A stretch of DNA of 64,000 bases from an uncultured Gemmatimonadaceae bacterium (lineage in GTDB: Bacteria; Gemmatimonadota; Gemmatimonadetes; Gemmatimonadales; Gemmatimonadaceae): contig OY970320.1 of the NCBI GenBank assembly GCA_963716745.1, forward strand, positions 1,920,001 through 1,984,000, written 5' to 3'. The translations under genes were made by a program, and so were the position numbers. Positions 1 to 64,000 of this stretch are shown here, piece after piece; the first letter of the stretch is position 1, and each line of letters starts with the position of its first letter. The notes under the pieces are model-generated. The model was not told the DNA's origin, did not search any database, and was given only the letters and a program-made list of their open reading frames with translations.

Positions 1-52
1 ATGATACGATGCTTGCGCGGCGCGTAGGGCCGCCGCATCTGTTCCCTCAGCG

Positions 53-425
53 CATGGGCGCCGGACGGTCGCGGTGGGCTCGTCCCACCGAGGAAAGTCC
101 GGGCACCACAGGGCAGATCGCCAGGTAACGCCTGGGCGCGCGCCGTCTCCGGATGTCGCGCGACGGACAGTGCCACAGAGAACAGACCGCCGGCGAGAGA
201 TCGCCGGTAAGGGTGAAACGGCGGGGTAAGAGCCCACCGCGCATCTGGCAACAGGTGCGGCACGGCAAACCCCGGTCGGTGCAAGGCCAAATAGGTGGCG
301 AGAGACGGCCCGTCTCGATCAAGACGCCACGGGTAGGCTGCTGGAGCACGCGAGCGATCGCGTGCCAAGAGAAATGATCGTCCCGGCCTCACGGCCGGAC
401 AGAACCCGGCTTACAGGCGCCCATG
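53..425 (+). ncRNA. rnpB: RNase P RNA (bacterial type A)
   Basis: Conserved GAGGAAAGTCCGGG, AGGGTGAAACGGCGGGGTAAGAGCCCACC and ACAGAACCCGGCTTA motifs; P1 helix CATGGGCGCC (53-62) pairs with GGCGCCCATG (416-425). Confidence 0.97.
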
Positions 426-430
426 TGATC

Positions 431-463
431 GAAGCCCCCGGCGGGATCTCCGCCGGGGGCTTC
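431..463. terminator. Hairpin terminator between convergent rnpB and dnaN
   Basis: Perfect 14-bp stem GAAGCCCCCGGCGG / CCGCCGGGGGCTTC. Confidence 0.75.
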
Positions 464-493
464 ATCGTCGCACCCACTGTTACCGCGTCGGGA

Positions 494-1607
494 TCAGTCC
501 ACGAGTCGCAGCGGCATCAACAGGCACAGGTACTTCCCGTTCTCATCCCACCCCACGGGCTCCACCGTCGCGGCGCGTTCCGGCGCCTTGAACGTCAATC
601 GCACCTCCTCGGTGGGCATGTAGCGGAGGATCTCGAGCAGGTACGTCGCATTGAAGCCGATCTCGAGCGAGTCGCCTTCGTAATTGATCGGCAACTCATC
701 CTGCGCTTCGCCCAGGTCCGGGGTCTGCACGCTCAGGCGCAGCAATCCGGAGTTGAACGCCATGCGAATGCGATGCGTCTGCTCGGACGCCACCACCGAC
801 ATGCGCTTGAGCACCTGCATGAGGCCGTTCTTGTCGGCGAGCGCCACCCGATCGTTGTCCTTCGGGATCACCTGGTCGTAGTTCGGATACGGACCTTCGA
901 TGAGCCGCGAGTACACCGCCGTGAACGGCGAGCGGAAGCCGAGGTGGTTGTCGCCGCGCGCGATCTCGAGTTCCTCCTCGGGTGGAAAGAGGCGACGGAT
1001 CTGTTCGAGCGCCTTCGGCGGCACGATGAAATCGCCAGCCGGCGCACCGGCCGTGCTGATCGGCAGCTCCATCTTGGCCAGCCGGTGGCCGTTGGTGGCG
1101 ACCATGCGCATCCGATCGGCCCGCAATTCCCACAACACGCCGTTCAGGATGGGCCGGCTCTCTTCGGTGGACGCTCCGAAGGCGGTGTGTGAGATCAACT
1201 TCTGCAGATCGGCCGATTTGACCCGCCAACTCTCGTTGAACCGCACCGATGGGAACGTCGGGAACTCATCGCGCGGAAGGCCCAGGAGCCGGAATCGTGA
1301 GCGGCCGCACTCGAGGCTCACCTTCTGCTCACCGGCGGTCGAGAATTTGACCGGCGCCGCCGGCAGCTCGCGAACGATCTCGCTCAGCTTCTTGGCCGGT
1401 ATCGTCGTCGCGCCCTGCGCATTCGACATCGGCCGTGAGCTCGGTGCTCACCGCCATGTCGAGATCCGTGGCCGACAATCGGATCCCGCGATCGGTGGTC
1501 TCCACCAGGATGTTCGCGAGCACCGGCAGTGTGGTCTTGGCCGGAACGCTCGCCGCAACCGCCAGGAGGCCGTCTTGGAGTTTCTCGCGTGCGATCGTGA
1601 AGCGCAT
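494..1607 (-). CDS. dnaN: DNA polymerase III beta sliding clamp, split by a 1-nt insertion near 1421 (probable sequencing error)
   Basis: N-terminus MRFTIAREKL...PVLANIL...ATDLD (ORF 1329..1607) joins ...GATTIPAKKL...VATNGHRLA...LLMPLRL (ORF 494..1429) if one base is removed; lies downstream of dnaA. Confidence 0.95.
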
Positions 1608-1619
1608 CCGCTCTTGTCT

Positions 1620-1800
1620 CCCGTCTATCCCCAGCGAGTGAGCACTCTAGTAGTTACTAGTCTATTAAAAGAAGAACAGCAGTAGTACTAGACCTTGGGC
1701 ATATGTGGAGCAACACCCGAACTCTGCACGGTGCAACGTAATGGCTCGAGATGCACCGCGTGGAATTCATGGGGAAGCGAAGAACTTCCCCCAACGGCGG
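1620..1800. other. oriC unwinding region (DnaA boxes, DnaA-trios, AT-rich segment)
   Basis: dnaA-dnaN intergenic region. Adjacent boxes TGGGCATAT (1696-1704) and TGTGGAGCA (1704-1712), a short GC spacer, a trio array AAA GAA GAA CAG CAG TAG TAC TAG (1668-1691) and an AT-rich tract (1647-1670). Confidence 0.8.
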
Positions 1801-1836
1801 CGCATCAGATGTGACCGAATTGCGTCCGCGTGTTGA

Positions 1837-3219
1837 TCACTGTTGAAGTTGCTGCAACGTTCCACGTAGCGCGAGTACCCGCTGTCCGAACGATTCATCG
1901 GCCTCGAGCGAGCGCTCCACCTTCTCGATGCTGTGGATGACCGTCGAGTGATCCCGGCCGCCGAATGCGTTGCCGATCTCGACCAGTTGGGTTCCCAAGA
2001 GCTCACGGATGAGGAACATCGCCACCTGGCGCGGCACGGTGAGGTGCTTCGTGCGGCTCGCGGAGCGCAGGCCATCGACGGTGACGCCCCACGCCTGCGC
2101 AACGGTCCGCTGGATCACCGCGGCCGTGAGGGCCGGCGTTCCGGTGAAGCCCTCACCCTCGCGCATCTTGTCGCGGAGCGCCTCCTGCGCGAGCTCGACG
2201 CTGATCTCCTGGCGTTTGAGCGACGCGTAAGCGAGCAGACGGATGATCGATCCCTCGAGCTCGCGCACGCTCGACCGGACATGCTCCGCGATGAATCGGA
2301 TCACATCGTCCGGGATCGTCTGCTCGAGATGATCGAGACTCGCCTTGTTGTGCAGGATGGCGATACGGTGCTCGAAGTCGGGCAACTCGATGTCGGCGAC
2401 CATGCCCCATTGGAACCGGCTGACCAAACGGGCTTCGAGTCCGGGTATCTCGAATGGCGGCCGGTCGCTCGTGAGCACGATCTGCCGGCCGGCCTCGTAG
2501 AGCGCGTTGAACGTATGGAAGAACTCTTCCTGCGTCGCTTCCTTCCCGCGCAGGAAGTGCACGTCGTCGACGAGCAGGAGATCGGTCTCCCGATAGCGGC
2601 GCCTGAAGGCCTGCGTCGAGCGCTCCTGGATCGATTGCACCAGTTCGTTCGTGAATTGCTCGGAGCCGACATACCGGATCCGCGTCTCTGGGGCACGGAG
2701 CAGTATGTCGTGCGCGACCGCCTGCATGAGATGCGTCTTCCCCAAGCCGGTGTCGCCGTAAATGAAAAGCGGATTGTAGACCTTCCCCGGGGCCGCCGCC
2801 GCGCCCTGCGCCGCTGCCGCTGCCAATTCGTTGGACTTTCCGATGACGAAGTTGCCGAACGTGTATCGTTCGCTCAGGCGCAGCACTTCGGCCTCGCGTG
2901 CCACGCGAAGACTCTTCGACTCCGGGGTCGGCGCCACGAAGAAATCCATCTGCGGCCGAGTACGCCGCTCCTCGTCCACCCGGAACGCGACGCTCAGCGG
3001 ATGGCCGAGTACGATCGGCGCGTAGCTCGCAAGCAGCGTCGCATGTTTGGAGTCATTCCATTCCGCGGCGAACCGATCGGGCGCCGTGACGATGATCGTA
3101 TCGCCTTCGAGGCCAATCGCTTGTGTCGGTTCGAGCCACGTCCTGAAGGTTTGCTCTGGCAGCTCAGCGCGTGCTCGGCTGAGAAGAAGTGACCAGATTT
3201 CAGGAGCGCTCAATGACAT
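1837..3219 (-). CDS. dnaA: Chromosomal replication initiator DnaA
   Basis: YTFGNFVIGKSN, YNPLFIYGDTGLGKTHL, QEEFFHTFN and GGRDHSTVIH motifs; ATG at 3219 preferred over the TTG at 3276. Confidence 0.98.
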   Translation of the reverse strand: MSLSAPEIWSLLLSRARAELPEQTFRTWLEPTQAIGLEGDTIIVTAPDRFAAEWNDSKHATLLASYAPIVLGHPLSVAFRVDEERRTRPQMDFFVAPTPESKSLRVAREAEVLRLSERYTFGNFVIGKSNELAAAAAQGAAAAPGKVYNPLFIYGDTGLGKTHLMQAVAHDILLRAPETRIRYVGSEQFTNELVQSIQERSTQAFRRRYRETDLLLVDDVHFLRGKEATQEEFFHTFNALYEAGRQIVLTSDRPPFEIPGLEARLVSRFQWGMVADIELPDFEHRIAILHNKASLDHLEQTIPDDVIRFIAEHVRSSVRELEGSIIRLLAYASLKRQEISVELAQEALRDKMREGEGFTGTPALTAAVIQRTVAQAWGVTVDGLRSASRTKHLTVPRQVAMFLIRELLGTQLVEIGNAFGGRDHSTVIHSIEKVERSLEADESFGQRVLALRGTLQQLQQ

Positions 3220-3247
3220 TCGCGGCGAGTGAGTGCGGGGGGACGCG

Positions 3248-3276
3248 AACCTAGAGATACGATGTGGAAAAGTCAA
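3248..3276 (-). promoter_or_regulatory. dnaA sigma70 promoter with an embedded DnaA box
   Basis: Minus-strand TTGACT-N17-TAGGTT; consensus box TTTTCCACA (3263-3271) lies in the spacer. Confidence 0.7.
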
Positions 3277-3396
3277 TGCGACGTTTTGGCTCTATCACAT
3301 GACAAGAAAGATGTGGCGCGATTCTGCAACGTGAATGAAGATGGAAGCGACGCGTAACCGCATCGTCACCACTTCATCCGCCGATTTCATCGAGTA

Positions 3397-3425
3397 TTGA
3401 CCCAACCGTTTGTCCCAACTACTTT
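3397..3425 (+). promoter_or_regulatory. rpmH operon sigma70 promoter
   Basis: TTGACC-N17-TACTTT upstream of rpmH. Confidence 0.65.
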
Positions 3426-3473
3426 TATAGGGTTGCACCTCAGACCGTCGATGATTTCCCGTGTGGAGTGTGT

Positions 3474-3638
3474 ATGGGCAAGCCAACTTATCGTCCCCGC
3501 AACAAGCGCCGTATCCGTACACACGGTTACCGCACGCGCATGGCGACCCGCTGGGGCCGCGAAGTCCTGAGCCGTCGTCGCAAGAAGGGGCGGAAGCGCC
3601 TCACTGTTCAGCTTCCTTCGAAGTACGCCGGCGCCTGA
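3474..3638 (+). CDS. rpmH: 50S ribosomal protein L34
   Basis: Translated by hand (below ORF-track cutoff): [43 protein letters not shown]...; divergent from dnaA. Confidence 0.97.
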
Positions 3639-3666
3639 TCGCATCCGGTTCCCGCGATCGCGCCGT

Positions 3667-3993
3667 TTGGCGCGCTCGGCGGAGATCCGTCAGATCGCAC
3701 GAGAGGGGAAGCGTATCCGGACTGCGCACTGCGATGTGCGGGTCAGCGCTTCCCCTTTGTCGTTGGGGCGGGCCGGGATCATCGTGCCCAAATTCGGGCG
3801 AGACTCCGTCAAGCGGAATCTGGTGAAACGGCGGCTCTCGGAACTGGTGCGAAGCGACTTGCTCTCCGCTCTCCGGCATACCGACGTTCTCATCCGTGCG
3901 CGCCCGGAAGCATACGGCGCGAGCTTCGACGCGCTGCGAGAAGATGTGCGCGCGATCCGTCAGCGGATTGGAGCTCCTGACCCCTCGCCATGA
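3667..3993 (+). CDS. rnpA: RNase P protein component (true start may be slightly upstream)
   Basis: RAGIIVPK...[13 protein letters not shown] (RNR motif); position after rpmH. Confidence 0.92.
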
Positions 3994-4202
3994 TGCGTTG
4001 GCTTCTGATCTTCCCGATCCGGGCGTACCAAACGGTGCTCTCGCCGCTCTTGCCCCCGGCATGCCGTTATTATCCCAGTTGCTCCAACTACGCGATCGAA
4101 GCGATCGAGCGATACGGCGCCTGGCGCGGTGGGTGGATGGCGGCGCGCCGTATCGCGCGCTGTCACCCGTTCCGGCCTGGCGGATTCGATCCGGTCCCGT
4201 GA
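3990..4202 (+). CDS. yidD: Membrane protein insertion efficiency factor YidD
   Basis: [11 protein letters not shown]...RIARCHPF...GGFDPVP. Confidence 0.95.
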
Positions 4203-4217
4203 CCTCACTGAGTCGAA

Positions 4218-5891
4218 ATGGATAAGCGCTTCTTCCTCGCGATCGCATTGGCGATCGGCGTAGTGCTGATCACTCCGAAACTCTTCCCGCCACCGCCGGC
4301 TCCCGTGCAGGTGACGGCGGATTCCGTTTCCACCCAGACGGGCGCGCCAGCCCCGGCTCCCGCACCGGCCGCGGCGTCGGCTGCCGGCCCGGCGTCGGCC
4401 CCGGCCGTGACGAGCCGCACGGTCGCGTCGCCCTCGACGTTCGAGCCTGAGACCACGAGCATCGAGACGCCGAAGGCGACGTTCCATTTCTCGAGCGCCG
4501 GCGCATCGCTCGTCGGCGCGACGCTCGACGACTACACCGTCTTGCCGAAGCGAGACCACCAGGTCGAGCTCGGGCGGCGCGGTGGCGCGCTCGTCACGTA
4601 TCGGCTGATCCAGGGCACCGACACGCTCGATCTGCGATCGCTGCGCTTCCGCGTGCAGCCGGGAACGGCATCTGCGACGACCGGGGTGCGCTTCGACGGC
4701 GACGCACCCAACGCCGCGCTCTCACTGCAGTACACGTTCGTCGCCGACAGCTATCTCGTGCACGTTGCCGGCGCGGTGACGTCGAAGGGAGCCTCCAAGA
4801 CGTCCGCGCTGATCGGGGTCGTGCTGCCGCAGGGACTCGCCTCCGCCGAGGCGGACACGATCGACGATCACCGCATGCTGGCATTCGTGGTGAAGCCCAT
4901 CGCGGACGATGCGGAGAGCGTGCCCTTCAGCAAGGTGGTGAAGAAGGGCGTCATCGAGCAGGCGGGGCCGTTCGATTGGGTCGCGAGCAAGAGCAAGTAT
5001 TTCCTGCTCGCGGTCATGGCTCCGCCGAAGGGACAGTTTGCCGGGCCGGCGCTGTTCACCGCGCCGCCGTCCACCGAGAAGGCGCCCTCGGTGGCCACGG
5101 GCGAAGTGATCGTCGCGCCGGATTCGGCGGGACGCTTCGCCTTCGAGATCTACGCCGGACCGCAGCAGTGGCGCCGCCTCGTCGCACTCGGTCACGGGTT
5201 GGAGCATGCGAATCCGTACGGCGGATTCCTGCGCGCCGTGGTGCAGCCGTTTGCGACATTCGTGATGACGGTGCTCCTGTGGATGCACGACAAGCTGCAG
5301 CTGAATTATGGCTGGGTGCTCGTGATCTTCGGCGTCGGCATCCGCCTGTTGCTGTGGCCGTTGAATCAGAGTGCGATGCGGAGCAGTCTGCGGATGCAAC
5401 GGATCCAGCCGGAGCTGCAGGCGTTGCAGGCGAAGTACAAGCAGAATCCGGAGAAGATGCAGGCGGAGTACATGAAGCTGCTCAAGGACAACGGGATGAC
5501 GCCGTTCAGTCAGTTCACCGGCTGTCTGCCGATGCTGATCCCGATGCCGGTGCTCTTCGCGCTGTTCTTCGTGTTCCAGAACACGATCGAATTCCGCGGC
5601 GTGTCGTTCCTCTGGCTCGCGGACATCTCGCAGAAGGATCCGTACTACATCCTGCCGGTCGCGATGGGCCTGTCGATGTTCCTCCTGTCGTGGATCGGCC
5701 TGCGGAACTCTCCGCCGAACCCACAGGCGAAGATGTTCGGCTACATGATGCCGGCGATGATGACGGTGTTCTTCCTGAATTTCCCGGCTGGGCTGAATCT
5801 CTACTACGCGGTGCAGAACCTCGCCGCGCTCCCCCAGCAATGGTTGATCGCCAAGGAGCGGGCGAAGAACCCGCGGCCTCAATCGCCGTAG
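4218..5891 (+). CDS. yidC: Membrane protein insertase YidC
   Basis: NYGWVLV...IRLLLWPL, GCLPMLIPMP, FLWLADIS.KDPYYILP, PAGLNLYY; conserved synteny. Confidence 0.97.
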   Translation: MDKRFFLAIALAIGVVLITPKLFPPPPAPVQVTADSVSTQTGAPAPAPAPAAASAAGPASAPAVTSRTVASPSTFEPETTSIETPKATFHFSSAGASLVGATLDDYTVLPKRDHQVELGRRGGALVTYRLIQGTDTLDLRSLRFRVQPGTASATTGVRFDGDAPNAALSLQYTFVADSYLVHVAGAVTSKGASKTSALIGVVLPQGLASAEADTIDDHRMLAFVVKPIADDAESVPFSKVVKKGVIEQAGPFDWVASKSKYFLLAVMAPPKGQFAGPALFTAPPSTEKAPSVATGEVIVAPDSAGRFAFEIYAGPQQWRRLVALGHGLEHANPYGGFLRAVVQPFATFVMTVLLWMHDKLQLNYGWVLVIFGVGIRLLLWPLNQSAMRSSLRMQRIQPELQALQAKYKQNPEKMQAEYMKLLKDNGMTPFSQFTGCLPMLIPMPVLFALFFVFQNTIEFRGVSFLWLADISQKDPYYILPVAMGLSMFLLSWIGLRNSPPNPQAKMFGYMMPAMMTVFFLNFPAGLNLYYAVQNLAALPQQWLIAKERAKNPRPQSP

Positions 5892-5892
5892 C

Positions 5893-7278
5893 GTGAACGG
5901 CCGCGTCGCCACTGCCGGGTGCCGAGGACACGATCGTCGCGCTGGCGACGCCGCCGGGCCGGAGCGCGCTGGCGATCGTTCGTGTGAGCGGCCGCGCGGC
6001 GCGAGAGATCGGCGCCGCGGTGCTCGACCCGTTCCACTGGGATGCCGGTCGCAGCTATCTCACGTTCGCTGCGCACGCCGGGTTCCGCCACCGCGATCGA
6101 TCGCGTGATGGCGAGCGTGCACGTCGCGCCGCACTCATTCACCGGCGAAGACACGATCGAGCTGACCACGCACGGCGGATCGTTCGTGCCCGCGCTCGCC
6201 TACGACGCGCTGATCGCCGCCGGCGCGCGCGCGGCGCTGCCCGGAGAATTCAGCCGTCGCGCCGTGGCCAACGGGAAGTTCGACCTCCTGCAGGCCGAGG
6301 CGATCGCGGATCTCATCGAAGCCCGCTCCGCGGTCGCGCATCGCATCGGCGCTGCATCAGCTCGACGGCGGCCTCACCCGCCGGATCGCGGCGTTACGCC
6401 AGGATGTCATCGCCCTCGAGGCGCTCCTCGCATACGAGATCGACTTTCCGGAAGAAGACGAAGGCCCGGCGCCGCGCGAACGCGCCACGGCGCGCAGCGA
6501 AGCGCTGCTTGCCGCGCTCGACCAGCTCCTTTCGAGCGCGCACACGGGCGAGATCGTTCGTGAGGGCGCGATTGTCGTGCTCGCGGGAGCACCGAACAGC
6601 GGCAAGTCCTCGCTCTTCAACGCGCTCGTGGGCGCCACGCGCGCGATCGTGACCGATGTACCCGGCACGACGCGCGATGCGCTCGAAGCCATGGTCGAGA
6701 TGGACGGTTGGCCGGTACGGCTGATCGACACGGCCGGCTTGCGCGACGCGACAGCGGATCAGGTCGAGCGGCTGGGCATCGAAGTGGCGCATCGGTACCT
6801 CGGACGAGCCGATGTGGTGCTCGTCTGCTCGGACGACCCGAGCGCGCTGCCCGGCGTGATGGAACAGATCGCCGGGCTGAGCGAGGCGCCGCGCGTCGGT
6901 CTGCGCACGAAGATCGATTTAGTATCAACAAGTGACTTAAAAGCATCCGCGGCGCGGGAATGTGTCGTGGTGAGCGCCGTCACGGGCCAGGGACTGCGTG
7001 ATCTTACGGAGGCGATCGCCGCGTTATTGGCAGCCGGTCTGCCGCCGGCGGAAGGCGCCGCCGGTTTGCTCACCCGCGAGCGGCACAAGCGATCGGTCGC
7101 GCGCGCACGTGCCGAGGTGGCGGCGTTCCGCGAGGCGTGGGTCTCGGGATCGCTCCCGGCGCCGGTGGCCGCGGTACATCTCCGGTCGGCCGCCGATGCG
7201 CTCGAGGAATTGATCGGCGTCGTCGAGCGGAATGAGGTGCTCGACGAGGTGTTCCGCTCATTCTGTATCGGGAAGTAG
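5893..7278 (+). CDS. mnmE: tRNA modification GTPase MnmE, three +1 frameshifts (~5896, ~6065, ~6348; probable sequencing errors)
   Basis: Pieces in successive frames: DTIVALATPPGRSALAIVRVSG; SFTGED...HGG...PGEFSRRAVANGKFDLLQAE; IDFPEE; GAPNSGKSSL, PGTTRD, DTAG, FCIGK. Confidence 0.93.
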
Positions 7279-7283
7279 CGCTG

Positions 7284-7928
7284 CTACCGGGTTCCGAAGA
7301 GTCGGTCGCCGGCGTCGCCGAGGCCGGGAAGGATGTAGCCATTCTCATTGAGCTCGCGATCGAGCGCCGCGGTGACGATCCGGACGTCGGGGCAATCGGC
7401 CGCCATGCGCTGCACGCCCTCGGGCGCCGCGACGAGGCAGAGCATTCGGATCCGCACCGCCCCGACGCGCTGCAGCGACCGAACGGCGGACACGGCGCTC
7501 CCTCCGGTCGCGAGCATCGGATCGAGCAGGAAGAATTCGCGCTCCGCCGCATCGCCAGGGACCTTGAAGTAGTAGTCCACCGGTTGGAGCGTGTCGTGGT
7601 CGCGATACAGTCCGATATGTCCGACGCGTGCGGACGGTACGAGGCGCAGCACCCCCTCGACCATTCCCAATCCAGCACGTAGTATCGGAACGAGCGTCAG
7701 CTTCTTGCCGGCGACGCGCCATTGCGTCGTGGACTCGAGCGGGGTCTCGACCGTCGCCGCCTCGAGCGTGAGGTCGCGCATCGCGTCGTAGGCGAGGAGC
7801 ATCGCGATCTCTTCGACGAGCTCCTTGAACAGCTTCGTCGGCGTCGCGCGGTCGCGAAGGATCGCGAGCTTGTGCTTGACCAGCGGGTGATCCGAGACGG
7901 AGAGGTTCGGGAACGTCGATGCGGGCAT
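7284..7928 (-). CDS. upp: Uracil phosphoribosyltransferase
   Basis: [38 protein letters not shown]. Confidence 0.97.
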
Positions 7929-7987
7929 GCGGACAACTTACGGCGGGTGAGTCGATGAATGAATACCGGACGGCGGCGCGCTGAACG

Positions 7988-9370
7988 ATGGACATCACAT
8001 TCATCGGCGCGGCGCAGGAAGTGACGGGCTCGTGTCATCTCGTGCACGTCAACGGCAAAACGGTCATGCTCGACTGCGGGCTCTTCCAAGGGCGCCGGCA
8101 GGAGGCGCAAGCGAAGAACCTGCAAATGCCGGTGGATCCCGGGACGATCGACGCAATCGTGCTCTCACATGCGCACATGGACCACTCGGGCCGGCTGCCT
8201 CTGCTCGCGGGGCACGGATACGGCCAGAAGATCTGGTCGACACCGGCGACGCGGGATCTGTGCGCCCTCATGCTCCAGGATTCGGCGCGCATCCAGGAGA
8301 AGGATGCGGAGTTCCTCGCACGGCACCATCGCGACGCGGTGCCGCCGCTCTACACGGAGGCCGACGCGACGAAGGCCACCGGCCTGCTCTGCACTGTTCC
8401 GTACGCACAGGATTTCAGCGTCCTCGATGGCGTGCGCGCGAGCTACGTCGACGCCGGACACATCCTCGGCTCAGCATCCGTGATCGTCGACTGCGAAGAG
8501 GGCGGTCGGAACCGCCGCATCGTATTCTCCGGCGATATCGGCCGGAAAGGGATGCCGATCATCGCCGACCCGGTGCCACCCGAGGGCGCGAACGTCGTGA
8601 TCATGGAGTCCACCTATGGCGACCGGGATCATGGGCTGATCGACGAATCGCGCGAAGAACTGGCGCGGGTGATCCGGGACACCGCTGCCAAGGGGGGCAA
8701 GGTACTGATTCCCGCGTTCGCGCTCGGGCGCACGCAGGAGATCCTGTATGACCTGCGGAATCTGCAGCTCGCCGGTCGCGTGCCCGTGATCCCGGTCTAC
8801 ATCGACAGCCCCCTCGCGATCAGCATCACCGACGTCTTCCGGATGCACCCGGAGGTATTCGACAGCACCGAGAAGATGATCGCGTCCGCCACGAAGTTCC
8901 TCGACTTCCCGCTGCTTACGTACACGCCGACCGTGGAGGAGTCGAAGGCGCTGAACTCGCTGCACGGACCGGCGATCATCGTCGCGGCGTCGGGGATGGC
9001 GGAAGCCGGCAGGATCCTGCATCATCTCGCGAACGGAGCGGGGGATCCGAAGAACACGATCCTGATCGTCGGCTATCAGGCGGAGAACACGCTCGGGCGC
9101 CGCATCGTGGAGAAACAGCGCACGTTGAAGATCTTCGGCCAGGACGTCCCATTGCGGGCGCGCGTCGAGGTCCTCGATGGCTATAGTGCGCACGCCGACC
9201 GCACCGGGCTGCGAGAGTGGCTGCTCGCGGTGCGCGCGAAATCGCCCGCGCTGGAACAGGTCTATCTCGTACATGGTGAGCCGCCGGCGCAGGCGGCGCT
9301 CTCGGCGGCGCTCTCCGCCGACGGATTCAAGGTGTCCTGCCCGGCGCCGCACACCAAAGTGGCCGTGTGA
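7988..9370 (+). CDS. MBL-fold beta-CASP metallo-hydrolase (RNA-processing type)
   Basis: GAAQEVTGSC, SHAHMDHSG, AGHILGS, MESTYG, YSAHAD, VHGE. Confidence 0.9.
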   Translation: MDITFIGAAQEVTGSCHLVHVNGKTVMLDCGLFQGRRQEAQAKNLQMPVDPGTIDAIVLSHAHMDHSGRLPLLAGHGYGQKIWSTPATRDLCALMLQDSARIQEKDAEFLARHHRDAVPPLYTEADATKATGLLCTVPYAQDFSVLDGVRASYVDAGHILGSASVIVDCEEGGRNRRIVFSGDIGRKGMPIIADPVPPEGANVVIMESTYGDRDHGLIDESREELARVIRDTAAKGGKVLIPAFALGRTQEILYDLRNLQLAGRVPVIPVYIDSPLAISITDVFRMHPEVFDSTEKMIASATKFLDFPLLTYTPTVEESKALNSLHGPAIIVAASGMAEAGRILHHLANGAGDPKNTILIVGYQAENTLGRRIVEKQRTLKIFGQDVPLRARVEVLDGYSAHADRTGLREWLLAVRAKSPALEQVYLVHGEPPAQAALSAALSADGFKVSCPAPHTKVAV

Positions 9371-9957
9371 CGAGCGGCACCGTGCACGGCCGCGGGACGG
9401 ACGACGGGATCGGCGCCGCCGAGCGGATCCTGCGCTCGGCGATCGCCGAGCTGGTGCTCCACGGTGCGGGCGCGCTTGCGATGCACGAGATCGCCGATCG
9501 CGCCGGCGTGAGCAAGGGCCTCATCCATTACCACTATCACGACAAGGACGCGATGCTGGCGCGCGCGGCCGAGCGGCTGGGCGATCGGATCGCGGCGCGC
9601 GGCCGGGGCGCGATCGTCCTCGCACGAGCGGGCACCATCGTGGGCGACATGCGTGAATGGCTGCGGTCCGAACTCCGGCTCGGTGAATGGCGCGCCCTGA
9701 TCTCTCTTGGCGAGTGGCCGGCGCCGGTGGTGCGGGATGCTGCGCACGCGGCGGTCGAGGCCCGGCGCGACATGATGGAGGAATTGGCCGCGACGATGTA
9801 TGCGCGGCTCGGCACCCGGCCTCGCATTGCGGCCGCACAGGCGGGCGAACTGCTCACTGCGCTCGTGAGCGGCCTCGCGGCCGAGCCCGATGCGGATCGC
9901 GATCCGAGCGACGCATTCGACGTGCTCATCCTCGCGCTGTTGCAACTGGCGGAGTGA
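9367..9957 (+). CDS. TetR/AcrR family regulator
   Basis: HTH: EIADRAGVSKGLIHYHY; GTGA overlap with the upstream gene. Confidence 0.85.
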   Translation: MTSGTVHGRGTDDGIGAAERILRSAIAELVLHGAGALAMHEIADRAGVSKGLIHYHYHDKDAMLARAAERLGDRIAARGRGAIVLARAGTIVGDMREWLRSELRLGEWRALISLGEWPAPVVRDAAHAAVEARRDMMEELAATMYARLGTRPRIAAAQAGELLTALVSGLAAEPDADRDPSDAFDVLILALLQLAE

Positions 9958-10052
9958 GCGGTGACCGGCGAGCCTTGCCATCGCCGCGGCGGGTTCCGAC
10001 ATTCACGCACGTCGTCAACGGGCACGATGGACCGTCTCTCGGGGGATTCAGG

Positions 10053-11762
10053 ATGCGCATTGCGAGTGTGATCGCGATCGGAATGGGGATCGCAGCGTTG
10101 GCCGGTGCCGTGCGCGGTCAGGAGCAGGTGGCCGGCGCGACGAAGAAACCGGCGGTGAGAGCACCGACGTTCACGAGCGTCACGACCGAGATGCTCACCG
10201 GGGCGGCCAGAGATGGCAAGAACTGGACGACGTACGGCCGCGACTACTCGAATCAGCGCTGGTCGCCGCTCGCGCAGATCAACTCCGAGAATGTGAAAGC
10301 GCTCTCGGTCGCGTGGATCTACCAAACAGGGATCTCGCATCTCGGCTCGTTCGAGACGAGTCCGATCGTGGTCGACGGCGTGATGTATTTGACGACACCG
10401 TACAACACCGCGATGGCGGTCGACGCCCGCACCGGCCGGCAGCTCTGGCGCTACGAGCATAAGATGAGTATCGCGTCGCCGATCTTCTGCTGCGGGCCGA
10501 ACAACCGCGGCGTGGCGATCGCCGGAGGCACCGTGTTCATGGCGACGCTCGACGCGCGATTGGTCGCGCTGGAAGCCGCGACGGGCAAGGTGAAATGGGA
10601 CATCGAGATCGCCGACCCCGAGGCGGGTTACAGCGAAACGATGGCGCCGCTCATCGTGGACAACATGGTGATCGTGGGCGTTTCAGGCGCGGAGTACGGG
10701 ATCCGCGGATTCCTCCGCGCATATGACCGCAATGACGGTCATCAGCTGTGGAATTTCTACACGCTGCCGGACAAAGGCTGGGAGGGCGTGTGGGCGGAGA
10801 AGACGGGCGAAGGGGATGACCTCAAGCGGAACATCGCCGCGGAGAAGGCGGCGATGCCGCAATACGGCGACGCATGGCAGCGTGGCGGCGGGTCGGTCTG
10901 GATGACGCCCGCGTACGATCCGGCGACGAACATGCTGTACTTCGGTGTGGGGAATCCATCGCCCGATCTCGATGGGTCGGTGCGTCCCGGCGACAACCTG
11001 TTCACCGAGTCCGTGGTCGCGATCGACGCGCGGACCGGCGAGTACAAGTGGCATTATCAGGAAGTCCCACACGACGTGTGGGATCTGGATGTCGTGAGCC
11101 CGCCAGTGATCGTCACGCTCAGGGACGGCACCAAGGCGGTGGCGGAGGCGGGGAAGACCGCCTACGTGTATGTCTGGAATGCGGCGACGGGGAAGCTCAT
11201 CCGGCGCTCCGAGGAGTTCAACAAACACGAGAATTATTTCGCACCGCCCACCGCGGATGGCGTGCGCATGCTGCCCGGCGCTAATGGCGGATCGGAATGG
11301 TCGCCGACGGCGGTGAACCCCAAGCTCGGCTACATGTACGTGTTGGGGCTCGAACAGCCGATGATCTATCGCACGCATTCCGCGCCGCTCGACAAGGGCA
11401 AACTGTGGCTCGGTTCGGCGTTCAAAGCGGAGCCAGGCGGCGTGCAGTCGGGCACGTTCACGGCGATCGACTTGAACACGGGCAAGCGCGCCTGGCAGGC
11501 AAAGACCGAGCAGCCAATGATCGGCGGCGCGCTGGCGACGGCGGGCGGTCTCGTCTTCACGGGCGAAGGCAACGGCATGTTCAAGGCGTACGACGCGAAG
11601 ACCGGCAAAGTACTCTGGCAATTCCAGGCGGGTGCCGGATGCAATGCGCCGCCGGTGACGTACTCCCTTGATGGCAAGCAGTACATCGCGGTCGCCTGTG
11701 GCGGGAATTTCCAGATCGGCTACCCGCTCGGCGACGCGGTGCTCGTGTTCGCCATTCGGTAG
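10053..11762 (+). CDS. Periplasmic PQQ-dependent alcohol dehydrogenase family protein
   Basis: Signal peptide; vicinal CC (CCGPNNRG), GAEYGIRG, GVGNPSP, PHDVWDLD; repeated W-docking beta-propeller motifs. Confidence 0.9.
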   Translation: MRIASVIAIGMGIAALAGAVRGQEQVAGATKKPAVRAPTFTSVTTEMLTGAARDGKNWTTYGRDYSNQRWSPLAQINSENVKALSVAWIYQTGISHLGSFETSPIVVDGVMYLTTPYNTAMAVDARTGRQLWRYEHKMSIASPIFCCGPNNRGVAIAGGTVFMATLDARLVALEAATGKVKWDIEIADPEAGYSETMAPLIVDNMVIVGVSGAEYGIRGFLRAYDRNDGHQLWNFYTLPDKGWEGVWAEKTGEGDDLKRNIAAEKAAMPQYGDAWQRGGGSVWMTPAYDPATNMLYFGVGNPSPDLDGSVRPGDNLFTESVVAIDARTGEYKWHYQEVPHDVWDLDVVSPPVIVTLRDGTKAVAEAGKTAYVYVWNAATGKLIRRSEEFNKHENYFAPPTADGVRMLPGANGGSEWSPTAVNPKLGYMYVLGLEQPMIYRTHSAPLDKGKLWLGSAFKAEPGGVQSGTFTAIDLNTGKRAWQAKTEQPMIGGALATAGGLVFTGEGNGMFKAYDAKTGKVLWQFQAGAGCNAPPVTYSLDGKQYIAVACGGNFQIGYPLGDAVLVFAIR

Positions 11763-11769
11763 AGCGCGA

Positions 11770-13086
11770 ATGCGCGGCCTGAAACTCGCGGCCTTGGCTT
11801 CGCTGGCGCTGGTCGCTCCGAGCGCGGCGGCGCAGGGCATCGTGATGGGGACCGTGAGTGGATGGACGTTCTCCTTTTCGGGAAACGTCAACGCCTTCAT
11901 CGTCTACACCGATCCCAAATGCGCCGACGGCTCGCCGACATGTGATTTCGCGGGCAACCTCATCCCGACTGGCTCGGAGCAGAAGGTCCTTCGGGTACGC
12001 ACGGGACTCGCGCCAGCGTTCGCGATCTTCGAGGTAAAAGGGAAGGAAGCGGGCCTCGATGTCGGAGCCCATTTTGGGATCGCGCCGGAGATCCAATCTC
12101 TTGGGCAGTTACACGACAGTTGTGGGGCAGCATATGGTCAGTGCGGCGCCCAGATCGACCTGCGCGAGGCGTACATGACTGTTGGGGGGTCGTGGGGCCA
12201 GCTGCTCGCGGGTCGCGCGCTCGGACTGTACCAGCAACAGAATTACTTGACCGACATGACCATGTTCGGCGTGGGGCTGAGCGGCGGCGGCGCGGGATTC
12301 ACCGGCAATAGCACGACGCTTGGGCACATTGGCACCGGATACAGTTACCCGAATTTCAACGCACAGATCACGTTCAGCACGCCATCGAACCGGCCGTGGC
12401 AGCTCTCTGTAGGGCTGTTCGATCCGAGCGTGATCAATGCGGTCGATGGCGCCGTGCCTGTCGGCCAGTGTTGCTTCGATGTGACGCAGTCGCCTCGCAT
12501 TGAGACCGAGGTGACCTACATCAAGCACTCGGGCGGCATTGGTTCCGCCGACAAATTCATGTTCTACGCGAGCGGATTGCTCGCGAACGTGAAGAACGTG
12601 TCGTCAGGCGATTCCTGTGCGCCGTACTTCGGGGACCCGACCGGCTGCAAAGATGCTGTGACGCCGTGGGGACTCGCCACCGGGATGGAGTGGAACAAGA
12701 ACGGCGTGCAACTCGACCTCTCGGGCTTCTATCAGGAGGGAGTCGGCACGGCGCTCATGTTCACCGATGGGCTCGGCGTCGATTACGCCGGCGACCGGCG
12801 CGTCTCCTACGGCTACCTGCTCCAGCTGCAATGGATGCCGAAGGACAGTAAGTGGAAGTTCGGTGCGTCGTACGGCGACACCGACCTCGAGCGCAGTGGC
12901 GATGACGTGGACAACAGGAACGACTTCCTGATGAAGTACAACACGGCGACCGTCGGCGCCGTGACGTATCTGTGGACGCGCTCATTCCGGTCGGTGCTCG
13001 AGTATACCTATGGCGACAGCGAGGCGTACGACGGCACGAAGATCACTTCGAGCCAAGGCGCACTGGGAGTGATGCTGTTCTTCTGA
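11770..13086 (+). CDS. Outer-membrane porin
   Basis: Signal peptide, FSGNVNAF start of barrel, amphipathic beta strands, C-terminal Phe; co-directional with the PQQ enzyme. Confidence 0.75.
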   Translation: MRGLKLAALASLALVAPSAAAQGIVMGTVSGWTFSFSGNVNAFIVYTDPKCADGSPTCDFAGNLIPTGSEQKVLRVRTGLAPAFAIFEVKGKEAGLDVGAHFGIAPEIQSLGQLHDSCGAAYGQCGAQIDLREAYMTVGGSWGQLLAGRALGLYQQQNYLTDMTMFGVGLSGGGAGFTGNSTTLGHIGTGYSYPNFNAQITFSTPSNRPWQLSVGLFDPSVINAVDGAVPVGQCCFDVTQSPRIETEVTYIKHSGGIGSADKFMFYASGLLANVKNVSSGDSCAPYFGDPTGCKDAVTPWGLATGMEWNKNGVQLDLSGFYQEGVGTALMFTDGLGVDYAGDRRVSYGYLLQLQWMPKDSKWKFGASYGDTDLERSGDDVDNRNDFLMKYNTATVGAVTYLWTRSFRSVLEYTYGDSEAYDGTKITSSQGALGVMLFF

Positions 13087-13098
13087 CCGGGGAGCGCG

Positions 13099-13953
13099 CT
13101 AGCGAAGCGCGCGCTCGATCCAGCTCCAATACAACTCGCCGCCGCTCTCCGACAGTCCGTTGTGGGCGCCGCCCGGGACGATCAACAACTCTCCTGGGTG
13201 TCGCGCCGCGGCGAACACCTCACGGCCCATCGACGCGGGGATGACGCGATCGTGATCGCCATGCGCGACCCACACCGGTGCGTCGACCAGTGCGATACGT
13301 GCTCGGGTGTCATACGGGATGCGGCCGATCAGCGGCCACGCCAATCGCGCGAGCGGCGTGCCGAATCGTGCCGCCATTCCACGCGCCGTCGTGAACGGCG
13401 ATTCCAGCACGAGCACGCTCGGAGGTGTCTCGCTCGCGAGTTCGGTGGCTACGGCCGTGCCGAGCGAGTGTCCGTAGTACGCGACGACTGCCCCCGTTCC
13501 GAACCGCGCGCGGACGAATGCGAGCGCCGCGCGCGCATCGAGGCGGACCCCATCGGCCGACGGCGGCCCCGGCAATCCGTTGTAGCCGCGATACTCGGCC
13601 AGCACCACGACATAGCCCGTACGCAGTGCGACTTCGCTGGCCCAAGGCGCGAGCCATGGTGCGATGTCCGCGTTCCCATGAAAAGCGAGCAGCACTCGTG
13701 CCGTGGCAGGTGCCCGCGGCGGGGTTCCGATCACCAGTGCATAGAGGCGCTGCCCATCGACAGCGACGAATTCGACGCGCTCAGCGCCCGTAGGCGTGGG
13801 CTCGATGACCCGTGGCGCTTGGAACGTGATGCGGTCCTGCGCGATCCAGAAGAACGCGAGGAGGGCCAAACCGACCGCGACCACGACGATGACGAGTGTG
13901 ATCAACACTCGCCGGACCCAGTGAGCGATGCGATCCCCGCCGCCGCTGCCCAC
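13099..13953 (-). CDS. Alpha/beta hydrolase with N-terminal TM helix
   Basis: FHGNA, EYRGY, GHSLG nucleophile, HGDHD...GAHN. Confidence 0.88.
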   Translation of the reverse strand: MGSGGGDRIAHWVRRVLITLVIVVVAVGLALLAFFWIAQDRITFQAPRVIEPTPTGAERVEFVAVDGQRLYALVIGTPPRAPATARVLLAFHGNADIAPWLAPWASEVALRTGYVVVLAEYRGYNGLPGPPSADGVRLDARAALAFVRARFGTGAVVAYYGHSLGTAVATELASETPPSVLVLESPFTTARGMAARFGTPLARLAWPLIGRIPYDTRARIALVDAPVWVAHGDHDRVIPASMGREVFAAARHPGELLIVPGGAHNGLSESGGELYWSWIERALR

Positions 13954-13957
13954 GCCG

Positions 13958-14488
13958 TCACGTGAGCCAGCGAGTGAGCGCGGAGCTCGGGAATCGTGCT
14001 CGCAGCCACGCGTCGCATCCCCACACCCTGCCCGCGCGGCTGCCGAAGAAGATGATCATCGAGGTCGCGAGCATCACGTGAAAGCCGAGCTGCCCCGAAC
14101 TCATGTGCTGGACGGCCAGCCCATACAGCAATGTGAGCGCCATGCCCACCACTGCGCCGAGCGGCGTGAGCAAGCCAGCGACGAGCGAGATCCCGACGAA
14201 TACTTCGCCGAGCGCGGTCAGGTTCGCGTAGAGCCCGGGGTCGGGGACGACGCTCTCCAGCAGGAACGTGCGGTAGGCGGGAAACGGATTTTCGGCGGCG
14301 TATTTCGCCAACAGTTTCGGCATCGTGTTCACCCAGCGATCCGAAGCCGCTGGCAGCGGCAGAAATCCCCACGCGAGCCTGATGGTGAGTTTGGTGACCA
14401 CCCCCTTCACGAACCACGCGCCAACGACCAACCGCAGTACAGCGAGCCAGCGCGCCGGCGCGCGCATGCCCGTCGACTCAACGGCCAT
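13958..14488 (-). CDS. DoxX/DoxD-like membrane protein
   Basis: LRLVVGAWF...GEVFVGISLVAGLLT...G.D pattern, about 4 TM helices. Confidence 0.75.
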   Translation of the reverse strand: MAVESTGMRAPARWLAVLRLVVGAWFVKGVVTKLTIRLAWGFLPLPAASDRWVNTMPKLLAKYAAENPFPAYRTFLLESVVPDPGLYANLTALGEVFVGISLVAGLLTPLGAVVGMALTLLYGLAVQHMSSGQLGFHVMLATSMIIFFGSRAGRVWGCDAWLRARFPSSALTRWLT

Positions 14489-14846
14489 CGTCGCCTTTGA
14501 CGAAGGGACGCGTGGTGCCGGTGAGACCCTCCGGCCGCGTGGCGGGCGGCCGCCAGAGCGCGACGTCCTCGATCTTCCGCGCGAGCTCGAGATCCTTCTC
14601 GGTGAGGCCGTTCGCCGAGTGCGTGCGCAGTCGCACGGTGACGCTCGGCCACGAGACCGCGAGATCGGGGTGATGGTCCGCGGCCTCGGCGACGAAGCCG
14701 ATCGCGTTCACGAGCATGAGCGTCGTGGGCCAGCCGTCCGTCTTGTAGCGCCGGGTGAGCCAGCCGTCGACGACCGACCATCCCGGCATCTTCACGACGA
14801 ACGCGGCGACCTCGGCGTCGGGGATCATGCGCTCCTGGCGTGCCAT
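14478..14846 (-). CDS. Pterin-4-alpha-carbinolamine dehydratase
   Basis: AEAADHHPDL...THSANGLTEKDLELA. Confidence 0.9.
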   Translation of the reverse strand: MARQERMIPDAEVAAFVVKMPGWSVVDGWLTRRYKTDGWPTTLMLVNAIGFVAEAADHHPDLAVSWPSVTVRLRTHSANGLTEKDLELARKIEDVALWRPPATRPEGLTGTTRPFVKGDDGR

Positions 14847-14860
14847 GGCGAGCTCCGGAT

Positions 14861-15364
14861 TCAGGTCATCAGTTCGCGATACGCGGCCGCTTGTCCGAAA
14901 TTCTCCTCGACCTCGACCTCAACGGCCGTGAGCGTCGCGGTCTTCTGCGTCTTGAATTCTGCGAGGACGCGCTGCGTGAGATACTGCGCGAGCATCTCCA
15001 CGGTGGTGTTCGGAATCGGCAGGAGCGCGCACTCTTCGCGCGGGAAGACGTACTTCGGTTTTCCCTGGAAGGCGACGTGCACGGCATCGCCGCGGGTCTC
15101 GATCGCGAGCTTCGGGTTCTCCATCGGGAGGAGCATCTTGTGATCCAGCTCCTCGCAGAGCTTGCGCATCATCTGTTTCACGACCGAGAAATCCACGACG
15201 TACCACGATTCCTCGTCCACCGTGCCGTCGAGCGTGACCGCGACGCGATAGTTATGCCCGTGCAATGGTTCGCAGCGGTGACCGGCGAAGGTGATGAAAT
15301 GCGCGGCCGGGAAGACGAGATAATCCTTCGTCACCGCGACCCGAAAAGTGCCTCGCATCCGCAT
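14861..15364 (-). CDS. queD: 6-carboxytetrahydropterin synthase / PTPS family
   Basis: FPAAHF, CEPLHGHNY (CxxxHGH), VDF, LDH, NTTVEMLA; GAGG 6 nt upstream of ATG 15364. Confidence 0.82.
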   Translation of the reverse strand: MRMRGTFRVAVTKDYLVFPAAHFITFAGHRCEPLHGHNYRVAVTLDGTVDEESWYVVDFSVVKQMMRKLCEELDHKMLLPMENPKLAIETRGDAVHVAFQGKPKYVFPREECALLPIPNTTVEMLAQYLTQRVLAEFKTQKTATLTAVEVEVEENFGQAAAYRELMT

Positions 15365-15516
15365 GTGCATCCTCGCCCGTGCGATCCGCGTGAACGCCGG
15401 GAGGCGCGATGCGGATCGATACCCGCAAGATCGCCGCCGCACCGAGGCGGGGTCAAGCGCGGCGCGCGGCAATGCCCAGGGTACCGCTCCTCGCGCGCAC
15501 CGACCAATTTTCCCGC

Positions 15517-16803
15517 ATGCGAATCCCGGTCGAAAGTTTCGAGCTCGCGAATGGGCTGCGTGTGACGCTCTCGGAGGACCACACGGCGCCGATCGTCGCC
15601 GTGAATCTGTGGTATCACGTCGGCTCGGCGAACGAGCGTCCGGGGCGCACGGGGTTCGCGCATCTGTTCGAGCACATGCTCTTCCAGGGCTCGGAACACG
15701 TGTCGTCGAACGAGCATTTCGAGTTGATCCAGCGCGCGGGCGGCACGCTCAACGGATCCACATGGCTCGACCGGACGAATTACTTCGAGACCGTGCCCTC
15801 GAACCATCTCGCCACCGCGCTCTGGCTCGAGGCGGACCGGATGGGCTTCCTCATTCCCGCGATGACGCAGCAGAAGCTCGACACGCAGCGCGATGTCGTG
15901 AAGAACGAGCGCCGGTGGAGCATGGACAACCAGCCGTACGGCACGTGGTGGGAGAAACTGCCGGCACTCGCCTTTCCGCCGGAGCATCCGTTCCATCACT
16001 CACTGATCGGTTCGATGGAGGATCTTTCCGCGGCGAGCCTGGCCGACATCGAGGCGTTCTTCAAGACGTACTACACGCCGGACAACGCGGTGCTTTCCAT
16101 CGCGGGCGATGTCGATCCTGCTGAGGCGCGCATGCTCGTCGAGCGCTACTTCGCGCCGTTGCCGCGCGGCAGTGCGCGTCCGGCGCTGCCCGATATGCGT
16201 GTGCCGCCACTCTTCGGCGACTGGCGGCGTGAGACGGTCCTGGATGAGGTCGCTCTGCCGCGTCTCTTCCTCGCCCTGCGTGCGCCGGTGTTCGGCAGCG
16301 AGGAATATTACGCCGCGAGCACGCTCGGCGCGGTGCTCGGCATGGGCAAGGCGAGCCGCCTGCAGCAGCGACTCGTGCGCGATCGCGAGATCGCCTCGGA
16401 CGCGACAGCGTTCACGCTCGATCTCGCGAAGGGCACGGACTTGTTGGTGGCCGACGTGACCGGCCGGCCCGGCGTCGCGGCGGACCGTTTGGAAGTCGAG
16501 ACGGCTCGCGAACTGGACGCGCTTCGTCGCGAGGGCGTGCGGCCTGATGAAGTGGAGCGCGCGCTCGCGATGATCGAGACCGCGCTCGTCCAGTCGTTGC
16601 AATCGGCGAGTGAGCGCGCCGACAAACTCTCACAGTTCGCGACATATCTCGGCGATCCCGCTCTCGTGAACGTGCAGGCCGAGCGCTACCGGGCGGTGAC
16701 TGCGGAACATGTGAACGCGTTCGCGCGACGCGCACTGGGCGAGGACAACCGCGCGAGTCTCCTCTACGTGCCGCGCGCGAAGGCGGAGGAGGCCGCCGCG
16801 TGA
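15517..16803 (+). CDS. M16 (pitrilysin) family zinc peptidase, catalytic subunit
   Basis: GFAHLFEHMLF (HxxEH), NGST..DRTNYF, VVKNERR. Confidence 0.92.
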   Translation: MRIPVESFELANGLRVTLSEDHTAPIVAVNLWYHVGSANERPGRTGFAHLFEHMLFQGSEHVSSNEHFELIQRAGGTLNGSTWLDRTNYFETVPSNHLATALWLEADRMGFLIPAMTQQKLDTQRDVVKNERRWSMDNQPYGTWWEKLPALAFPPEHPFHHSLIGSMEDLSAASLADIEAFFKTYYTPDNAVLSIAGDVDPAEARMLVERYFAPLPRGSARPALPDMRVPPLFGDWRRETVLDEVALPRLFLALRAPVFGSEEYYAASTLGAVLGMGKASRLQQRLVRDREIASDATAFTLDLAKGTDLLVADVTGRPGVAADRLEVETARELDALRREGVRPDEVERALAMIETALVQSLQSASERADKLSQFATYLGDPALVNVQAERYRAVTAEHVNAFARRALGEDNRASLLYVPRAKAEEAAA

Positions 16804-18176
16804 CGAGCGTATTCGCGACACGCCCCGCGCCGACCGCGCCGCGGCCGTATCGCTTTCCGGCATTCGAGCGCCAGGAGCTGAGCAACGGACTGCGACTCGT
16901 GGTGGCCCCGATGCACAAGCTGCCGCTCGTCACTGTGACGCTCGTGGTGGACGCGGGCGCGATGATGGAGCCGGCGGGGCGCGATGGCGTTGCGAGTCTC
17001 ACGGCGCGTGCGCTGCTCGAGGGGACATCGCGTCTCAGTGCCGCGGAGCTGACCGGTCGCCTGGAGCGGATCGGCGCATCGGTCTCGTCCGACGGCGACT
17101 GGGATACGGCAGGCGCGGGCGTGACCGTGCTCCGCGCGCATTTGGAGGAGGCGGTCGCGCTGCTGGCGGAGATCATGCTCACGCCGGCGTTCCCTTCACG
17201 CGAAGTCGAGCGGCTCAAGTCCGAACGATTGGCGGACATCATGCAATCGCGCGCGGAGCCGCGGGGGTTGGCCGATGAAGTGTTCGCACGGGCGATTTAC
17301 GCGCCCGAATCGCGGTACGCGCGCCTGGATCGTGGCAGCGCCGAGTCCGTGGCGAAGCTGGACCCGCACTCGATCGCGACGTTCCATGCGGCACGCTACC
17401 GGCCCCGCGGCTCGACACTCATTATGACTGGTGACATCACCGTGGCGGACGCGGCGAAGATCGCAGAGCGAACATTCGGTGGGTGGAGCGGCGATGCGGC
17501 GGGATCCGTGCCGCTGGCGGACGGGGCGGCACGGACGACGAGAGCGCTCCATCTCGTGGCACGTCCTGACGCGCCGCAGTCCGAGATCCGGCTGGGGCAC
17601 GTAGGTCTCCCGCGCTCGCATCCCGACTACTTCCCGGTGCTGTTAATGAACGCGATCCTGGGCGGGCTCTTCTCCTCGCGGATCAATCTCAATCTCCGGG
17701 AGCGGCACGCGTACACCTACGGAGCGCACTCGGCGTTCGAGTGGCGGCGCGGAGCGGGGCCGTTCGATGCGTCGACCGCGGTGCAGAGCGACGTGACCGC
17801 GGCCGCCGCGCGCGAGATCCTGAAGGAGATCGACACGATCCGGAACGTGCCGGTCGCGGCCGATGAACTGGAGCTCGCGAGCAACTATCTCGCGGGTGTC
17901 TTTCCCATCAAATACGAGACGACGGACGCGGTCGCGCGCGCGCTCGCGGCGATGGTGGTGTTCTCGCTGCCGACCGACTACTTCGACCGCTACCGCGATA
18001 GTGTGCGGAGCGTGACCGTCGCCGACGTGCAACGCGCCGCGCAGACGCACATCCATCCCGACGCACTGCAGCTCGTGGTGGTGGGCGATGCGTCCGCGAT
18101 CCGTGCGCCGCTCGAGGCGCTTACGTTCGGGCCGCTGATCGAGTACGGCCGCGACGGCGCACCACTCGCGCCGTGA
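16800..18176 (+). CDS. M16 family peptidase, non-catalytic partner subunit
   Basis: M16 fold without HxxEH; ILGGLFSSRINLNLRERHAYTYG (R/Y pair). Confidence 0.9.
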   Translation: MTSVFATRPAPTAPRPYRFPAFERQELSNGLRLVVAPMHKLPLVTVTLVVDAGAMMEPAGRDGVASLTARALLEGTSRLSAAELTGRLERIGASVSSDGDWDTAGAGVTVLRAHLEEAVALLAEIMLTPAFPSREVERLKSERLADIMQSRAEPRGLADEVFARAIYAPESRYARLDRGSAESVAKLDPHSIATFHAARYRPRGSTLIMTGDITVADAAKIAERTFGGWSGDAAGSVPLADGAARTTRALHLVARPDAPQSEIRLGHVGLPRSHPDYFPVLLMNAILGGLFSSRINLNLRERHAYTYGAHSAFEWRRGAGPFDASTAVQSDVTAAAAREILKEIDTIRNVPVAADELELASNYLAGVFPIKYETTDAVARALAAMVVFSLPTDYFDRYRDSVRSVTVADVQRAAQTHIHPDALQLVVVGDASAIRAPLEALTFGPLIEYGRDGAPLAP

Positions 18177-18721
18177 AGCCTGGAAGAGTCGACGGCGAGC
18201 GGAAGTACACCGGCCGGGTGATCAGCCTCGACCTCGATCGGGTGCGTTTTCCGGATGGCACCATCGGCGAGATCGAGATGATCCGGCACCCCGGCGCGAG
18301 CGCGGTCGTTCCGTTGTTGAGCAGCGCGGATGCGGCCGACCCGCAATTGCTGCTCATCCGTCAGTACCGCTACGCGACCGAGGGCTTCGTGTATGAAGTG
18401 CCGGCCGGCCGGCTGGAACCCAACGAAACGCCGGACGCGTGTGCAGGCCGCGAGTTGCGCGAGGAGACCGGTTGTACTGCGGAACACATCGAGCATGTGT
18501 TCACGATGTTCACGACGCCGGGATTCACCGATGAGAAGATCCATGTCTTCCTCGCCACGGGGCTCACGCGCGGATCGCACGCGCACGAGGGGGACGAATT
18601 CATCGAACTCGTGCCGGTGCTCCTCTCGCGAGCGCTCGAGATGATCCAGAAGAACGAGATCGTCGACGCGAAGACCGCCCTCGCCATCCTCTATGTGGCG
18701 GGGTTCAAGCTCGGGAAATAG
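18173..18721 (+). CDS. NUDIX hydrolase (ADP-ribose pyrophosphatase-like)
   Basis: EVPAGRLE...ACAGRELREETG Nudix box; RQYR; TPGFTDE. Confidence 0.9.
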   Translation: MKPGRVDGERKYTGRVISLDLDRVRFPDGTIGEIEMIRHPGASAVVPLLSSADAADPQLLLIRQYRYATEGFVYEVPAGRLEPNETPDACAGRELREETGCTAEHIEHVFTMFTTPGFTDEKIHVFLATGLTRGSHAHEGDEFIELVPVLLSRALEMIQKNEIVDAKTALAILYVAGFKLGK

Positions 18722-18774
18722 CCCGGTGCGGGTCATGCGCCACGTACCCCGATGTCCTACCCGATCCCGTACTG

Positions 18775-18811
18775 CGTCCCACACGGAGGACAAGTCGTCC
18801 CATACGGAGGA
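18775..18811 (+). repeat. 16-bp tandem direct repeat with 21-bp period (putative activator sites)
   Basis: CGTCCCACACGGAGGA (18775-18790) and CGTCCCATACGGAGGA (18796-18811), 15/16 identical. Confidence 0.7.
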
Positions 18812-18890
18812 GGCTCCGGTGATCGAGGTGTGCTATGGAATCTCTTATATAGCATGCACTTAGCAATCAGTTGGTACGGAGGGCCATCTC

Positions 18891-18905
18891 CGGCACGGCA
18901 TCTGC
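18891..18905 (+). promoter_or_regulatory. Putative sigma54 (-24/-12) promoter
   Basis: CGGCACG-GCAT-CTGC, i.e. GG-N10-GC, close to TGGCACG-N4-TTGC. Confidence 0.55.
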
Positions 18906-18992
18906 CAGTGATAGTGGCCGCAACCTTGGGCGATTCGCGCCCCGCATCTCTGCGGGACGAACGGACGCTCGAGGCCGACCGGGGAGACTGCC

Positions 18993-19655
18993 ATGCAGAG
19001 TGCCGCCGTCAGCCGCAGGATCGCGCCCGCGCTTCTCGAGACGCTTCCCGTGCCGCCGCTCACGCGGCGTGAACAGCTCGCTGCCCTTGATGATGGCGCC
19101 CTCGTCGCCGCCTTCAGCGCCGGCGACGACCGGGCCTTCGAGACACTGGTGCTTCGCTATCAAGCGCGCCTGCTCAATTTCATCTGCCGCACGATCGGCG
19201 ATCGCGAACGCGGCGAAGACTTGGTGCAGGAAGTGTTCATCCGCGTGCACCGGCATGCGCACCGCTTCGATCCATCGAAGAAGTTCTCGACGTGGATCTA
19301 TACGATCGCTTCGAACCTCGCGAAGAACGAGCTGCGCAATCGCTCGCGCAATCCACTGGTGCTCTTCCAGGCACTCCAGCAGAACTGGGATGATGAGGAC
19401 CGCCCGCTCCAGTTCGAGGACCACCAGTCGCGGCCGGATGACATGTACCGCCGCCGGTATCTCCGCGAGAAGGTGGAGGATGCGATCACGCGGCTGCCCG
19501 AACATCATCGCCAGGTCTTCGTGCTGCGCGAACTCGAGGGGAAGCCATACGAGGAGATCGCGGTGATCACGGGCTGCAACTTGGGCACCGTGAAGTCCCG
19601 CTTGAACCGGGCGCGCGCGGCATTCGCGGAGATCATCGAGCCGGCACTGGTCTAA
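18993..19655 (+). CDS. ECF RNA polymerase sigma factor (RpoE-like)
   Basis: EDLVQEVF, FSTWIYTIASN, YEEIAVITGCNLGTVKSRLNRAR. Confidence 0.93.
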   Translation: MQSAAVSRRIAPALLETLPVPPLTRREQLAALDDGALVAAFSAGDDRAFETLVLRYQARLLNFICRTIGDRERGEDLVQEVFIRVHRHAHRFDPSKKFSTWIYTIASNLAKNELRNRSRNPLVLFQALQQNWDDEDRPLQFEDHQSRPDDMYRRRYLREKVEDAITRLPEHHRQVFVLRELEGKPYEEIAVITGCNLGTVKSRLNRARAAFAEIIEPALV

Positions 19656-19715
19656 GGGTCCGGCCGAGGCCGCCAGGCGGCGGGGAACCGTGGAGGGAAC
19701 TCCGCGCGGGGAGAC

Positions 19716-20039
19716 GTGTACCCTGTCGCGGTGCTTACTCCTGTCTGGGATTGTCCCGAGTTCCGAGACCGCCATCTCGATTACACCGATGGCTCGCTCG
19801 CCGCGTCCGACACGGCCGCGGCGGAAGCGCATCTGGAACGGTGTGCCGACTGCGCGCGATTCGATGTGAGAGTCCGCCGCGCATTGCTCGTGATCCGAAA
19901 TGTCGCGCCGGCACCGGGATCGGCGGACCTCTTCGCCCGCATCATGGCGCGCGTCGCCCGCTCGCCCGCTGCGCACCGGCACCAGCCCGCGCCGCGCTAC
20001 GAGCGCCCACGCCTCGCCGCGGGAATGCCCGCGAGCTGA
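19716..20039 (+). CDS. zf-HC2 (ZAS) anti-sigma factor
   Basis: DC.EF...DY.DG...AEAHLERCADC (HxxxCxxC); follows the sigma gene; start uncertain. Confidence 0.8.
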   Translation: MYPVAVLTPVWDCPEFRDRHLDYTDGSLAASDTAAAEAHLERCADCARFDVRVRRALLVIRNVAPAPGSADLFARIMARVARSPAAHRHQPAPRYERPRLAAGMPAS

Positions 20040-20042
20040 CCG

Positions 20043-20624
20043 CTACTTCGCCGGCCCCGCTCCCGGCGCGAGGATCGCTCTGATCGCCGGCAGGTTCTTC
20101 TGAACGAACGAGATATTCTCGAGCATGGCCGGCGACAATCCGGCGGGTAGCGGCTTGCCCGACGCGATCATCTGCAGTCCTTGCATCGATTGCGTGATCG
20201 CCATACCGGTCACGATGAACTTCTGTGGAGTACTCCCGGTCGAGATGATCGTCGAGCGCAACTTCGGCTCTTTCTCCAGGCCCGAAACCACATCGTCCAG
20301 CGTGCCATTCTGCGGGCGTTGCCGGAGCGCGGTGAGCAACGCGGGATCGGCCTTCGTCACGCGATCGAACGCCGCCTGCGTTTTCCCGAACTGCTGAATG
20401 GCCGGCATGGTGAGTTTGAATTCCTTGAGCACGATCGCGGCAGAATCATCGGGAACCGGACCGAGGGGCAGGAGCGGCGCGGCTGGCGCGGCCGCCACGG
20501 GCGATGCGGCCGCAGCGGGCGCAGCGTCCGGCGTCTTCGTGGCCTTGCACGCGGTCGCGAGCATCGCGGCCAACAGGAACAGGAGCGAGCGACTCACGCG
20601 AAGACGCGGGCGAACTGTAAGCAC
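20043..20624 (-). CDS. Hypothetical lipoprotein
   Basis: Lipobox LATAC, Ala/Pro linker, helical domain; coding-like codon bias. Confidence 0.7.
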   Translation of the reverse strand: MLTVRPRLRVSRSLLFLLAAMLATACKATKTPDAAPAAAASPVAAAPAAPLLPLGPVPDDSAAIVLKEFKLTMPAIQQFGKTQAAFDRVTKADPALLTALRQRPQNGTLDDVVSGLEKEPKLRSTIISTGSTPQKFIVTGMAITQSMQGLQMIASGKPLPAGLSPAMLENISFVQKNLPAIRAILAPGAGPAK

Positions 20625-20734
20625 GGGATCCTCGAACAGCGGGGGTGGGATCGGCGCGCGCGAACGGCGCGCACGAGCGTGGCCTGAGTCTAGCCGCGCG
20701 CTGCGCCGGTCACAACCAGCGCTATATTCTCGGC

Positions 20735-21751
20735 ATGGCCGCCTCCGCCGAGCGCACTCTCCGGAAATCGATCCAGACACGCGCCTTCGAGCGCGCGTAC
20801 TACTTGTATGGCGAAGATGACTTCCTGAAGGACGATGCGCTGCGTCAGCTGATCGAAGCGGCGGTGGATCCCGCGACGCGCGACTTCAATCTCGATCTCC
20901 GCGACGGTGCGTCGCTTGACGCGGAGACGCTGGGTTCTCTCCTCGGCACGCCACCCATGATGGCGGAACGCCGCGTGGTGATCGTGCGGAACGCGCCGGC
21001 CCTTCGGAAGGATGCGCGCGCGGCGCTCGACCGCTTCTTCGCGCGTGAGACGCCGTCGGCCGATCTGTTGCTCGTCCTCGTCGCGCCGGCTGGTGAGCTC
21101 GCGGCGGCGGACAAGACACTCGCGAAGCGCATGACCGATGTCGAGTTCGAGCCGCTGTCCGGCGATCGCGTGGCGAAATGGATCGTGCACCATGCCGGAG
21201 AGCTCGGCGTTTCGCTCACCCCCGGCGCCGCCGAACTGCTGCAGCGCGCCGTGGGCAATGACCTGCCGTCGCTCGCCACCGAGCTCGACAAACTCGCGAG
21301 CTTCTCCAACGGTGCGCCGATCGACGAGGATGCTGTGACGGCGGTGGTGGGCGTTCGCCGCGGCGAGACCGTGGGCGACCTCATGGATCGCGTCGCCGCG
21401 CGCGATGCGGTCGGTGCGCTCGCGATCCTGCCGCACATCCTCACGCAGCCAAAGACCAGCGGCGTCACGATCGTGATGGGCCTGGCCACGCAAACGCTCG
21501 CGCTCGCGTGGGGTGGCGCGGTCAAAGGGCGCGCCGATTACTTTGGTCTGTTGAAGGAGAGCAAGGCGTATCCGGGCCGCTCGTGGAGCGATGCGGCGTC
21601 CGCGTGGCAGCGGGCGGCCGGCACGTGGTCCACCGCCCAGCTGGATGCGGCGCTCGAAGCCTTGCTTGCCGCCGATGCCTCGCTCAAGGACACGCGCGGC
21701 TCGACCGATGAACAACTGCTCACGACGCTGGTCCTCTCGCTCTGCGCGTAG
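20735..21751 (+). CDS. holA: DNA polymerase III delta subunit
   Basis: YYLYGEDDFL, DFNLD, TPPMMAERRVVIV, VGNDL..L.TELDKL, D..LK. Confidence 0.9.
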   Translation: MAASAERTLRKSIQTRAFERAYYLYGEDDFLKDDALRQLIEAAVDPATRDFNLDLRDGASLDAETLGSLLGTPPMMAERRVVIVRNAPALRKDARAALDRFFARETPSADLLLVLVAPAGELAAADKTLAKRMTDVEFEPLSGDRVAKWIVHHAGELGVSLTPGAAELLQRAVGNDLPSLATELDKLASFSNGAPIDEDAVTAVVGVRRGETVGDLMDRVAARDAVGALAILPHILTQPKTSGVTIVMGLATQTLALAWGGAVKGRADYFGLLKESKAYPGRSWSDAASAWQRAAGTWSTAQLDAALEALLAADASLKDTRGSTDEQLLTTLVLSLCA

Positions 21752-21779
21752 CGGAGCCGCCCCCTCTTCCTTCGCATCG

Positions 21780-22750
21780 ATGCTGACGAAACGTCTCCTG
21801 TTCGCCATCCCGCTCGTGATGCTGGCGCTGCACGCCGGCGCGCAAACGATCGACAGCGCGCTCACGACCGATACGGTCTTCCTGCGCGTGCAACGGCTCG
21901 CGGCGAACGGGCAGGGTGACGCCGCGCGCGCGCTGGCGCAGGAACAATTCGAAGCAGCGCCCACGGCATCGCCGCGCTTCGTAGAAGCGCTGTACTGGCG
22001 CGCGGTCGTCGCGTCCACGGCCGCCGATGCGGAGCGCGATCTCCGCACGATCATCGTGGACTATCCGCTGTCTCCGTGGAGCGTCGAGGCGCTGATGCGT
22101 CTCGCGCAGCTCGAGATGACGCGCCGGGACATGGACCAGGCGCTCGCGCATCTCAACCGGGTGATGGTGGAACATCCGAACAGTCCGTCGCGGCCGAAGG
22201 CGAGCTTCTGGATCGCGCGCGTGGAGTTCGAACAGGGCAAGCTGGCGGACGCCTGCCGCCAACTTGGCGACGCCGCGCGCTCGGCGCCGGTGAACGACGT
22301 CGAGCTGAAGAACCAGATCGAATACTGGGCGACGCGATGCGCTCCGGCGGACACTGCCTTCGCTGTGGACCCGCGGACTGACAGCGGCAAGTCGAATCCG
22401 AAGGCCGCAAGTGAGGCCTTCACCCCCGCTCCGGCAGCCGCGGCGCCAGCCGCCGCAACGACTGCCGTCGCCGCGCCGACGAAGCCGGCCGCCGCACCGG
22501 CGAAACCGGCCGCCGCACCGGCGCCCAAGCGGCAGTACACGGTGCAGGTGGGCGCGTATAACACGAAATCCGCGGCCGACGGGCTCGCGAAGACGCTGCA
22601 TGACCGCGGCTACGACGTGCGCGTGTACGGCACGAACGCGCCCTTCCGCGTGCGCGTCGGCCGGTACGACAAGCAATCGCAAGCCAACGCCGAGGCGGAC
22701 AAGCTGAACGCGAAGAAGATCGCGGCTTTCGTCACGGAGGCGGAGCCGCA

Positions 22751-22754
<4 letters not shown>
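21780..22754 (+). CDS. TPR + SPOR domain periplasmic protein
   Basis: Signal peptide, YfiO-like TPRs (DYPLS, EHPNS), PAA linker, YTVQVGAY...FRVRVG SPOR domain. Confidence 0.85.
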
Positions 22755-25344
<2,590 letters not shown>

Positions 25345-25348
<4 letters not shown>

Positions 25349-26466
25349 CTCCGGGTCAGCTCGCGGCCAGGAGATCTGGCGGCACGACGACCGCGCACTC
25401 GGCGCGCGCGATCATCTCCACGCAGCCAATCCGATTCCATGGGCAGCGACCGGCGCTCCTCGCGCTCGAGGCGGCCGAGGTGCTCGAGCGCGGTGCGCGC
25501 GGCCGTAACGCCGCCGGTGAAATCGCCGGCGGCGAGCATCACGGCGGCTGAGGCGCGACCGACGGCGACCGGGCACGCCGGGCGGCGCGCCGCCGCCTCA
25601 TCCAGCCACCGCTGAGCCGCCGCGGCGTCATCGTGGATCCGTGCCTCGAAATACGCGGCATCCGCAAGCAGCGCGCAGGCGGCACGGGCCGGCAACACTG
25701 CCCGAAGCGACAGCGCGCGATCCAGCAACGCCGCCGCGCGCTCATGCGCACATCCATCGAGTGCGCGGCGGAATGCGGCGGCGCACCCCAGCGCTTCGGC
25801 CTCGGTACCGTCGTGGAGCGCGATCGCGTCCGCCGTCCACCGGTCGGGCCACGAGCGCGGCCGCTGGCCGACGCGCTGCGCGCCGGCGATGCGGAGGAGT
25901 GCCAGGAACCGGTCCGCCGCGGCGCCGCCGCTCGCGAGCAGGAGCAATTGCGCGCCATCACTCGGTTCGCCGCGCACGCCGATGGGCAGCGCCGAGAGCG
26001 TGAAGCGCAGCAAGGATGCGATCGCGATGACCGGCGCGATGGAGATCGTCGCGATGCCGACGGCCAGACTCGCCGCAGGTCCGGCGGCCGCGACCAGCGC
26101 CCAGCGCGAATTCATTGGACGCTCGCCATGCGGCTCCACGAGCACGCCGCCGCGCAGTGCCGGCCACGTCATCACCGCGCGCAACGACAGCCCGCGCCGC
26201 GATGGCGCGAACACGAATGGGCCGATCGTCGCTTCGACGGTGCGGAAGCCGGCGGCGCGCGCCGCGATCCAATGGGCGGCGTCATGTGCGACGAGCGCGG
26301 CGACCGCGGCCGAAAGCACGAGGTCGAGCCAACCCGCGGCGCGCGACAACTCCGGCGGCACGCCCGGCGCGAGCAACGCCGCGTTCGCGATGATCGCGAG
26401 CGCCGCGAGCACGGTGATGGGGGCGAAGAGGACCGCGACGATGCGCCGCGAGACGGGACCCAGCAT
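25345..26466 (-). CDS. M50/S2P-like membrane protein with degenerate motifs and helical C-terminus (3' end likely frameshifted)
   Basis: HDAAH (for HExxH), AAAGP, LP...SDG. Confidence 0.6.
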
Positions 26467-26579
26467 ATGGACGATGCGATGCCGATTAGAGGGCGCTAAC
26501 ACCTGATACACGAGCTACGGGGCCCGTCGTCACCCTGGCATCGCGAGTGCAGGCAAGCGCCGCCGCCGCGGCGCCACGT

Positions 26580-27977
26580 TCACCGCGCCATCAGATACTC
26601 GAGCACGTCGCTCCGCGTCACGATCCCCTGGATGCCGGTCTCGCCGCGCACCAGTACCGCGGGATTCATCTTGGTGAGGAGTCGCACGACGCTGTCCACC
26701 GGCTGCGTGCCTTCCACCAGCGGGAAGGGTGCGTCCATCACTTCGCTCACCGACACGTCGAGCAGCTTCGGGTCCTCGAGCGCCCGGGCCGACACGCTGG
26801 CCTCGCTCATCGCGCCCACACAGTCGCGCCCATCGAGCACGGGCAGCTGCGAGATGTCGTGCAGCGCCATCAAGCGAAGCGCCTGCCGCACGCTCGCGCC
26901 CGGCGATGTGCTCACGATCACCGGCGCGTCGCCGCGCTTCTTCGCCAGCAGTTGGGCGATCGAGATGCGGTCGCCCTCGAGCATCTGGTTCTCGCGCATC
27001 CACTCGTCGCTGTAGAGCTTCGAGAGGTAGCGCTCACCGGTGTCGCAGAGGAACGTCACGATGAACGCCTTCGGATCATCGACCTCCGCGGCGACCTGCA
27101 GCGCGACGTGCGCGATCAGGCCGCTCGACCCTCCCACGAACAACCCTTCTTCGCGCGTCAGCCGGCGCGCCATCGCGAACGACTCGCGGTCGGTGACGGT
27201 GCGGTAGTCATCCACCAGCGACAGATCGAGCGTGCCCGGCAGCTTGTCCTGCCCGACGCCTTCGACTTTGTACGGCACGCCCTCGCCATGCGTCTTCCCC
27301 TGCGAGCGCCAGAGTTCGGCGAGGATCGAGCCCTGCGGATCGCCCGAGATCACGCGGATCTTCGGATTCTTCTTCTTGAGATAGCGCGCGACGCCGGTGA
27401 TGGTGCCGCCCGTTCCGGCGGCCGCGACGAGATGCGTGATCCGTCCTTCGGATTGCTCCCAGAGCTCCGGACCCGTGGTTTCCTCGTGCGCCTGTGGGTT
27501 CGCGTCGTTATAGAACTGATTCGCGAGGATCGCATTCGGTGTCTCCTCCGCGATGCGCTTGGCCACCATCACGTAGCTGTCCGGATGGTCGGGCGGCACC
27601 GCGGTGGGCGTGATGATCACTTCCGCGCCGAAGGCCTTGAGCAGACGCACTTTCTCCTGGGACATCTTGTCGGGCATCGTGAAGATGCACCGATAGCCCT
27701 TGAGCGCCGCGGCGATGGCGAGCCCGACCCCGGTATTGCCGCTCGTGCCCTCGACGATGGTGCCGCCGGGTTTGAGCGATCCGTCCTTCTCCGCGCGCTC
27801 GATGATCGGGAGCCCGATGCGGTCCTTCACACTGCCGCCGGGATTGAAGAATTCCGCCTTGCCGTATACCGGCGTGCGGAGCCCGCGGGTGACGCGGGTC
27901 AGGCGGATGAGCGGCGTCCAGCCGATGGTCTCGATGACGCTCGCATACGGCCGCCGGTTCCGCTCGACGCCACTCAT
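26580..27977 (-). CDS. Cystathionine beta-synthase / PLP cysteine synthase family with CBS domains
   Basis: NPGGSVKDRI, EGTSGNTG, GTGGT, EGVG; C-terminal CBS pair (ISQLPV, GIVTRSD). Confidence 0.92.
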   Translation of the reverse strand: MSGVERNRRPYASVIETIGWTPLIRLTRVTRGLRTPVYGKAEFFNPGGSVKDRIGLPIIERAEKDGSLKPGGTIVEGTSGNTGVGLAIAAALKGYRCIFTMPDKMSQEKVRLLKAFGAEVIITPTAVPPDHPDSYVMVAKRIAEETPNAILANQFYNDANPQAHEETTGPELWEQSEGRITHLVAAAGTGGTITGVARYLKKKNPKIRVISGDPQGSILAELWRSQGKTHGEGVPYKVEGVGQDKLPGTLDLSLVDDYRTVTDRESFAMARRLTREEGLFVGGSSGLIAHVALQVAAEVDDPKAFIVTFLCDTGERYLSKLYSDEWMRENQMLEGDRISIAQLLAKKRGDAPVIVSTSPGASVRQALRLMALHDISQLPVLDGRDCVGAMSEASVSARALEDPKLLDVSVSEVMDAPFPLVEGTQPVDSVVRLLTKMNPAVLVRGETGIQGIVTRSDVLEYLMAR

Positions 27978-28426
27978 GGTTTCGCGGGGGGCGTCGCCTT
28001 CTTCTGGAGGACGCTGTCGCCGGGCAGCGCGCCGACACCGGGGTGACGGAAGAACACCGGGAGCTGGAGCGCGACGCCGATCGGCTTCTTCTGGAACTTC
28101 GCCGGAATGAAATGCAGTTCGGGCGCACCGCGTACGGCCGCGGTGTCGAACTCCGGGTAGCCCGATGATTTCAGCACGAACGTCGAGTCGGGCCACACAG
28201 CGCCGGCGCTATCGATGTAGATGCGGAGCACGACGTTCGCCTGCACCTTCGATGCGTACAGCTTCTCGGGATAGCGGAACGGCAGCTCGGTGTTGAGCAG
28301 CACCGGCATTTCGTCCGGCTTCTGGCCGGCGGCAGTGAGCGCGTCCATCGCCTGCTTGGTCGTGTCGGCGGAGGGACAGGCGGCGGTGATCAACACGCCC
28401 GCGACGAGTGCGGTGAGATAGCGCAT
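27974..28426 (-). CDS. TonB C-terminal domain lipoprotein
   Basis: ITAAC lipobox, FRYP...V.LRIYID..G, SSGYPEFDTAA, FIPA. Confidence 0.8.
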   Translation of the reverse strand: MRYLTALVAGVLITAACPSADTTKQAMDALTAAGQKPDEMPVLLNTELPFRYPEKLYASKVQANVVLRIYIDSAGAVWPDSTFVLKSSGYPEFDTAAVRGAPELHFIPAKFQKKPIGVALQLPVFFRHPGVGALPGDSVLQKKATPPAKP

Positions 28427-28544
28427 GGTGAGTCTGAATATCACCTGGAGACGAACGGCCGGATAGAGGGCCGGCGGCCGCCGGCGCGCGAGGACGCCGT
28501 CCCCCTGTCCCCGCCTCGCCGCCGCCGCCATCTTGCCCTATCTC

Positions 28545-29582
28545 ATGCGTATCACACTCCTACTCGGCGGCGCCTCGGCGGAGCGCGATGTCTCGCTCGC
28601 ATCGGGGCTTCGCATCGCTCAAGCGCTACGCGAGCGGTCGCACGCCGTGACGCTCGTCGATCCCGCGAGCGGAGTGATCACGCCCAAGCAGGAAGCCGCG
28701 ATGCGGAGTGCCGGCGTGCTGCATCCGGCGCCGCCATCGCTCGAGTCGCTGCGCACCTTCCGCCAGGGCGCGCTGCTCCCATCGCTCGGGACGCTGGCCG
28801 AAGTGCGCGATGCGGAGGTCGTGTTCCTCGGACTGCATGGTGGCGAGGGAGAGGATGGCACGCTCCAGGCGATGCTCGACCTCGCCCGCATTCGGTACAC
28901 GGGCAGCGGACATCTCGGCAGCGCGATCGCGATGGACAAGGACCTCTCGAAGAAACTCTTTCGCGCGGCCGGTGTCGGAACTGCCGACTGGATGATGACT
29001 GGGCGGTATGCGGGCGCGCCGCCGGACGGCGCGTCCGTTACGAGAACGTTGGGCATGCCGGTGGTGGTGAAGCCGTCGAAGCAGGGGTCGACGGTGGGCC
29101 TGTCGGTGGTGAAGGATCCGTCGGGCCTCGACGCTGCGGTGGCCGAAGCCGCGCAGTATGATGATGAAGTGATGATCGAGAAGTTCGTGCCAGGCCGCGA
29201 ACTGACGGTGGCGATCCTGGGTTCGGAAGCGCTCCCCGTGGGAGAGATCATCCCGAAGCACGAGCTGTATGATTATGAATGCAAGTACACCGCCGGCATG
29301 GCGGTCGAGGAGTTCCCCGCGCGGTTGCCGGCGGCGATCGCGGCCGAAGCGCAACGTCAGGCGCTGGTGGCGTTCCGGGCGCTCAAGCTTGACGGCTACG
29401 CCCGCATCGACTTCCGTTTGACAGCGGGCGGCGAGCTCTTCTGTTTGGAGGCGAACACGTTGCCGGGAATGACGGAGTTCAGTCTGGTGCCGCAAGCCGC
29501 GGCGGCGGCGGGGATCGAGTTCGGCGCGCTGTGCGAACGGATCGTGCAGCTCGCGCTGTCGCAGTCACATCGGGAGGCATGA
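28545..29582 (+). CDS. ddl: D-alanine--D-alanine ligase
   Basis: GGASAERDVS, LHGGEGEDG, KPSKQGST, YDYECKY, LEANTLPGMT. Confidence 0.96.
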   Translation: MRITLLLGGASAERDVSLASGLRIAQALRERSHAVTLVDPASGVITPKQEAAMRSAGVLHPAPPSLESLRTFRQGALLPSLGTLAEVRDAEVVFLGLHGGEGEDGTLQAMLDLARIRYTGSGHLGSAIAMDKDLSKKLFRAAGVGTADWMMTGRYAGAPPDGASVTRTLGMPVVVKPSKQGSTVGLSVVKDPSGLDAAVAEAAQYDDEVMIEKFVPGRELTVAILGSEALPVGEIIPKHELYDYECKYTAGMAVEEFPARLPAAIAAEAQRQALVAFRALKLDGYARIDFRLTAGGELFCLEANTLPGMTEFSLVPQAAAAAGIEFGALCERIVQLALSQSHREA

Positions 29583-30241
29583 TGGCACGAAGCACCGGAC
29601 CGACGGCGGCGATCGCGGGGATCACACCCGGCGTCCAGGGGCAGGGCGTGTGGACCGGGCGGCGGCAGCTCTTCGTGCGCTTCGCCGGCGAGGCCGAGAC
29701 GGCGGTGCTCTACAACGGGGAGATGCTCGCGAAGCAGGTGGATCGCGCCGTCGGACATACCGCGCTTCATTCGATCGCGCTCGCCGGGCGCGATCCACTG
29801 GGCAGTGGGCCGCTCATCGCCGATGCGTTCGCGCGGTGGAAATCCAGTCTCCCGGTGATGCTCGACTGTGACGGACAGCGTCCCGACGATCTGGCGCCGG
29901 TGCTGGGGTCGCTCGCGATGGTGCAGGTGACATTCGAATTCGGCGATGCGCCGGCGGTCGCCGAGCGCGCGCTCACGTCGCTGCGTCACGCGGCCGCCGC
30001 GAAGGTGGGGCATGCGCTGGTGCTCGCGCCGCGCGATGCGACGAGCGACGGGCAGATCCTGCGGCTGGTGGAGCAGGCCCACGGCGCGGTGCCGGGCATG
30101 CAGATCGTGCTCCATCCCGCGCCGTCGGGTGACAAACCGCCGCTCGATCGCCGCTATGCCACGCTCATGGACCAGGCGATGGCGATCCATCGCGATATCA
30201 CGTTCACGATGCGCGTGCCCGGGCCCGTCGGGGTGCGGTAG
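29579..30241 (+). CDS. QueE-like protein lacking the radical-SAM CxxxCxxC motif
   Basis: GVQGQGVWTGRRQLFVRFAG matches QueE SIQGEG..G....FVRF.GC; AGRDPL replaces TGGEPL; only one Cys in the protein. Confidence 0.7.
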   Translation: MMARSTGPTAAIAGITPGVQGQGVWTGRRQLFVRFAGEAETAVLYNGEMLAKQVDRAVGHTALHSIALAGRDPLGSGPLIADAFARWKSSLPVMLDCDGQRPDDLAPVLGSLAMVQVTFEFGDAPAVAERALTSLRHAAAAKVGHALVLAPRDATSDGQILRLVEQAHGAVPGMQIVLHPAPSGDKPPLDRRYATLMDQAMAIHRDITFTMRVPGPVGVR

Positions 30242-30253
30242 CGGAGCGCGACG

Positions 30254-31160
30254 ATGGACTTCACGAGCACTGAGGAGCGGCTGCCGCCGCCGATGACACC
30301 GGTCGTGCGGGCGATCATCGCGCTGAACGTTGCGGTGTTCTTCCTTCAGCTCGGATTGGTGGGCGACCCCGACATGTTCCGCGCGCTCGCGTGGCACAGC
30401 GGCGGTGAGCCGTGGACGATCATCACGTACAGCTTCGTGCACGGCGGCATTCTGGCACCTCGTGTCGAACCTCTGGCTGCTGTTCGTGTTCGGTCCGCGC
30501 GTGGAGCAGGCGTTCGGCGCGGCGCGATTCACCGCGTACTATCTCTGGTGCGCGGTGGGTGGCTGGCTCGCGCACGTGATCTTCGTGCCGCAGGGCGGTT
30601 ATCTCCTGGGAGCCTCGGCGGCGATCCTCGGCGTGTTGCTCGCGTATGCGATGCGCTGGCCCGACGATGAGGTCGCGATCTTCCCGTTCATGGTGACGGT
30701 GAAAGTGCGGTGGCTGGTCGCGTTCATGGCGGTGATCAACCTGCTCTTCGGCATCAGCACGGCGAACGGCGCGGCGGGGATCGCGTACTTCGCGCACCTG
30801 GGCGGACTCGTCGCCGGCTACATCTTCCTCTACGCTGCCGCGGCGCCCGGACTCGACCGCATGCGCCAGCGCGTGGCGAGCGTGCCCGATGAACCGGACG
30901 AACCGCCGCGCGCCATCCCCCGCTCGCCGACGCGCACGCGCGAGCGCGTCTCGGAGGCCGACGATGCGGTGGCGCGCAGCAACGCCGCGATCGCGCAGCC
31001 GCCGGCGCGTTCCGTGCCGCTCGCGACGCGCGTGGGCCGGCGCAAGACCGAAGAGCTAGATCTCGTGCTCGACAAGATCTCCCGTCTGGGCATCGACAGC
31101 CTGACGGCGGATGAGCGCTCGCTGCTCGTGGAAATGTCCAAGCAGCTGCGCGACCGCTGA
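30254..31160 (+). CDS. Rhomboid intramembrane serine protease with C-terminal helical extension, +1 frameshift near 30449
   Basis: PWTIITYSFVHGG then FWHLVSN; GASAA catalytic Ser; AHLGG catalytic His; C-terminal LDLVLDKISRLGIDSLT.DER..L. Confidence 0.88.
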
Positions 31161-31170
31161 CGATTCCGGG

Positions 31171-31263
31171 AAAGTAAGAGCCCCCCGGGGAGATCCCCGG
31201 GGGGCAGTGCCGCCACGCCGTTCCCGCGGCGGCAGTGACCGGCGCCAGAGCGCGTCGGCCGAT
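31171..31263 (-). ncRNA. Candidate orphan small RNA (three stem-loops ending in a terminator)
   Basis: Minus-strand TTACCG-N17-TATTAT promoter (31269-31297); hairpins at 31237-31260, 31208-31234 and 31180-31205, followed by TCTTACTTT. Confidence 0.5.
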
Positions 31264-31397
31264 ACCTGATAATACGGAAGTGCCGCGGCGCCGGTAAGGG
31301 GGTGAAGCGGAGGTGAGAACGGTCTAACGGCGACGACTGGACTTACGGCGCGCGTAACTCCAAGATGGCGCAACCTCTCCAAGGTGAAGTGGGTCCG

Positions 31398-32543
31398 ATG
31401 AGATGGCGATCCGCAAGCTCTCTCCTCATGGCATTGACGGCGTCCGCCTACGCTCAACAGTCGTCGTCGGCGATCCTGGAACGACCGCATCTCAAAGCGG
31501 GCGCGGACACGAACGATGCCGCGGCCTACTATTCGTACGGCACCATCACGATCGCCAAGGCGCCGGCGGTCGCGCGCTCCGCGTTCTACTGGGCGAGCCG
31601 GCTCGATCCCGAAATGGCGGATGCGTACTACGGTCATGCGATCGCGATCGTACTGGCGTTCCGCGATTCAGTGCATGAACGGCAGATGTCCGGCGGGAAC
31701 AGCGAAGCCGATCCCACTCGGGCCCAACGGATCGAGTTCGACTCCTTGATGCACATGGGGTTCGCGCGCGAGCCTTTCCTCGACCCGCGCTACAACTTGC
31801 TGCTCTTCCCCGCATGGGTGCGTCAGGCGTTACCCCGCAGCACCGACCCCGAACTTCGCGGCGATTATGCGTTCGCGATGCACGAATACACTCACGCCGT
31901 CGCGGAATGGGCGGCGGCGTTCAAGAAGGAGCCCCAGCGTCTCGATCTCCGCCTCAGTCGAGCGCGCGCCTTCTACTACATGCAGGCGTACGATAGCGCA
32001 TTCGCGGAGACCAAGTTCGTGGTCGACGCGATCGAAGCGAAGCAGCAGCAAGCGCTCGATCACGGAAAGTCGTACGAATCCAAGGCAATGTCCCTGTATG
32101 AAATGGGCGTGATTCGTGAAGCCCAGGGACGGATCAGCGATGCGCGCGAGCTCTATGGTCGTGCGCTCGTGGAGGACATTACCTGGTATATGGCGCACAT
32201 ACGACTTGCTGGACTGGCCGCCGCGTCGGGGGATAGCGCCACCGCGGTGAGCGAGTGGGCGTTGGCCGTCGCGATCAAGAATTCGGACCCCTCCATCTAC
32301 TATCGATCTGCTGTCATGCTCGCGGCGACGGGCAACGTGGACGAAGCGATGCAGCAGCTCCACTCGGCGATTTCAATGAATCCGGACTATGCACCTCCAT
32401 ACGAACTTCTGGGGCGATTGGAAGAGCTTCGCGGACGCACCGAAGATGCGCAGCATGCGTATCTCGAATACCTCAGCCGGGCCTCGCGCGACGCGCCGGC
32501 GCGCGCATCGGTCGAGCAGCGGCTGCGCTCGAGATCACCGTGA
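31398..32543 (+). CDS. Secreted TPR-repeat protein (paralog 1)
   Basis: Signal peptide; multiple TPR-type repeats (A...P.....Y..LG). Confidence 0.82.
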   Translation: MRWRSASSLLMALTASAYAQQSSSAILERPHLKAGADTNDAAAYYSYGTITIAKAPAVARSAFYWASRLDPEMADAYYGHAIAIVLAFRDSVHERQMSGGNSEADPTRAQRIEFDSLMHMGFAREPFLDPRYNLLLFPAWVRQALPRSTDPELRGDYAFAMHEYTHAVAEWAAAFKKEPQRLDLRLSRARAFYYMQAYDSAFAETKFVVDAIEAKQQQALDHGKSYESKAMSLYEMGVIREAQGRISDARELYGRALVEDITWYMAHIRLAGLAAASGDSATAVSEWALAVAIKNSDPSIYYRSAVMLAATGNVDEAMQQLHSAISMNPDYAPPYELLGRLEELRGRTEDAQHAYLEYLSRASRDAPARASVEQRLRSRSP

Positions 32544-32812
32544 GGGTCGCGTGCCGGCGCGGCGATTCCTGAGAGAACTCTAACGCGACATCCGGGAACG
32601 GTGGTCGTCATCCCCCTGTGGATCACGGCAGACGCGCGTCGGCTCCCGGAGCCGAAGTGCGGCACAGCACTCGACGACGCGCCACCCGCGTTGCGCCACG
32701 TCCAAGCGAAATAGATGTCGGTGTGGCGCGCTGGACATTGGCAGGGGTGTACGCGAGTATCGAAGTTCAGCACGTTCTCACCCACTCCACCCGCCGGCGA
32801 GAGGAGACTGAG

Positions 32813-34069
32813 ATGAAACGCGTGATCGTCATCGTGCTCGCCGTGTTCGCACTCGCGACGATGTCCGCCGGAGCGCAGAGCAAGGACAAGACACCGAGGC
32901 GACCGGGACTGCCCGCCGGGGCGGATACTAACGATGCGTCAGCATACTGGCGCCTCGGGGTCTCGAAATTGGTCGAGGATCCCTACAAGGCATCCGACGC
33001 GTTCTACTGGGCGACCCAGATCAATCCTACGTGGGCGGACGGGTACTACGGTGAGTGGGTAGCCGAGTGGCTGCAGAATCCGAGCGATCTGTTCGCGATG
33101 GAGGAGGGCGACGAGGGATCCAAGGGCATCGAGAAGGCCGCGCACATCGACTCTCTCCGGCTGAAAGCGCTCACGCTCAATCCATTCCTCTACGAGCGGC
33201 TCGAGCGAACGATGATCGAGCAAATGTTCTCAAGCCGATTCTCGGGTGCTCAGCGCGGCGAAGTCGAGGTGGCGATGCAGCAGGTCTGGAACAGGGGCCC
33301 AATGATGCGCGCGGTCAGTGCGTACACCCGCGGCATGTTCCACATCGCGCTCGCGAACTATGACACGGTGCTTTCCGAGATCGAGAGGGATGGCAGGGAC
33401 GATACGAAGAAGAAGGATGCGGATCTCCGCGCGTCAAGGCGCGCGTACGCCATCGCGACCATCGATCTCGACCGTGGGCGCATCTTCTATCTCGCGGGCA
33501 ATTTCGAGAGCGCCGCGGTGGAACTGCAGCAGGCGGCGCTCGGCAAGGAAGTGTCGGAGAAGAAGCGGGTGGTGCGCGTCTATGAATCCAAGGCGATCAT
33601 CCAACAGTCACTCGGACTGACATTCGAACAACTGCACAAGCCGGACTCCGCGCGCGAGGCCTACGGACGCGCGCTGGAAGAAGATCTATCGTACGCGCCG
33701 GCGCATCTCGCCATGAGCGGGCTCGCACTCGCGAAGGGGGACACCACGCAGGCCCTCAGCGAACTCGATCTCGCGGCGCAGATGTCGCCGAACGATCCGG
33801 CCACCGCGTTCTTCTACGGACGGGCGCTCATCCTCTCCGGGCATGACAAGGAAGCGATGGAGCAACTCCAGCGGTCCGTGAAACTGGCCCCGCATTTCGC
33901 CGCGCCACACGCGCTGCTCGCGTTCATCTACGATGGAGCAGAGTACCAGGATGAAGCGCGCGCGGAGTACCAGGCGTACCTGGGCCTGACTGTGCCGAAC
34001 GACCAATACGTCGCAAAGGCGAAGGAGCGCATGATCGCCCTCGCTCCGAAGGACTCCACCAAACCATGA
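32813..34069 (+). CDS. Secreted TPR-repeat protein (paralog 2)
   Basis: GGAG RBS, signal peptide, TPR repeats; shares AGADTNDA.AY, AFYWA and YESKA motifs with paralog 1. Confidence 0.85.
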   Translation: MKRVIVIVLAVFALATMSAGAQSKDKTPRRPGLPAGADTNDASAYWRLGVSKLVEDPYKASDAFYWATQINPTWADGYYGEWVAEWLQNPSDLFAMEEGDEGSKGIEKAAHIDSLRLKALTLNPFLYERLERTMIEQMFSSRFSGAQRGEVEVAMQQVWNRGPMMRAVSAYTRGMFHIALANYDTVLSEIERDGRDDTKKKDADLRASRRAYAIATIDLDRGRIFYLAGNFESAAVELQQAALGKEVSEKKRVVRVYESKAIIQQSLGLTFEQLHKPDSAREAYGRALEEDLSYAPAHLAMSGLALAKGDTTQALSELDLAAQMSPNDPATAFFYGRALILSGHDKEAMEQLQRSVKLAPHFAAPHALLAFIYDGAEYQDEARAEYQAYLGLTVPNDQYVAKAKERMIALAPKDSTKP

Positions 34070-35679
34070 CCCACAACTCGCTGCGAGGATCAGCGCTTGC
34101 GCTGGTTGCGATGGCCGGCGTCGCAATGGCGCAGACCGCTCCTGACAGTGCGGCGAAGCCGACGCGGCCGCGCACAGCCTATGAGGACATGGCGATGTTC
34201 AGCCAGGTGCTCAATCAGATCCGGGTGAATCATCCGGACTCGATCGATCAGCACGAGTTGATCGCCGCCGCGGTCGAAGGCATGGTGCACGCCGCCGACC
34301 CGCACTCGTTCGTGGTGTGGTTCACGCCGATGTCCGCCGAGAAGGAGAGGGCGGCCCTCGATGGGAAGCTCTATCCCGTCCCGATCACGTTCGAGTTCAT
34401 CGAGGGAACCCCTATCGTGGTCGGCATCGCGCCGGGGACCGACGCGGCGCAACTGGACATTCTGCGCGGCGATGCGCTGATCTCGGCCGACGGCCGCGCG
34501 ATCACATCGGAGCGCGAGCAGGAGCTCGATCTCGAGCTCGGCGGCCCGAAGAAATCCATGGTAAAGCTGGTGTTCGAACGGCGGCGGGTCGACGGCACCG
34601 TCGCCACGCTCGAGCGCAGCGTGAAGCGGGAGCGGCCCGACAAGGAGGAGACCTCCGTGCCGGTCGGATTCATGCTCGACGGGACGACCGGCTACATCCT
34701 GGTCAAGACGTTCATGGGCGAGAACATCTCCGACGATCTGCACCGCACGATCGGGCGGCTCCAGAATCACGGCATGCAGCGTCTGATCCTGGACCTCCGG
34801 CAGAATGGCGGCGGCCGGATCGACGAAGCGGCGAAGGTCGCCGGGGAATTCCTGCCGTCCGGCACGTTGGTGTATACGTCCGAAGGCAAGAAGGCGGCGG
34901 TCGCCGATACGGGTCGCGTGAGTCGTTCGTTCTGGAAGAGCGAAGAGCGATTCCCGATCGTGCTCATGGTCGATGGCGGGACGGCGAGCGCATCGGAGCT
35001 GGTCGCGGGCGCGCTCCAAGATCACGATCGTGCGCTGATCGTCGGTCAGCCGACGTTCGGCAAAGCGCTGATGATGCAGGGATTCCCGCTGGGCAACGGA
35101 TCCCAGTTCTATGGATACATCGAATTGGTGATCGGCCACGTGCGCACGCCATGCGGGCGCGTCGTGCAGCGGCAGTACCACGCGATGACGCGGCGCGAGT
35201 ACTACCGCATGGCGACTACGCAGCGCGACACCGCCGGGCGGCCGTCATGCAAGACGGATCACGGTCGAGTGGTGTACGGCGGCGGCGGCATTTATCCGGA
35301 CATCATCTTCGCGCCGCGACCGACGGTTCCGGCATGGGACTACCGGATACTCGAAGCCGATCTGCAGATCAAATGGATCCCGGGCTACATCTCCGCGAAT
35401 CCGTCGATCTTCCCGTCGCTCGACGCACTCGCGGCGAACCCTCACATGCCGGCCGCGGGGATCGCACAGTTCCGCGAGTTCGTCGCGAAGGAAGGCATCA
35501 CCGTGCCGCCGGGCGCGGAAGCCGACAGTTTGCTGAATCGCGTGCTCATCAAACGCGTCGGCGAAGTGAAATTCGGCGAGGAAGGATTCTACCGCATGGT
35601 CGCGCTCTTCGATGGCGATGTGAATCTCGCGGCGCAGTCCTTCGACAAGGCGCAACAGATCCTCGGCCCGGCGCACTGA
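34066..35679 (+). CDS. S41 carboxy-terminal processing protease (CtpA/Prc family)
   Basis: DPHS, PDZ-like region, LILDLRQNGGG, TASASE (Ser), TFGKAL (Lys), GGGIYPD. Confidence 0.92.
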   Translation: MTHNSLRGSALALVAMAGVAMAQTAPDSAAKPTRPRTAYEDMAMFSQVLNQIRVNHPDSIDQHELIAAAVEGMVHAADPHSFVVWFTPMSAEKERAALDGKLYPVPITFEFIEGTPIVVGIAPGTDAAQLDILRGDALISADGRAITSEREQELDLELGGPKKSMVKLVFERRRVDGTVATLERSVKRERPDKEETSVPVGFMLDGTTGYILVKTFMGENISDDLHRTIGRLQNHGMQRLILDLRQNGGGRIDEAAKVAGEFLPSGTLVYTSEGKKAAVADTGRVSRSFWKSEERFPIVLMVDGGTASASELVAGALQDHDRALIVGQPTFGKALMMQGFPLGNGSQFYGYIELVIGHVRTPCGRVVQRQYHAMTRREYYRMATTQRDTAGRPSCKTDHGRVVYGGGGIYPDIIFAPRPTVPAWDYRILEADLQIKWIPGYISANPSIFPSLDALAANPHMPAAGIAQFREFVAKEGITVPPGAEADSLLNRVLIKRVGEVKFGEEGFYRMVALFDGDVNLAAQSFDKAQQILGPAH

Positions 35680-35732
35680 GCGCCGGCGCCGGGCCGGTGG
35701 CGCGGGCACGGCGCGCGTTCTATCGTTGACGC

Positions 35733-36131
35733 ATGCCGAAGCCCGAACTGCTGGAGACATTCCCGAATCCCCACCCCAAGCGCGATTACGAGATCCGGCT
35801 CGAGTGCGACGAGTTCACATCGCTCTGTCCGGTGGGTGGCATCGAGAGCGATGCGGCGGAGCTGACGCTGCTGCAGGGCGGCGCGCCCGATTTCGGCACG
35901 ATCTACGTGACGTACATCCCGGGCAAGCTCTGCCTCGAGCTCAAGAGCGTGAAGCTATATTTCTGGAGCTTCCGCAACGACGGGATCTTCTACGAACGCG
36001 CGGTGAACCGGATCCTCGACGACCTCGTCGCTTGCGCGAAGCCGAAGTGGATGGAGATCGTCGGCGATTTCAACGTGCGCGGCGGCATCAAGTCCGTGAT
36101 CACCGCGCGCCACGGCACGAGGCCCAAGTAA
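35733..36131 (+). CDS. queF: preQ0 reductase QueF (type I) with a loop insertion
   Basis: LETFPNP, EFTSLCP...PDF, ELKSVKLYFWSFRN, VRGGI. Confidence 0.9.
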   Translation: MPKPELLETFPNPHPKRDYEIRLECDEFTSLCPVGGIESDAAELTLLQGGAPDFGTIYVTYIPGKLCLELKSVKLYFWSFRNDGIFYERAVNRILDDLVACAKPKWMEIVGDFNVRGGIKSVITARHGTRPK

Positions 36132-36135
36132 GACC

Positions 36136-36975
36136 CTACCGCACGGTGAACTGCCGGAACATCCCGTGCGCGGCATGCGACCGGCCGTCGTTCGCGTCGG
36201 GACTGAAACAGATGAGCGCGTATTCCCCTGGCGTGAGATCCAGGGTGACGAACGCGCGCTGGTCGGTGCGCATGGTGAACACGCCGCCCACGGGTTCGCC
36301 GGGCGGCGGTCCCTTCTGGGAGCCGAACCACGACACGTAATCGGCCGCCGATTTCCCGGGCGCGAGGCGCACCACCGTCACCTCGTGCGGCTGCGGCCCC
36401 GTGTTGAGGAACAGGAACGTGCGCCGCCCGCCGCCGATCGGCTTCGCGCTGGAATAGCCGAAGTCGTAGGCCGTGAGCGTGTCGGTCGCGACGGGCTCGA
36501 GCGCGGGCGGCCCGTGCGATGCGACCACGGTGAGCTCGCGATACTCCCCCTTCACCACGTGCGGGATGCCATCGGCGGCCTGCAGGAAGCACACGATCGC
36601 GTACGTCCCAGGCTCGAGCCGCATGGTGACCTCGGCGGTGCCCGCGATCGACGCGTTCACGCCGCCGGCCATGCTGACCCAATCGGGCGGCGGCCCGGCC
36701 TGCTTGAATCGATCCATGAATTGGTCGAACGTCCGGCCGCCGCCGATCCGAATGAGTGCGAGTTGGTGGAGTTCCGCCCCCTTGGTGACGAGGCGGAGCG
36801 TGGTGAGTCCAGCGGACACGGTGTCGGGCGCGTCGAAATGGTATGGCGACACGGTGACCGTCACGACCGGCGGAGCCGGTGCGCCGGAGGAGGACCGGTC
36901 CGCAGGCCGGCACGCGAAGGCGAACGGCCCGGCGAGCAGGAGTGTCCAAAGTGCGGCGCGCGGCCGGAGCGTCAT
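36136..36975 (-). CDS. Lipoprotein with two tandem cupredoxin-like domains
   Basis: FAFAC lipobox; two repeats of H...L.PG.YA..CF.....G..H...G(E/M). Confidence 0.72.
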   Translation of the reverse strand: MTLRPRAALWTLLLAGPFAFACRPADRSSSGAPAPPVVTVTVSPYHFDAPDTVSAGLTTLRLVTKGAELHQLALIRIGGGRTFDQFMDRFKQAGPPPDWVSMAGGVNASIAGTAEVTMRLEPGTYAIVCFLQAADGIPHVVKGEYRELTVVASHGPPALEPVATDTLTAYDFGYSSAKPIGGGRRTFLFLNTGPQPHEVTVVRLAPGKSAADYVSWFGSQKGPPPGEPVGGVFTMRTDQRAFVTLDLTPGEYALICFSPDANDGRSHAAHGMFRQFTVR

Positions 36976-36989
36976 GCGATGGGCCGGAG

Positions 36990-37018
36990 TTGAATGGAGT
37001 GCGGACGCGGGTTAGCAT
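36990..37018 (+). promoter_or_regulatory. tRNA-Phe sigma70 promoter
   Basis: TTGAAT-N17-TAGCAT just upstream of the tRNA. Confidence 0.55.
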
Positions 37019-37035
37019 TCACTGCTGCAATGTGC

Positions 37036-37108
<73 letters not shown>

Positions 37109-37120
37109 CTGGACCCGGTT

Positions 37121-37156
37121 CACGGCCCGCCGCTCCGCCCGGAGCGGCGGGCCGTG
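37121..37156 (+). terminator. Hairpin after tRNA-Phe
   Basis: Perfect 16-bp stem CACGGCCCGCCGCTCC / GGAGCGGCGGGCCGTG; no U-tract. Confidence 0.6.
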
Positions 37157-37223
37157 CCGCGTTCGGCGGCGAGTCGCGCGCCTGAGTAGATTTAGGGCCC
37201 ACCCTTCATGCGCGGAGCGCCGG

Positions 37224-37463
37224 ATGATCAACGGGTTCGAGTTCGAAGATAGCGGGCGGAAGTATACGTGCACCGTTGAGCAGCGCGAGGCGGCCGCGAG
37301 CAATGCGTGGTGGTGGTTCGGCGTCACGTCCGACCGGCAGCGCTACGCGCCCTTCCGCGCGGTGTCGGGCGACACCCGGACCTCCGTCCAGACGCGGATC
37401 CTGGAGTACTATGGCGCGGTGCTCGCGCGGCGCGCGATGCATCTGCCCTATCGCCCGAAATAG
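37224..37463 (+). CDS. Small hypothetical protein
   Basis: GGAG RBS; globular-looking 79-aa sequence (FEFEDSGRKYTC...WWWF...RYAPF); followed by a terminator. Confidence 0.7.
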   Translation: MINGFEFEDSGRKYTCTVEQREAAASNAWWWFGVTSDRQRYAPFRAVSGDTRTSVQTRILEYYGAVLARRAMHLPYRPK

Positions 37464-37490
37464 TCCGGGCGCTTAGTACGGTTCGAGCCG

Positions 37491-37520
37491 GACGGCGGGG
37501 CGAAAGCCCCGCCGTTCTTG
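37491..37520 (+). terminator. Intrinsic terminator
   Basis: GACGGCGGGGC-GAAA-GCCCCGCCGTT followed by CTTGT. Confidence 0.75.
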
Positions 37521-37577
37521 TATCCGGGGCTCTCGTGCGCCATCCTCTCTGCACGACGCCCCCACTCGAGGACCGCT

Positions 37578-39656
37578 GTGAGCCCGGATGATCCGTTGAA
37601 CGTTGCACCCGACACGATCTCCCGCCGGTCATTCCTCGAACGCAGCGCGCTCCTTGGCGCCGGACTGAGTGTCGCACGATCCGGCGCGCTTCCTGTCGCC
37701 GAGTTGCTCGAGCGGACCGCCGCCACGCCGCTCGCCGCCTCGTATTCGTATCGCGAGGGGCGCATCACGCTCAGCAACGCCGACATCAGAGCATCGTGGG
37801 ATCTGAACGGCGGCGCGTTCGTCGCGCAGCGGATCGACGACCGGCTGTCCGGCGTCACGTTCACGCCCGCGCCCGGCGTTTTCACGCTCCTGCTCGATGG
37901 CGGCGGCCAACTCGGCGCGGAGTCGATGCGGATCGTCGCCGGACCGCGTGCGGAGCGCCTCGTCGCACATGCGGGCTCGTCGCGCCTCGTCGAGCGATCC
38001 GGCGGATGGCACGTGTCGGTCACGCTGCGGGATGCCGATGAGCGCATCGAAGCGACGTGGCGCGGCGTGTTGCGGGACGGCTCGCGCTATGTGCGACAGG
38101 AAGTGACGTTCAGCGCGCTGCGCGAGCCCCTGGCGGTTCGGGAGATCGTGCTCGTGGACATCACAATGCCGCACGCCGCGGTCGTGGGCACGGTGAAGGG
38201 GAGTCCGGTCGTGGCGGGCGGCGCGTACGCGGCCTTCGAACATCCACTCTCCACGAGCACCGTGGATGGCGACCGCGTGCGCTGTTCGCTCACGCGCGAA
38301 CTCCCGCTGCGGCCTGGGGCATCCTTCGCGGTGAGCGCCGTGGCCGGTGTGACCCGCCCGGGACAATTGCGGCGCGATTTCCTCGGCTACATCGAGCGCG
38401 AACGCGCTCATCCGTACCGCACGTTCCTCCATTACAACTCGTGGTACGACATCGGGTACTTCTCGAAATACGATGAGGCCGACGCGCTTGCCGTGATCGC
38501 GGCGTACGGCACCGAGCTTCAACAGCGCCGCAAAGTGGTGCTCAGCTCATTCCTCTTCGACGACGGCTGGGACGACGCCGCATCGCTCTGGGGATTCCAT
38601 AGCGGATTCCCGCAGGGATTCGCTCGCGTGCGCGATGCCACCGCGCGGTATGGCGCGGCGCCCGGCGTGTGGCTGTCGCCATGGGGCGGCTACGGCGATC
38701 CGAAGAAGGCGCGGATCGCGAGCGGCAGCGCGCAGGGCTTCGAGACGAACGAAGGTGGGTTCCAGTTGTCCGGCCCCAAGTACTACCAGCGGTTCCGCGA
38801 CACCTGCCTCGACATGATCCGCCGCTACGGCGTGAACCAATTCAAGATCGACGGGACGGGGAACGCCGCGAGCGCATTCCCGGGCAGCGTGTTCGACAGC
38901 GATTTCGACGCCGCCATCGCGCTCATCGGAGAGTTGCGCGCGGAGGAGCCCGATCTGTTCGTGAACCTGACCACGGGCACGTACCCATCTCCTTTCTGGC
39001 TCCGCTACTCCGACAGCATCTGGCGCGGCGGCGAGGACCACGAGTTCGCGGGCGTCGGATCAATGCGCCAGCGATGGATCACCTACCGCGATGCGGATAC
39101 ATACGCCGGGATCGTGCAGAGCGGGCCGCTCTATCCGCTGAACTCGCTCATGCTGCACGGCATGATCTACGCGAAGCATGCGCACTGCCTCGACAGCGAC
39201 CCGGAGAACGATTTCCGCGACGAAGCGCGTTCGTACTTCGGCACCGGCACGCAGCTGCAGGAGATGTACATCACGCCTTCGCTCTTGAGCGACGCGAATT
39301 GGGATACGATCGCCGAATGCGCCCGTTGGTCGCGGGCGCACGCGGGCACGCTCGTGGATTCGCACTGGGTGGGCGGCGACCCCGGGAAGCTCGAGGCGTA
39401 CGGGTGGGCGGCATGGTCGCCCGGCGGGGCGACGCTCACACTGCGAAATCCCGCCGATGAACCCCGGAAGATCGCGATCGACGCGGGCACCGCGTTCGAA
39501 CTCCCGGAGGACGCGCCGCGGTCGTACACTCTGCGCAGTCCGTGGCGCTCCGAAGTGGAGCGACCACCGGTCCGCCTGCGCGCCGGCGCGCCGCACGAGT
39601 TCACGCTCGCACCATTCCAAGTGTTGACGCTCGCGACCGCTACCCGGAGTCCGTGA
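37578..39656 (+). CDS. Tat-exported TIM-barrel glycoside hydrolase-like protein (TieB/SenB 'enterotoxin'-annotated, GH36/27-like)
   Basis: SRRSFL Tat motif; LHYNSWYD, FLFDDGWD, GVWLSPWGGY, QFKIDG motifs of GH-D-like barrels. Confidence 0.75.
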   Translation: MSPDDPLNVAPDTISRRSFLERSALLGAGLSVARSGALPVAELLERTAATPLAASYSYREGRITLSNADIRASWDLNGGAFVAQRIDDRLSGVTFTPAPGVFTLLLDGGGQLGAESMRIVAGPRAERLVAHAGSSRLVERSGGWHVSVTLRDADERIEATWRGVLRDGSRYVRQEVTFSALREPLAVREIVLVDITMPHAAVVGTVKGSPVVAGGAYAAFEHPLSTSTVDGDRVRCSLTRELPLRPGASFAVSAVAGVTRPGQLRRDFLGYIERERAHPYRTFLHYNSWYDIGYFSKYDEADALAVIAAYGTELQQRRKVVLSSFLFDDGWDDAASLWGFHSGFPQGFARVRDATARYGAAPGVWLSPWGGYGDPKKARIASGSAQGFETNEGGFQLSGPKYYQRFRDTCLDMIRRYGVNQFKIDGTGNAASAFPGSVFDSDFDAAIALIGELRAEEPDLFVNLTTGTYPSPFWLRYSDSIWRGGEDHEFAGVGSMRQRWITYRDADTYAGIVQSGPLYPLNSLMLHGMIYAKHAHCLDSDPENDFRDEARSYFGTGTQLQEMYITPSLLSDANWDTIAECARWSRAHAGTLVDSHWVGGDPGKLEAYGWAAWSPGGATLTLRNPADEPRKIAIDAGTAFELPEDAPRSYTLRSPWRSEVERPPVRLRAGAPHEFTLAPFQVLTLATATRSP

Positions 39657-41440
39657 TGAGTCTCACGACGCTCGATCTCGCGATCATCTTCGGTTCGATC
39701 CTCATCTCCTTCCTGCCCGCGATCTTCCTCGTGAAGCGCGCCAGCCGGAGCACCACCGAGTTCTTCACTTCGGGGCGCGCGGCGCCGTGGTGGCTCATCG
39801 GCGTCTCCATGGTCGCGACGACGTTCAGCACCGACACGCCGAACCTCGTCACGAACATGGTGCGCGAGAAAGGCGTCTCGGACAACTGGCTCTGGTGGTC
39901 GTTCCTGCTCACCGGGATGCTCACGGTGTTCTTCTACGCGCGCATGTGGCGCCGCTCCGGTGTGATGACGGACCTCGAGTTCTACGAGATCCGCTACTCC
40001 GGCAAGCCGGCCACGTTCGTACGCGGGTTCCGCGCGATCTACCTCGGACTCTTCTTCAACTGCGTCATCATGGCGACGGTGAATCTCGCCGCCGCCAAGA
40101 TCGGCAACGTCGTGCTCGGCTGGTCGATGGAACGCACGCTCCTCTTCGCCGCCACGATCACGATCTTCTTCGCGTCGGTGTCGGGACTGTGGGGCGTGAT
40201 GGTCACCGACTCCATCCAGTTCCTCATCACGATGACCGGCACCTTCGCCGTCGCGTACTTCGCACTGCAGCAGCCGGCCGTGGGCGGATTGAGCGGGCTC
40301 ATCCAGAAGATCGACCCCAAGACACTGTCGCTCCTGCCCGACTTCGGCGATTGGCCCACAGCGCTCGCGGTGCTGATCATCCCGATCACCATCCAATGGT
40401 GGTCGGTGTGGTATCCCGGCGCGGAACCCGGCGGCGGCAGTTACATCGCGCAGCGCATGCTCGCGGCCAAGAGCGAGAAGGATGCGCTCTCGGGCACGCT
40501 CTTCTTCAATTTCATGCACTACGCGCTGCGCCCGTGGCCATGGATCCTCGTGGCACTCGCCTCGACGCTCATCTTCCCGACGCTCGGCGACATCGCGCAC
40601 GCGTACCCGTACGTCGATCCCAAATTGATCGGGAACGACATGGCGTATCCCGCGATGTTGCGCTTCCTGCCGGCCGGATTCCTCGGCCTCATGATCGCGG
40701 GAATGCTCGCCGCGTACCGCTCGACGATCGAGACGCACCTCAATTGGGGCGCGTCATACCTCGTGCATGACTTCTACCAACGGTTCATCAAGAAGGACGC
40801 GAGCCAGCGGCACTACGTGTGGGCCGGCCGCATCGTGACGGCGCTGCTCATGATCGCCGCCGCGTCGCTCACCTTCGCGCTCGACACGGCCAAGGAGAGC
40901 TTCGATCTCATCCTCGGCATCGGCGCGGGCACCGGGCTCATCTATCTGCTGCGCTGGTTCTGGTGGCGCATCAACGCGTGGAGCGAGGTCGCTGCGATGG
41001 CGAGCTCGTTCATCGTCGCGGTCGGTTTCTTCATCGCGCGCAAGATGGGGCATCCGGTGGCATCCACCACGTCGCTCATCATCACAGTGGCGAGCACGAC
41101 CGTGATCTGGGTTGCGGTCGCGTTCCTCACGGAACCGACGGACCACGGCACGCTCGTGGATTTCTACAAGCGCGTGCGGCCGGCCGGCCCGGGTTGGAAC
41201 GCGATCCGCGCCGAGTCGGGCGTGCTGGCGTCGCCCGACAGCCTGGCGCAGGCGCTGCTCGGATGGGTGCTCGGCTGCACACTCATTTATTCCGCGCTCT
41301 TCGGCACGGGGAGTTTCCTCTACGGCCGCACGGCGCAGGGGTCGATGTTCCTCGCGGTGTTCGTGGTGAGCGCCGCCGGACTGATCCGGCTCTTCCCGCG
41401 GCTCTGGCCGGCGGGCGCGGCCACTCCGTCAGAGGGCTGA
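39656..41440 (+). CDS. Sodium:solute symporter (SSS) family
   Basis: FFTSGR.APWW.IGVSMVAT, GLWGV..TD, QRMLAAK; about 13-14 TM helices. Confidence 0.92.
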   Translation: MSLTTLDLAIIFGSILISFLPAIFLVKRASRSTTEFFTSGRAAPWWLIGVSMVATTFSTDTPNLVTNMVREKGVSDNWLWWSFLLTGMLTVFFYARMWRRSGVMTDLEFYEIRYSGKPATFVRGFRAIYLGLFFNCVIMATVNLAAAKIGNVVLGWSMERTLLFAATITIFFASVSGLWGVMVTDSIQFLITMTGTFAVAYFALQQPAVGGLSGLIQKIDPKTLSLLPDFGDWPTALAVLIIPITIQWWSVWYPGAEPGGGSYIAQRMLAAKSEKDALSGTLFFNFMHYALRPWPWILVALASTLIFPTLGDIAHAYPYVDPKLIGNDMAYPAMLRFLPAGFLGLMIAGMLAAYRSTIETHLNWGASYLVHDFYQRFIKKDASQRHYVWAGRIVTALLMIAAASLTFALDTAKESFDLILGIGAGTGLIYLLRWFWWRINAWSEVAAMASSFIVAVGFFIARKMGHPVASTTSLIITVASTTVIWVAVAFLTEPTDHGTLVDFYKRVRPAGPGWNAIRAESGVLASPDSLAQALLGWVLGCTLIYSALFGTGSFLYGRTAQGSMFLAVFVVSAAGLIRLFPRLWPAGAATPSEG

Positions 41441-41450
41441 GCGCGGCGTA

Positions 41451-42290
41451 ATGACACCCGCACTCGTCGTGCTCGCCGCGGGAATGGGCAGGCGTTTCGG
41501 AGGCGACAAGCAAACGGTGCCGATCGGCCCCGGCGGCGCCACGCTCATGGAGTACGCACTGTTCGACGCGCTGCGCGCCGGGTTCGGTCGCGTGGTGGTG
41601 GTCGTGCGCGCTGAGATGCGGGACGCGACACAGGCTTCGCTCGAAGCGCGGCTGCGCGGGCGCGTTCCCGTCGTGTGCGTCGTGCAGAAATCGGATCGCG
41701 ACCGCACCAAACCGTGGGGCACGGCGCACGCCGTGCTCGCGGCCGCCGGCGAAGTGCGGGAGCCATTCGCAGTGGTGAACGCCGATGATTTCTACGGCCG
41801 GGAGTCGTTCGCGGCAGTCGGCGGTTTCCTCGCTGCGCCGGAATCGCCCGGGGCTCCCGCCTACGTGATCGCTGGATTCCACGCGGGCGCCACGCTCAGC
41901 GACGCCGGACCGGTGAGTCGCGCGGTGTGCGAGACTGATGCGGATGGCTGGCTGGTGCGCATCACGGAGAGAACGGAGCTCGTTCGCGGCGACGTTCCGG
42001 ACGACACGCTCGTTTCGATGAACTTCTGGGGGTTCACGCCGGCCGTGTTCGCGCAGCTCGAACCCATGTTCGACACGTTCCGCCGCGAGCCGGGAATGAA
42101 TCGCTCGAAGGAATTCCTGCTCCCGGACGCGCTCGGTCGGCTCGTAGCGGCGCGCACCGCACGCGTGCGCGTGCTGCCCACGGGCGGCGAGTGGTGCGGC
42201 GTGACCTACCCGGCCGATGCGCCCCATGTTGCCGAGCATCTTGCGGCGCTCACCGCGAGCGGAGTGTACCCGCTGGACCTGTGGGAGTGA
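41451..42290 (+). CDS. Sugar-phosphate nucleotidyltransferase
   Basis: LAAGMGRRFGG.KQ, RTKPWGTAHA, NADDFYG, VSMNFWGF, WCGVTY. Confidence 0.88.
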   Translation: MTPALVVLAAGMGRRFGGDKQTVPIGPGGATLMEYALFDALRAGFGRVVVVVRAEMRDATQASLEARLRGRVPVVCVVQKSDRDRTKPWGTAHAVLAAAGEVREPFAVVNADDFYGRESFAAVGGFLAAPESPGAPAYVIAGFHAGATLSDAGPVSRAVCETDADGWLVRITERTELVRGDVPDDTLVSMNFWGFTPAVFAQLEPMFDTFRREPGMNRSKEFLLPDALGRLVAARTARVRVLPTGGEWCGVTYPADAPHVAEHLAALTASGVYPLDLWE

Positions 42291-43363
42291 GCGACGACCT
42301 GCTGAAACGAGCCGCGGCAATCGCGTCTCGATTCACGATCGACGCCGGGCCATATCGCGTAGAGCCGCACGCCGGCGGGCATATCCATGATTCGTTCGTG
42401 GTCACGGCGGGCGAGCGGCGGTGGTTCTTGCAGCGGATGAACACGCGCGTTTTCCAGGAACCCGATCGCGTGATGGAGAACATCGTGAACGTGACGGCGT
42501 TCCTGGCTCGCACCGCCACGCCGGGCGAGCGCGCGCTCGCTACGGTGCCCGCGCGCGAGGGCGGCTGGCTCGTCCGGAACGAAGCGAAGGAGTGCTGGCG
42601 CATGTTCGCGCACCTCGAACGCACGGTGTCGCACGCGACCGCCGTGCGTGCGCCCGATGCCGCTTCGGCGGCGCGCACTTTCGGGCAGTTCCAGCGACGA
42701 CTCTCCGCATACGATGGTCCGCAGTTGCATGTGACGATCCCGAGGTTCCACGACACCACGCGCCGCCTCCACGCTTTCGAGCGCGCCGCACGTGCCGACC
42801 GTCACCGGCGCGCCGTGAATGTCGCCGCGGAGATCGAGTTCGCGATCTCGCGCCGATCGCTCGCCACGGTGCTCGCCGATGCGCATGCGCGCGGCGATGC
42901 GGTTCGCCGCATCGCGCACAACAATGCCAAGATCGCGAACATCCTCTTCGACGAAACCAGCGGCAGCGCGCTCTGCGTAGTGGACCTGGACACCGTGATG
43001 CCCGGCCTCTCACTCTACGACTTCGGCGATCTCGTGCGATCGATGGTCTCACCGGGCGCCGAGGACGCGCCCGACCTCTCGACGGTGAGTGCGGATCCGG
43101 ATCGCTTCGCCGCGATCGCTCTCGGATACCTCGACGGCACGGACGGTCTGCTGAGCGATGCCGAGCGCCGGCTCATGCCTGTGGCGGCCGAGACGATCGT
43201 GTACGAGCAGGGACTGCGTTTCTTAACCGACCATCTCGAGGGCGATGCCTACTATCGTGTGGAACGGCCGGAGCACAATCTCGACCGCGCGCGTGCGCAA
43301 TTCGCACTGCTGCGCTCGCTCGAGCGCCAGCGCGCTGAATTCTCCCGCATCGTGGAGAGGTAG
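42287..43363 (+). CDS. APH-fold phosphotransferase (N-acetylhexosamine 1-kinase-like)
   Basis: GGHIHDS, LQRMN, TIPRFHDT, HNNAKIAN, VDLDTVMPG, YDFGD, RFLTD.L.GD.Y. Confidence 0.85.
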   Translation: MSDDLLKRAAAIASRFTIDAGPYRVEPHAGGHIHDSFVVTAGERRWFLQRMNTRVFQEPDRVMENIVNVTAFLARTATPGERALATVPAREGGWLVRNEAKECWRMFAHLERTVSHATAVRAPDAASAARTFGQFQRRLSAYDGPQLHVTIPRFHDTTRRLHAFERAARADRHRRAVNVAAEIEFAISRRSLATVLADAHARGDAVRRIAHNNAKIANILFDETSGSALCVVDLDTVMPGLSLYDFGDLVRSMVSPGAEDAPDLSTVSADPDRFAAIALGYLDGTDGLLSDAERRLMPVAAETIVYEQGLRFLTDHLEGDAYYRVERPEHNLDRARAQFALLRSLERQRAEFSRIVER

Positions 43364-44908
43364 ATGAGTTCACCCGTCGTCGCGACCGACACGCGAGATG
43401 CGTTCCACTGGAGGCCGGCAGCAGCGCTTGCCGCGCTCGTGTTCGTCGTGCACGTGGTGGTGAACGCGACGACCCCGTACGGCATCCATCGCGACGAACT
43501 GCTGTATCTCGCGATGGGGAAGCATCTCCGGTTGTTCACGATGGATTTCCCGCCGGCCATCGCGCTCATCGCGAATGCCGAACGTCTCTTCGGCGATTCG
43601 CTCATCGCGATCCGGCTGGCGCCCGCGCTGGCCGCGGCCGCGATCATCATGTTGGCGGCGGCGATCGCGAGGGAATTCGGCGGCGGTCGCTTCGCGCAGC
43701 TGACGGCCGCCATCGCGGTGGCGGTGCACGGGTTGTTCCTGCGCCCGGGCAATCTCTTCCAGCCGGTGGTATTCGATCAACTCTGGTGGACCGCGTGCCT
43801 GTTCCTGCTTGCACGTTTCGAGCGGACGCGCGACCCGCGCTGGTGGATGACCATCGGTGTGATCGGTGGGTTGGGGCTGCTCACGAAGTTCAGCATCCTG
43901 TTCATCGGATTCGGCATCCTCATCGCGCTCGTGATCGACGACCGCGCAGCGCTGCGCACCCGTGGGCCGTGGCTCGCGCTCGCGATCGCGCTCGTGATCG
44001 GCAGCCCGAGCATCATCGGGCAGATCCGGCTCGGATACCCGATCGTGGCGCAGATGAGAACCTTGCAAGCGAATCAGCTGGTGCACGTCAGCTACGGATC
44101 GTTCCTGTCGTGGCAGTTCCTCCTTGGGCCCTCGCTGCTGCTCGCGCTCGCCGGCGCGGCGTGGCTCCTCGTGTCGCCGGGCGCACGGCCGGTCCGCTGC
44201 GTGGGGCTTTCCTGCATCGCGGTCTTCGTCACGCTCTTCCTGCTGCGTGGCAAGGCCTACTATGTGGGGCCGATCTACCCCACCCTCTTCGCGGCGGGCG
44301 CGGTGTGGCTCGGATCGACCGGACCGTCGATGCTCGCGCGCGCGGTACGCGCGACAGCCGTCGCCGCGATCGTGCTCTACGGCCTTCTCATTTTGCCGAT
44401 CGGATTGCCGGTGCTCCCGCCGGTCACGATGGCACGATACGCCGCGGCCATCGGGATCGCCGAGGCCACGCGCACGAATAACGGATCATCGCTCCGGCTG
44501 CCGCAGGACTATGCCGACATGATCGGCTGGCCCGAGCGCGTCGCGCTCGTCGCACACGTCTACGATTCATTGCCGCCGGAGAAGCGCGCGGAGGCCGTGG
44601 TCATCGGCGAGAACTACGGCGAGGCCGGCGCGCTCGATTTCTACGGTCCGAGGCTGGGCCTCCCGCCGGCGGTGAGCGCGGCCGGCAGCTACTGGTTCTT
44701 CGGCCCAGGCGACAAGCCCGGCACGGTGATCGTCACGCTGGGCGTGAGCCGGGAGGATCTCGAGAAGTATTGCGGCACGGTGACGGCCGCGGGCCGCATC
44801 ACCAACGAATGGACGGTCGAGGAGGAGCAGGACATCACCGTGTACGTCTGCGAAGACCCGCACGTCACGCTGCAAGCGCTCTGGCCTTCGCTCGCCGGGC
44901 GGAATTGA
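43364..44908 (+). CDS. GT-C glycosyltransferase (family 39/ArnT-like)
   Basis: HRDELLY, DFPP, LLTKFS, many TM helices, NYGEAGA periplasmic domain. Confidence 0.85.
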   Translation: MSSPVVATDTRDAFHWRPAAALAALVFVVHVVVNATTPYGIHRDELLYLAMGKHLRLFTMDFPPAIALIANAERLFGDSLIAIRLAPALAAAAIIMLAAAIAREFGGGRFAQLTAAIAVAVHGLFLRPGNLFQPVVFDQLWWTACLFLLARFERTRDPRWWMTIGVIGGLGLLTKFSILFIGFGILIALVIDDRAALRTRGPWLALAIALVIGSPSIIGQIRLGYPIVAQMRTLQANQLVHVSYGSFLSWQFLLGPSLLLALAGAAWLLVSPGARPVRCVGLSCIAVFVTLFLLRGKAYYVGPIYPTLFAAGAVWLGSTGPSMLARAVRATAVAAIVLYGLLILPIGLPVLPPVTMARYAAAIGIAEATRTNNGSSLRLPQDYADMIGWPERVALVAHVYDSLPPEKRAEAVVIGENYGEAGALDFYGPRLGLPPAVSAAGSYWFFGPGDKPGTVIVTLGVSREDLEKYCGTVTAAGRITNEWTVEEEQDITVYVCEDPHVTLQALWPSLAGRN

Positions 44909-44953
44909 TGCGCGGCGCGCTGACGTGCGAACAGGGGTGCTCGTCCTGAGAGC

Positions 44954-46219
44954 ATGACCCGTCCCGCCATTCTTTGGAGCATGACCGGCATCGCGATCGC
45001 CGGATTCGTCGCCGGCTCCCTGCTCCACCCGGTTGCGATGCCATCGCGTTTGCCGTCGTTCCGCGGGCTGCCGCCGCGCGACTCCGCGAAGGCCGCCGAA
45101 CTCGCGTTCGAGCGTTGCAGCGGCGCTTCCGACGACGCCAAGCATTCGTGCTATGAGGGAGAATTGCTCCCGGTCGCGAAGGCGCGTGGACCACGCGCCG
45201 CGCTCGCCGAGCTGCAGCAGCTCGTGACCCTGGATCACGAGGTGCTCGTCACGGGTCACGAATACGCGCACGCGATCGGGATCGCCGCATACGACGCGCA
45301 CCCCGATGTGAAGACCACGTTCCCGGAGTGCAGCGAGAAATTCCAGTCGGGATGCTACCATGGAGTGATCCAGGCGTTCTTCCTGCGCGCCGGCACGGAT
45401 GACAGCACGGCCGTGCGCGCGATCTGCGCGCCATGGACGGTGGCCGGCGTGTACGGATGGCTCCGCTTCCAGTGCGTGCACGGGCTGGGTCACGGGCTCA
45501 CGATGCGCTTCGATCACGACCTGCCGGCCGCGCTCTTGAAATGCGATCTGCTGCTCGATCGCTGGGACCGCGACTCCTGCTACGGCGGCGCGTTCATGGA
45601 GAACATCATGAACGCCACGCAGCCGCCAGTGGCGATGGCCATGGCGGACATGCCGGGGATGGGCGACTCGACTCGGCCCAAGTACAAGCAGATCGATCGG
45701 AGCGATCCGGCGTATCCCTGCTCGAAGCTCGCCGACCGGTACCAGGAATCGTGCTGGACGAACCAGGTGTCAGTGCTGCTCTATCTCAGCAACAGCGATG
45801 TGCGTGAGGCGGCCAAAGGATGCGACCGCGCACCGGCGAAGTACGTCAGCTGGTGCTTCCTCGGCCTGGGCACGGACATCAACGGACGCGTGCTGCGCGA
45901 TGGCCCGGCGGCGCTGGCGCTCTGTGACAAAGCGAGCGCCACCGGCCGGCCATGGTGCTATGCGGGCGTCGCCAAGAATCGCGTGGAGGACAACGCGAAG
46001 TTCGAGAGCGGAATGACATTCTGCCGTCTCGTGGCGAGCCGCGACGGCAAGCTGCGCTGCTATGAGGCGGTGGGCGAGGAGATCGCGAGCCTCAGCGCGG
46101 TGGTGACGGAGCGCGAACGCATGTGTGCCACCGCTGAACCGGGGTATCCCGACGCGTGCCTGTACGGCGCGCGCGTGCGGCCCACGCCGCCGCCGGGCCT
46201 GGTCGATCCCGAATGGTAA
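44954..46219 (+). CDS. Secreted Cys/His-rich repeat protein
   Basis: N-terminal TM/signal; GHEYAHAIG, GCYHG, QCVHGLGHG; repeated C-x(7-10)-C[YWF] units. Confidence 0.75.
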   Translation: MTRPAILWSMTGIAIAGFVAGSLLHPVAMPSRLPSFRGLPPRDSAKAAELAFERCSGASDDAKHSCYEGELLPVAKARGPRAALAELQQLVTLDHEVLVTGHEYAHAIGIAAYDAHPDVKTTFPECSEKFQSGCYHGVIQAFFLRAGTDDSTAVRAICAPWTVAGVYGWLRFQCVHGLGHGLTMRFDHDLPAALLKCDLLLDRWDRDSCYGGAFMENIMNATQPPVAMAMADMPGMGDSTRPKYKQIDRSDPAYPCSKLADRYQESCWTNQVSVLLYLSNSDVREAAKGCDRAPAKYVSWCFLGLGTDINGRVLRDGPAALALCDKASATGRPWCYAGVAKNRVEDNAKFESGMTFCRLVASRDGKLRCYEAVGEEIASLSAVVTERERMCATAEPGYPDACLYGARVRPTPPPGLVDPEW

Positions 46220-46281
46220 GAGAACGCGGGAGCACGCCCATCGCGCGCCCCCGCGTTCCGTGATCGGTCCAGCCGATCAGA

Positions 46282-46965
46282 TCAGGTCACGTTGCAGTAG
46301 CGGCACTCGTGATCCTGCGCACGGCCCACGGCGAGCACGCCCGAGGGAACGAGCGTGACGCCCGGCAACAACGCGCCCTGCCATTCCTTGATCACATCGG
46401 CGGGAGGCGTGCCGGCCTTCGTCGCCGCTTCCGTCGCGAAATGCTGGAGCGCCATGTTGCACGCGCACGGCAGCGCACCGCTCGCGACCAAACCTTCCAC
46501 CGACGCGGTGGCGAACGGCTGAATCGGGAAGCCCGCGTTCGTCGCGTAGATATTGCGCTCGGCGGGCTTGTTGGTGGCGGGATCCGTCACGCTGAACGAC
46601 TCGCCGATCTTGTATTTGGCCCACATCGCATCGTTCAGCGCGATCGGGAACGCCGCGTGCCGCAAGATGATCACGGCGCTCAGTTCCTTCTCGCTGAGAT
46701 TGTACGCGTCCTTGTTGGTCACGAACCAGATGCGGGTCATGATCAACCCGAACCCACTATTGATATCCATGCCGTCGAAGACCTGGCGGTGCTTGCCCTT
46801 GATCTTCGTCTGCCAACTCTCGTCCCATCCGGCAGCCGCGGGGTGCGACGATTCCGCGCCCGCCTTGCTGGTCGCCAATCCGCCGGCCGCGAGTGCGATC
46901 GCTCCCGCCGCGAGACGTCCCAGGAAACCGCGGCGCGGCGTACGATCGAGTTCGAGATCCTGCAT
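46282..46965 (-). CDS. Tat-exported DsrE-like protein
   Basis: GGAG RBS; RRGFL Tat signal; HRQVFD, ILRH, CACNMAL, LPGVTLVPSGVLAVGRAQ. Confidence 0.72.
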   Translation of the reverse strand: MQDLELDRTPRRGFLGRLAAGAIALAAGGLATSKAGAESSHPAAAGWDESWQTKIKGKHRQVFDGMDINSGFGLIMTRIWFVTNKDAYNLSEKELSAVIILRHAAFPIALNDAMWAKYKIGESFSVTDPATNKPAERNIYATNAGFPIQPFATASVEGLVASGALPCACNMALQHFATEAATKAGTPPADVIKEWQGALLPGVTLVPSGVLAVGRAQDHECRYCNVT

Positions 46966-46985
46966 CGTGCTCCTCCTGCGCGCGG

Positions 46986-47867
46986 TCAATGCGCGCCGTT
47001 AGGGGTAGTGCTCGCCGGTGCGGGTGGGTGCTTCGCCCCGGAAGTAGGATATGCCACATCCGGCGGTGGATTGCCATTCGGCCAATCGGCCGCCTTGGTC
47101 GCGTAATCCGGGCGCGGATGCGAGGCGACGAACGCGGCGACGTCGAACGCCTGCTGGTCGCTCAGAGAGCCCGGCTTGTCGTACGGCATGTTGCTGCGCA
47201 CGAACGACGCCATGGTGTACAAGCGCGTCATACCGGCGCCGATGTTGAACGAGCGCGGCCCCCACAGCGGCGGGAACGCCGCACTTCCCTGGCCGTCCGG
47301 CCCATGGCACACGCTGCACACGCTCGCGAAGATCGCGGCCCCGTTCGCGGTATCCGGCTTGAGCGGCGTCATCTTCGGCAGCCCCTGCCCCGGCACGGAG
47401 TCGAACACGCCGACGCCGCGCGAGATCCATGAGAGGTAGGCGATGATGTCGCGCATGTCGCCGCTCTCGGCCGGCAACGCGCTCCCATTCAGACTCCGGC
47501 GGAAGCAGTCGTTCACGCGATCGATGAGCATCTCCACGGAGTTGCTCCGCGACCGGTACTGCGGATAGCGTGCCGCTACGCCGATCAGCAGCAGTCCATT
47601 GCGGCGCGTGCCCTCATCGAGATGACAATTGAAGCAGCGCAGGGCGCTGTGCGCATACCTCGGAAGACTGTCGGGCGTGTGCGCGAGCAGCGCGTGTCCG
47701 CGACGCGCCGCCACTCCCATGGGGGTGGCCGGCCACGTGGTGTCGGACAGCAATGCGACGCGATCCGTTGCGCGGTCGCGAGCCACCGGCACCGGCGTCG
47801 CCCGGCATGCGGCCAGGATCGCGGCGCTGAGCAGGACCAATGCGACATGCGCACTCCGAACGGCCAT
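46986..47867 (-). CDS. tsdA: Diheme c-type cytochrome, thiosulfate dehydrogenase TsdA-like lipoprotein
   Basis: CFNCH and CSVCH heme sites; RVNDCFRRSLNG active-site Cys motif; PPLWG..SFN.GAGM; NMP; LAAC lipobox. Confidence 0.82.
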   Translation of the reverse strand: MAVRSAHVALVLLSAAILAACRATPVPVARDRATDRVALLSDTTWPATPMGVAARRGHALLAHTPDSLPRYAHSALRCFNCHLDEGTRRNGLLLIGVAARYPQYRSRSNSVEMLIDRVNDCFRRSLNGSALPAESGDMRDIIAYLSWISRGVGVFDSVPGQGLPKMTPLKPDTANGAAIFASVCSVCHGPDGQGSAAFPPLWGPRSFNIGAGMTRLYTMASFVRSNMPYDKPGSLSDQQAFDVAAFVASHPRPDYATKAADWPNGNPPPDVAYPTSGAKHPPAPASTTPNGAH

Positions 47868-47880
47868 GCTGTCCCCCGAC

Positions 47881-49383
47881 TCAGTTCTTGGGCGCCGCCG
47901 CGGCCTGCGCCGCGTGCACCATTGATCGCACCTCGGCCGCGAGCGCCGGCGCGTCGAACACGATGCCATCCTTGATCGTGAACTTCACGCCGCCGCGGTG
48001 CACCAGCTTCCCGTTCTCGGCGGTCTCGATGCCGGTCGGGTAAAGAACCTTGAAGCTGTGCAACGGGTTCCCGTCCACGACGATCAGGTCCGCCTTGAAT
48101 CCGGGGCGCACAACGCCCGTGGTGGCGAGGCCGAGGAGTTTGGCGCCGTTCGAGGTAGCGTGCTGGATCACCTCGAGCGGCTGGAAGCCCGCCTCCTGCT
48201 GGAGTTCCATCTCGCGAATGGTGGTGAATCCGTAGAGTTCCCAAATGAAGCCTGCGTCCGATCCGACGGTGACGTTGCCGCCGCGCGCAGCGTACTCGCG
48301 CACCCAGTGCATCCAGATGCGATAATCGTTGCGCCAACGCACCTCATCGGCGGTCGTCCAGTCGAAGAAGTACGAGCCATGGCGCGCCGCGCTCGGCTCG
48401 AATTGCGCCATCACCGCGGGCAGCGCGTAGTCTCTCAGGAACGGCTGCGACCGTGCGCGCTGCAGGTCGCGGTTCGCCTCGTAGATCGCGAACGTCGGAT
48501 CCCACGTCACGCCATGCGCGAGCATCGTGTCGAGCACCGCCGAGAGGCGCGCCGAATCCGCTTGGCGCCAGATGTCGCCAGCCCAGCGAAAGCGGTCGAG
48601 CTCGTTGTCGTAGTCGTACGAATCCGGGAACTGCTGCTTCCCGACGATCGCCGCGTCGGGAATGCCGTACCAATGCTCGATCGACCTCACGCCGTAGCGC
48701 GTCGCGGCGAGCGCATCGGTCTCCTGGATCTTGAGATCGGTCGCCATCGGAAGATCGAGCGCCTTCGCCTCCTCCGACACAGCCGCCCACACATCCGGCC
48801 GCAGGATGAAGATCTTGAGTCCCTTCGCGCCCTTCTGTTTCACCGAACGCACCATCGCGCGCCCTTCGGCCGGCGTGTTGGCCTCGATCACCGCGTACGG
48901 GACGATCGCCGGCGCCGCGATCTTGTTCTCGGCCGAGAGCTTCGAGTGTGCGACGATCGTATCGATGCCCTCGAGCGAGCCGGGGTCGCGGATCGTCGTG
49001 ATGCCGCACGCGAGCAGCAGCTTGTATTCGTAGTCTTTGGGCATCGCGATGCCCGCGCGGCTGAACTGAATATGCGAGTGCACGTCGATGATGCCGGGCA
49101 TCACGTACATGCCGGTGGCGTCGATCACGCGGTCGGGCTTGCCGCCGGCCGAGGACGCCGGAAGCGCGCTCCCGCCGCCCTCGCGTACAGCGGGATCGGT
49201 GATCGCGACGATGGTGTTCCCTTCCACCGTGATGTCGAACGGCCCGCGCGTCGGATTCCCGGCGCCATCGATGATGAGCGCGTTCTTGATCAGCAGCCGC
49301 TGATAACGCACGCCCTGAGCATGCGCCGACGCGCCGAAGGAGAGCAGCGCGATGACCGCCGCCGTCGAGAAACGATTTTTCAC
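47881..49383 (-). CDS. Secreted amidohydrolase family protein
   Basis: Signal peptide; DATGMYVMPGIIDVHSH, GITTIRD, GSDAG, ADLIVVDGNPL. Confidence 0.88.
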   Translation of the reverse strand: MKNRFSTAAVIALLSFGASAHAQGVRYQRLLIKNALIIDGAGNPTRGPFDITVEGNTIVAITDPAVREGGGSALPASSAGGKPDRVIDATGMYVMPGIIDVHSHIQFSRAGIAMPKDYEYKLLLACGITTIRDPGSLEGIDTIVAHSKLSAENKIAAPAIVPYAVIEANTPAEGRAMVRSVKQKGAKGLKIFILRPDVWAAVSEEAKALDLPMATDLKIQETDALAATRYGVRSIEHWYGIPDAAIVGKQQFPDSYDYDNELDRFRWAGDIWRQADSARLSAVLDTMLAHGVTWDPTFAIYEANRDLQRARSQPFLRDYALPAVMAQFEPSAARHGSYFFDWTTADEVRWRNDYRIWMHWVREYAARGGNVTVGSDAGFIWELYGFTTIREMELQQEAGFQPLEVIQHATSNGAKLLGLATTGVVRPGFKADLIVVDGNPLHSFKVLYPTGIETAENGKLVHRGGVKFTIKDGIVFDAPALAAEVRSMVHAAQAAAAPKN

Positions 49384-49518
49384 AATGCGCCGTGGTTGGG
49401 TTGTCGTGGCACTTCCGGTGGCCGGTGGCCGATGGACGATGGACGTTACGGGCACGGCCCATGCGACGCAATCACCGCCGCCACTGGCCGTCGCGCCCGC
49501 GGCGCACATCTTCTACTT

Positions 49519-50034
49519 ATGGAAATCGAGTCGGCCGAGGCGATCCTGCCGTATTTCGAGAACATCCGGGCGCGCACGATCCGCGTGGCTTCGATCATCC
49601 CGCCGGACCGGATCGAATGGACGCATCGCGAAGGAGCGTTCACCCTCGGCGATCTGGTGCGGCATATCGCCGCGACGGAACCATGGATGTTCGCGGAGAA
49701 CGTGCGCGAGAAACCGGCCGAGCCGCAACCGGCGGCGAGACCATGGCCGCCAGCTCGCCGATGGTCTCGAGGCGGTGCTCGCGGACATCACGCGAATGCA
49801 CGAAGAATCAGATGCTCATCTTTCGTGAACTCCCGCCGGCGCAATTGCGCACGCCGGTAGGCGACACCCGCTGGAAAGACGCTGCTCGCTTGGAAGTGGC
49901 TGCGCGCGATGGTGGAGCATGAGGTCCATCACCGTGGACAACTCTATCTAATGCTCGGCATGCTCGGAGTGACGACGCCGCCAGTATACGGCCTCACTTC
50001 GGAGCAGGTGCGCGAGCGGAGCATCCAAGAATGA
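49519..50034 (+). pseudogene. DinB family protein, disrupted by several indels around 49680-49900 (may be consensus errors)
   Basis: MEIE...FTLGDLVRHIAATE in one frame; WKWLRAMVEHEVHHRGQLYLML...PPVYGLTSE in another. Confidence 0.75.
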
Positions 50035-50498
50035 TCCGACCCAATTCGCTCGCTCGTGCCGCCATGTTCGCGGCGTGCCTCCTCTCGGCCGGCTGCGCGT
50101 CCGCGCCCGCATCACCGAGCACCCCCAAGTCGAACTCGTTGTACGTGAGGCTCGGCGGCTACGACGCGATCGCCGCCCTCGTCGACGATTTCATCGGCCG
50201 CATGGGGAAGGATACCATCACCGCGCCCTTCTTCGCGGGACTCACGCCGCATCAGGGGAACCTGATCCGTCAGGGGATCATCGATCAACTGTGCCAGGCG
50301 TCGGGCGGCCCGTGCGTCTACACCGGCCGCAGCATGAAGGAGGCGCACAAGGATCTGGGGATCACGCCGGCGGTGTGGCAAGCCGAGGTGTCCGAGATGA
50401 ACGCGGCGATGGACCACTTCAAGATCGGCCGCGAAGAGAAGAATGAAGTGTTGGCCATCATCCGTCCGCTCGAAGCGGAGATCGTCACGGCGAAATGA
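50031..50498 (+). CDS. Group I truncated hemoglobin with lipoprotein signal
   Basis: LSAGC lipobox; SLYVRLGG.DAI...VDDF; GGPCVYTGRSMKEAH (proximal His). Confidence 0.88.
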   Translation: MIRPNSLARAAMFAACLLSAGCASAPASPSTPKSNSLYVRLGGYDAIAALVDDFIGRMGKDTITAPFFAGLTPHQGNLIRQGIIDQLCQASGGPCVYTGRSMKEAHKDLGITPAVWQAEVSEMNAAMDHFKIGREEKNEVLAIIRPLEAEIVTAK

Positions 50499-50510
50499 CG
50501 TGCGGCGCGC

Positions 50511-52241
50511 TCACGCCGCGGCGGCTTCGACGACCGATGGGTCTGTTCGAGCGAGCACGGCGCCAAGCCACTCGACGATGAACCACAATTCGCCACCGGC
50601 GATCGCCGTGGCGACCAAGGCCGCCGGGATGAACGCCCACGCGCCAGCGACGCCACGGAGCGCGACGGCGATCACCGCCGCACCGACCGCGGGCAGCACG
50701 AGCAGCAGTAGGAACGCCAGCAGCGACCCCAGCATGCTGAGCACATTCTGGCCGAGCGATTCGATGCCGGCCGAACGGCCGGGACCGAGATGCACCCAGC
50801 CGGGCAGGAGCACCGCCCACGCGTTGGCGACGGCCACTCGCAGCGCGGTGAGCGCGGGGAGCATCAGGCCGCTCGCGAGAAGGATGGGGATCGCATTCGC
50901 GACGCGCGCCGCGCTGCCGGCGTGCGCCCACTGGCCGGCCCATGGGATCATCGCGGCAAGTCCGATCGCGAGGCAGATCGCCTGCATGACGCTCAGCAGC
51001 GCGAGGGTGCCAAGGAGCTCCGCGGCGACGATCGTGCGGCCGCTCAGCGGGTACGTGCGCAGCAGGGCGAGCATGAGCATGTCCTGCTGCAGGTCGGTGC
51101 GCACGTAGAGAGGGCCGAAGGTCACGAGCAGGATGGCACCCGAGAGCATGACCGAGCCGACGAGCGTGGAGCCGAATTCGATGCCCGGCATCGACATCAC
51201 AATGCCGCCGATGATCACGAGCGAGAGGATCGCGGTCCTCGTGAGCGGCACGAGTCGCTGGAACGACACCACCACCTTCCACACGAGCGCTACCGCCGGC
51301 CGTCCCGCGGGCGCGAGTGGCGGCCAGATCCGGTTCGCGCGCAACGCCACATCGCCCCGGAGACGGCGTGCCGCGCGCTGCGCAGCGACCCGCTCCGAAC
51401 GCTGCATCGCCGCCTCCTCGAAGGCGACACCGGTGCGGATGACCCACACGTAGGTCGCGACGAGGAGCAGCAACGACCAACCGATCTCGCCAGCCCACTC
51501 GGCTGGCGTGCGCGCGAACACGGGCGCGATGAGCGCGTGGAAGGGCCACAGCACCGTCCGGATCACGGGCGTGTTCCGCAGCGACAGGAGGGTGGTGCCC
51601 ATGGTGCCGGTCACCAGCGCCGAGCTGAGCGATGGCAGCGCTTCGATCACCGCGTAAACGGTCGCGCCGATCGCCGTGGCCGCGATCGTGAGCGGCAGCC
51701 AATTGCGGCGCAGTCCGGTGCGGCCGTGTTGCGCGGCGCTCACGCGCACGAACGAGGCGCCCACGCGATGCAGATAGAGCGTCGTGAAGAGGATCCATAG
51801 TGCGAACGCGTGCCGGACAGGGATGCCGGTCACCTGTCGCGAGAGCAACACCTTCCAGATCAGAACGCTGAGCAGGATCGCGATCTGAGCTTGCGCCAGC
51901 TTGTAGTTGATGAGCGCCTGGCGCGTGACCGGCGCCGGAAAGAGCATCTGCACTTCGGACCGGCTGAAAGTGAGCGCGGGCTCAGGGGCACCGAAGATCC
52001 AGAGCCAGGCTGTGGTGAGCGCGAGCAGCAGTTCGTACACGTTCTCGACGACGTCCCCGAAGCCGGCGGGCACGGCGCCGGTATCGCGCACGCCGTTCCC
52101 GAGGAACGTCCAGAGCCACAGCGCGCCCAGCACGATCGCGATCGCATAGCGCGGCGACCGCGCGCGACGGACCTCCACGCGCACGCGATTCGCGAGCGAG
52201 CGCGTGAGGAGGAACTGCAGCGCGCCGACGGAGCGCTTCAC
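50511..52241 (-). CDS. Putative ABC exporter permease
   Basis: Many TM helices; EVQMLFPAPVTR, DLQQD...LRTYPL; GTGA overlap with the ABC ATPase. Confidence 0.82.
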   Translation of the reverse strand: MKRSVGALQFLLTRSLANRVRVEVRRARSPRYAIAIVLGALWLWTFLGNGVRDTGAVPAGFGDVVENVYELLLALTTAWLWIFGAPEPALTFSRSEVQMLFPAPVTRQALINYKLAQAQIAILLSVLIWKVLLSRQVTGIPVRHAFALWILFTTLYLHRVGASFVRVSAAQHGRTGLRRNWLPLTIAATAIGATVYAVIEALPSLSSALVTGTMGTTLLSLRNTPVIRTVLWPFHALIAPVFARTPAEWAGEIGWSLLLLVATYVWVIRTGVAFEEAAMQRSERVAAQRAARRLRGDVALRANRIWPPLAPAGRPAVALVWKVVVSFQRLVPLTRTAILSLVIIGGIVMSMPGIEFGSTLVGSVMLSGAILLVTFGPLYVRTDLQQDMLMLALLRTYPLSGRTIVAAELLGTLALLSVMQAICLAIGLAAMIPWAGQWAHAGSAARVANAIPILLASGLMLPALTALRVAVANAWAVLLPGWVHLGPGRSAGIESLGQNVLSMLGSLLAFLLLLVLPAVGAAVIAVALRGVAGAWAFIPAALVATAIAGGELWFIVEWLGAVLARTDPSVVEAAAA

Positions 52242-52969
52242 CCGTCGTGCCCGCCGCCGGTGAGCGCGAGGAAGATGTCCTCGAGCCCCTGCCCCGCGAG
52301 TTGCGGCTGGCCCGCAACGATCTCGGCGATCGTGCCGATCGCCACGAGTTCGCCGCGCTGGATCACGAGCAGCCGCGTACAGAGCTCTTCGACGAGATGC
52401 AGCAGGTGCGAGCTGAGTAGCACGGCGGCGCCTTCGCGCGCCCGCGCCGCGATGGTCGTGCGCATGCGGCGGATCCCGCCCGGGTCGAGTCCCGTGAGCG
52501 GCTCGTCGAGGATGAGCGCGGATGGGGAGTGCACGAGCCCGCAGGCGATCGCGAGCTTCTGTTTCATTCCGCGCGAGAGTTCCGCGGGCAACGCCGCGCG
52601 CTTGTCGGAGAGCTCGAGCTCGTTGAGCAGTGCCGGGATCCGATGCGAAGCGTCGGCGACACCGTATAGGCGCGCCGTGAAGACGAGGTGCTCCTCGACC
52701 GTGAGGTACTCGAAGAGCTGCGGTTCGTCGGGGATGAATGCCAACAGCGCTTTCGCCCGCTCCGGCTGCCGCGCGAGGTCGAACGATCCGATCTGGATGC
52801 GCCCGCCCGTGGGATTGATGATCCCGGCGAGGGAGCGGAGCGTGGTGGTCTTCCCGGCGCCGTTCGGACCGACGAGTCCGAGCACTTCGCCCGGCGCGAC
52901 GGTGAACGAAAGATTCTTCACGGCGGTGAACTCGCCGTAGCGTTTCGTGAGCGATGCGACTTCGATCAT
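52238..52969 (-). CDS. ABC transporter ATP-binding protein
   Basis: GPNGAGKTT, LSRGMKQK, ILDEP, SSH. Confidence 0.95.
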   Translation of the reverse strand: MIEVASLTKRYGEFTAVKNLSFTVAPGEVLGLVGPNGAGKTTTLRSLAGIINPTGGRIQIGSFDLARQPERAKALLAFIPDEPQLFEYLTVEEHLVFTARLYGVADASHRIPALLNELELSDKRAALPAELSRGMKQKLAIACGLVHSPSALILDEPLTGLDPGGIRRMRTTIAARAREGAAVLLSSHLLHLVEELCTRLLVIQRGELVAIGTIAEIVAGQPQLAGQGLEDIFLALTGGGHDG

Positions 52970-53031
52970 GCGGGAAGTCTGGAGAGCGTGGTGCGCTGTC
53001 GCAATGCGGGCGGCGTGCTAAATTGTGTGCC

Positions 53032-53397
53032 ATGCGTCGCTCGTGGATGCGCGGTGGCAGCGCCGCGCTCATGGTCCTCTGGATGTCCGCTTCCCTCGCG
53101 GAGCGGGCGGGGCTCGACCATTGCCCGCAACACGATCCGCGCGCCGCGGCCGCGCTGCAGCTGTCGCACCACGAGGGGCATCGTGGCCACGAGCACGGCC
53201 AGCACCAGAAGTGCTGCTGCCTCGAGCAGTGTGCGTGCGCGTCGTTCTTCACGCGGCCGGCCGATCTCGCCGTCGCGCCCGTCGCTCGCATCTCGCATTT
53301 CGACACCCCCTCGCTTCGTACTCGCGAGACCCCGCTGCCGCGCGTCGACACGCGCCTCCCATTCGCCAACGGCCCTCCGCACGCGCTCGCCGCGTAA
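53032..53397 (+). CDS. His/Cys-rich leader protein (DUF2946/CruR-like uORF) ending in PFANGPP
   Basis: N-terminal hydrophobic segment, HCPQH, His-rich tract, CCCLEQCAC, Pro-rich C-terminus; directly upstream of a TonB receptor; extended -10 (TG-C-TAAATT) 7 nt before the ATG. Confidence 0.72.
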   Translation: MRRSWMRGGSAALMVLWMSASLAERAGLDHCPQHDPRAAAALQLSHHEGHRGHEHGQHQKCCCLEQCACASFFTRPADLAVAPVARISHFDTPSLRTRETPLPRVDTRLPFANGPPHALAA

Positions 53398-53466
53398 CGC
53401 CGTTCGCGCTGTCGCAGCACTGATCCTCTCGTAAGTCCACTCATCCCCTGCGGAGGGGGAACATCC

Positions 53467-55524
53467 ATGTATACGGTCCGTTCGAACGCCCGCGCGCTCG
53501 CGCTGGGCGCCTTCTTGATCGGCGCGCCCGCAACCGCCGCGCCCGCTCAGCAGCCTGACACGACGAAGCCGCCGGCCGCGGACAGCACGCGCCGCGCGCC
53601 GGCCGATTCATCGCACCATATGGCATCGATGCCGGTGATCCGCGTGGTCGCCGCGCCCACACAGCGCGCCGACGCCGCGAGCAGCGTGATCATCCTTCCC
53701 AGCGCGATCCGCACGGTGCCCGCTACCGACGCTTGGGACATTGTTCGACAGACGGCCGGCGTCGAGGTCCACTTGCAGGGACAAGGGCCCGGGTTCGCCT
53801 CGGACGCGGCGATCCGCGGATTCACGTCCGACCACTCCACCGATGACGCGGCGTTCATCGACGGCGTGCCGCTGAACGAGACAGTGAGCGGTCACGCCGA
53901 GGGCTACGCCGACTGGAACGCCCTCATCCCCGAAGCGGTGAAAAGCGTCGACGTGACGAAGGGGCCCGCGTCGCCGTGGGCCGGGAATTTCGCGATGGGC
54001 GGCACGATGAACGTGATCACGCTGCCGACGAATCTCGGAACCGAGTGGAGCGCTCGCGTCGGTTCCTGGGGCGACGCACGCGTGCAGCTGCTCACCGGCA
54101 GCGAGGACGCGGACGGGGGCTGGATGTTCGCGGGCGACCTGCAGCGATCGGATGGCTGGCGCGACAACAGCCAGGAGGCGCTGGGCCATGTGATGGTCAC
54201 CAGACAGTGGTTCGTGCCGGGAGCGCAGACGTACACGCTCGCGGTGAGCGGCTACGGCGGCGGCTGGCATTCGCCGGGATACCTCAGCGACTCGCAGTAC
54301 AAAGCAGGCGACCTCACCCCTGCCACGAACACCACCGACGGCGGGAACGAGGGCTTCGGCACGGTGCGCTTCTCGATGGAGCGTCCGGCGTGGGACGGCA
54401 CGCTCACGTCGACGTTGTATGCGCACGGGGGCACGTGGCACATCTTCCTCACGATCCCGCCGGAAGGAGGGATCGGCGAGGGCGTGCAGTCGCAGACCGA
54501 GGAACTCGACCAGCGATTCGGCCTGGGCGGTACCACGCGCTGGGCGAAACAATTCGGCGCCACGCACTTGGAAATCGGACTCGATTACCGCGTGGTGGAG
54601 GCGCAATACCAGCGCTACTACACGACCGACCGCGTGCGTGACTCGATATTCCTGTTCGATGAGACGCCCGCCAACCTGAGCGCGCTGTATGCCGGCATCG
54701 CGCCCATCGTCGAAGCGCACTGGGATGTGACGCGCGACTTGAGTCTCGGACTCGGCGGCCGCCTCGACTGGATCGACTATGGCACCAAACAACGCAGCGG
54801 CGGCCCGACGACCACCGACGGGCAGTGGGTCGGCTCACCGAAGCTCAGCGCGATCTACCGGTTCACCGGCAAGCTCTCCGCGTACGTCTCATTCAACGGC
54901 GGGTATCGGTCGAGCGACGGCGCGATCGTCACGCCGTCGCTGCCGCCAGCGATCGAGCGCGCGAGTGAGCTGGGCGTGCGCTACACCGGCCAGCGACTTG
55001 AAGGATCCGTGGCGCTGTTCCTCATCAACGTGAGCAATCAGCAGACCGTGGACCCGATCACGCTGCAGCCGAGCTCGGGCGGCACGACGCGTCAGCAAGG
55101 CGTGGAGCTCGACGGACGCGTCGGGATCCTGCGTTGGCTCTCGGTGTTCGCGCACGCGACCGTGAACGATGCGCACTACGTGCATCTCGTGACGGAGGAT
55201 GGCACCGATCTCTCCGGATCGCCGGTGTTCCAGGTAGCGAAGTCCACCGTGCAGTTCGGATTGGACCTGCAACACGGTGCATTCGCCGGTTCGATCTGGG
55301 CCGCCTACACCGGGCCCTGGACGCCGGTGAATCAGGTGGGAGTGCTCACGTCGCCGTATACGCTGCTGAACATTCGCGGCGTGTTCCCGGTGGTCGGCGA
55401 TTGGAGCGGCGCGGTGGGCGTTCAGAATATCCTCGACCAGAAGTACGTCGAGACGCAGGCGAGCGGGTTTATCAGCCCGGGCACCCCGCGCCAGCTGCTT
55501 CTGACCATCCGGCACGGGTTCTAA
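53467..55524 (+). CDS. TonB-dependent outer-membrane receptor
   Basis: Signal peptide; plug motifs IRGF, IDGVPLN, V.KGP...G.FA.GG; NILDQKY...PG.PR; C-terminal Phe. Confidence 0.92.
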   Translation: MYTVRSNARALALGAFLIGAPATAAPAQQPDTTKPPAADSTRRAPADSSHHMASMPVIRVVAAPTQRADAASSVIILPSAIRTVPATDAWDIVRQTAGVEVHLQGQGPGFASDAAIRGFTSDHSTDDAAFIDGVPLNETVSGHAEGYADWNALIPEAVKSVDVTKGPASPWAGNFAMGGTMNVITLPTNLGTEWSARVGSWGDARVQLLTGSEDADGGWMFAGDLQRSDGWRDNSQEALGHVMVTRQWFVPGAQTYTLAVSGYGGGWHSPGYLSDSQYKAGDLTPATNTTDGGNEGFGTVRFSMERPAWDGTLTSTLYAHGGTWHIFLTIPPEGGIGEGVQSQTEELDQRFGLGGTTRWAKQFGATHLEIGLDYRVVEAQYQRYYTTDRVRDSIFLFDETPANLSALYAGIAPIVEAHWDVTRDLSLGLGGRLDWIDYGTKQRSGGPTTTDGQWVGSPKLSAIYRFTGKLSAYVSFNGGYRSSDGAIVTPSLPPAIERASELGVRYTGQRLEGSVALFLINVSNQQTVDPITLQPSSGGTTRQQGVELDGRVGILRWLSVFAHATVNDAHYVHLVTEDGTDLSGSPVFQVAKSTVQFGLDLQHGAFAGSIWAAYTGPWTPVNQVGVLTSPYTLLNIRGVFPVVGDWSGAVGVQNILDQKYVETQASGFISPGTPRQLLLTIRHGF

Positions 55525-55530
55525 CCGGTA

Positions 55531-55550
55531 AAGTCACCATGTAGTGACTT
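55531..55550. promoter_or_regulatory. Palindromic operator copy at the 3' end of tetR
   Basis: AAGTCAC-CATGTA-GTGACTT. Confidence 0.65.
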
Positions 55551-56157
55551 ACTGATCGGCAGGGCCGAGTAGCGCGCTCACGATATTCGTGAGCGCGCGC
55601 TCGATCCGGCGCCACTCATCGTCGCGGCGCGGTTCCAGCGCGCCGACCGATGCGCCGGGCGCGGCATGCAATGCGAGATGCGTCATCGCGGCGGCCAACA
55701 GCGCGACGATCGCATCGAGATCGACGAACGCGGGAAGCCGGTGGCGTTCGCGCAGCGCCGCGACGATCGCTCGCGCATGCTCAGCTCGCGCCGCGGTGAT
55801 GTCCCGCGCCAGCTCATCGTTCTCCGCCAAGCTCCACACCACGGCTCGCCTCGCGAGCGGGCTCGCGCGCAATTCGCGCGCCGCATCGAGGAGCATCGCG
55901 GTCAGCTCTCGCGAGAGCGACGCGTCGGTCTCCTCCGTGCTTCGCAGCGCGTCCGAATCCGGCCACAGCCGCCGCTCGCGCGCGAGCGCGCGCATGAGCT
56001 GCGCGCGGCCGCCGAAATATCGATAGATGAGCACCTTATCGACGCCGGCCGCGGCGGCCACGGCGTTGATGCGCACTGCCCCGACACCCTGCCGCGTAAG
56101 CAGCTGCTCCGCCGCCGCCAAGATCCGCGCGCGAGTGGCTTCCCTGTCCCGAGGCAT
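55549..56157 (-). CDS. TetR/AcrR family regulator
   Basis: RDREATRARILAAA...INAVAAAAGVDKVLIYRYFG; ATG 56157 lies 7 nt after TATATT. Confidence 0.9.
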   Translation of the reverse strand: MPRDREATRARILAAAEQLLTRQGVGAVRINAVAAAAGVDKVLIYRYFGGRAQLMRALARERRLWPDSDALRSTEETDASLSRELTAMLLDAARELRASPLARRAVVWSLAENDELARDITAARAEHARAIVAALRERHRLPAFVDLDAIVALLAAAMTHLALHAAPGASVGALEPRRDDEWRRIERALTNIVSALLGPADQ

Positions 56158-56164
56158 GTCGGTC

Positions 56165-56218
56165 AATATAAGTCACTGTTCAGTGACTAATCAATATATT
56201 GTCACCAATAGGTGACTT
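56165..56218. promoter_or_regulatory. tetR promoter with two palindromic operators
   Basis: AGTCAC-TGTTCA-GTGACT (56171-56188) and GTCAC-CAATAG-GTGAC (56201-56216); minus-strand TTGATT-N18-TATATT. Confidence 0.75.
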
Positions 56219-56315
56219 ACTGGAAGCCTCACGGCGCGTTGGTTGCGTAGTTGGGCGCTCGTTCGCCCGCGACAGTCGACAGCCCACAGCCGATGCCCGT
56301 ACTTGCTCTTAAGCA

Positions 56316-56343
56316 TTGCCCCCGGCCGCGTTTACCCTATTAT
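56316..56343 (+). promoter_or_regulatory. Putative sigma70 promoter of the HEAT/HD-GYP cluster
   Basis: TTGCCC-N16-TATTAT. Confidence 0.45.
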
Positions 56344-56428
56344 CCCCTCGGCGGTTGCCTTTCGTCCGGCCCCGTGTCCTTGCGGTACATGGTGAAAATG
56401 TCCGCTTTTCGCTCGCGAGACTGACCCA

Positions 56429-58540
56429 GTGAGCCACCCGACCGCCACACCCGCCACGGGCGTACCCGCCACGGGCGCAGCCGCAACCGGTTCGATCGAC
56501 AAGCGACTCACCGATTTCCTCCTGGATTTCGGAGTCGCGGTGCAGAAGCATGCGATCTACCCGGCCGGACACCCGCAGCTCACCGCGGCGGTCGAGCGCG
56601 TCATGCGGCGCCTGGATGCGGCGATGGCCAGCAATCGCTCGATCTCGCTGGGCATCGCGCGCACGCAGGTCGTGATCGAGGGGATCGCGACGGATCCCAA
56701 CAACTCGCTCATGAAGGAACTGGCGCAGCGCTTCCACCGGCATCGCCTGGGCTCGATCACGATCAGTCCCGAAGTGTTGCGCGATGAGCTCGCCGACTTC
56801 CTCGTCGCGTCGTCGAAAGACGAGGACCAGGGTCCGCAGATCGCGCTCGCCGCGCAAACGGAACGGTGGCCGCACATCGCTCTGACGTCGGTCGTGTACG
56901 ACAAGCTCGAACTCATGGGCGAGGACAGCGGCCTCACGGACGACGAGGCGAAGCGTGCCGGTGCAAAGCTGATCTGGATCGCGCTCGCCCGCGCGACGCT
57001 CATGCTCGCCGAGGGGATGGCCACGGATGATCTGCTCGATCCGATGACGCTCGCCAGCGCGCTCAACGACAAGAAGGACGACCCCGCGTACGACCAGACG
57101 ATCGTCAGCGCGCTCATGTCGATCACCGAAGCGCTCAAGGGTGCGCAAGGCGAAGAGGCAACGGAGACAGCCGGCAAGATGGCCGAGTTGCTCAAGACGC
57201 TCGCCCCCGAAACGCTCGACCGCCTCATGGAAATGGGCGGCGACGTGGAGCAGCGGAAGCGGTTCGTGCTCGACGCGTCGCAGACGCTCGCGGCCGAAGC
57301 GGTGCTCGTGCTCGTGCAGTCGGCCGCGAAAGCATCCAAACAGACGATCTCGCACACAATGCTGCGGCTCATCGGCAAGCTTGCGCTGCAGGCGGAGAAG
57401 GGCGGCTCGGTGATGCGCGCGGGCGCGAGCCGCGCGCTCAAGGACCAGGTGGAACAACTCGCCGACGACTGGGATCCGCGCCGGCTCAATCCCGACAGCT
57501 ACCAGGATGCGCTCGACCGCATGGCGCAGCGCCGCGTGTTCACGCTCATGCTGCAGCGCCAGCATCCCTGCGAACCGAAGCGCCTCGTGGCCACGTCGCT
57601 CGAGACGGACACGCTCGGCGCGCCCGTCTGGCTGGCGGTGAACCAGTTGATCTCGCACGGCGGCATCGCGATGCTGCTCGACCTCCTGGACCGCGCGCCG
57701 CAGGGCAGCAAAGTAGCCGAGGAACTTTGGCCGCTCGTGGCGACGCCGGAGAATCTGCGCCACCTGCTGCGCGAAGAGCAGATCGACCCGGGGCTCCTCG
57801 AGCGCATCACGTCGCGCATGGGCCTCGACGTCGTCGAGCTGCTCCTGGAAGGACTCGAGACGAGCGAGACGCGCACGATGCGCCGGAAGCTCCTCGACCT
57901 GCTCGCGAAGTTCGGCTCCGACGTGGGCCCGATGGTGATGAAGCGCCTCGAGCAGGAGGACACGCCGTGGTACGTGCAGCGCAATCTGCTCACGCTGCTG
58001 CAGATGCTGCCGTCGATCCCGGACGAGTTCCAGCCGCAGAAATACATGACGCACGGCGACGAGCGGGTGCGGCGCGAGGCGCTCAAGCTCCTGCTGCGCC
58101 TGCCGAAGCTCCGCGCGCAGACGATCATCGCCGCGCTCGGCGATCGCGACGACAACATCGTGAAGCTCGCGATGCAGGCCGCGCTGGAGGATTGCCCACG
58201 CCCGGCGCTGCCGCTCCTCGTGCGGCACGTGCAGCGCAAGTCGATCTCGCCGGAACTTCGCGCGCTCGGCCTCCGCGTGATCGGCGCGGCGCACGACCCC
58301 GCGACGCTCGAGTGGCTGCTCGCGTTCGCCGTGACCAAGACGCGTTTCCTGCGCCGCGACAAGCTCGTGCCCAAGTCGCCGGAGATGCTCGCGGCGCTGA
58401 GCGGACTCGCCAGCGGCTGGAGCGACGATCCGGCGGTGCAGCCGGTGCTCGACCTCGGTCAGAAATCGAAGGATCTCGAGATCCGCGCGGCCGCGACGGC
58501 GCGCCGGAGGCCCAGTGATCGAACCAATTCGATTCCTTAA
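56429..58540 (+). CDS. HEAT-repeat protein with N-terminal YPxxHP domain (copy 1)
   Basis: PWYVQRNLL, HGDERVRREAL, ALGDRDDNIV HEAT-like repeats. Confidence 0.85.
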   Translation: MSHPTATPATGVPATGAAATGSIDKRLTDFLLDFGVAVQKHAIYPAGHPQLTAAVERVMRRLDAAMASNRSISLGIARTQVVIEGIATDPNNSLMKELAQRFHRHRLGSITISPEVLRDELADFLVASSKDEDQGPQIALAAQTERWPHIALTSVVYDKLELMGEDSGLTDDEAKRAGAKLIWIALARATLMLAEGMATDDLLDPMTLASALNDKKDDPAYDQTIVSALMSITEALKGAQGEEATETAGKMAELLKTLAPETLDRLMEMGGDVEQRKRFVLDASQTLAAEAVLVLVQSAAKASKQTISHTMLRLIGKLALQAEKGGSVMRAGASRALKDQVEQLADDWDPRRLNPDSYQDALDRMAQRRVFTLMLQRQHPCEPKRLVATSLETDTLGAPVWLAVNQLISHGGIAMLLDLLDRAPQGSKVAEELWPLVATPENLRHLLREEQIDPGLLERITSRMGLDVVELLLEGLETSETRTMRRKLLDLLAKFGSDVGPMVMKRLEQEDTPWYVQRNLLTLLQMLPSIPDEFQPQKYMTHGDERVRREALKLLLRLPKLRAQTIIAALGDRDDNIVKLAMQAALEDCPRPALPLLVRHVQRKSISPELRALGLRVIGAAHDPATLEWLLAFAVTKTRFLRRDKLVPKSPEMLAALSGLASGWSDDPAVQPVLDLGQKSKDLEIRAAATARRRPSDRTNSIP

Positions 58541-59819
58541 CGCCTTCGGCAAGACGCTCGCCGCGATGGCGCTGTACTCGCCATCGCATCCGGCGCGCGC
58601 GAAATCCACCGCCGCGGCGCTGGAGATCATCCAGAAGCTCCAGCGCACCGAGAATGAGATCAAATTCTCCTTCCTCGGCGACGAAGTCGTGTTCCAGAAC
58701 AAGTCGCTGAAGGAACTCCGCGACTGGGAATGGTCCGACCGCTTCACGCGAAACGGCATCCAGCGATTGGAGTTCGTCGCCGAGGTCACGAAGGAGGAGT
58801 TCGACGACTTCCTCTTCGAGATCATGACGCTGATCACGCCCGGCTGGATCGATCCGCGCCACACGCAGCGCGCGGAAGGCTCCGAGTACAAGGCGATCCG
58901 CTTCGGCGCGATCGGCATCCGCGGCGACCAGGAACAATTCCTCACCGACCCGCTCCCCATCCTCGGGATGAACTTCCCGCTGGACGAGGAGATCGAGACG
59001 ATCGGCACGATCTTCACCGACGTCGAGGCGGGGCGTCCGCTGCCCGCCGCCGAGATCGAAGCGGTGGTGAGCTCGCTCTCGGTGGCGATGCACGGCGACA
59101 GCGAGATCATGATGCCGCTGTTGCAGCTCAAGGAGTTCGATCAGTACACTACGGCGCACTCGCTGAACGTGTCGGTGCTGGTGATGGGGCTCGCCGAGTT
59201 CCTGGGGCTGGGCGGCCGCGATACGCGCGCGATCGGCGTCGCCGGGCTGCTGCGCGACGTCGGCATGACGCGGGTGCCGAAGGAGATCGTCTCCAAAGCG
59301 GGGCCGCCCACCGAGGAAGAATGGGCGTTGCTGCGGATCCATCCGGCGGAGGGAGCGAAGATCATCCTGGGCAGCGAGCCGCAGCTGGATCTCGCGGCGG
59401 TGGTCGCGTTCGAACACCATATGCTGCCAGGCGGCGGCGGCTATCCCAAGACGCACTTCGAGCGGGATCTCCATTTCGCCAGCAAGCTGGTGCAAGTCTG
59501 CGATTGCTACGACGCGCTGCGCACGCGGCGCTTCCATCGCGGCGCATGGACTCCCGAGAGCGCCCTCCGCTACGTGGAGGAGAAGGCCGGCACGGTCTTC
59601 GACGCCGACATCTCGAAGTCCTTCATCACGATGATGCGCCGCTGGGAGCGCCGGATCATGCCCTTCGACGAGGGGCAGGCGATCACGCCGCCGGCGCGCG
59701 TCTCGGGCGAGGTGCCGATCCAGAACGAGCCCTACCGGCGCGGTACGCCCGGGGCAGGGGTCCCCCACATCGGTGGCCGGCCGGCCACCCCCAAGGGGAG
59801 CGGCATCATCCGGTCGTGA
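58515..59819 (+). CDS. HD-GYP domain protein, HD changed to RD (copy 1)
   Basis: DQYTTAHS, LLRDVG, HPAEGA, EHHM..GGGGYP, CDCYDAL. Confidence 0.88.
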   Translation: MIEPIRFLNAFGKTLAAMALYSPSHPARAKSTAAALEIIQKLQRTENEIKFSFLGDEVVFQNKSLKELRDWEWSDRFTRNGIQRLEFVAEVTKEEFDDFLFEIMTLITPGWIDPRHTQRAEGSEYKAIRFGAIGIRGDQEQFLTDPLPILGMNFPLDEEIETIGTIFTDVEAGRPLPAAEIEAVVSSLSVAMHGDSEIMMPLLQLKEFDQYTTAHSLNVSVLVMGLAEFLGLGGRDTRAIGVAGLLRDVGMTRVPKEIVSKAGPPTEEEWALLRIHPAEGAKIILGSEPQLDLAAVVAFEHHMLPGGGGYPKTHFERDLHFASKLVQVCDCYDALRTRRFHRGAWTPESALRYVEEKAGTVFDADISKSFITMMRRWERRIMPFDEGQAITPPARVSGEVPIQNEPYRRGTPGAGVPHIGGRPATPKGSGIIRS

Positions 59820-59902
59820 CGTGACCGAGGGGCAGACGGTCAGATTCTGAGGGGGAGAACGCCCCCTTTTTCGAGTCGTCCACACCCGTCGCCCACCGCC
59901 GC

Positions 59903-62014
59903 GTGCCCACTACCCAGGCCAGCGCCGACGCACCCGCGCTGCCGCGTGAACTGACCGAATTCCTCGTGGAGCTGTCGACTGCGCTCCACAAGTACACCAT
60001 GTACCCGGACGGGCACCCGCTGCTCGAGACGGCCGCGACGGGCATCGCGCGCCGCCTGAAGCCGATCCTCGCCGAGCGTCCGACATTCTCGATCGGGGTG
60101 GCGCGCGACCATCTGCTCATTGACGGCATGCCGACGGATCGCAACGTCGCCGTGCTGCGGGAACTCGCCGTGAAGCTCTACCGGCGTGAGATCGGCGGCG
60201 TGCGCATCCACGAAGGCGTGGAGGACGTCGAGCTCGTCGAAGTCATGAAGACGGTCGCGCGCGATGGCTCCAAGGCAGGCGAGCGGAACTCGGCCAAGAT
60301 CGCGGCGGTGAAGGATGGGGAGGAGCCCGCGGCGGTCGCGGTACCGGCGCGCGAATGGCCGCATATCCGCCTCCTGCCGCTCTCGTACGACCAGCTCGAG
60401 TTGCAGGACGCGAACGCGAGCCCCGACGACCCGGAGCGCGGCAGCTGGGCGACACAGCTGTGGACGCGGCTCGCGCGCTCGGCGGTCGGCACGGAGATGG
60501 GCGGCGCGATCACGGTGCCCGATTTCACCGGCGATCCGCTCGCGCTCGCCAGCGCCATCGAGCGTCGTGAGAACGACCCTGAATTCGACAAGGGTATCCT
60601 GGGGATGTTCGGCTCGTTCATGGACGAGATCCGGAACAAGGGCGGGCAGGCGGCGAAGGCGCTGCAATCGCGCGTCTCGAATCTCATCGGCAGCCTCACG
60701 CCGCAGACGCTGCAGCGCATCCTCAAGGTCAACACTAATTGGGCGCAGCAGAAGCAGCTGATGCTGAACGCGTCGCACGCGCTCGCGGCCGACACTGTGC
60801 TCGATCTCGCCAAGGCGGTCGCGTCCGCGTCGGCGCACACGATGTCCGAAGCGCTGCTGCTCCTGCTCGCCAAGCTCGCGAAGCACGCCGACAAGGGATC
60901 TCCGGCGCGAAAAGGGAAGGCCGATGCGGCGCTCCGCGAGAACGTGCGCCAGTTGATCAACGACTGGGACCACGCCGCCGAGTTGCCGGAAGAGAACTAT
61001 TGGCAGACGCTCGAGAAACTGATCGCCGAGCCCGCCAAGGAACAAGCGGCGAGCGGCATGTACGACGTGCCAGCTGAACACGTCGTGCAACTCAGTCTCG
61101 AGACGGAGGTCTTCGGCACGACGAGCAAGCACGCGGTGGCGGACATGGTGAAGCGCGGCCAGATCGCCGCGTTGCTCGCGCTCGTGGACGGCACGCCGGA
61201 CGACAACAAGGTCGTGTACACGCTGCGCCGCCATCTCGACAACACGGGCACGATCCGCCGCCTGCTGCGCGACCGCCCGATCGATTTCGAAGTGCTCTAT
61301 CGCCTCGTCTCGCGGGTCGGCTTCCCGGCTGCCGGGGCCCTTCTCGATGCGCTGGAGCAGGAGGATGAGCGCGGCGCTCGGTGGAAACTCTTCGAGATGC
61401 TCACGCAGCTTGGCCCCGAAGTCGGCGATGCCGTCGTGGCGCGCCTGCCCAAGGCGCAGTGGTTCGTGCAGCGCAATCTGCTGCTGCTCATGGGGCGCCT
61501 CACGCAGTGGCCCGCGGGATTCAGCGCCGAGACGTATACGCGCAGTCCCGACGCGCGCGTGCGGCGCGAGGCCTACGCACTGCTGCTGGCCAACGAGAAG
61601 CTTCGCGACAAAGCGATCGCCGACGCCTGTGGCGATGAGGATGAGCGCATCGTGCGCGCCGGCCTGAATGTCGCGGTGGAGCGAGGATGCCCGCGCGACG
61701 CCATGCCTGTGCTCACCGCGCGTCTCGCGGCGCACTCGCTAGAAGGGATGCTGGGCGTGCTCGCGGTGAAGGTGCTGCAGCCGGTGCGGCTGCAGGCGGT
61801 GCTCGACTGCCTGGTCGCAGCGACTCTCGCGCCGAAACGCCGCTTCCAATTCCGCCGGAAGCTCGCACCGAAATCGCCGGTCACAGTGGCGGCGATCGCG
61901 GTGCTGGCGACCAGCTGGAAGCAGGAAGCGGCCGCCCAGAAGGTGCTCGCGATCGCCGCGCGCGAGAGCGACCCCGAGATCCAGGCCGCGTTGCGCGGCG
62001 CGAGGTCCGAATGA
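59903..62014 (+). CDS. HEAT-repeat protein with N-terminal YPxxHP domain (copy 2)
   Basis: Paralog of 56429..58540 (both 703 aa in the ORF track): WFVQRNLL, DARVRREA, PKSP. Confidence 0.85.
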   Translation: MPTTQASADAPALPRELTEFLVELSTALHKYTMYPDGHPLLETAATGIARRLKPILAERPTFSIGVARDHLLIDGMPTDRNVAVLRELAVKLYRREIGGVRIHEGVEDVELVEVMKTVARDGSKAGERNSAKIAAVKDGEEPAAVAVPAREWPHIRLLPLSYDQLELQDANASPDDPERGSWATQLWTRLARSAVGTEMGGAITVPDFTGDPLALASAIERRENDPEFDKGILGMFGSFMDEIRNKGGQAAKALQSRVSNLIGSLTPQTLQRILKVNTNWAQQKQLMLNASHALAADTVLDLAKAVASASAHTMSEALLLLLAKLAKHADKGSPARKGKADAALRENVRQLINDWDHAAELPEENYWQTLEKLIAEPAKEQAASGMYDVPAEHVVQLSLETEVFGTTSKHAVADMVKRGQIAALLALVDGTPDDNKVVYTLRRHLDNTGTIRRLLRDRPIDFEVLYRLVSRVGFPAAGALLDALEQEDERGARWKLFEMLTQLGPEVGDAVVARLPKAQWFVQRNLLLLMGRLTQWPAGFSAETYTRSPDARVRREAYALLLANEKLRDKAIADACGDEDERIVRAGLNVAVERGCPRDAMPVLTARLAAHSLEGMLGVLAVKVLQPVRLQAVLDCLVAATLAPKRRFQFRRKLAPKSPVTVAAIAVLATSWKQEAAAQKVLAIAARESDPEIQAALRGARSE

Positions 62015-63267
62015 ACGCCCCGGCGAAATTCCTGACGTCGCTCGCGCAGAGCCTCTCGACCATGATGCTCTATCCGCGGGGCCATCAGACCTGGAAGCGC
62101 GCGGCCGACGCGTCGTACGAGCAGCTCGCGGAACTGCAGAAGGAGAACGCGCAGCCGCTCTTCTCGTTCATCGGCCGTGATGTGATCTACGGTCATTCGC
62201 CCCTGCACGACCTCAAGGACTGGCCCTGGGCGCAGCGGCTCGCCGAGGCCGGTGTGCAGCGCCTGGAATTCGACGCCGAGGTGACGCGCGACGAGTTCGA
62301 GGATTTCGTCGCCGATGTGCTCGTGCGCGTGGTGCAGAGCGGTGCCGGTGGCGCGATCGAAGCGCCTACGCGTGCGCCCGGCGGCCGGCAGAGCATTCGT
62401 TTCGGCACGGTGACCGTGCGCGAGATCGAGGAAGGGAACGCGGATCTCGGCGACTCCCGCACGCCGACGCCGGCGCAGGGCATGGAGGGCACGGGATTGC
62501 CCTTCGGCCTCGAGGAGGAGGCGGGCGCCGCGACGTGGATCTACGAGCAGGTGCAGGCGAAGGATGTCGTGCCGCTCGTGGAGGCCGACGCGGTAGTGCG
62601 GTCGCTCACGGTCGCGATGAAGGGGAGCAGCGCGATGATCATTCCCCTCCTGCGGCTCAAGGCGAGCGACCCCTATAACGCGATCCACGCGATCAACGTC
62701 GCGGTGCTCGTCATGGCTCTTTCGGAAGCGCTCGGCCTCGGGAACAAGGATGTGCACGAGTTCGGGATGGCGGCGCTGCTGCACGACCTCGGCATGGCAC
62801 GCGTGCCGCGCGAACTGGTGGCCAAGCCCATCGAACTCACGGATGAGGAGCGGAAGATCGTCGAGCGCCACCCGGTGGACGGCGCGCGCATCATCCTGCA
62901 GAGCGACAAGCGCATGGAACTCGGCGCCACGGTGGCGTACGAACACCACCTGCGCCCCGATGGGACCGGTTATCCGCAGGGCCTCTTCCGCCGGCCGATC
63001 CACTTCGGGAGCAAGATGGTGCGCGTGTGCAGCGTGTACAACGCGCTGCGGATCGAACGCGCGCACCGGTCGCCGTACCCCGCGGCACAGGCGCTGCTCT
63101 TCATCGACGAACGCGCGGGCCGCGAGTTCGACTCGGATATCGCCCACGCATTCACCGCCATGATGCGCCGGCTCGAACCACAGATCAAGGAAGTGACGCG
63201 CGACGAGAAGCTGCTGACACCGCCGCTTGGCATGGCTTCTATCCCGTCGGGCGCCGGCGACTACTGA
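62011..63267 (+). CDS. HD-GYP domain protein, distal Asp residues lost (copy 2)
   Basis: LLHDLG, HPVDGA, EHHLRPDGTGYP, CSVYNAL; ATGA overlap with the HEAT gene. Confidence 0.88.
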   Translation: MNAPAKFLTSLAQSLSTMMLYPRGHQTWKRAADASYEQLAELQKENAQPLFSFIGRDVIYGHSPLHDLKDWPWAQRLAEAGVQRLEFDAEVTRDEFEDFVADVLVRVVQSGAGGAIEAPTRAPGGRQSIRFGTVTVREIEEGNADLGDSRTPTPAQGMEGTGLPFGLEEEAGAATWIYEQVQAKDVVPLVEADAVVRSLTVAMKGSSAMIIPLLRLKASDPYNAIHAINVAVLVMALSEALGLGNKDVHEFGMAALLHDLGMARVPRELVAKPIELTDEERKIVERHPVDGARIILQSDKRMELGATVAYEHHLRPDGTGYPQGLFRRPIHFGSKMVRVCSVYNALRIERAHRSPYPAAQALLFIDERAGREFDSDIAHAFTAMMRRLEPQIKEVTRDEKLLTPPLGMASIPSGAGDY

Positions 63268-63350
63268 TCTGCCGGCCCGTGTGCAAGTTCGGGCTGGACG
63301 GGCGTCACATATGCGAACGGGCAAAGAGCACTCTCTGACGCGGAGATGGC

Positions 63351-63872
63351 GTGCACGACGTTGACCGGCTGTTCCGGACGTATCATGACATGCTCGTGCG
63401 CTATCTCACCCGCCGCTTGGGGGACCGCGATTGGGCGGAAGAGGTGGCGCAGGAGACGTTCGTGCGGGCGCTGCGCCAGGAGACGATCACGAACGAACGC
63501 GCGTGGCTGTTCACGGTGGCGAACAATCTCGTGCGCGACGACGCGCGCAAGAGCGCGCGCCAGCGGCGGCATCTGGAGTTGCTGCGCGAAGAGCAACGCG
63601 ACGAAGTGTTCGAGCCGGAGCCGCTGAGCGCCGAGCGTGCGGAAGACGCCGCGCTCGCCCGCGCGGCGGTGGATGGTCTTGCGGAGCGCGACCGGCTGGC
63701 GCTCTTGATGCGGGAAGAGGGACTGGACTACGAAGAGATCGCGGTGGCGCTCAAGTTGTCGGTGCGCTCGGTCGGCACGACACTCTCGCGCGCCCGCCGC
63801 CGGCTCGTTGAACATTATGAGGCGCTGCAGCGCATGCCGCGCCGGAGTGAGGGAGGCCATGCGGCATCTTGA
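63351..63872 (+). CDS. ECF RNA polymerase sigma factor
   Basis: AEEVAQETF, AWLFTVANN, GLDYEEIA...SVGTTLSRAR. Confidence 0.9.
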   Translation: MHDVDRLFRTYHDMLVRYLTRRLGDRDWAEEVAQETFVRALRQETITNERAWLFTVANNLVRDDARKSARQRRHLELLREEQRDEVFEPEPLSAERAEDAALARAAVDGLAERDRLALLMREEGLDYEEIAVALKLSVRSVGTTLSRARRRLVEHYEALQRMPRRSEGGHAAS

Positions 63873-64000
63873 CGAAGGGACGATCCATGCGTGGCTCGAC
63901 GGCGCGCTCAGCGCCGACGAGGAACGCAAGGCCGAATCGCACGCGGCGCAATGCACACAGTGCGCGTCCGCCGTGGCCGACGCGCGCGGATTCATCGCGG
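63859..64000 (+). CDS. zf-HC2 anti-sigma factor (truncated by the window end)
   Basis: GGAGG RBS; MRHLDEGTIHAWLDGAL...SHAAQCTQC. Confidence 0.85.
   Translation, partial: MRHLDEGTIHAWLDGALSADEERKAESHAAQCTQCASAVADARGFIA

Follow-up and report, generated by a model that had tools for sequence, protein, structure and literature searches.

Leader peptides that sense metal on the ribosome are a recently found means of controlling metal uptake, represented so far by two studied cases, CruR and CutF, and by surveys keyed on the motifs RAPP and RGPP. CruR (Bp2923, DUF2946/PF11162), encoded upstream of bfrG in Bordetella pertussis, is reported to act through Rho-dependent termination, and in over 2000 DUF2946 proteins the 45 residues between the Cys motif and the proline motif are said to be kept within one or two, altered spacing impairing regulation (Roy et al. 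2022, PMC9426467). For CutF of Rhodobacter capsulatus, a stem-loop that shields the Shine-Dalgarno (SD) sequence and a stall induced by copper have been reported (Ozturk et al. 2023, PMC9973294; a further source is bioRxiv 10.1101/2025.02.05.636593). All substitutions of the arginine in the RAP(P/G) motifs carried by ApcA, ApdA, ApdP and SecM are reported to have abolished arrest, and uORFs with RAPP or RGPP to be enriched ahead of TonB receptor genes and of copper genes (Fujiwara et al. 2025, PMC12992588); the R139A substitution in CruR likewise is reported to have abolished arrest in vitro. The preliminary description of the locus studied here had attributed to CruR a stall that opens an SD-occluding stem; this premise was mis-stated, as CruR works via Rho and the SD-shielding stem is that of CutF.

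The locus lies in a window of 64,000 nucleotides, the whole stretch of DNA that was analyzed. The host of the leader and receptor pair is a soil Gemmatimonadaceae bacterium. On the forward strand, an ORF of 121 codons plus stop (53032..53397; ATG at 53032, TAA at 53395-53397) encodes a protein, P0001, for which relatives were found and whose translation contains HCPQH, HHEGHRGHEHGQH, CCCLEQCAC and LPFANGPP, the last followed by HALAA. A TonB-dependent receptor of 685 residues, the putative regulated gene, starts 69 nt downstream of the leader stop on the same strand (53467..55524; Plug, 7e-16; TonB barrel, 2e-29); it has generic subfamily matches only and no substrate-specific equivalog. On the strength of its architecture, conservation and synteny, we consider that this ORF probably encodes a regulatory leader peptide of the CruR/CutF kind, one that would stall ribosomes, respond to a metal and set the expression of the receptor.

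An extended -10-like box, TGcTAAATT (53016..53024, forward strand), is located 7 nt 5' of the ATG, no SD is present, and the leader mRNA may thus be leaderless or carry a 1-nt leader. Because a sigma-70 two-hexamer scan of the leader region called no promoter, this reading rests on a comparative count of -10 boxes: of 79 related loci that could be evaluated, 60 have a TANNNT box 5-10 nt ahead of the aligned start, versus 0-2 of 79 at eight shifted control positions. The leaderless 121-aa uORF with a signal-like N-terminus and the above motifs that had been described earlier is therefore confirmed as an ORF, with this box count suggesting its start. The signal-like segment (53032..53106, forward strand) consists of MRR, basic residues and a 15-residue uncharged stretch that ends before Glu24; this stretch is exactly 15 residues long in 60 of 88 members, where it follows two to four K/R, as a putative export signal. 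In the AF2 model of P0001, residues 3-28 form a helix (pLDDT about 90); the model is weak overall (pTM 0.33).

The putative metal sensor (53122..53238, forward strand) comprises C31-P-x-H34, a His-rich loop (H46, H53, H59; 17% His) and C61-x-C63-x3-C67, with C62 and C69 as additional cysteines in P0001. All 88 members have C31, C61 and C63; at least 98% of them retain C67, H34 and H53, and 88% retain H46. P0001 contains no CXXC; its C61-x-C63-x3-C67 motif, invariant or near-invariant, includes a CxxxC and is a putative metal site. Over the full length of the aligned members, the invariant or near-invariant residues are M1, W17, C31, H34, H53, C61, C63, C67, P110, P115 and P116.

Between the sensor and the C-terminal motif lies a linker (residues 68-108; 53233..53355, forward strand) whose length is conserved and whose sequence is not: none of its 41 positions reaches 60% identity in the 88 members. 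Counted from the final Cys up to the X of XGPP, the spacing of P0001 is 45 residues; of 157 members, 116 have 45 or 46 and 143 have 44-47, the overall range being 42-50. The putative arrest module that follows, LPFANGPP (53356..53379, forward strand), has invariant P110, P115 and P116, with L, F, A, N and G conserved at 81-88%. At the place of the arginine in RAPP, P0001 has Asn113, and Asn occupies this position in 81% of the 88 aligned members; across 159 members the ending is NGPP in 112, TAPP in 15, IGPP in seven and RGPP in only one, so that the Arg-less ending noticed earlier is real and conserved. The two prolines sit 1-10 residues ahead of the stop in 159 of 160 members (NGPP is five residues from the end of P0001, where the RAPP typical of the DUF2946 family is about three from it). 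Conservation of the motifs is partly built in, since the profile or peptide pattern used for retrieval contains the same motifs: loci were picked with the pattern [RVA]LPFANGPP, taken from an alignment of 13 closer sequences, which biases the motif statistics and leaves the codon statistics unbiased. A PFATGPP on the opposite strand of loci L006 and L026 lies antisense inside the receptor gene and was rejected as a chance match. A RiPP precursor or a PEP-CTERM-type sorting signal was likewise rejected, as no modifying enzymes adjoin the ORF and the tail after the prolines is only 1-10 residues long. In 1462 crude long ORFs of the proteome, NGPP was observed zero times versus 3.6 expected, too few to count as avoidance (40 motifs were compared); RAPP was not depleted in the same ORFs (16 versus 17.1 expected).

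By analogy with the toeprints reported for RAPP peptides (PMC12992588), the codon of Pro115 (CCT, 53374-53376) would be expected in the P site and that of Pro116 (CCG) in the A site. CCT encodes the first proline of GPP at 29 of 45 loci from genomes, at 29 of 52 from metagenomes and in 39.7 of 61 clusters, the last figure corresponding to 65% of lineages. CCT is the rarest proline codon of the genome (2.5% of Pro codons); it is found at the first proline of two of 58 ordinary GPP sequences and makes up 7-8% of the other Pro codons of the same leader ORFs. We therefore suggest that the codon at the presumed P site is under codon-level selection. CCA is used at this position by 11 members of a 13-member clade with strong GGAG(G) SDs; the CCA enrichment (11/52) comes down to only two lineages once clustered, so the counts lend no support to a reading in terms of CCW and tRNA-UGG.

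At E≤0.001 the leader-family profile matched 2055 cluster representatives, 810 of them at E≤1e-10, and a homologue of the leader is present in 17 of 61 related genomes; all 36 genome loci of the family belong to Gemmatimonadota or are unclassified. Neither a Pfam nor an NCBIfam family, nor any informative name, matched the leader. P0001 has no match to PF11162 (DUF2946) at E≤1 (the cut-off of this profile is 23.7 bits), and 45 of 88 family members give sub-threshold matches (best E 5.5e-4), the member at locus L012/L062 scoring 20.6 bits. In the protein-atlas features, the leader adjoins clusters with DUF2946 (12% of members) and DUF6660. Canonical leaders with CxxC and RAPP or RGPP were also found in the same class as the NGPP family; in a profile-profile comparison with five Gemmatimonadales leaders of the RAPP type, the alignment was confined to the 29 N-terminal columns, which cover the signal region (probability 29.5%), so homology to RAPP leaders was not demonstrated by it. 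We regard the family, from these matches, as a likely divergent branch beside DUF2946, outside any Pfam family and seen here only in Gemmatimonadota. The earlier claim of an undescribed family held up: the literature searched yielded no description of an NGPP leader family, and the terms 'Gemmatimon' and 'NGPP' are both absent from the Fujiwara 2025 main text as well as from the supplementary files searched for Roy 2022 and Ozturk 2023.

Of 28 downstream ORFs scanned with Pfam, 24 are TonB receptors, a 25th is a truncated receptor N-terminus and one is CopC-CopD. CopC-CopD is encoded directly 3' of the receptor in L036; in all, it lies right behind the receptor at only two of the six loci where adjacency could be judged; a CopC beside L042 was discarded because it sits on another contig. 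Copper is the likelier metal on the basis of these two loci, and the preference for Ni, Co or Zn over Cu expressed in the preliminary description found no support.

In the mechanism that we propose, the leader would be translated from a leaderless mRNA and its short signal-like N-terminus would bring the nascent chain to the membrane. Because a fixed 45-46 residues separate the Cys/His cluster from LPFANGPP, the cluster would be just out of the ribosome, or in the translocon, when the two Pro codons fill the P and A sites. Metal bound to the cluster would alter the length of a pause at Gly-Pro-Pro, five codons before the stop, and on this pause would depend how strongly the TonB-dependent receptor gene, 69 nt further downstream, is expressed. 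As the receptor is an importer, one would expect the stall to keep it on while metal is scarce, and metal to turn it off by releasing the stall; the stalled ribosome could hide an anti-SD in the Pro-Pro codons, or block Rho on a C-rich spacer, or both. The CruR/CutF-like logic put forward earlier thus stands as to the full architecture, including the 45-46 residue spacing and the receptor downstream, but only in part as to the SD switch and not as to metals other than Cu.

As to the output, a Rho mechanism of the CruR type, given the C-rich spacer and the presence of rho, would fit equally well as the masking of the SD by the Pro-Pro codons. According to the latter, which was the original proposal and which we find rather doubtful, the Gly-Pro-Pro-His codons (53373-53381) would be the operative anti-SD, a stall freeing the receptor SD and departure of the ribosome allowing the helix to re-pair and translation to cease. 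The 9-mer CCCTCCGCA (53373..53381, forward strand), which runs from the third base of Gly114 through Pro115 and Pro116 to the second base of His117, was confirmed to be the exact reverse complement of TGCGGAGGG (53449-53457), and at least 8 bp of this pairing are retained in 14 of 14 genus-level relatives. GGC (nine of 58 ordinary GPP sequences) and CCT, the codons that build the complement, are both unusual for GPP in this genome. However, complements this long are not rare here, as 125 of 5000 shuffles (2.5%) of the last 60 nt of the ORF contain one of at least 9 nt to the SD window, and CCNCCN is anti-SD-like by composition. The anticipated covariation of the Pro-Pro codons with the SD did not appear in the 14 close relatives, because the pairing is invariant there: seven of the nine pairs are constant, and in no pair are both sides altered. 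Moreover, the helix is not part of the minimum free energy (MFE) structure and costs 2.9 kcal/mol if enforced, and as the fold of the region is no more stable than that of shuffled sequences (z = 0.19), it offers no stability argument. Masking a stalled ribosome leaves the predicted accessibility of the SD in the window at 0.44, because the SD is held by a local hairpin and by further C-rich segments, and it is equally flat in L005 and L006, although the mask of a ribosome at the two prolines raises it in L012, L029, L030, L031 and L052. The local hairpin, TCCCCT-GCGG-AGGGGG (53444..53460, forward strand), had been noticed previously as able to cover the SD (GGAGG, 53452-53456) and indeed folds at -9.9 kcal/mol, a predicted spacer stem-loop that pairs the SD of the next gene as in CutF; in 14 relatives 90.5% of its cells are paired, with two compensatory pairs that both come from one sequence, and its pairing support was matched by 25 of 500 shuffles. 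In other lineages, different complements of the leader 3' end to the respective SD region were found: CCCTCCGAG/CTCGGAGGG in L091, CCCCCGCC/GGCGGGGG in L080, where the first Pro is CCC, GGTCCTC/GAGGACC in L030, CCTCCGA/TCGGAGG in L039 and one of 10 nt in L029; those of L091 and L029, however, lie in the tail, outside the arrest codons. The Pro-Pro window ranks among the top seven of about 66 windows for SD duplex energy in 21 of 67 loci, versus about 10% expected. Against the switch, CCT at the first Pro was not associated with a predicted SD in clusters (18 with and nine without; other codons, 10 and five), for which receptor starts were predicted crudely (nine were set by hand for the complement survey), and the clade with strong SDs uses CCA in 11 of its 13 members. 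The pairing, although kept in the close relatives, is not family-wide.

The alternative output, which we consider possible though short of an even chance, is that a stalled lead ribosome bars Rho from the C-rich spacer and RNA polymerase reads into the receptor gene; metal would free the stall, the ribosome would terminate at 53395-53397 and Rho would end transcription before the receptor, joint action with SD structures being conceivable. It has a precedent in the mechanism reported for the one characterized leader before a TonB receptor (Roy 2022, PMC9426467). The spacer (69 nt; 53398..53466, forward strand) is C-rich and G-poor, a possible Rho loading region by base composition: without its last 15 nt it contains 43% C and 20% G, and all of the 67 loci have more C than G, the C/G ratio being higher than 1.5 at 29 of them; this skew, however, is not specific to rut sites and was measured in the spacers of the family only. 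The genome encodes rho (643 bits), and efp is likewise present. Six lineages (L040, L046, L048, L051, L054 and L056) have spacers of 187-341 nt without a recognizable receptor SD, and the SD switch therefore cannot account for them. Conversely, the spacer of the window is just 69 nt long versus 162 bp in B. pertussis, and both the conserved SD hairpin and a post-stop element would be superfluous in a Rho model. This element, GCCGTTCGCG (53399-53408), is nearly invariant in A5, the remaining spacer being variable; it pairs with the Phe-Ala-Asn-Gly codons in an imperfect hairpin that encloses GPP to the stop (53364..53408, forward strand) and forms part of the MFE structure, pair counts in 14 relatives showing no covariation of this helix. 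It is unlikely, in our estimate, that the ORF is no regulator and instead encodes a small, stable metal-binding protein that is exported or anchored in the membrane and serves the receptor as chaperone or accessory. In such a protein, PFANGPP would be a motif for protein interaction or processing, and the complementarities in the RNA would be by-products of Pro-Pro codons next to an SD. Metal chaperones are often encoded beside transporters, and the four conserved Cys, the several conserved His, the confident N-terminal helix and the absence of the Arg required for RAPP-type arrest would agree with such a protein. But a 41-residue segment that keeps its length without a conserved residue, followed by a motif 1-10 residues from the stop, is the pattern of a tunnel ruler rather than of a folded domain; in addition, the synonymous-codon bias is confined to exactly one Pro codon, the place directly upstream of the receptor is constant and half of the members have sub-threshold DUF2946 matches.

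Since substitutions of the Arg abolish RAPP-type arrest, NGPP by that standard should not arrest in the RAPP manner. We tentatively propose, as a conjecture we would not yet favor, that LPFANGPP is a new arginine-independent arrest module whose action depends on the P-site codon or its tRNA (CCU, in about two-thirds of lineages). If so, the RAPP rule would not be the sole route to robust regulatory stalling at Pro-Pro; the choice of CCU would point to an undescribed isoacceptor- or mRNA-dependent component of programmed arrest; and together with a leaderless start, the leader would constitute a self-contained metal-sensing translational switch widespread in Gemmatimonadota. Stalling by the NGPP family would imply broader sequence rules for programmed arrest and switches that escape current motif and Pfam searches, and the rare Pro codon at the presumed P site bears on the roles of mRNA pairing versus tRNA identity in arrest-based regulation. 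If the family does not stall ribosomes, the conserved ruler and ending need another explanation.

Ordinary Pro-Pro pauses are short and rescued by EF-P, and Gly-Pro-Pro is among the stronger polyproline pause contexts; EF-P-dependent pauses at XPP were reportedly described by Peil et al. in 2013. The NGPP family has the GPP context in common with these, although for regulation the pause would have to be enhanced by its context or modulated by metal. Like the RAPP/RGPP arrest peptides, which carry a localization signal, its members are small proteins with a G-P-P core close to the C-terminus and a putative signal at the N-terminus. However, the Arg reported to be irreplaceable in all four peptides tested is here Asn (Thr, Ile and others in relatives; Arg in one of 159), so a search keyed on RAPP/RGPP would not see the family, and its conserved upstream L-P-F-A has no counterpart there.

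The leader resembles CutF in its CxxxC-type motif (C63-x3-C67 in P0001), a putative Sec-type N-terminus, a proline motif at the C-terminus that is not a strict RAPP, and a spacer stem-loop that would shield the SD of the next gene. The target of CutF, however, is a multicopper oxidase and copper induces the stall, whereas the target in the window is an importer, so that the opposite polarity is expected; furthermore, CutF-like lists come from Proteobacteria, whereas the NGPP family was found here only in Gemmatimonadota. As in CruR, a small exported-type leader ORF is placed directly 5' of a TonB-dependent receptor, a Cys motif is followed by 45 non-conserved residues and then, a few residues short of the stop, by X-[A/G]-P-P; by operon standards the spacer is long, and the importer would be expected to be repressed by its metal. 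The differences from CruR are (i) RAPP there and NGPP without Arg in P0001; (ii) CXXC there and CxCxxxC plus C31, H34 and the His loop here; (iii) the lack of a PF11162 match and the leaderless-type start of P0001; (iv) a 69-nt spacer with a conserved SD hairpin, compared with the longer spacer of B. pertussis; and (v) frequent codons, as stated for the RAPP of CruR, versus the rarest Pro codon at the first Pro of the NGPP leader. Thus, while the CruR/CutF build with its 45-residue ruler was already known, what appears to be new, as far as sequence comparison can tell, is a conserved PFANGPP ending that dispenses with the 'irreplaceable' Arg.

The leader ORF runs on the forward strand from an ATG at 53032 to a TAA at 53395–53397 and encodes 121 residues. 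Its upstream neighbor, after a gap of 62 nt, is the ATPase gene (52238–52969) of a divergent ABC transporter (50511–52969, reverse strand), which also includes a long membrane ORF upstream of the ATPase; downstream lies a TonB-dependent receptor with Plug and barrel domains (53467–55524, forward strand), and a convergent TetR-family gene (55549–56166, reverse strand) flanks the locus. The motifs attributed to the ORF in the preliminary description are present: HCPQH (C31, H34), a His-rich stretch, CCCLEQCAC (C61–C69), and LPFANGPP, with HALAA between it and the stop codon. The 9-nt complement described between CCCTCCGCA (53373–53381, forward strand; the third base of Gly114, Pro115 CCT, Pro116 CCG and two bases of His117) and TGCGGAGGG (53449–53457, forward strand), which contains the receptor Shine-Dalgarno sequence (SD), is exact, and a second, local hairpin covers the SD as claimed (53444–53460, forward strand; −9.9 kcal/mol). 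The original observation is therefore correct as written. No SD was found in the 62 nt between the ATPase gene and the leader ATG, while a −10-like box, TGcTAAATT (53016–53024, forward strand), lies 7 nt ahead of this ATG. Of 79 loci that could be evaluated, 60 have a TANNNT box ending 5–10 nt ahead of the aligned start, compared with 0–2 of 79 at eight shifted control positions, giving comparative support to the suggested leaderless-type start; many of the remaining 19 loci have the box at 11–12 nt.

The window's protein has no named family in Pfam or NCBIfam. Of 61 related genomes, 17 contain a homolog, among them all five other genomes of the genus; a word-indexed search returned 11 relatives, all unnamed and without Pfam domains, and in a profile search 2055 of 1.84 billion cluster representatives matched at E ≤ 0.001 (810 at ≤ 1e-10). 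A scan of species-representative genomes yielded 36 loci, of which 35 are titled Gemmatimonadaceae, Gemmatimonadales, Gemmatimonas or Gemmatimonadetes and one only 'bacterium', and a metagenome scan added 61 further loci. The leader ORF is a genuine gene, conserved across a large family. One related assembly also contains, on short contigs, extra leader-receptor copies split over three frames (L018 and contigs C17 and C11 of genome G002), which could be assembly indels or pseudogenes.

In an alignment of 88 members of this family, which we refer to as the PFANGPP family, Met1 (95%) is followed by two to four K/R residues and an uncharged stretch of exactly 15 residues in 60 of 88, and then by Glu24-Pro25 (80% and 73%). 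C31, C61 and C63 are invariant, C67 (99%), H34 (99%) and H53 (98%) nearly so, and P32 (89%), H46 (88%) and G65 (86%) are well conserved; no column reaches 60% between positions 68 and 108. In the C-terminal L109-P-F-A-N-G-P-P116 motif, P110, P115 and P116 are invariant and the other residues 81–88% conserved. Among 160 short family proteins, PP lies 1–10 residues from the stop in 159, and the four-residue motif is NGPP in 112, TAPP in 15, IGPP in seven and RGPP in only one. The distance from the last cysteine of CxCxxxC to the X of XGPP, in the 157 proteins having both motifs, is 45 residues in 65 (as in the window's protein) and 46 in 51, with a range of 42–50. As the retrieval profile itself contains these motifs, their presence is partly built in; the constant length of the otherwise unconserved linker is not.

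The family has a conserved asparagine where the RAP(P/G) arrest peptides have an arginine. In ApcA, ApdA and ApdP, as earlier in SecM, each replacement of this arginine abolished arrest, and R139A abolished the in vitro arrest of CruR (Fujiwara et al., PMC12992588); the survey of uORFs preceding TonB receptors described in the same paper was searched by RAPP/RGPP. Since the arginine is irreplaceable in those peptides and an asparagine is found here, three readings of NGPP are possible. It may arrest the ribosome through other contacts, for which the conserved L-P-F-A would be the obvious candidate; it may merely cause a polyproline-type, EF-P-sensitive pause, and efp is found in this genome; or it may cause no stall whatever.

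At the presumed P-site codon, the first proline of GPP (53374–53376 in the window), CCT is used in 58 of 97 loci (L001–L128), comprising 29 of 45 genome-derived and 29 of 52 further metagenome loci. When the leaders were clustered at 60% identity, CCT accounted for 39.7 of 61 clusters, the remainder being CCG (13.5), CCC (6.0) and CCA (1.8). By comparison, CCT makes up 2.5% of all proline codons in 745 long ORFs of this genome, 2 of 58 first prolines of its ordinary Gly-Pro-Pro sequences, 7–8% of the other proline codons in the same leader ORFs, and 2–4% at the proline of PFA and the second proline of GPP. Because the excess is confined to the first GPP proline, the nucleotide or the tRNA at precisely this position is under selection. 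Of 21 candidate RAPP-type leaders from the class, two were discarded as likely spurious frames (both CCG); 6 of the remaining 19 have CCT, four CCA, and eight the rare GCT for alanine; several canonical CxxC+RAPP/RGPP leaders combine these as GCT-CCT for Ala-Pro. As CCU-CC is an anti-SD sequence, the CCT preference would fit the proposed pairing with the receptor SD. CCT was not associated with a predicted SD (18 of 27 CCT clusters versus 10 of 15 others, receptor starts being crudely predicted), and all three tRNA-Pro genes are present in this genome. Anti-SD pairing, tRNA identity and slow decoding are all candidates.

That the Gly-Pro-Pro-His codons mask the SD until a stalled ribosome frees it is plausible as a contribution to regulation in the window's genus, not as a general rule of the family. 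The complement is less special than it looks: when the final 60 nt of the ORF were shuffled, 125 of 5000 trials gave at least 9 nt complementary to the SD window, two proline codons are anti-SD-like by composition alone, and the region folds no more stably than shuffles (z = 0.19). Each of the 14 genus-level sequences retains at least eight of the nine pairs; however, seven of the nine never vary in this clade, and covariation of the PP codons with the SD, the check suggested beforehand, was looked for there without a single compensatory change being found. The helix is also missing from the minimum free energy structure, which becomes 2.9 kcal/mol worse if it is enforced. Beyond the genus, several relatives (L091, L080, L030, L039, L029) have differing, lineage-specific complements between the leader 3′ end and their own SD region, CCC facing GGGGG in L080, and the PP window is within the best 7 of about 66 windows at 21 of 67 loci. 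A ribosome-sized mask at PP increases predicted SD accessibility at five other loci but has no effect at the window's locus (0.44 before and after), because the local hairpin holds the SD paired. A single sequence supplies both of the compensatory pairs seen in this hairpin, a level reached by 25 of 500 shuffles. Against a family-wide switch, one strong-SD clade uses mostly CCA, and several lineages have long spacers without any SD. A Gemmatimonas-type subgroup (L040, L046, L048, L051, L054, L056) has spacers of 187–341 nt and CCG at the first proline, with no SD recognizable before the receptor start.

The opening of an SD-occluding stem, with which CruR had been credited, is not how that leader is described to act: CruR shields the transcript from Rho (PMC9426467). 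Rho is encoded in the present genome; next to the full-length rho there is another, shorter Rho-like ORF (G000:C1:2160811–2161842; 431 bits, below the family cut-off). The leader-receptor spacer (53398–53451) contains 43% C versus 20% G, and C outnumbers G in every one of the 67 spacers measured, the window's and 66 related ones (mean 42% versus 28%; no control spacers were included), a composition that appears rut-like. After the stop codon, GCCGTTCGCG (53399–53408, forward strand) is nearly invariant in 14 relatives, whereas other parts of the spacer vary. It is complementary to the Phe-Ala-Asn-Gly codons (53364–53373) and can pair with them; no covariation for this pairing was found in the 14 relatives.

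Four cysteines and several histidines do not discriminate between metals, and the receptor has generic matches only. In L036/L151, the receptor, which reads there as two overlapping frames of 458 and 365 aa, has a CopC-CopD fusion gene directly behind it, and in L047 just a C-terminal receptor remnant separates the leader from CopC-CopD; CopC was not found near the locus in L042, L044, L046 and L048. Nothing supports the earlier preference for Ni, Co or Zn over Cu, and, judging from this gene order, copper is our best guess for the metal that the leader would sense.

DUF2946/CruR is defined by CXXC and RAPP motifs with 45 residues between them, and its gene precedes the TonB receptor gene bfrG (Roy et al., PMC9426467), while CutF is described as combining a Sec signal and CxxxC with a proline motif at its C-terminus and a stem-loop that shields the SD (Ozturk et al., PMC9973294; 2025 preprint). 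The PFANGPP family has counterparts of these design elements, a signal-like N-terminus, CxCxxxC and NGPP among them, together with the 45-residue ruler. Twenty-four of 28 downstream ORFs scanned with Pfam are TonB receptors and a 25th is a truncated receptor N-terminus; the others are one CopC-CopD, one unrelated hydroxylase 441 nt off, and one receptor taken in the wrong frame. DUF2946 (PF11162) gave sub-threshold matches in 45 of 88 family members (best E 5.5e-4), and by language-model features the window's protein adjoins clusters with DUF2946 (12% of members) and DUF6660. Formal DUF2946 membership fails for the window's protein, which did not match PF11162 at E ≤ 1; in a profile-profile comparison, the signal region was all that aligned with five RAPP-type leaders from the same order (probability 29.5%). 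Across the class, 20 of 301 genomes match PF11162 at E ≤ 0.001, eight above the cut-off, and canonical CxxC+RAPP/RGPP DUF2946-like leaders coexist in Gemmatimonadetes (L057, L060, L061, L063, L065, L067, L130–L147), which makes the PFANGPP family a branch of its own rather than simply the local form of CruR. Literature searches of texts and supplements, other than the supplements of PMC12992588, returned no description of the family, in agreement with the preliminary claim of novelty. Taken by analogy, its architecture points to leaders of the CruR/CutF type. The family is a genuine and conserved branch, as yet undescribed and lacking the Arg, of the metal-sensing leader-peptide class, and may share the metal-responsive stalling of that class.
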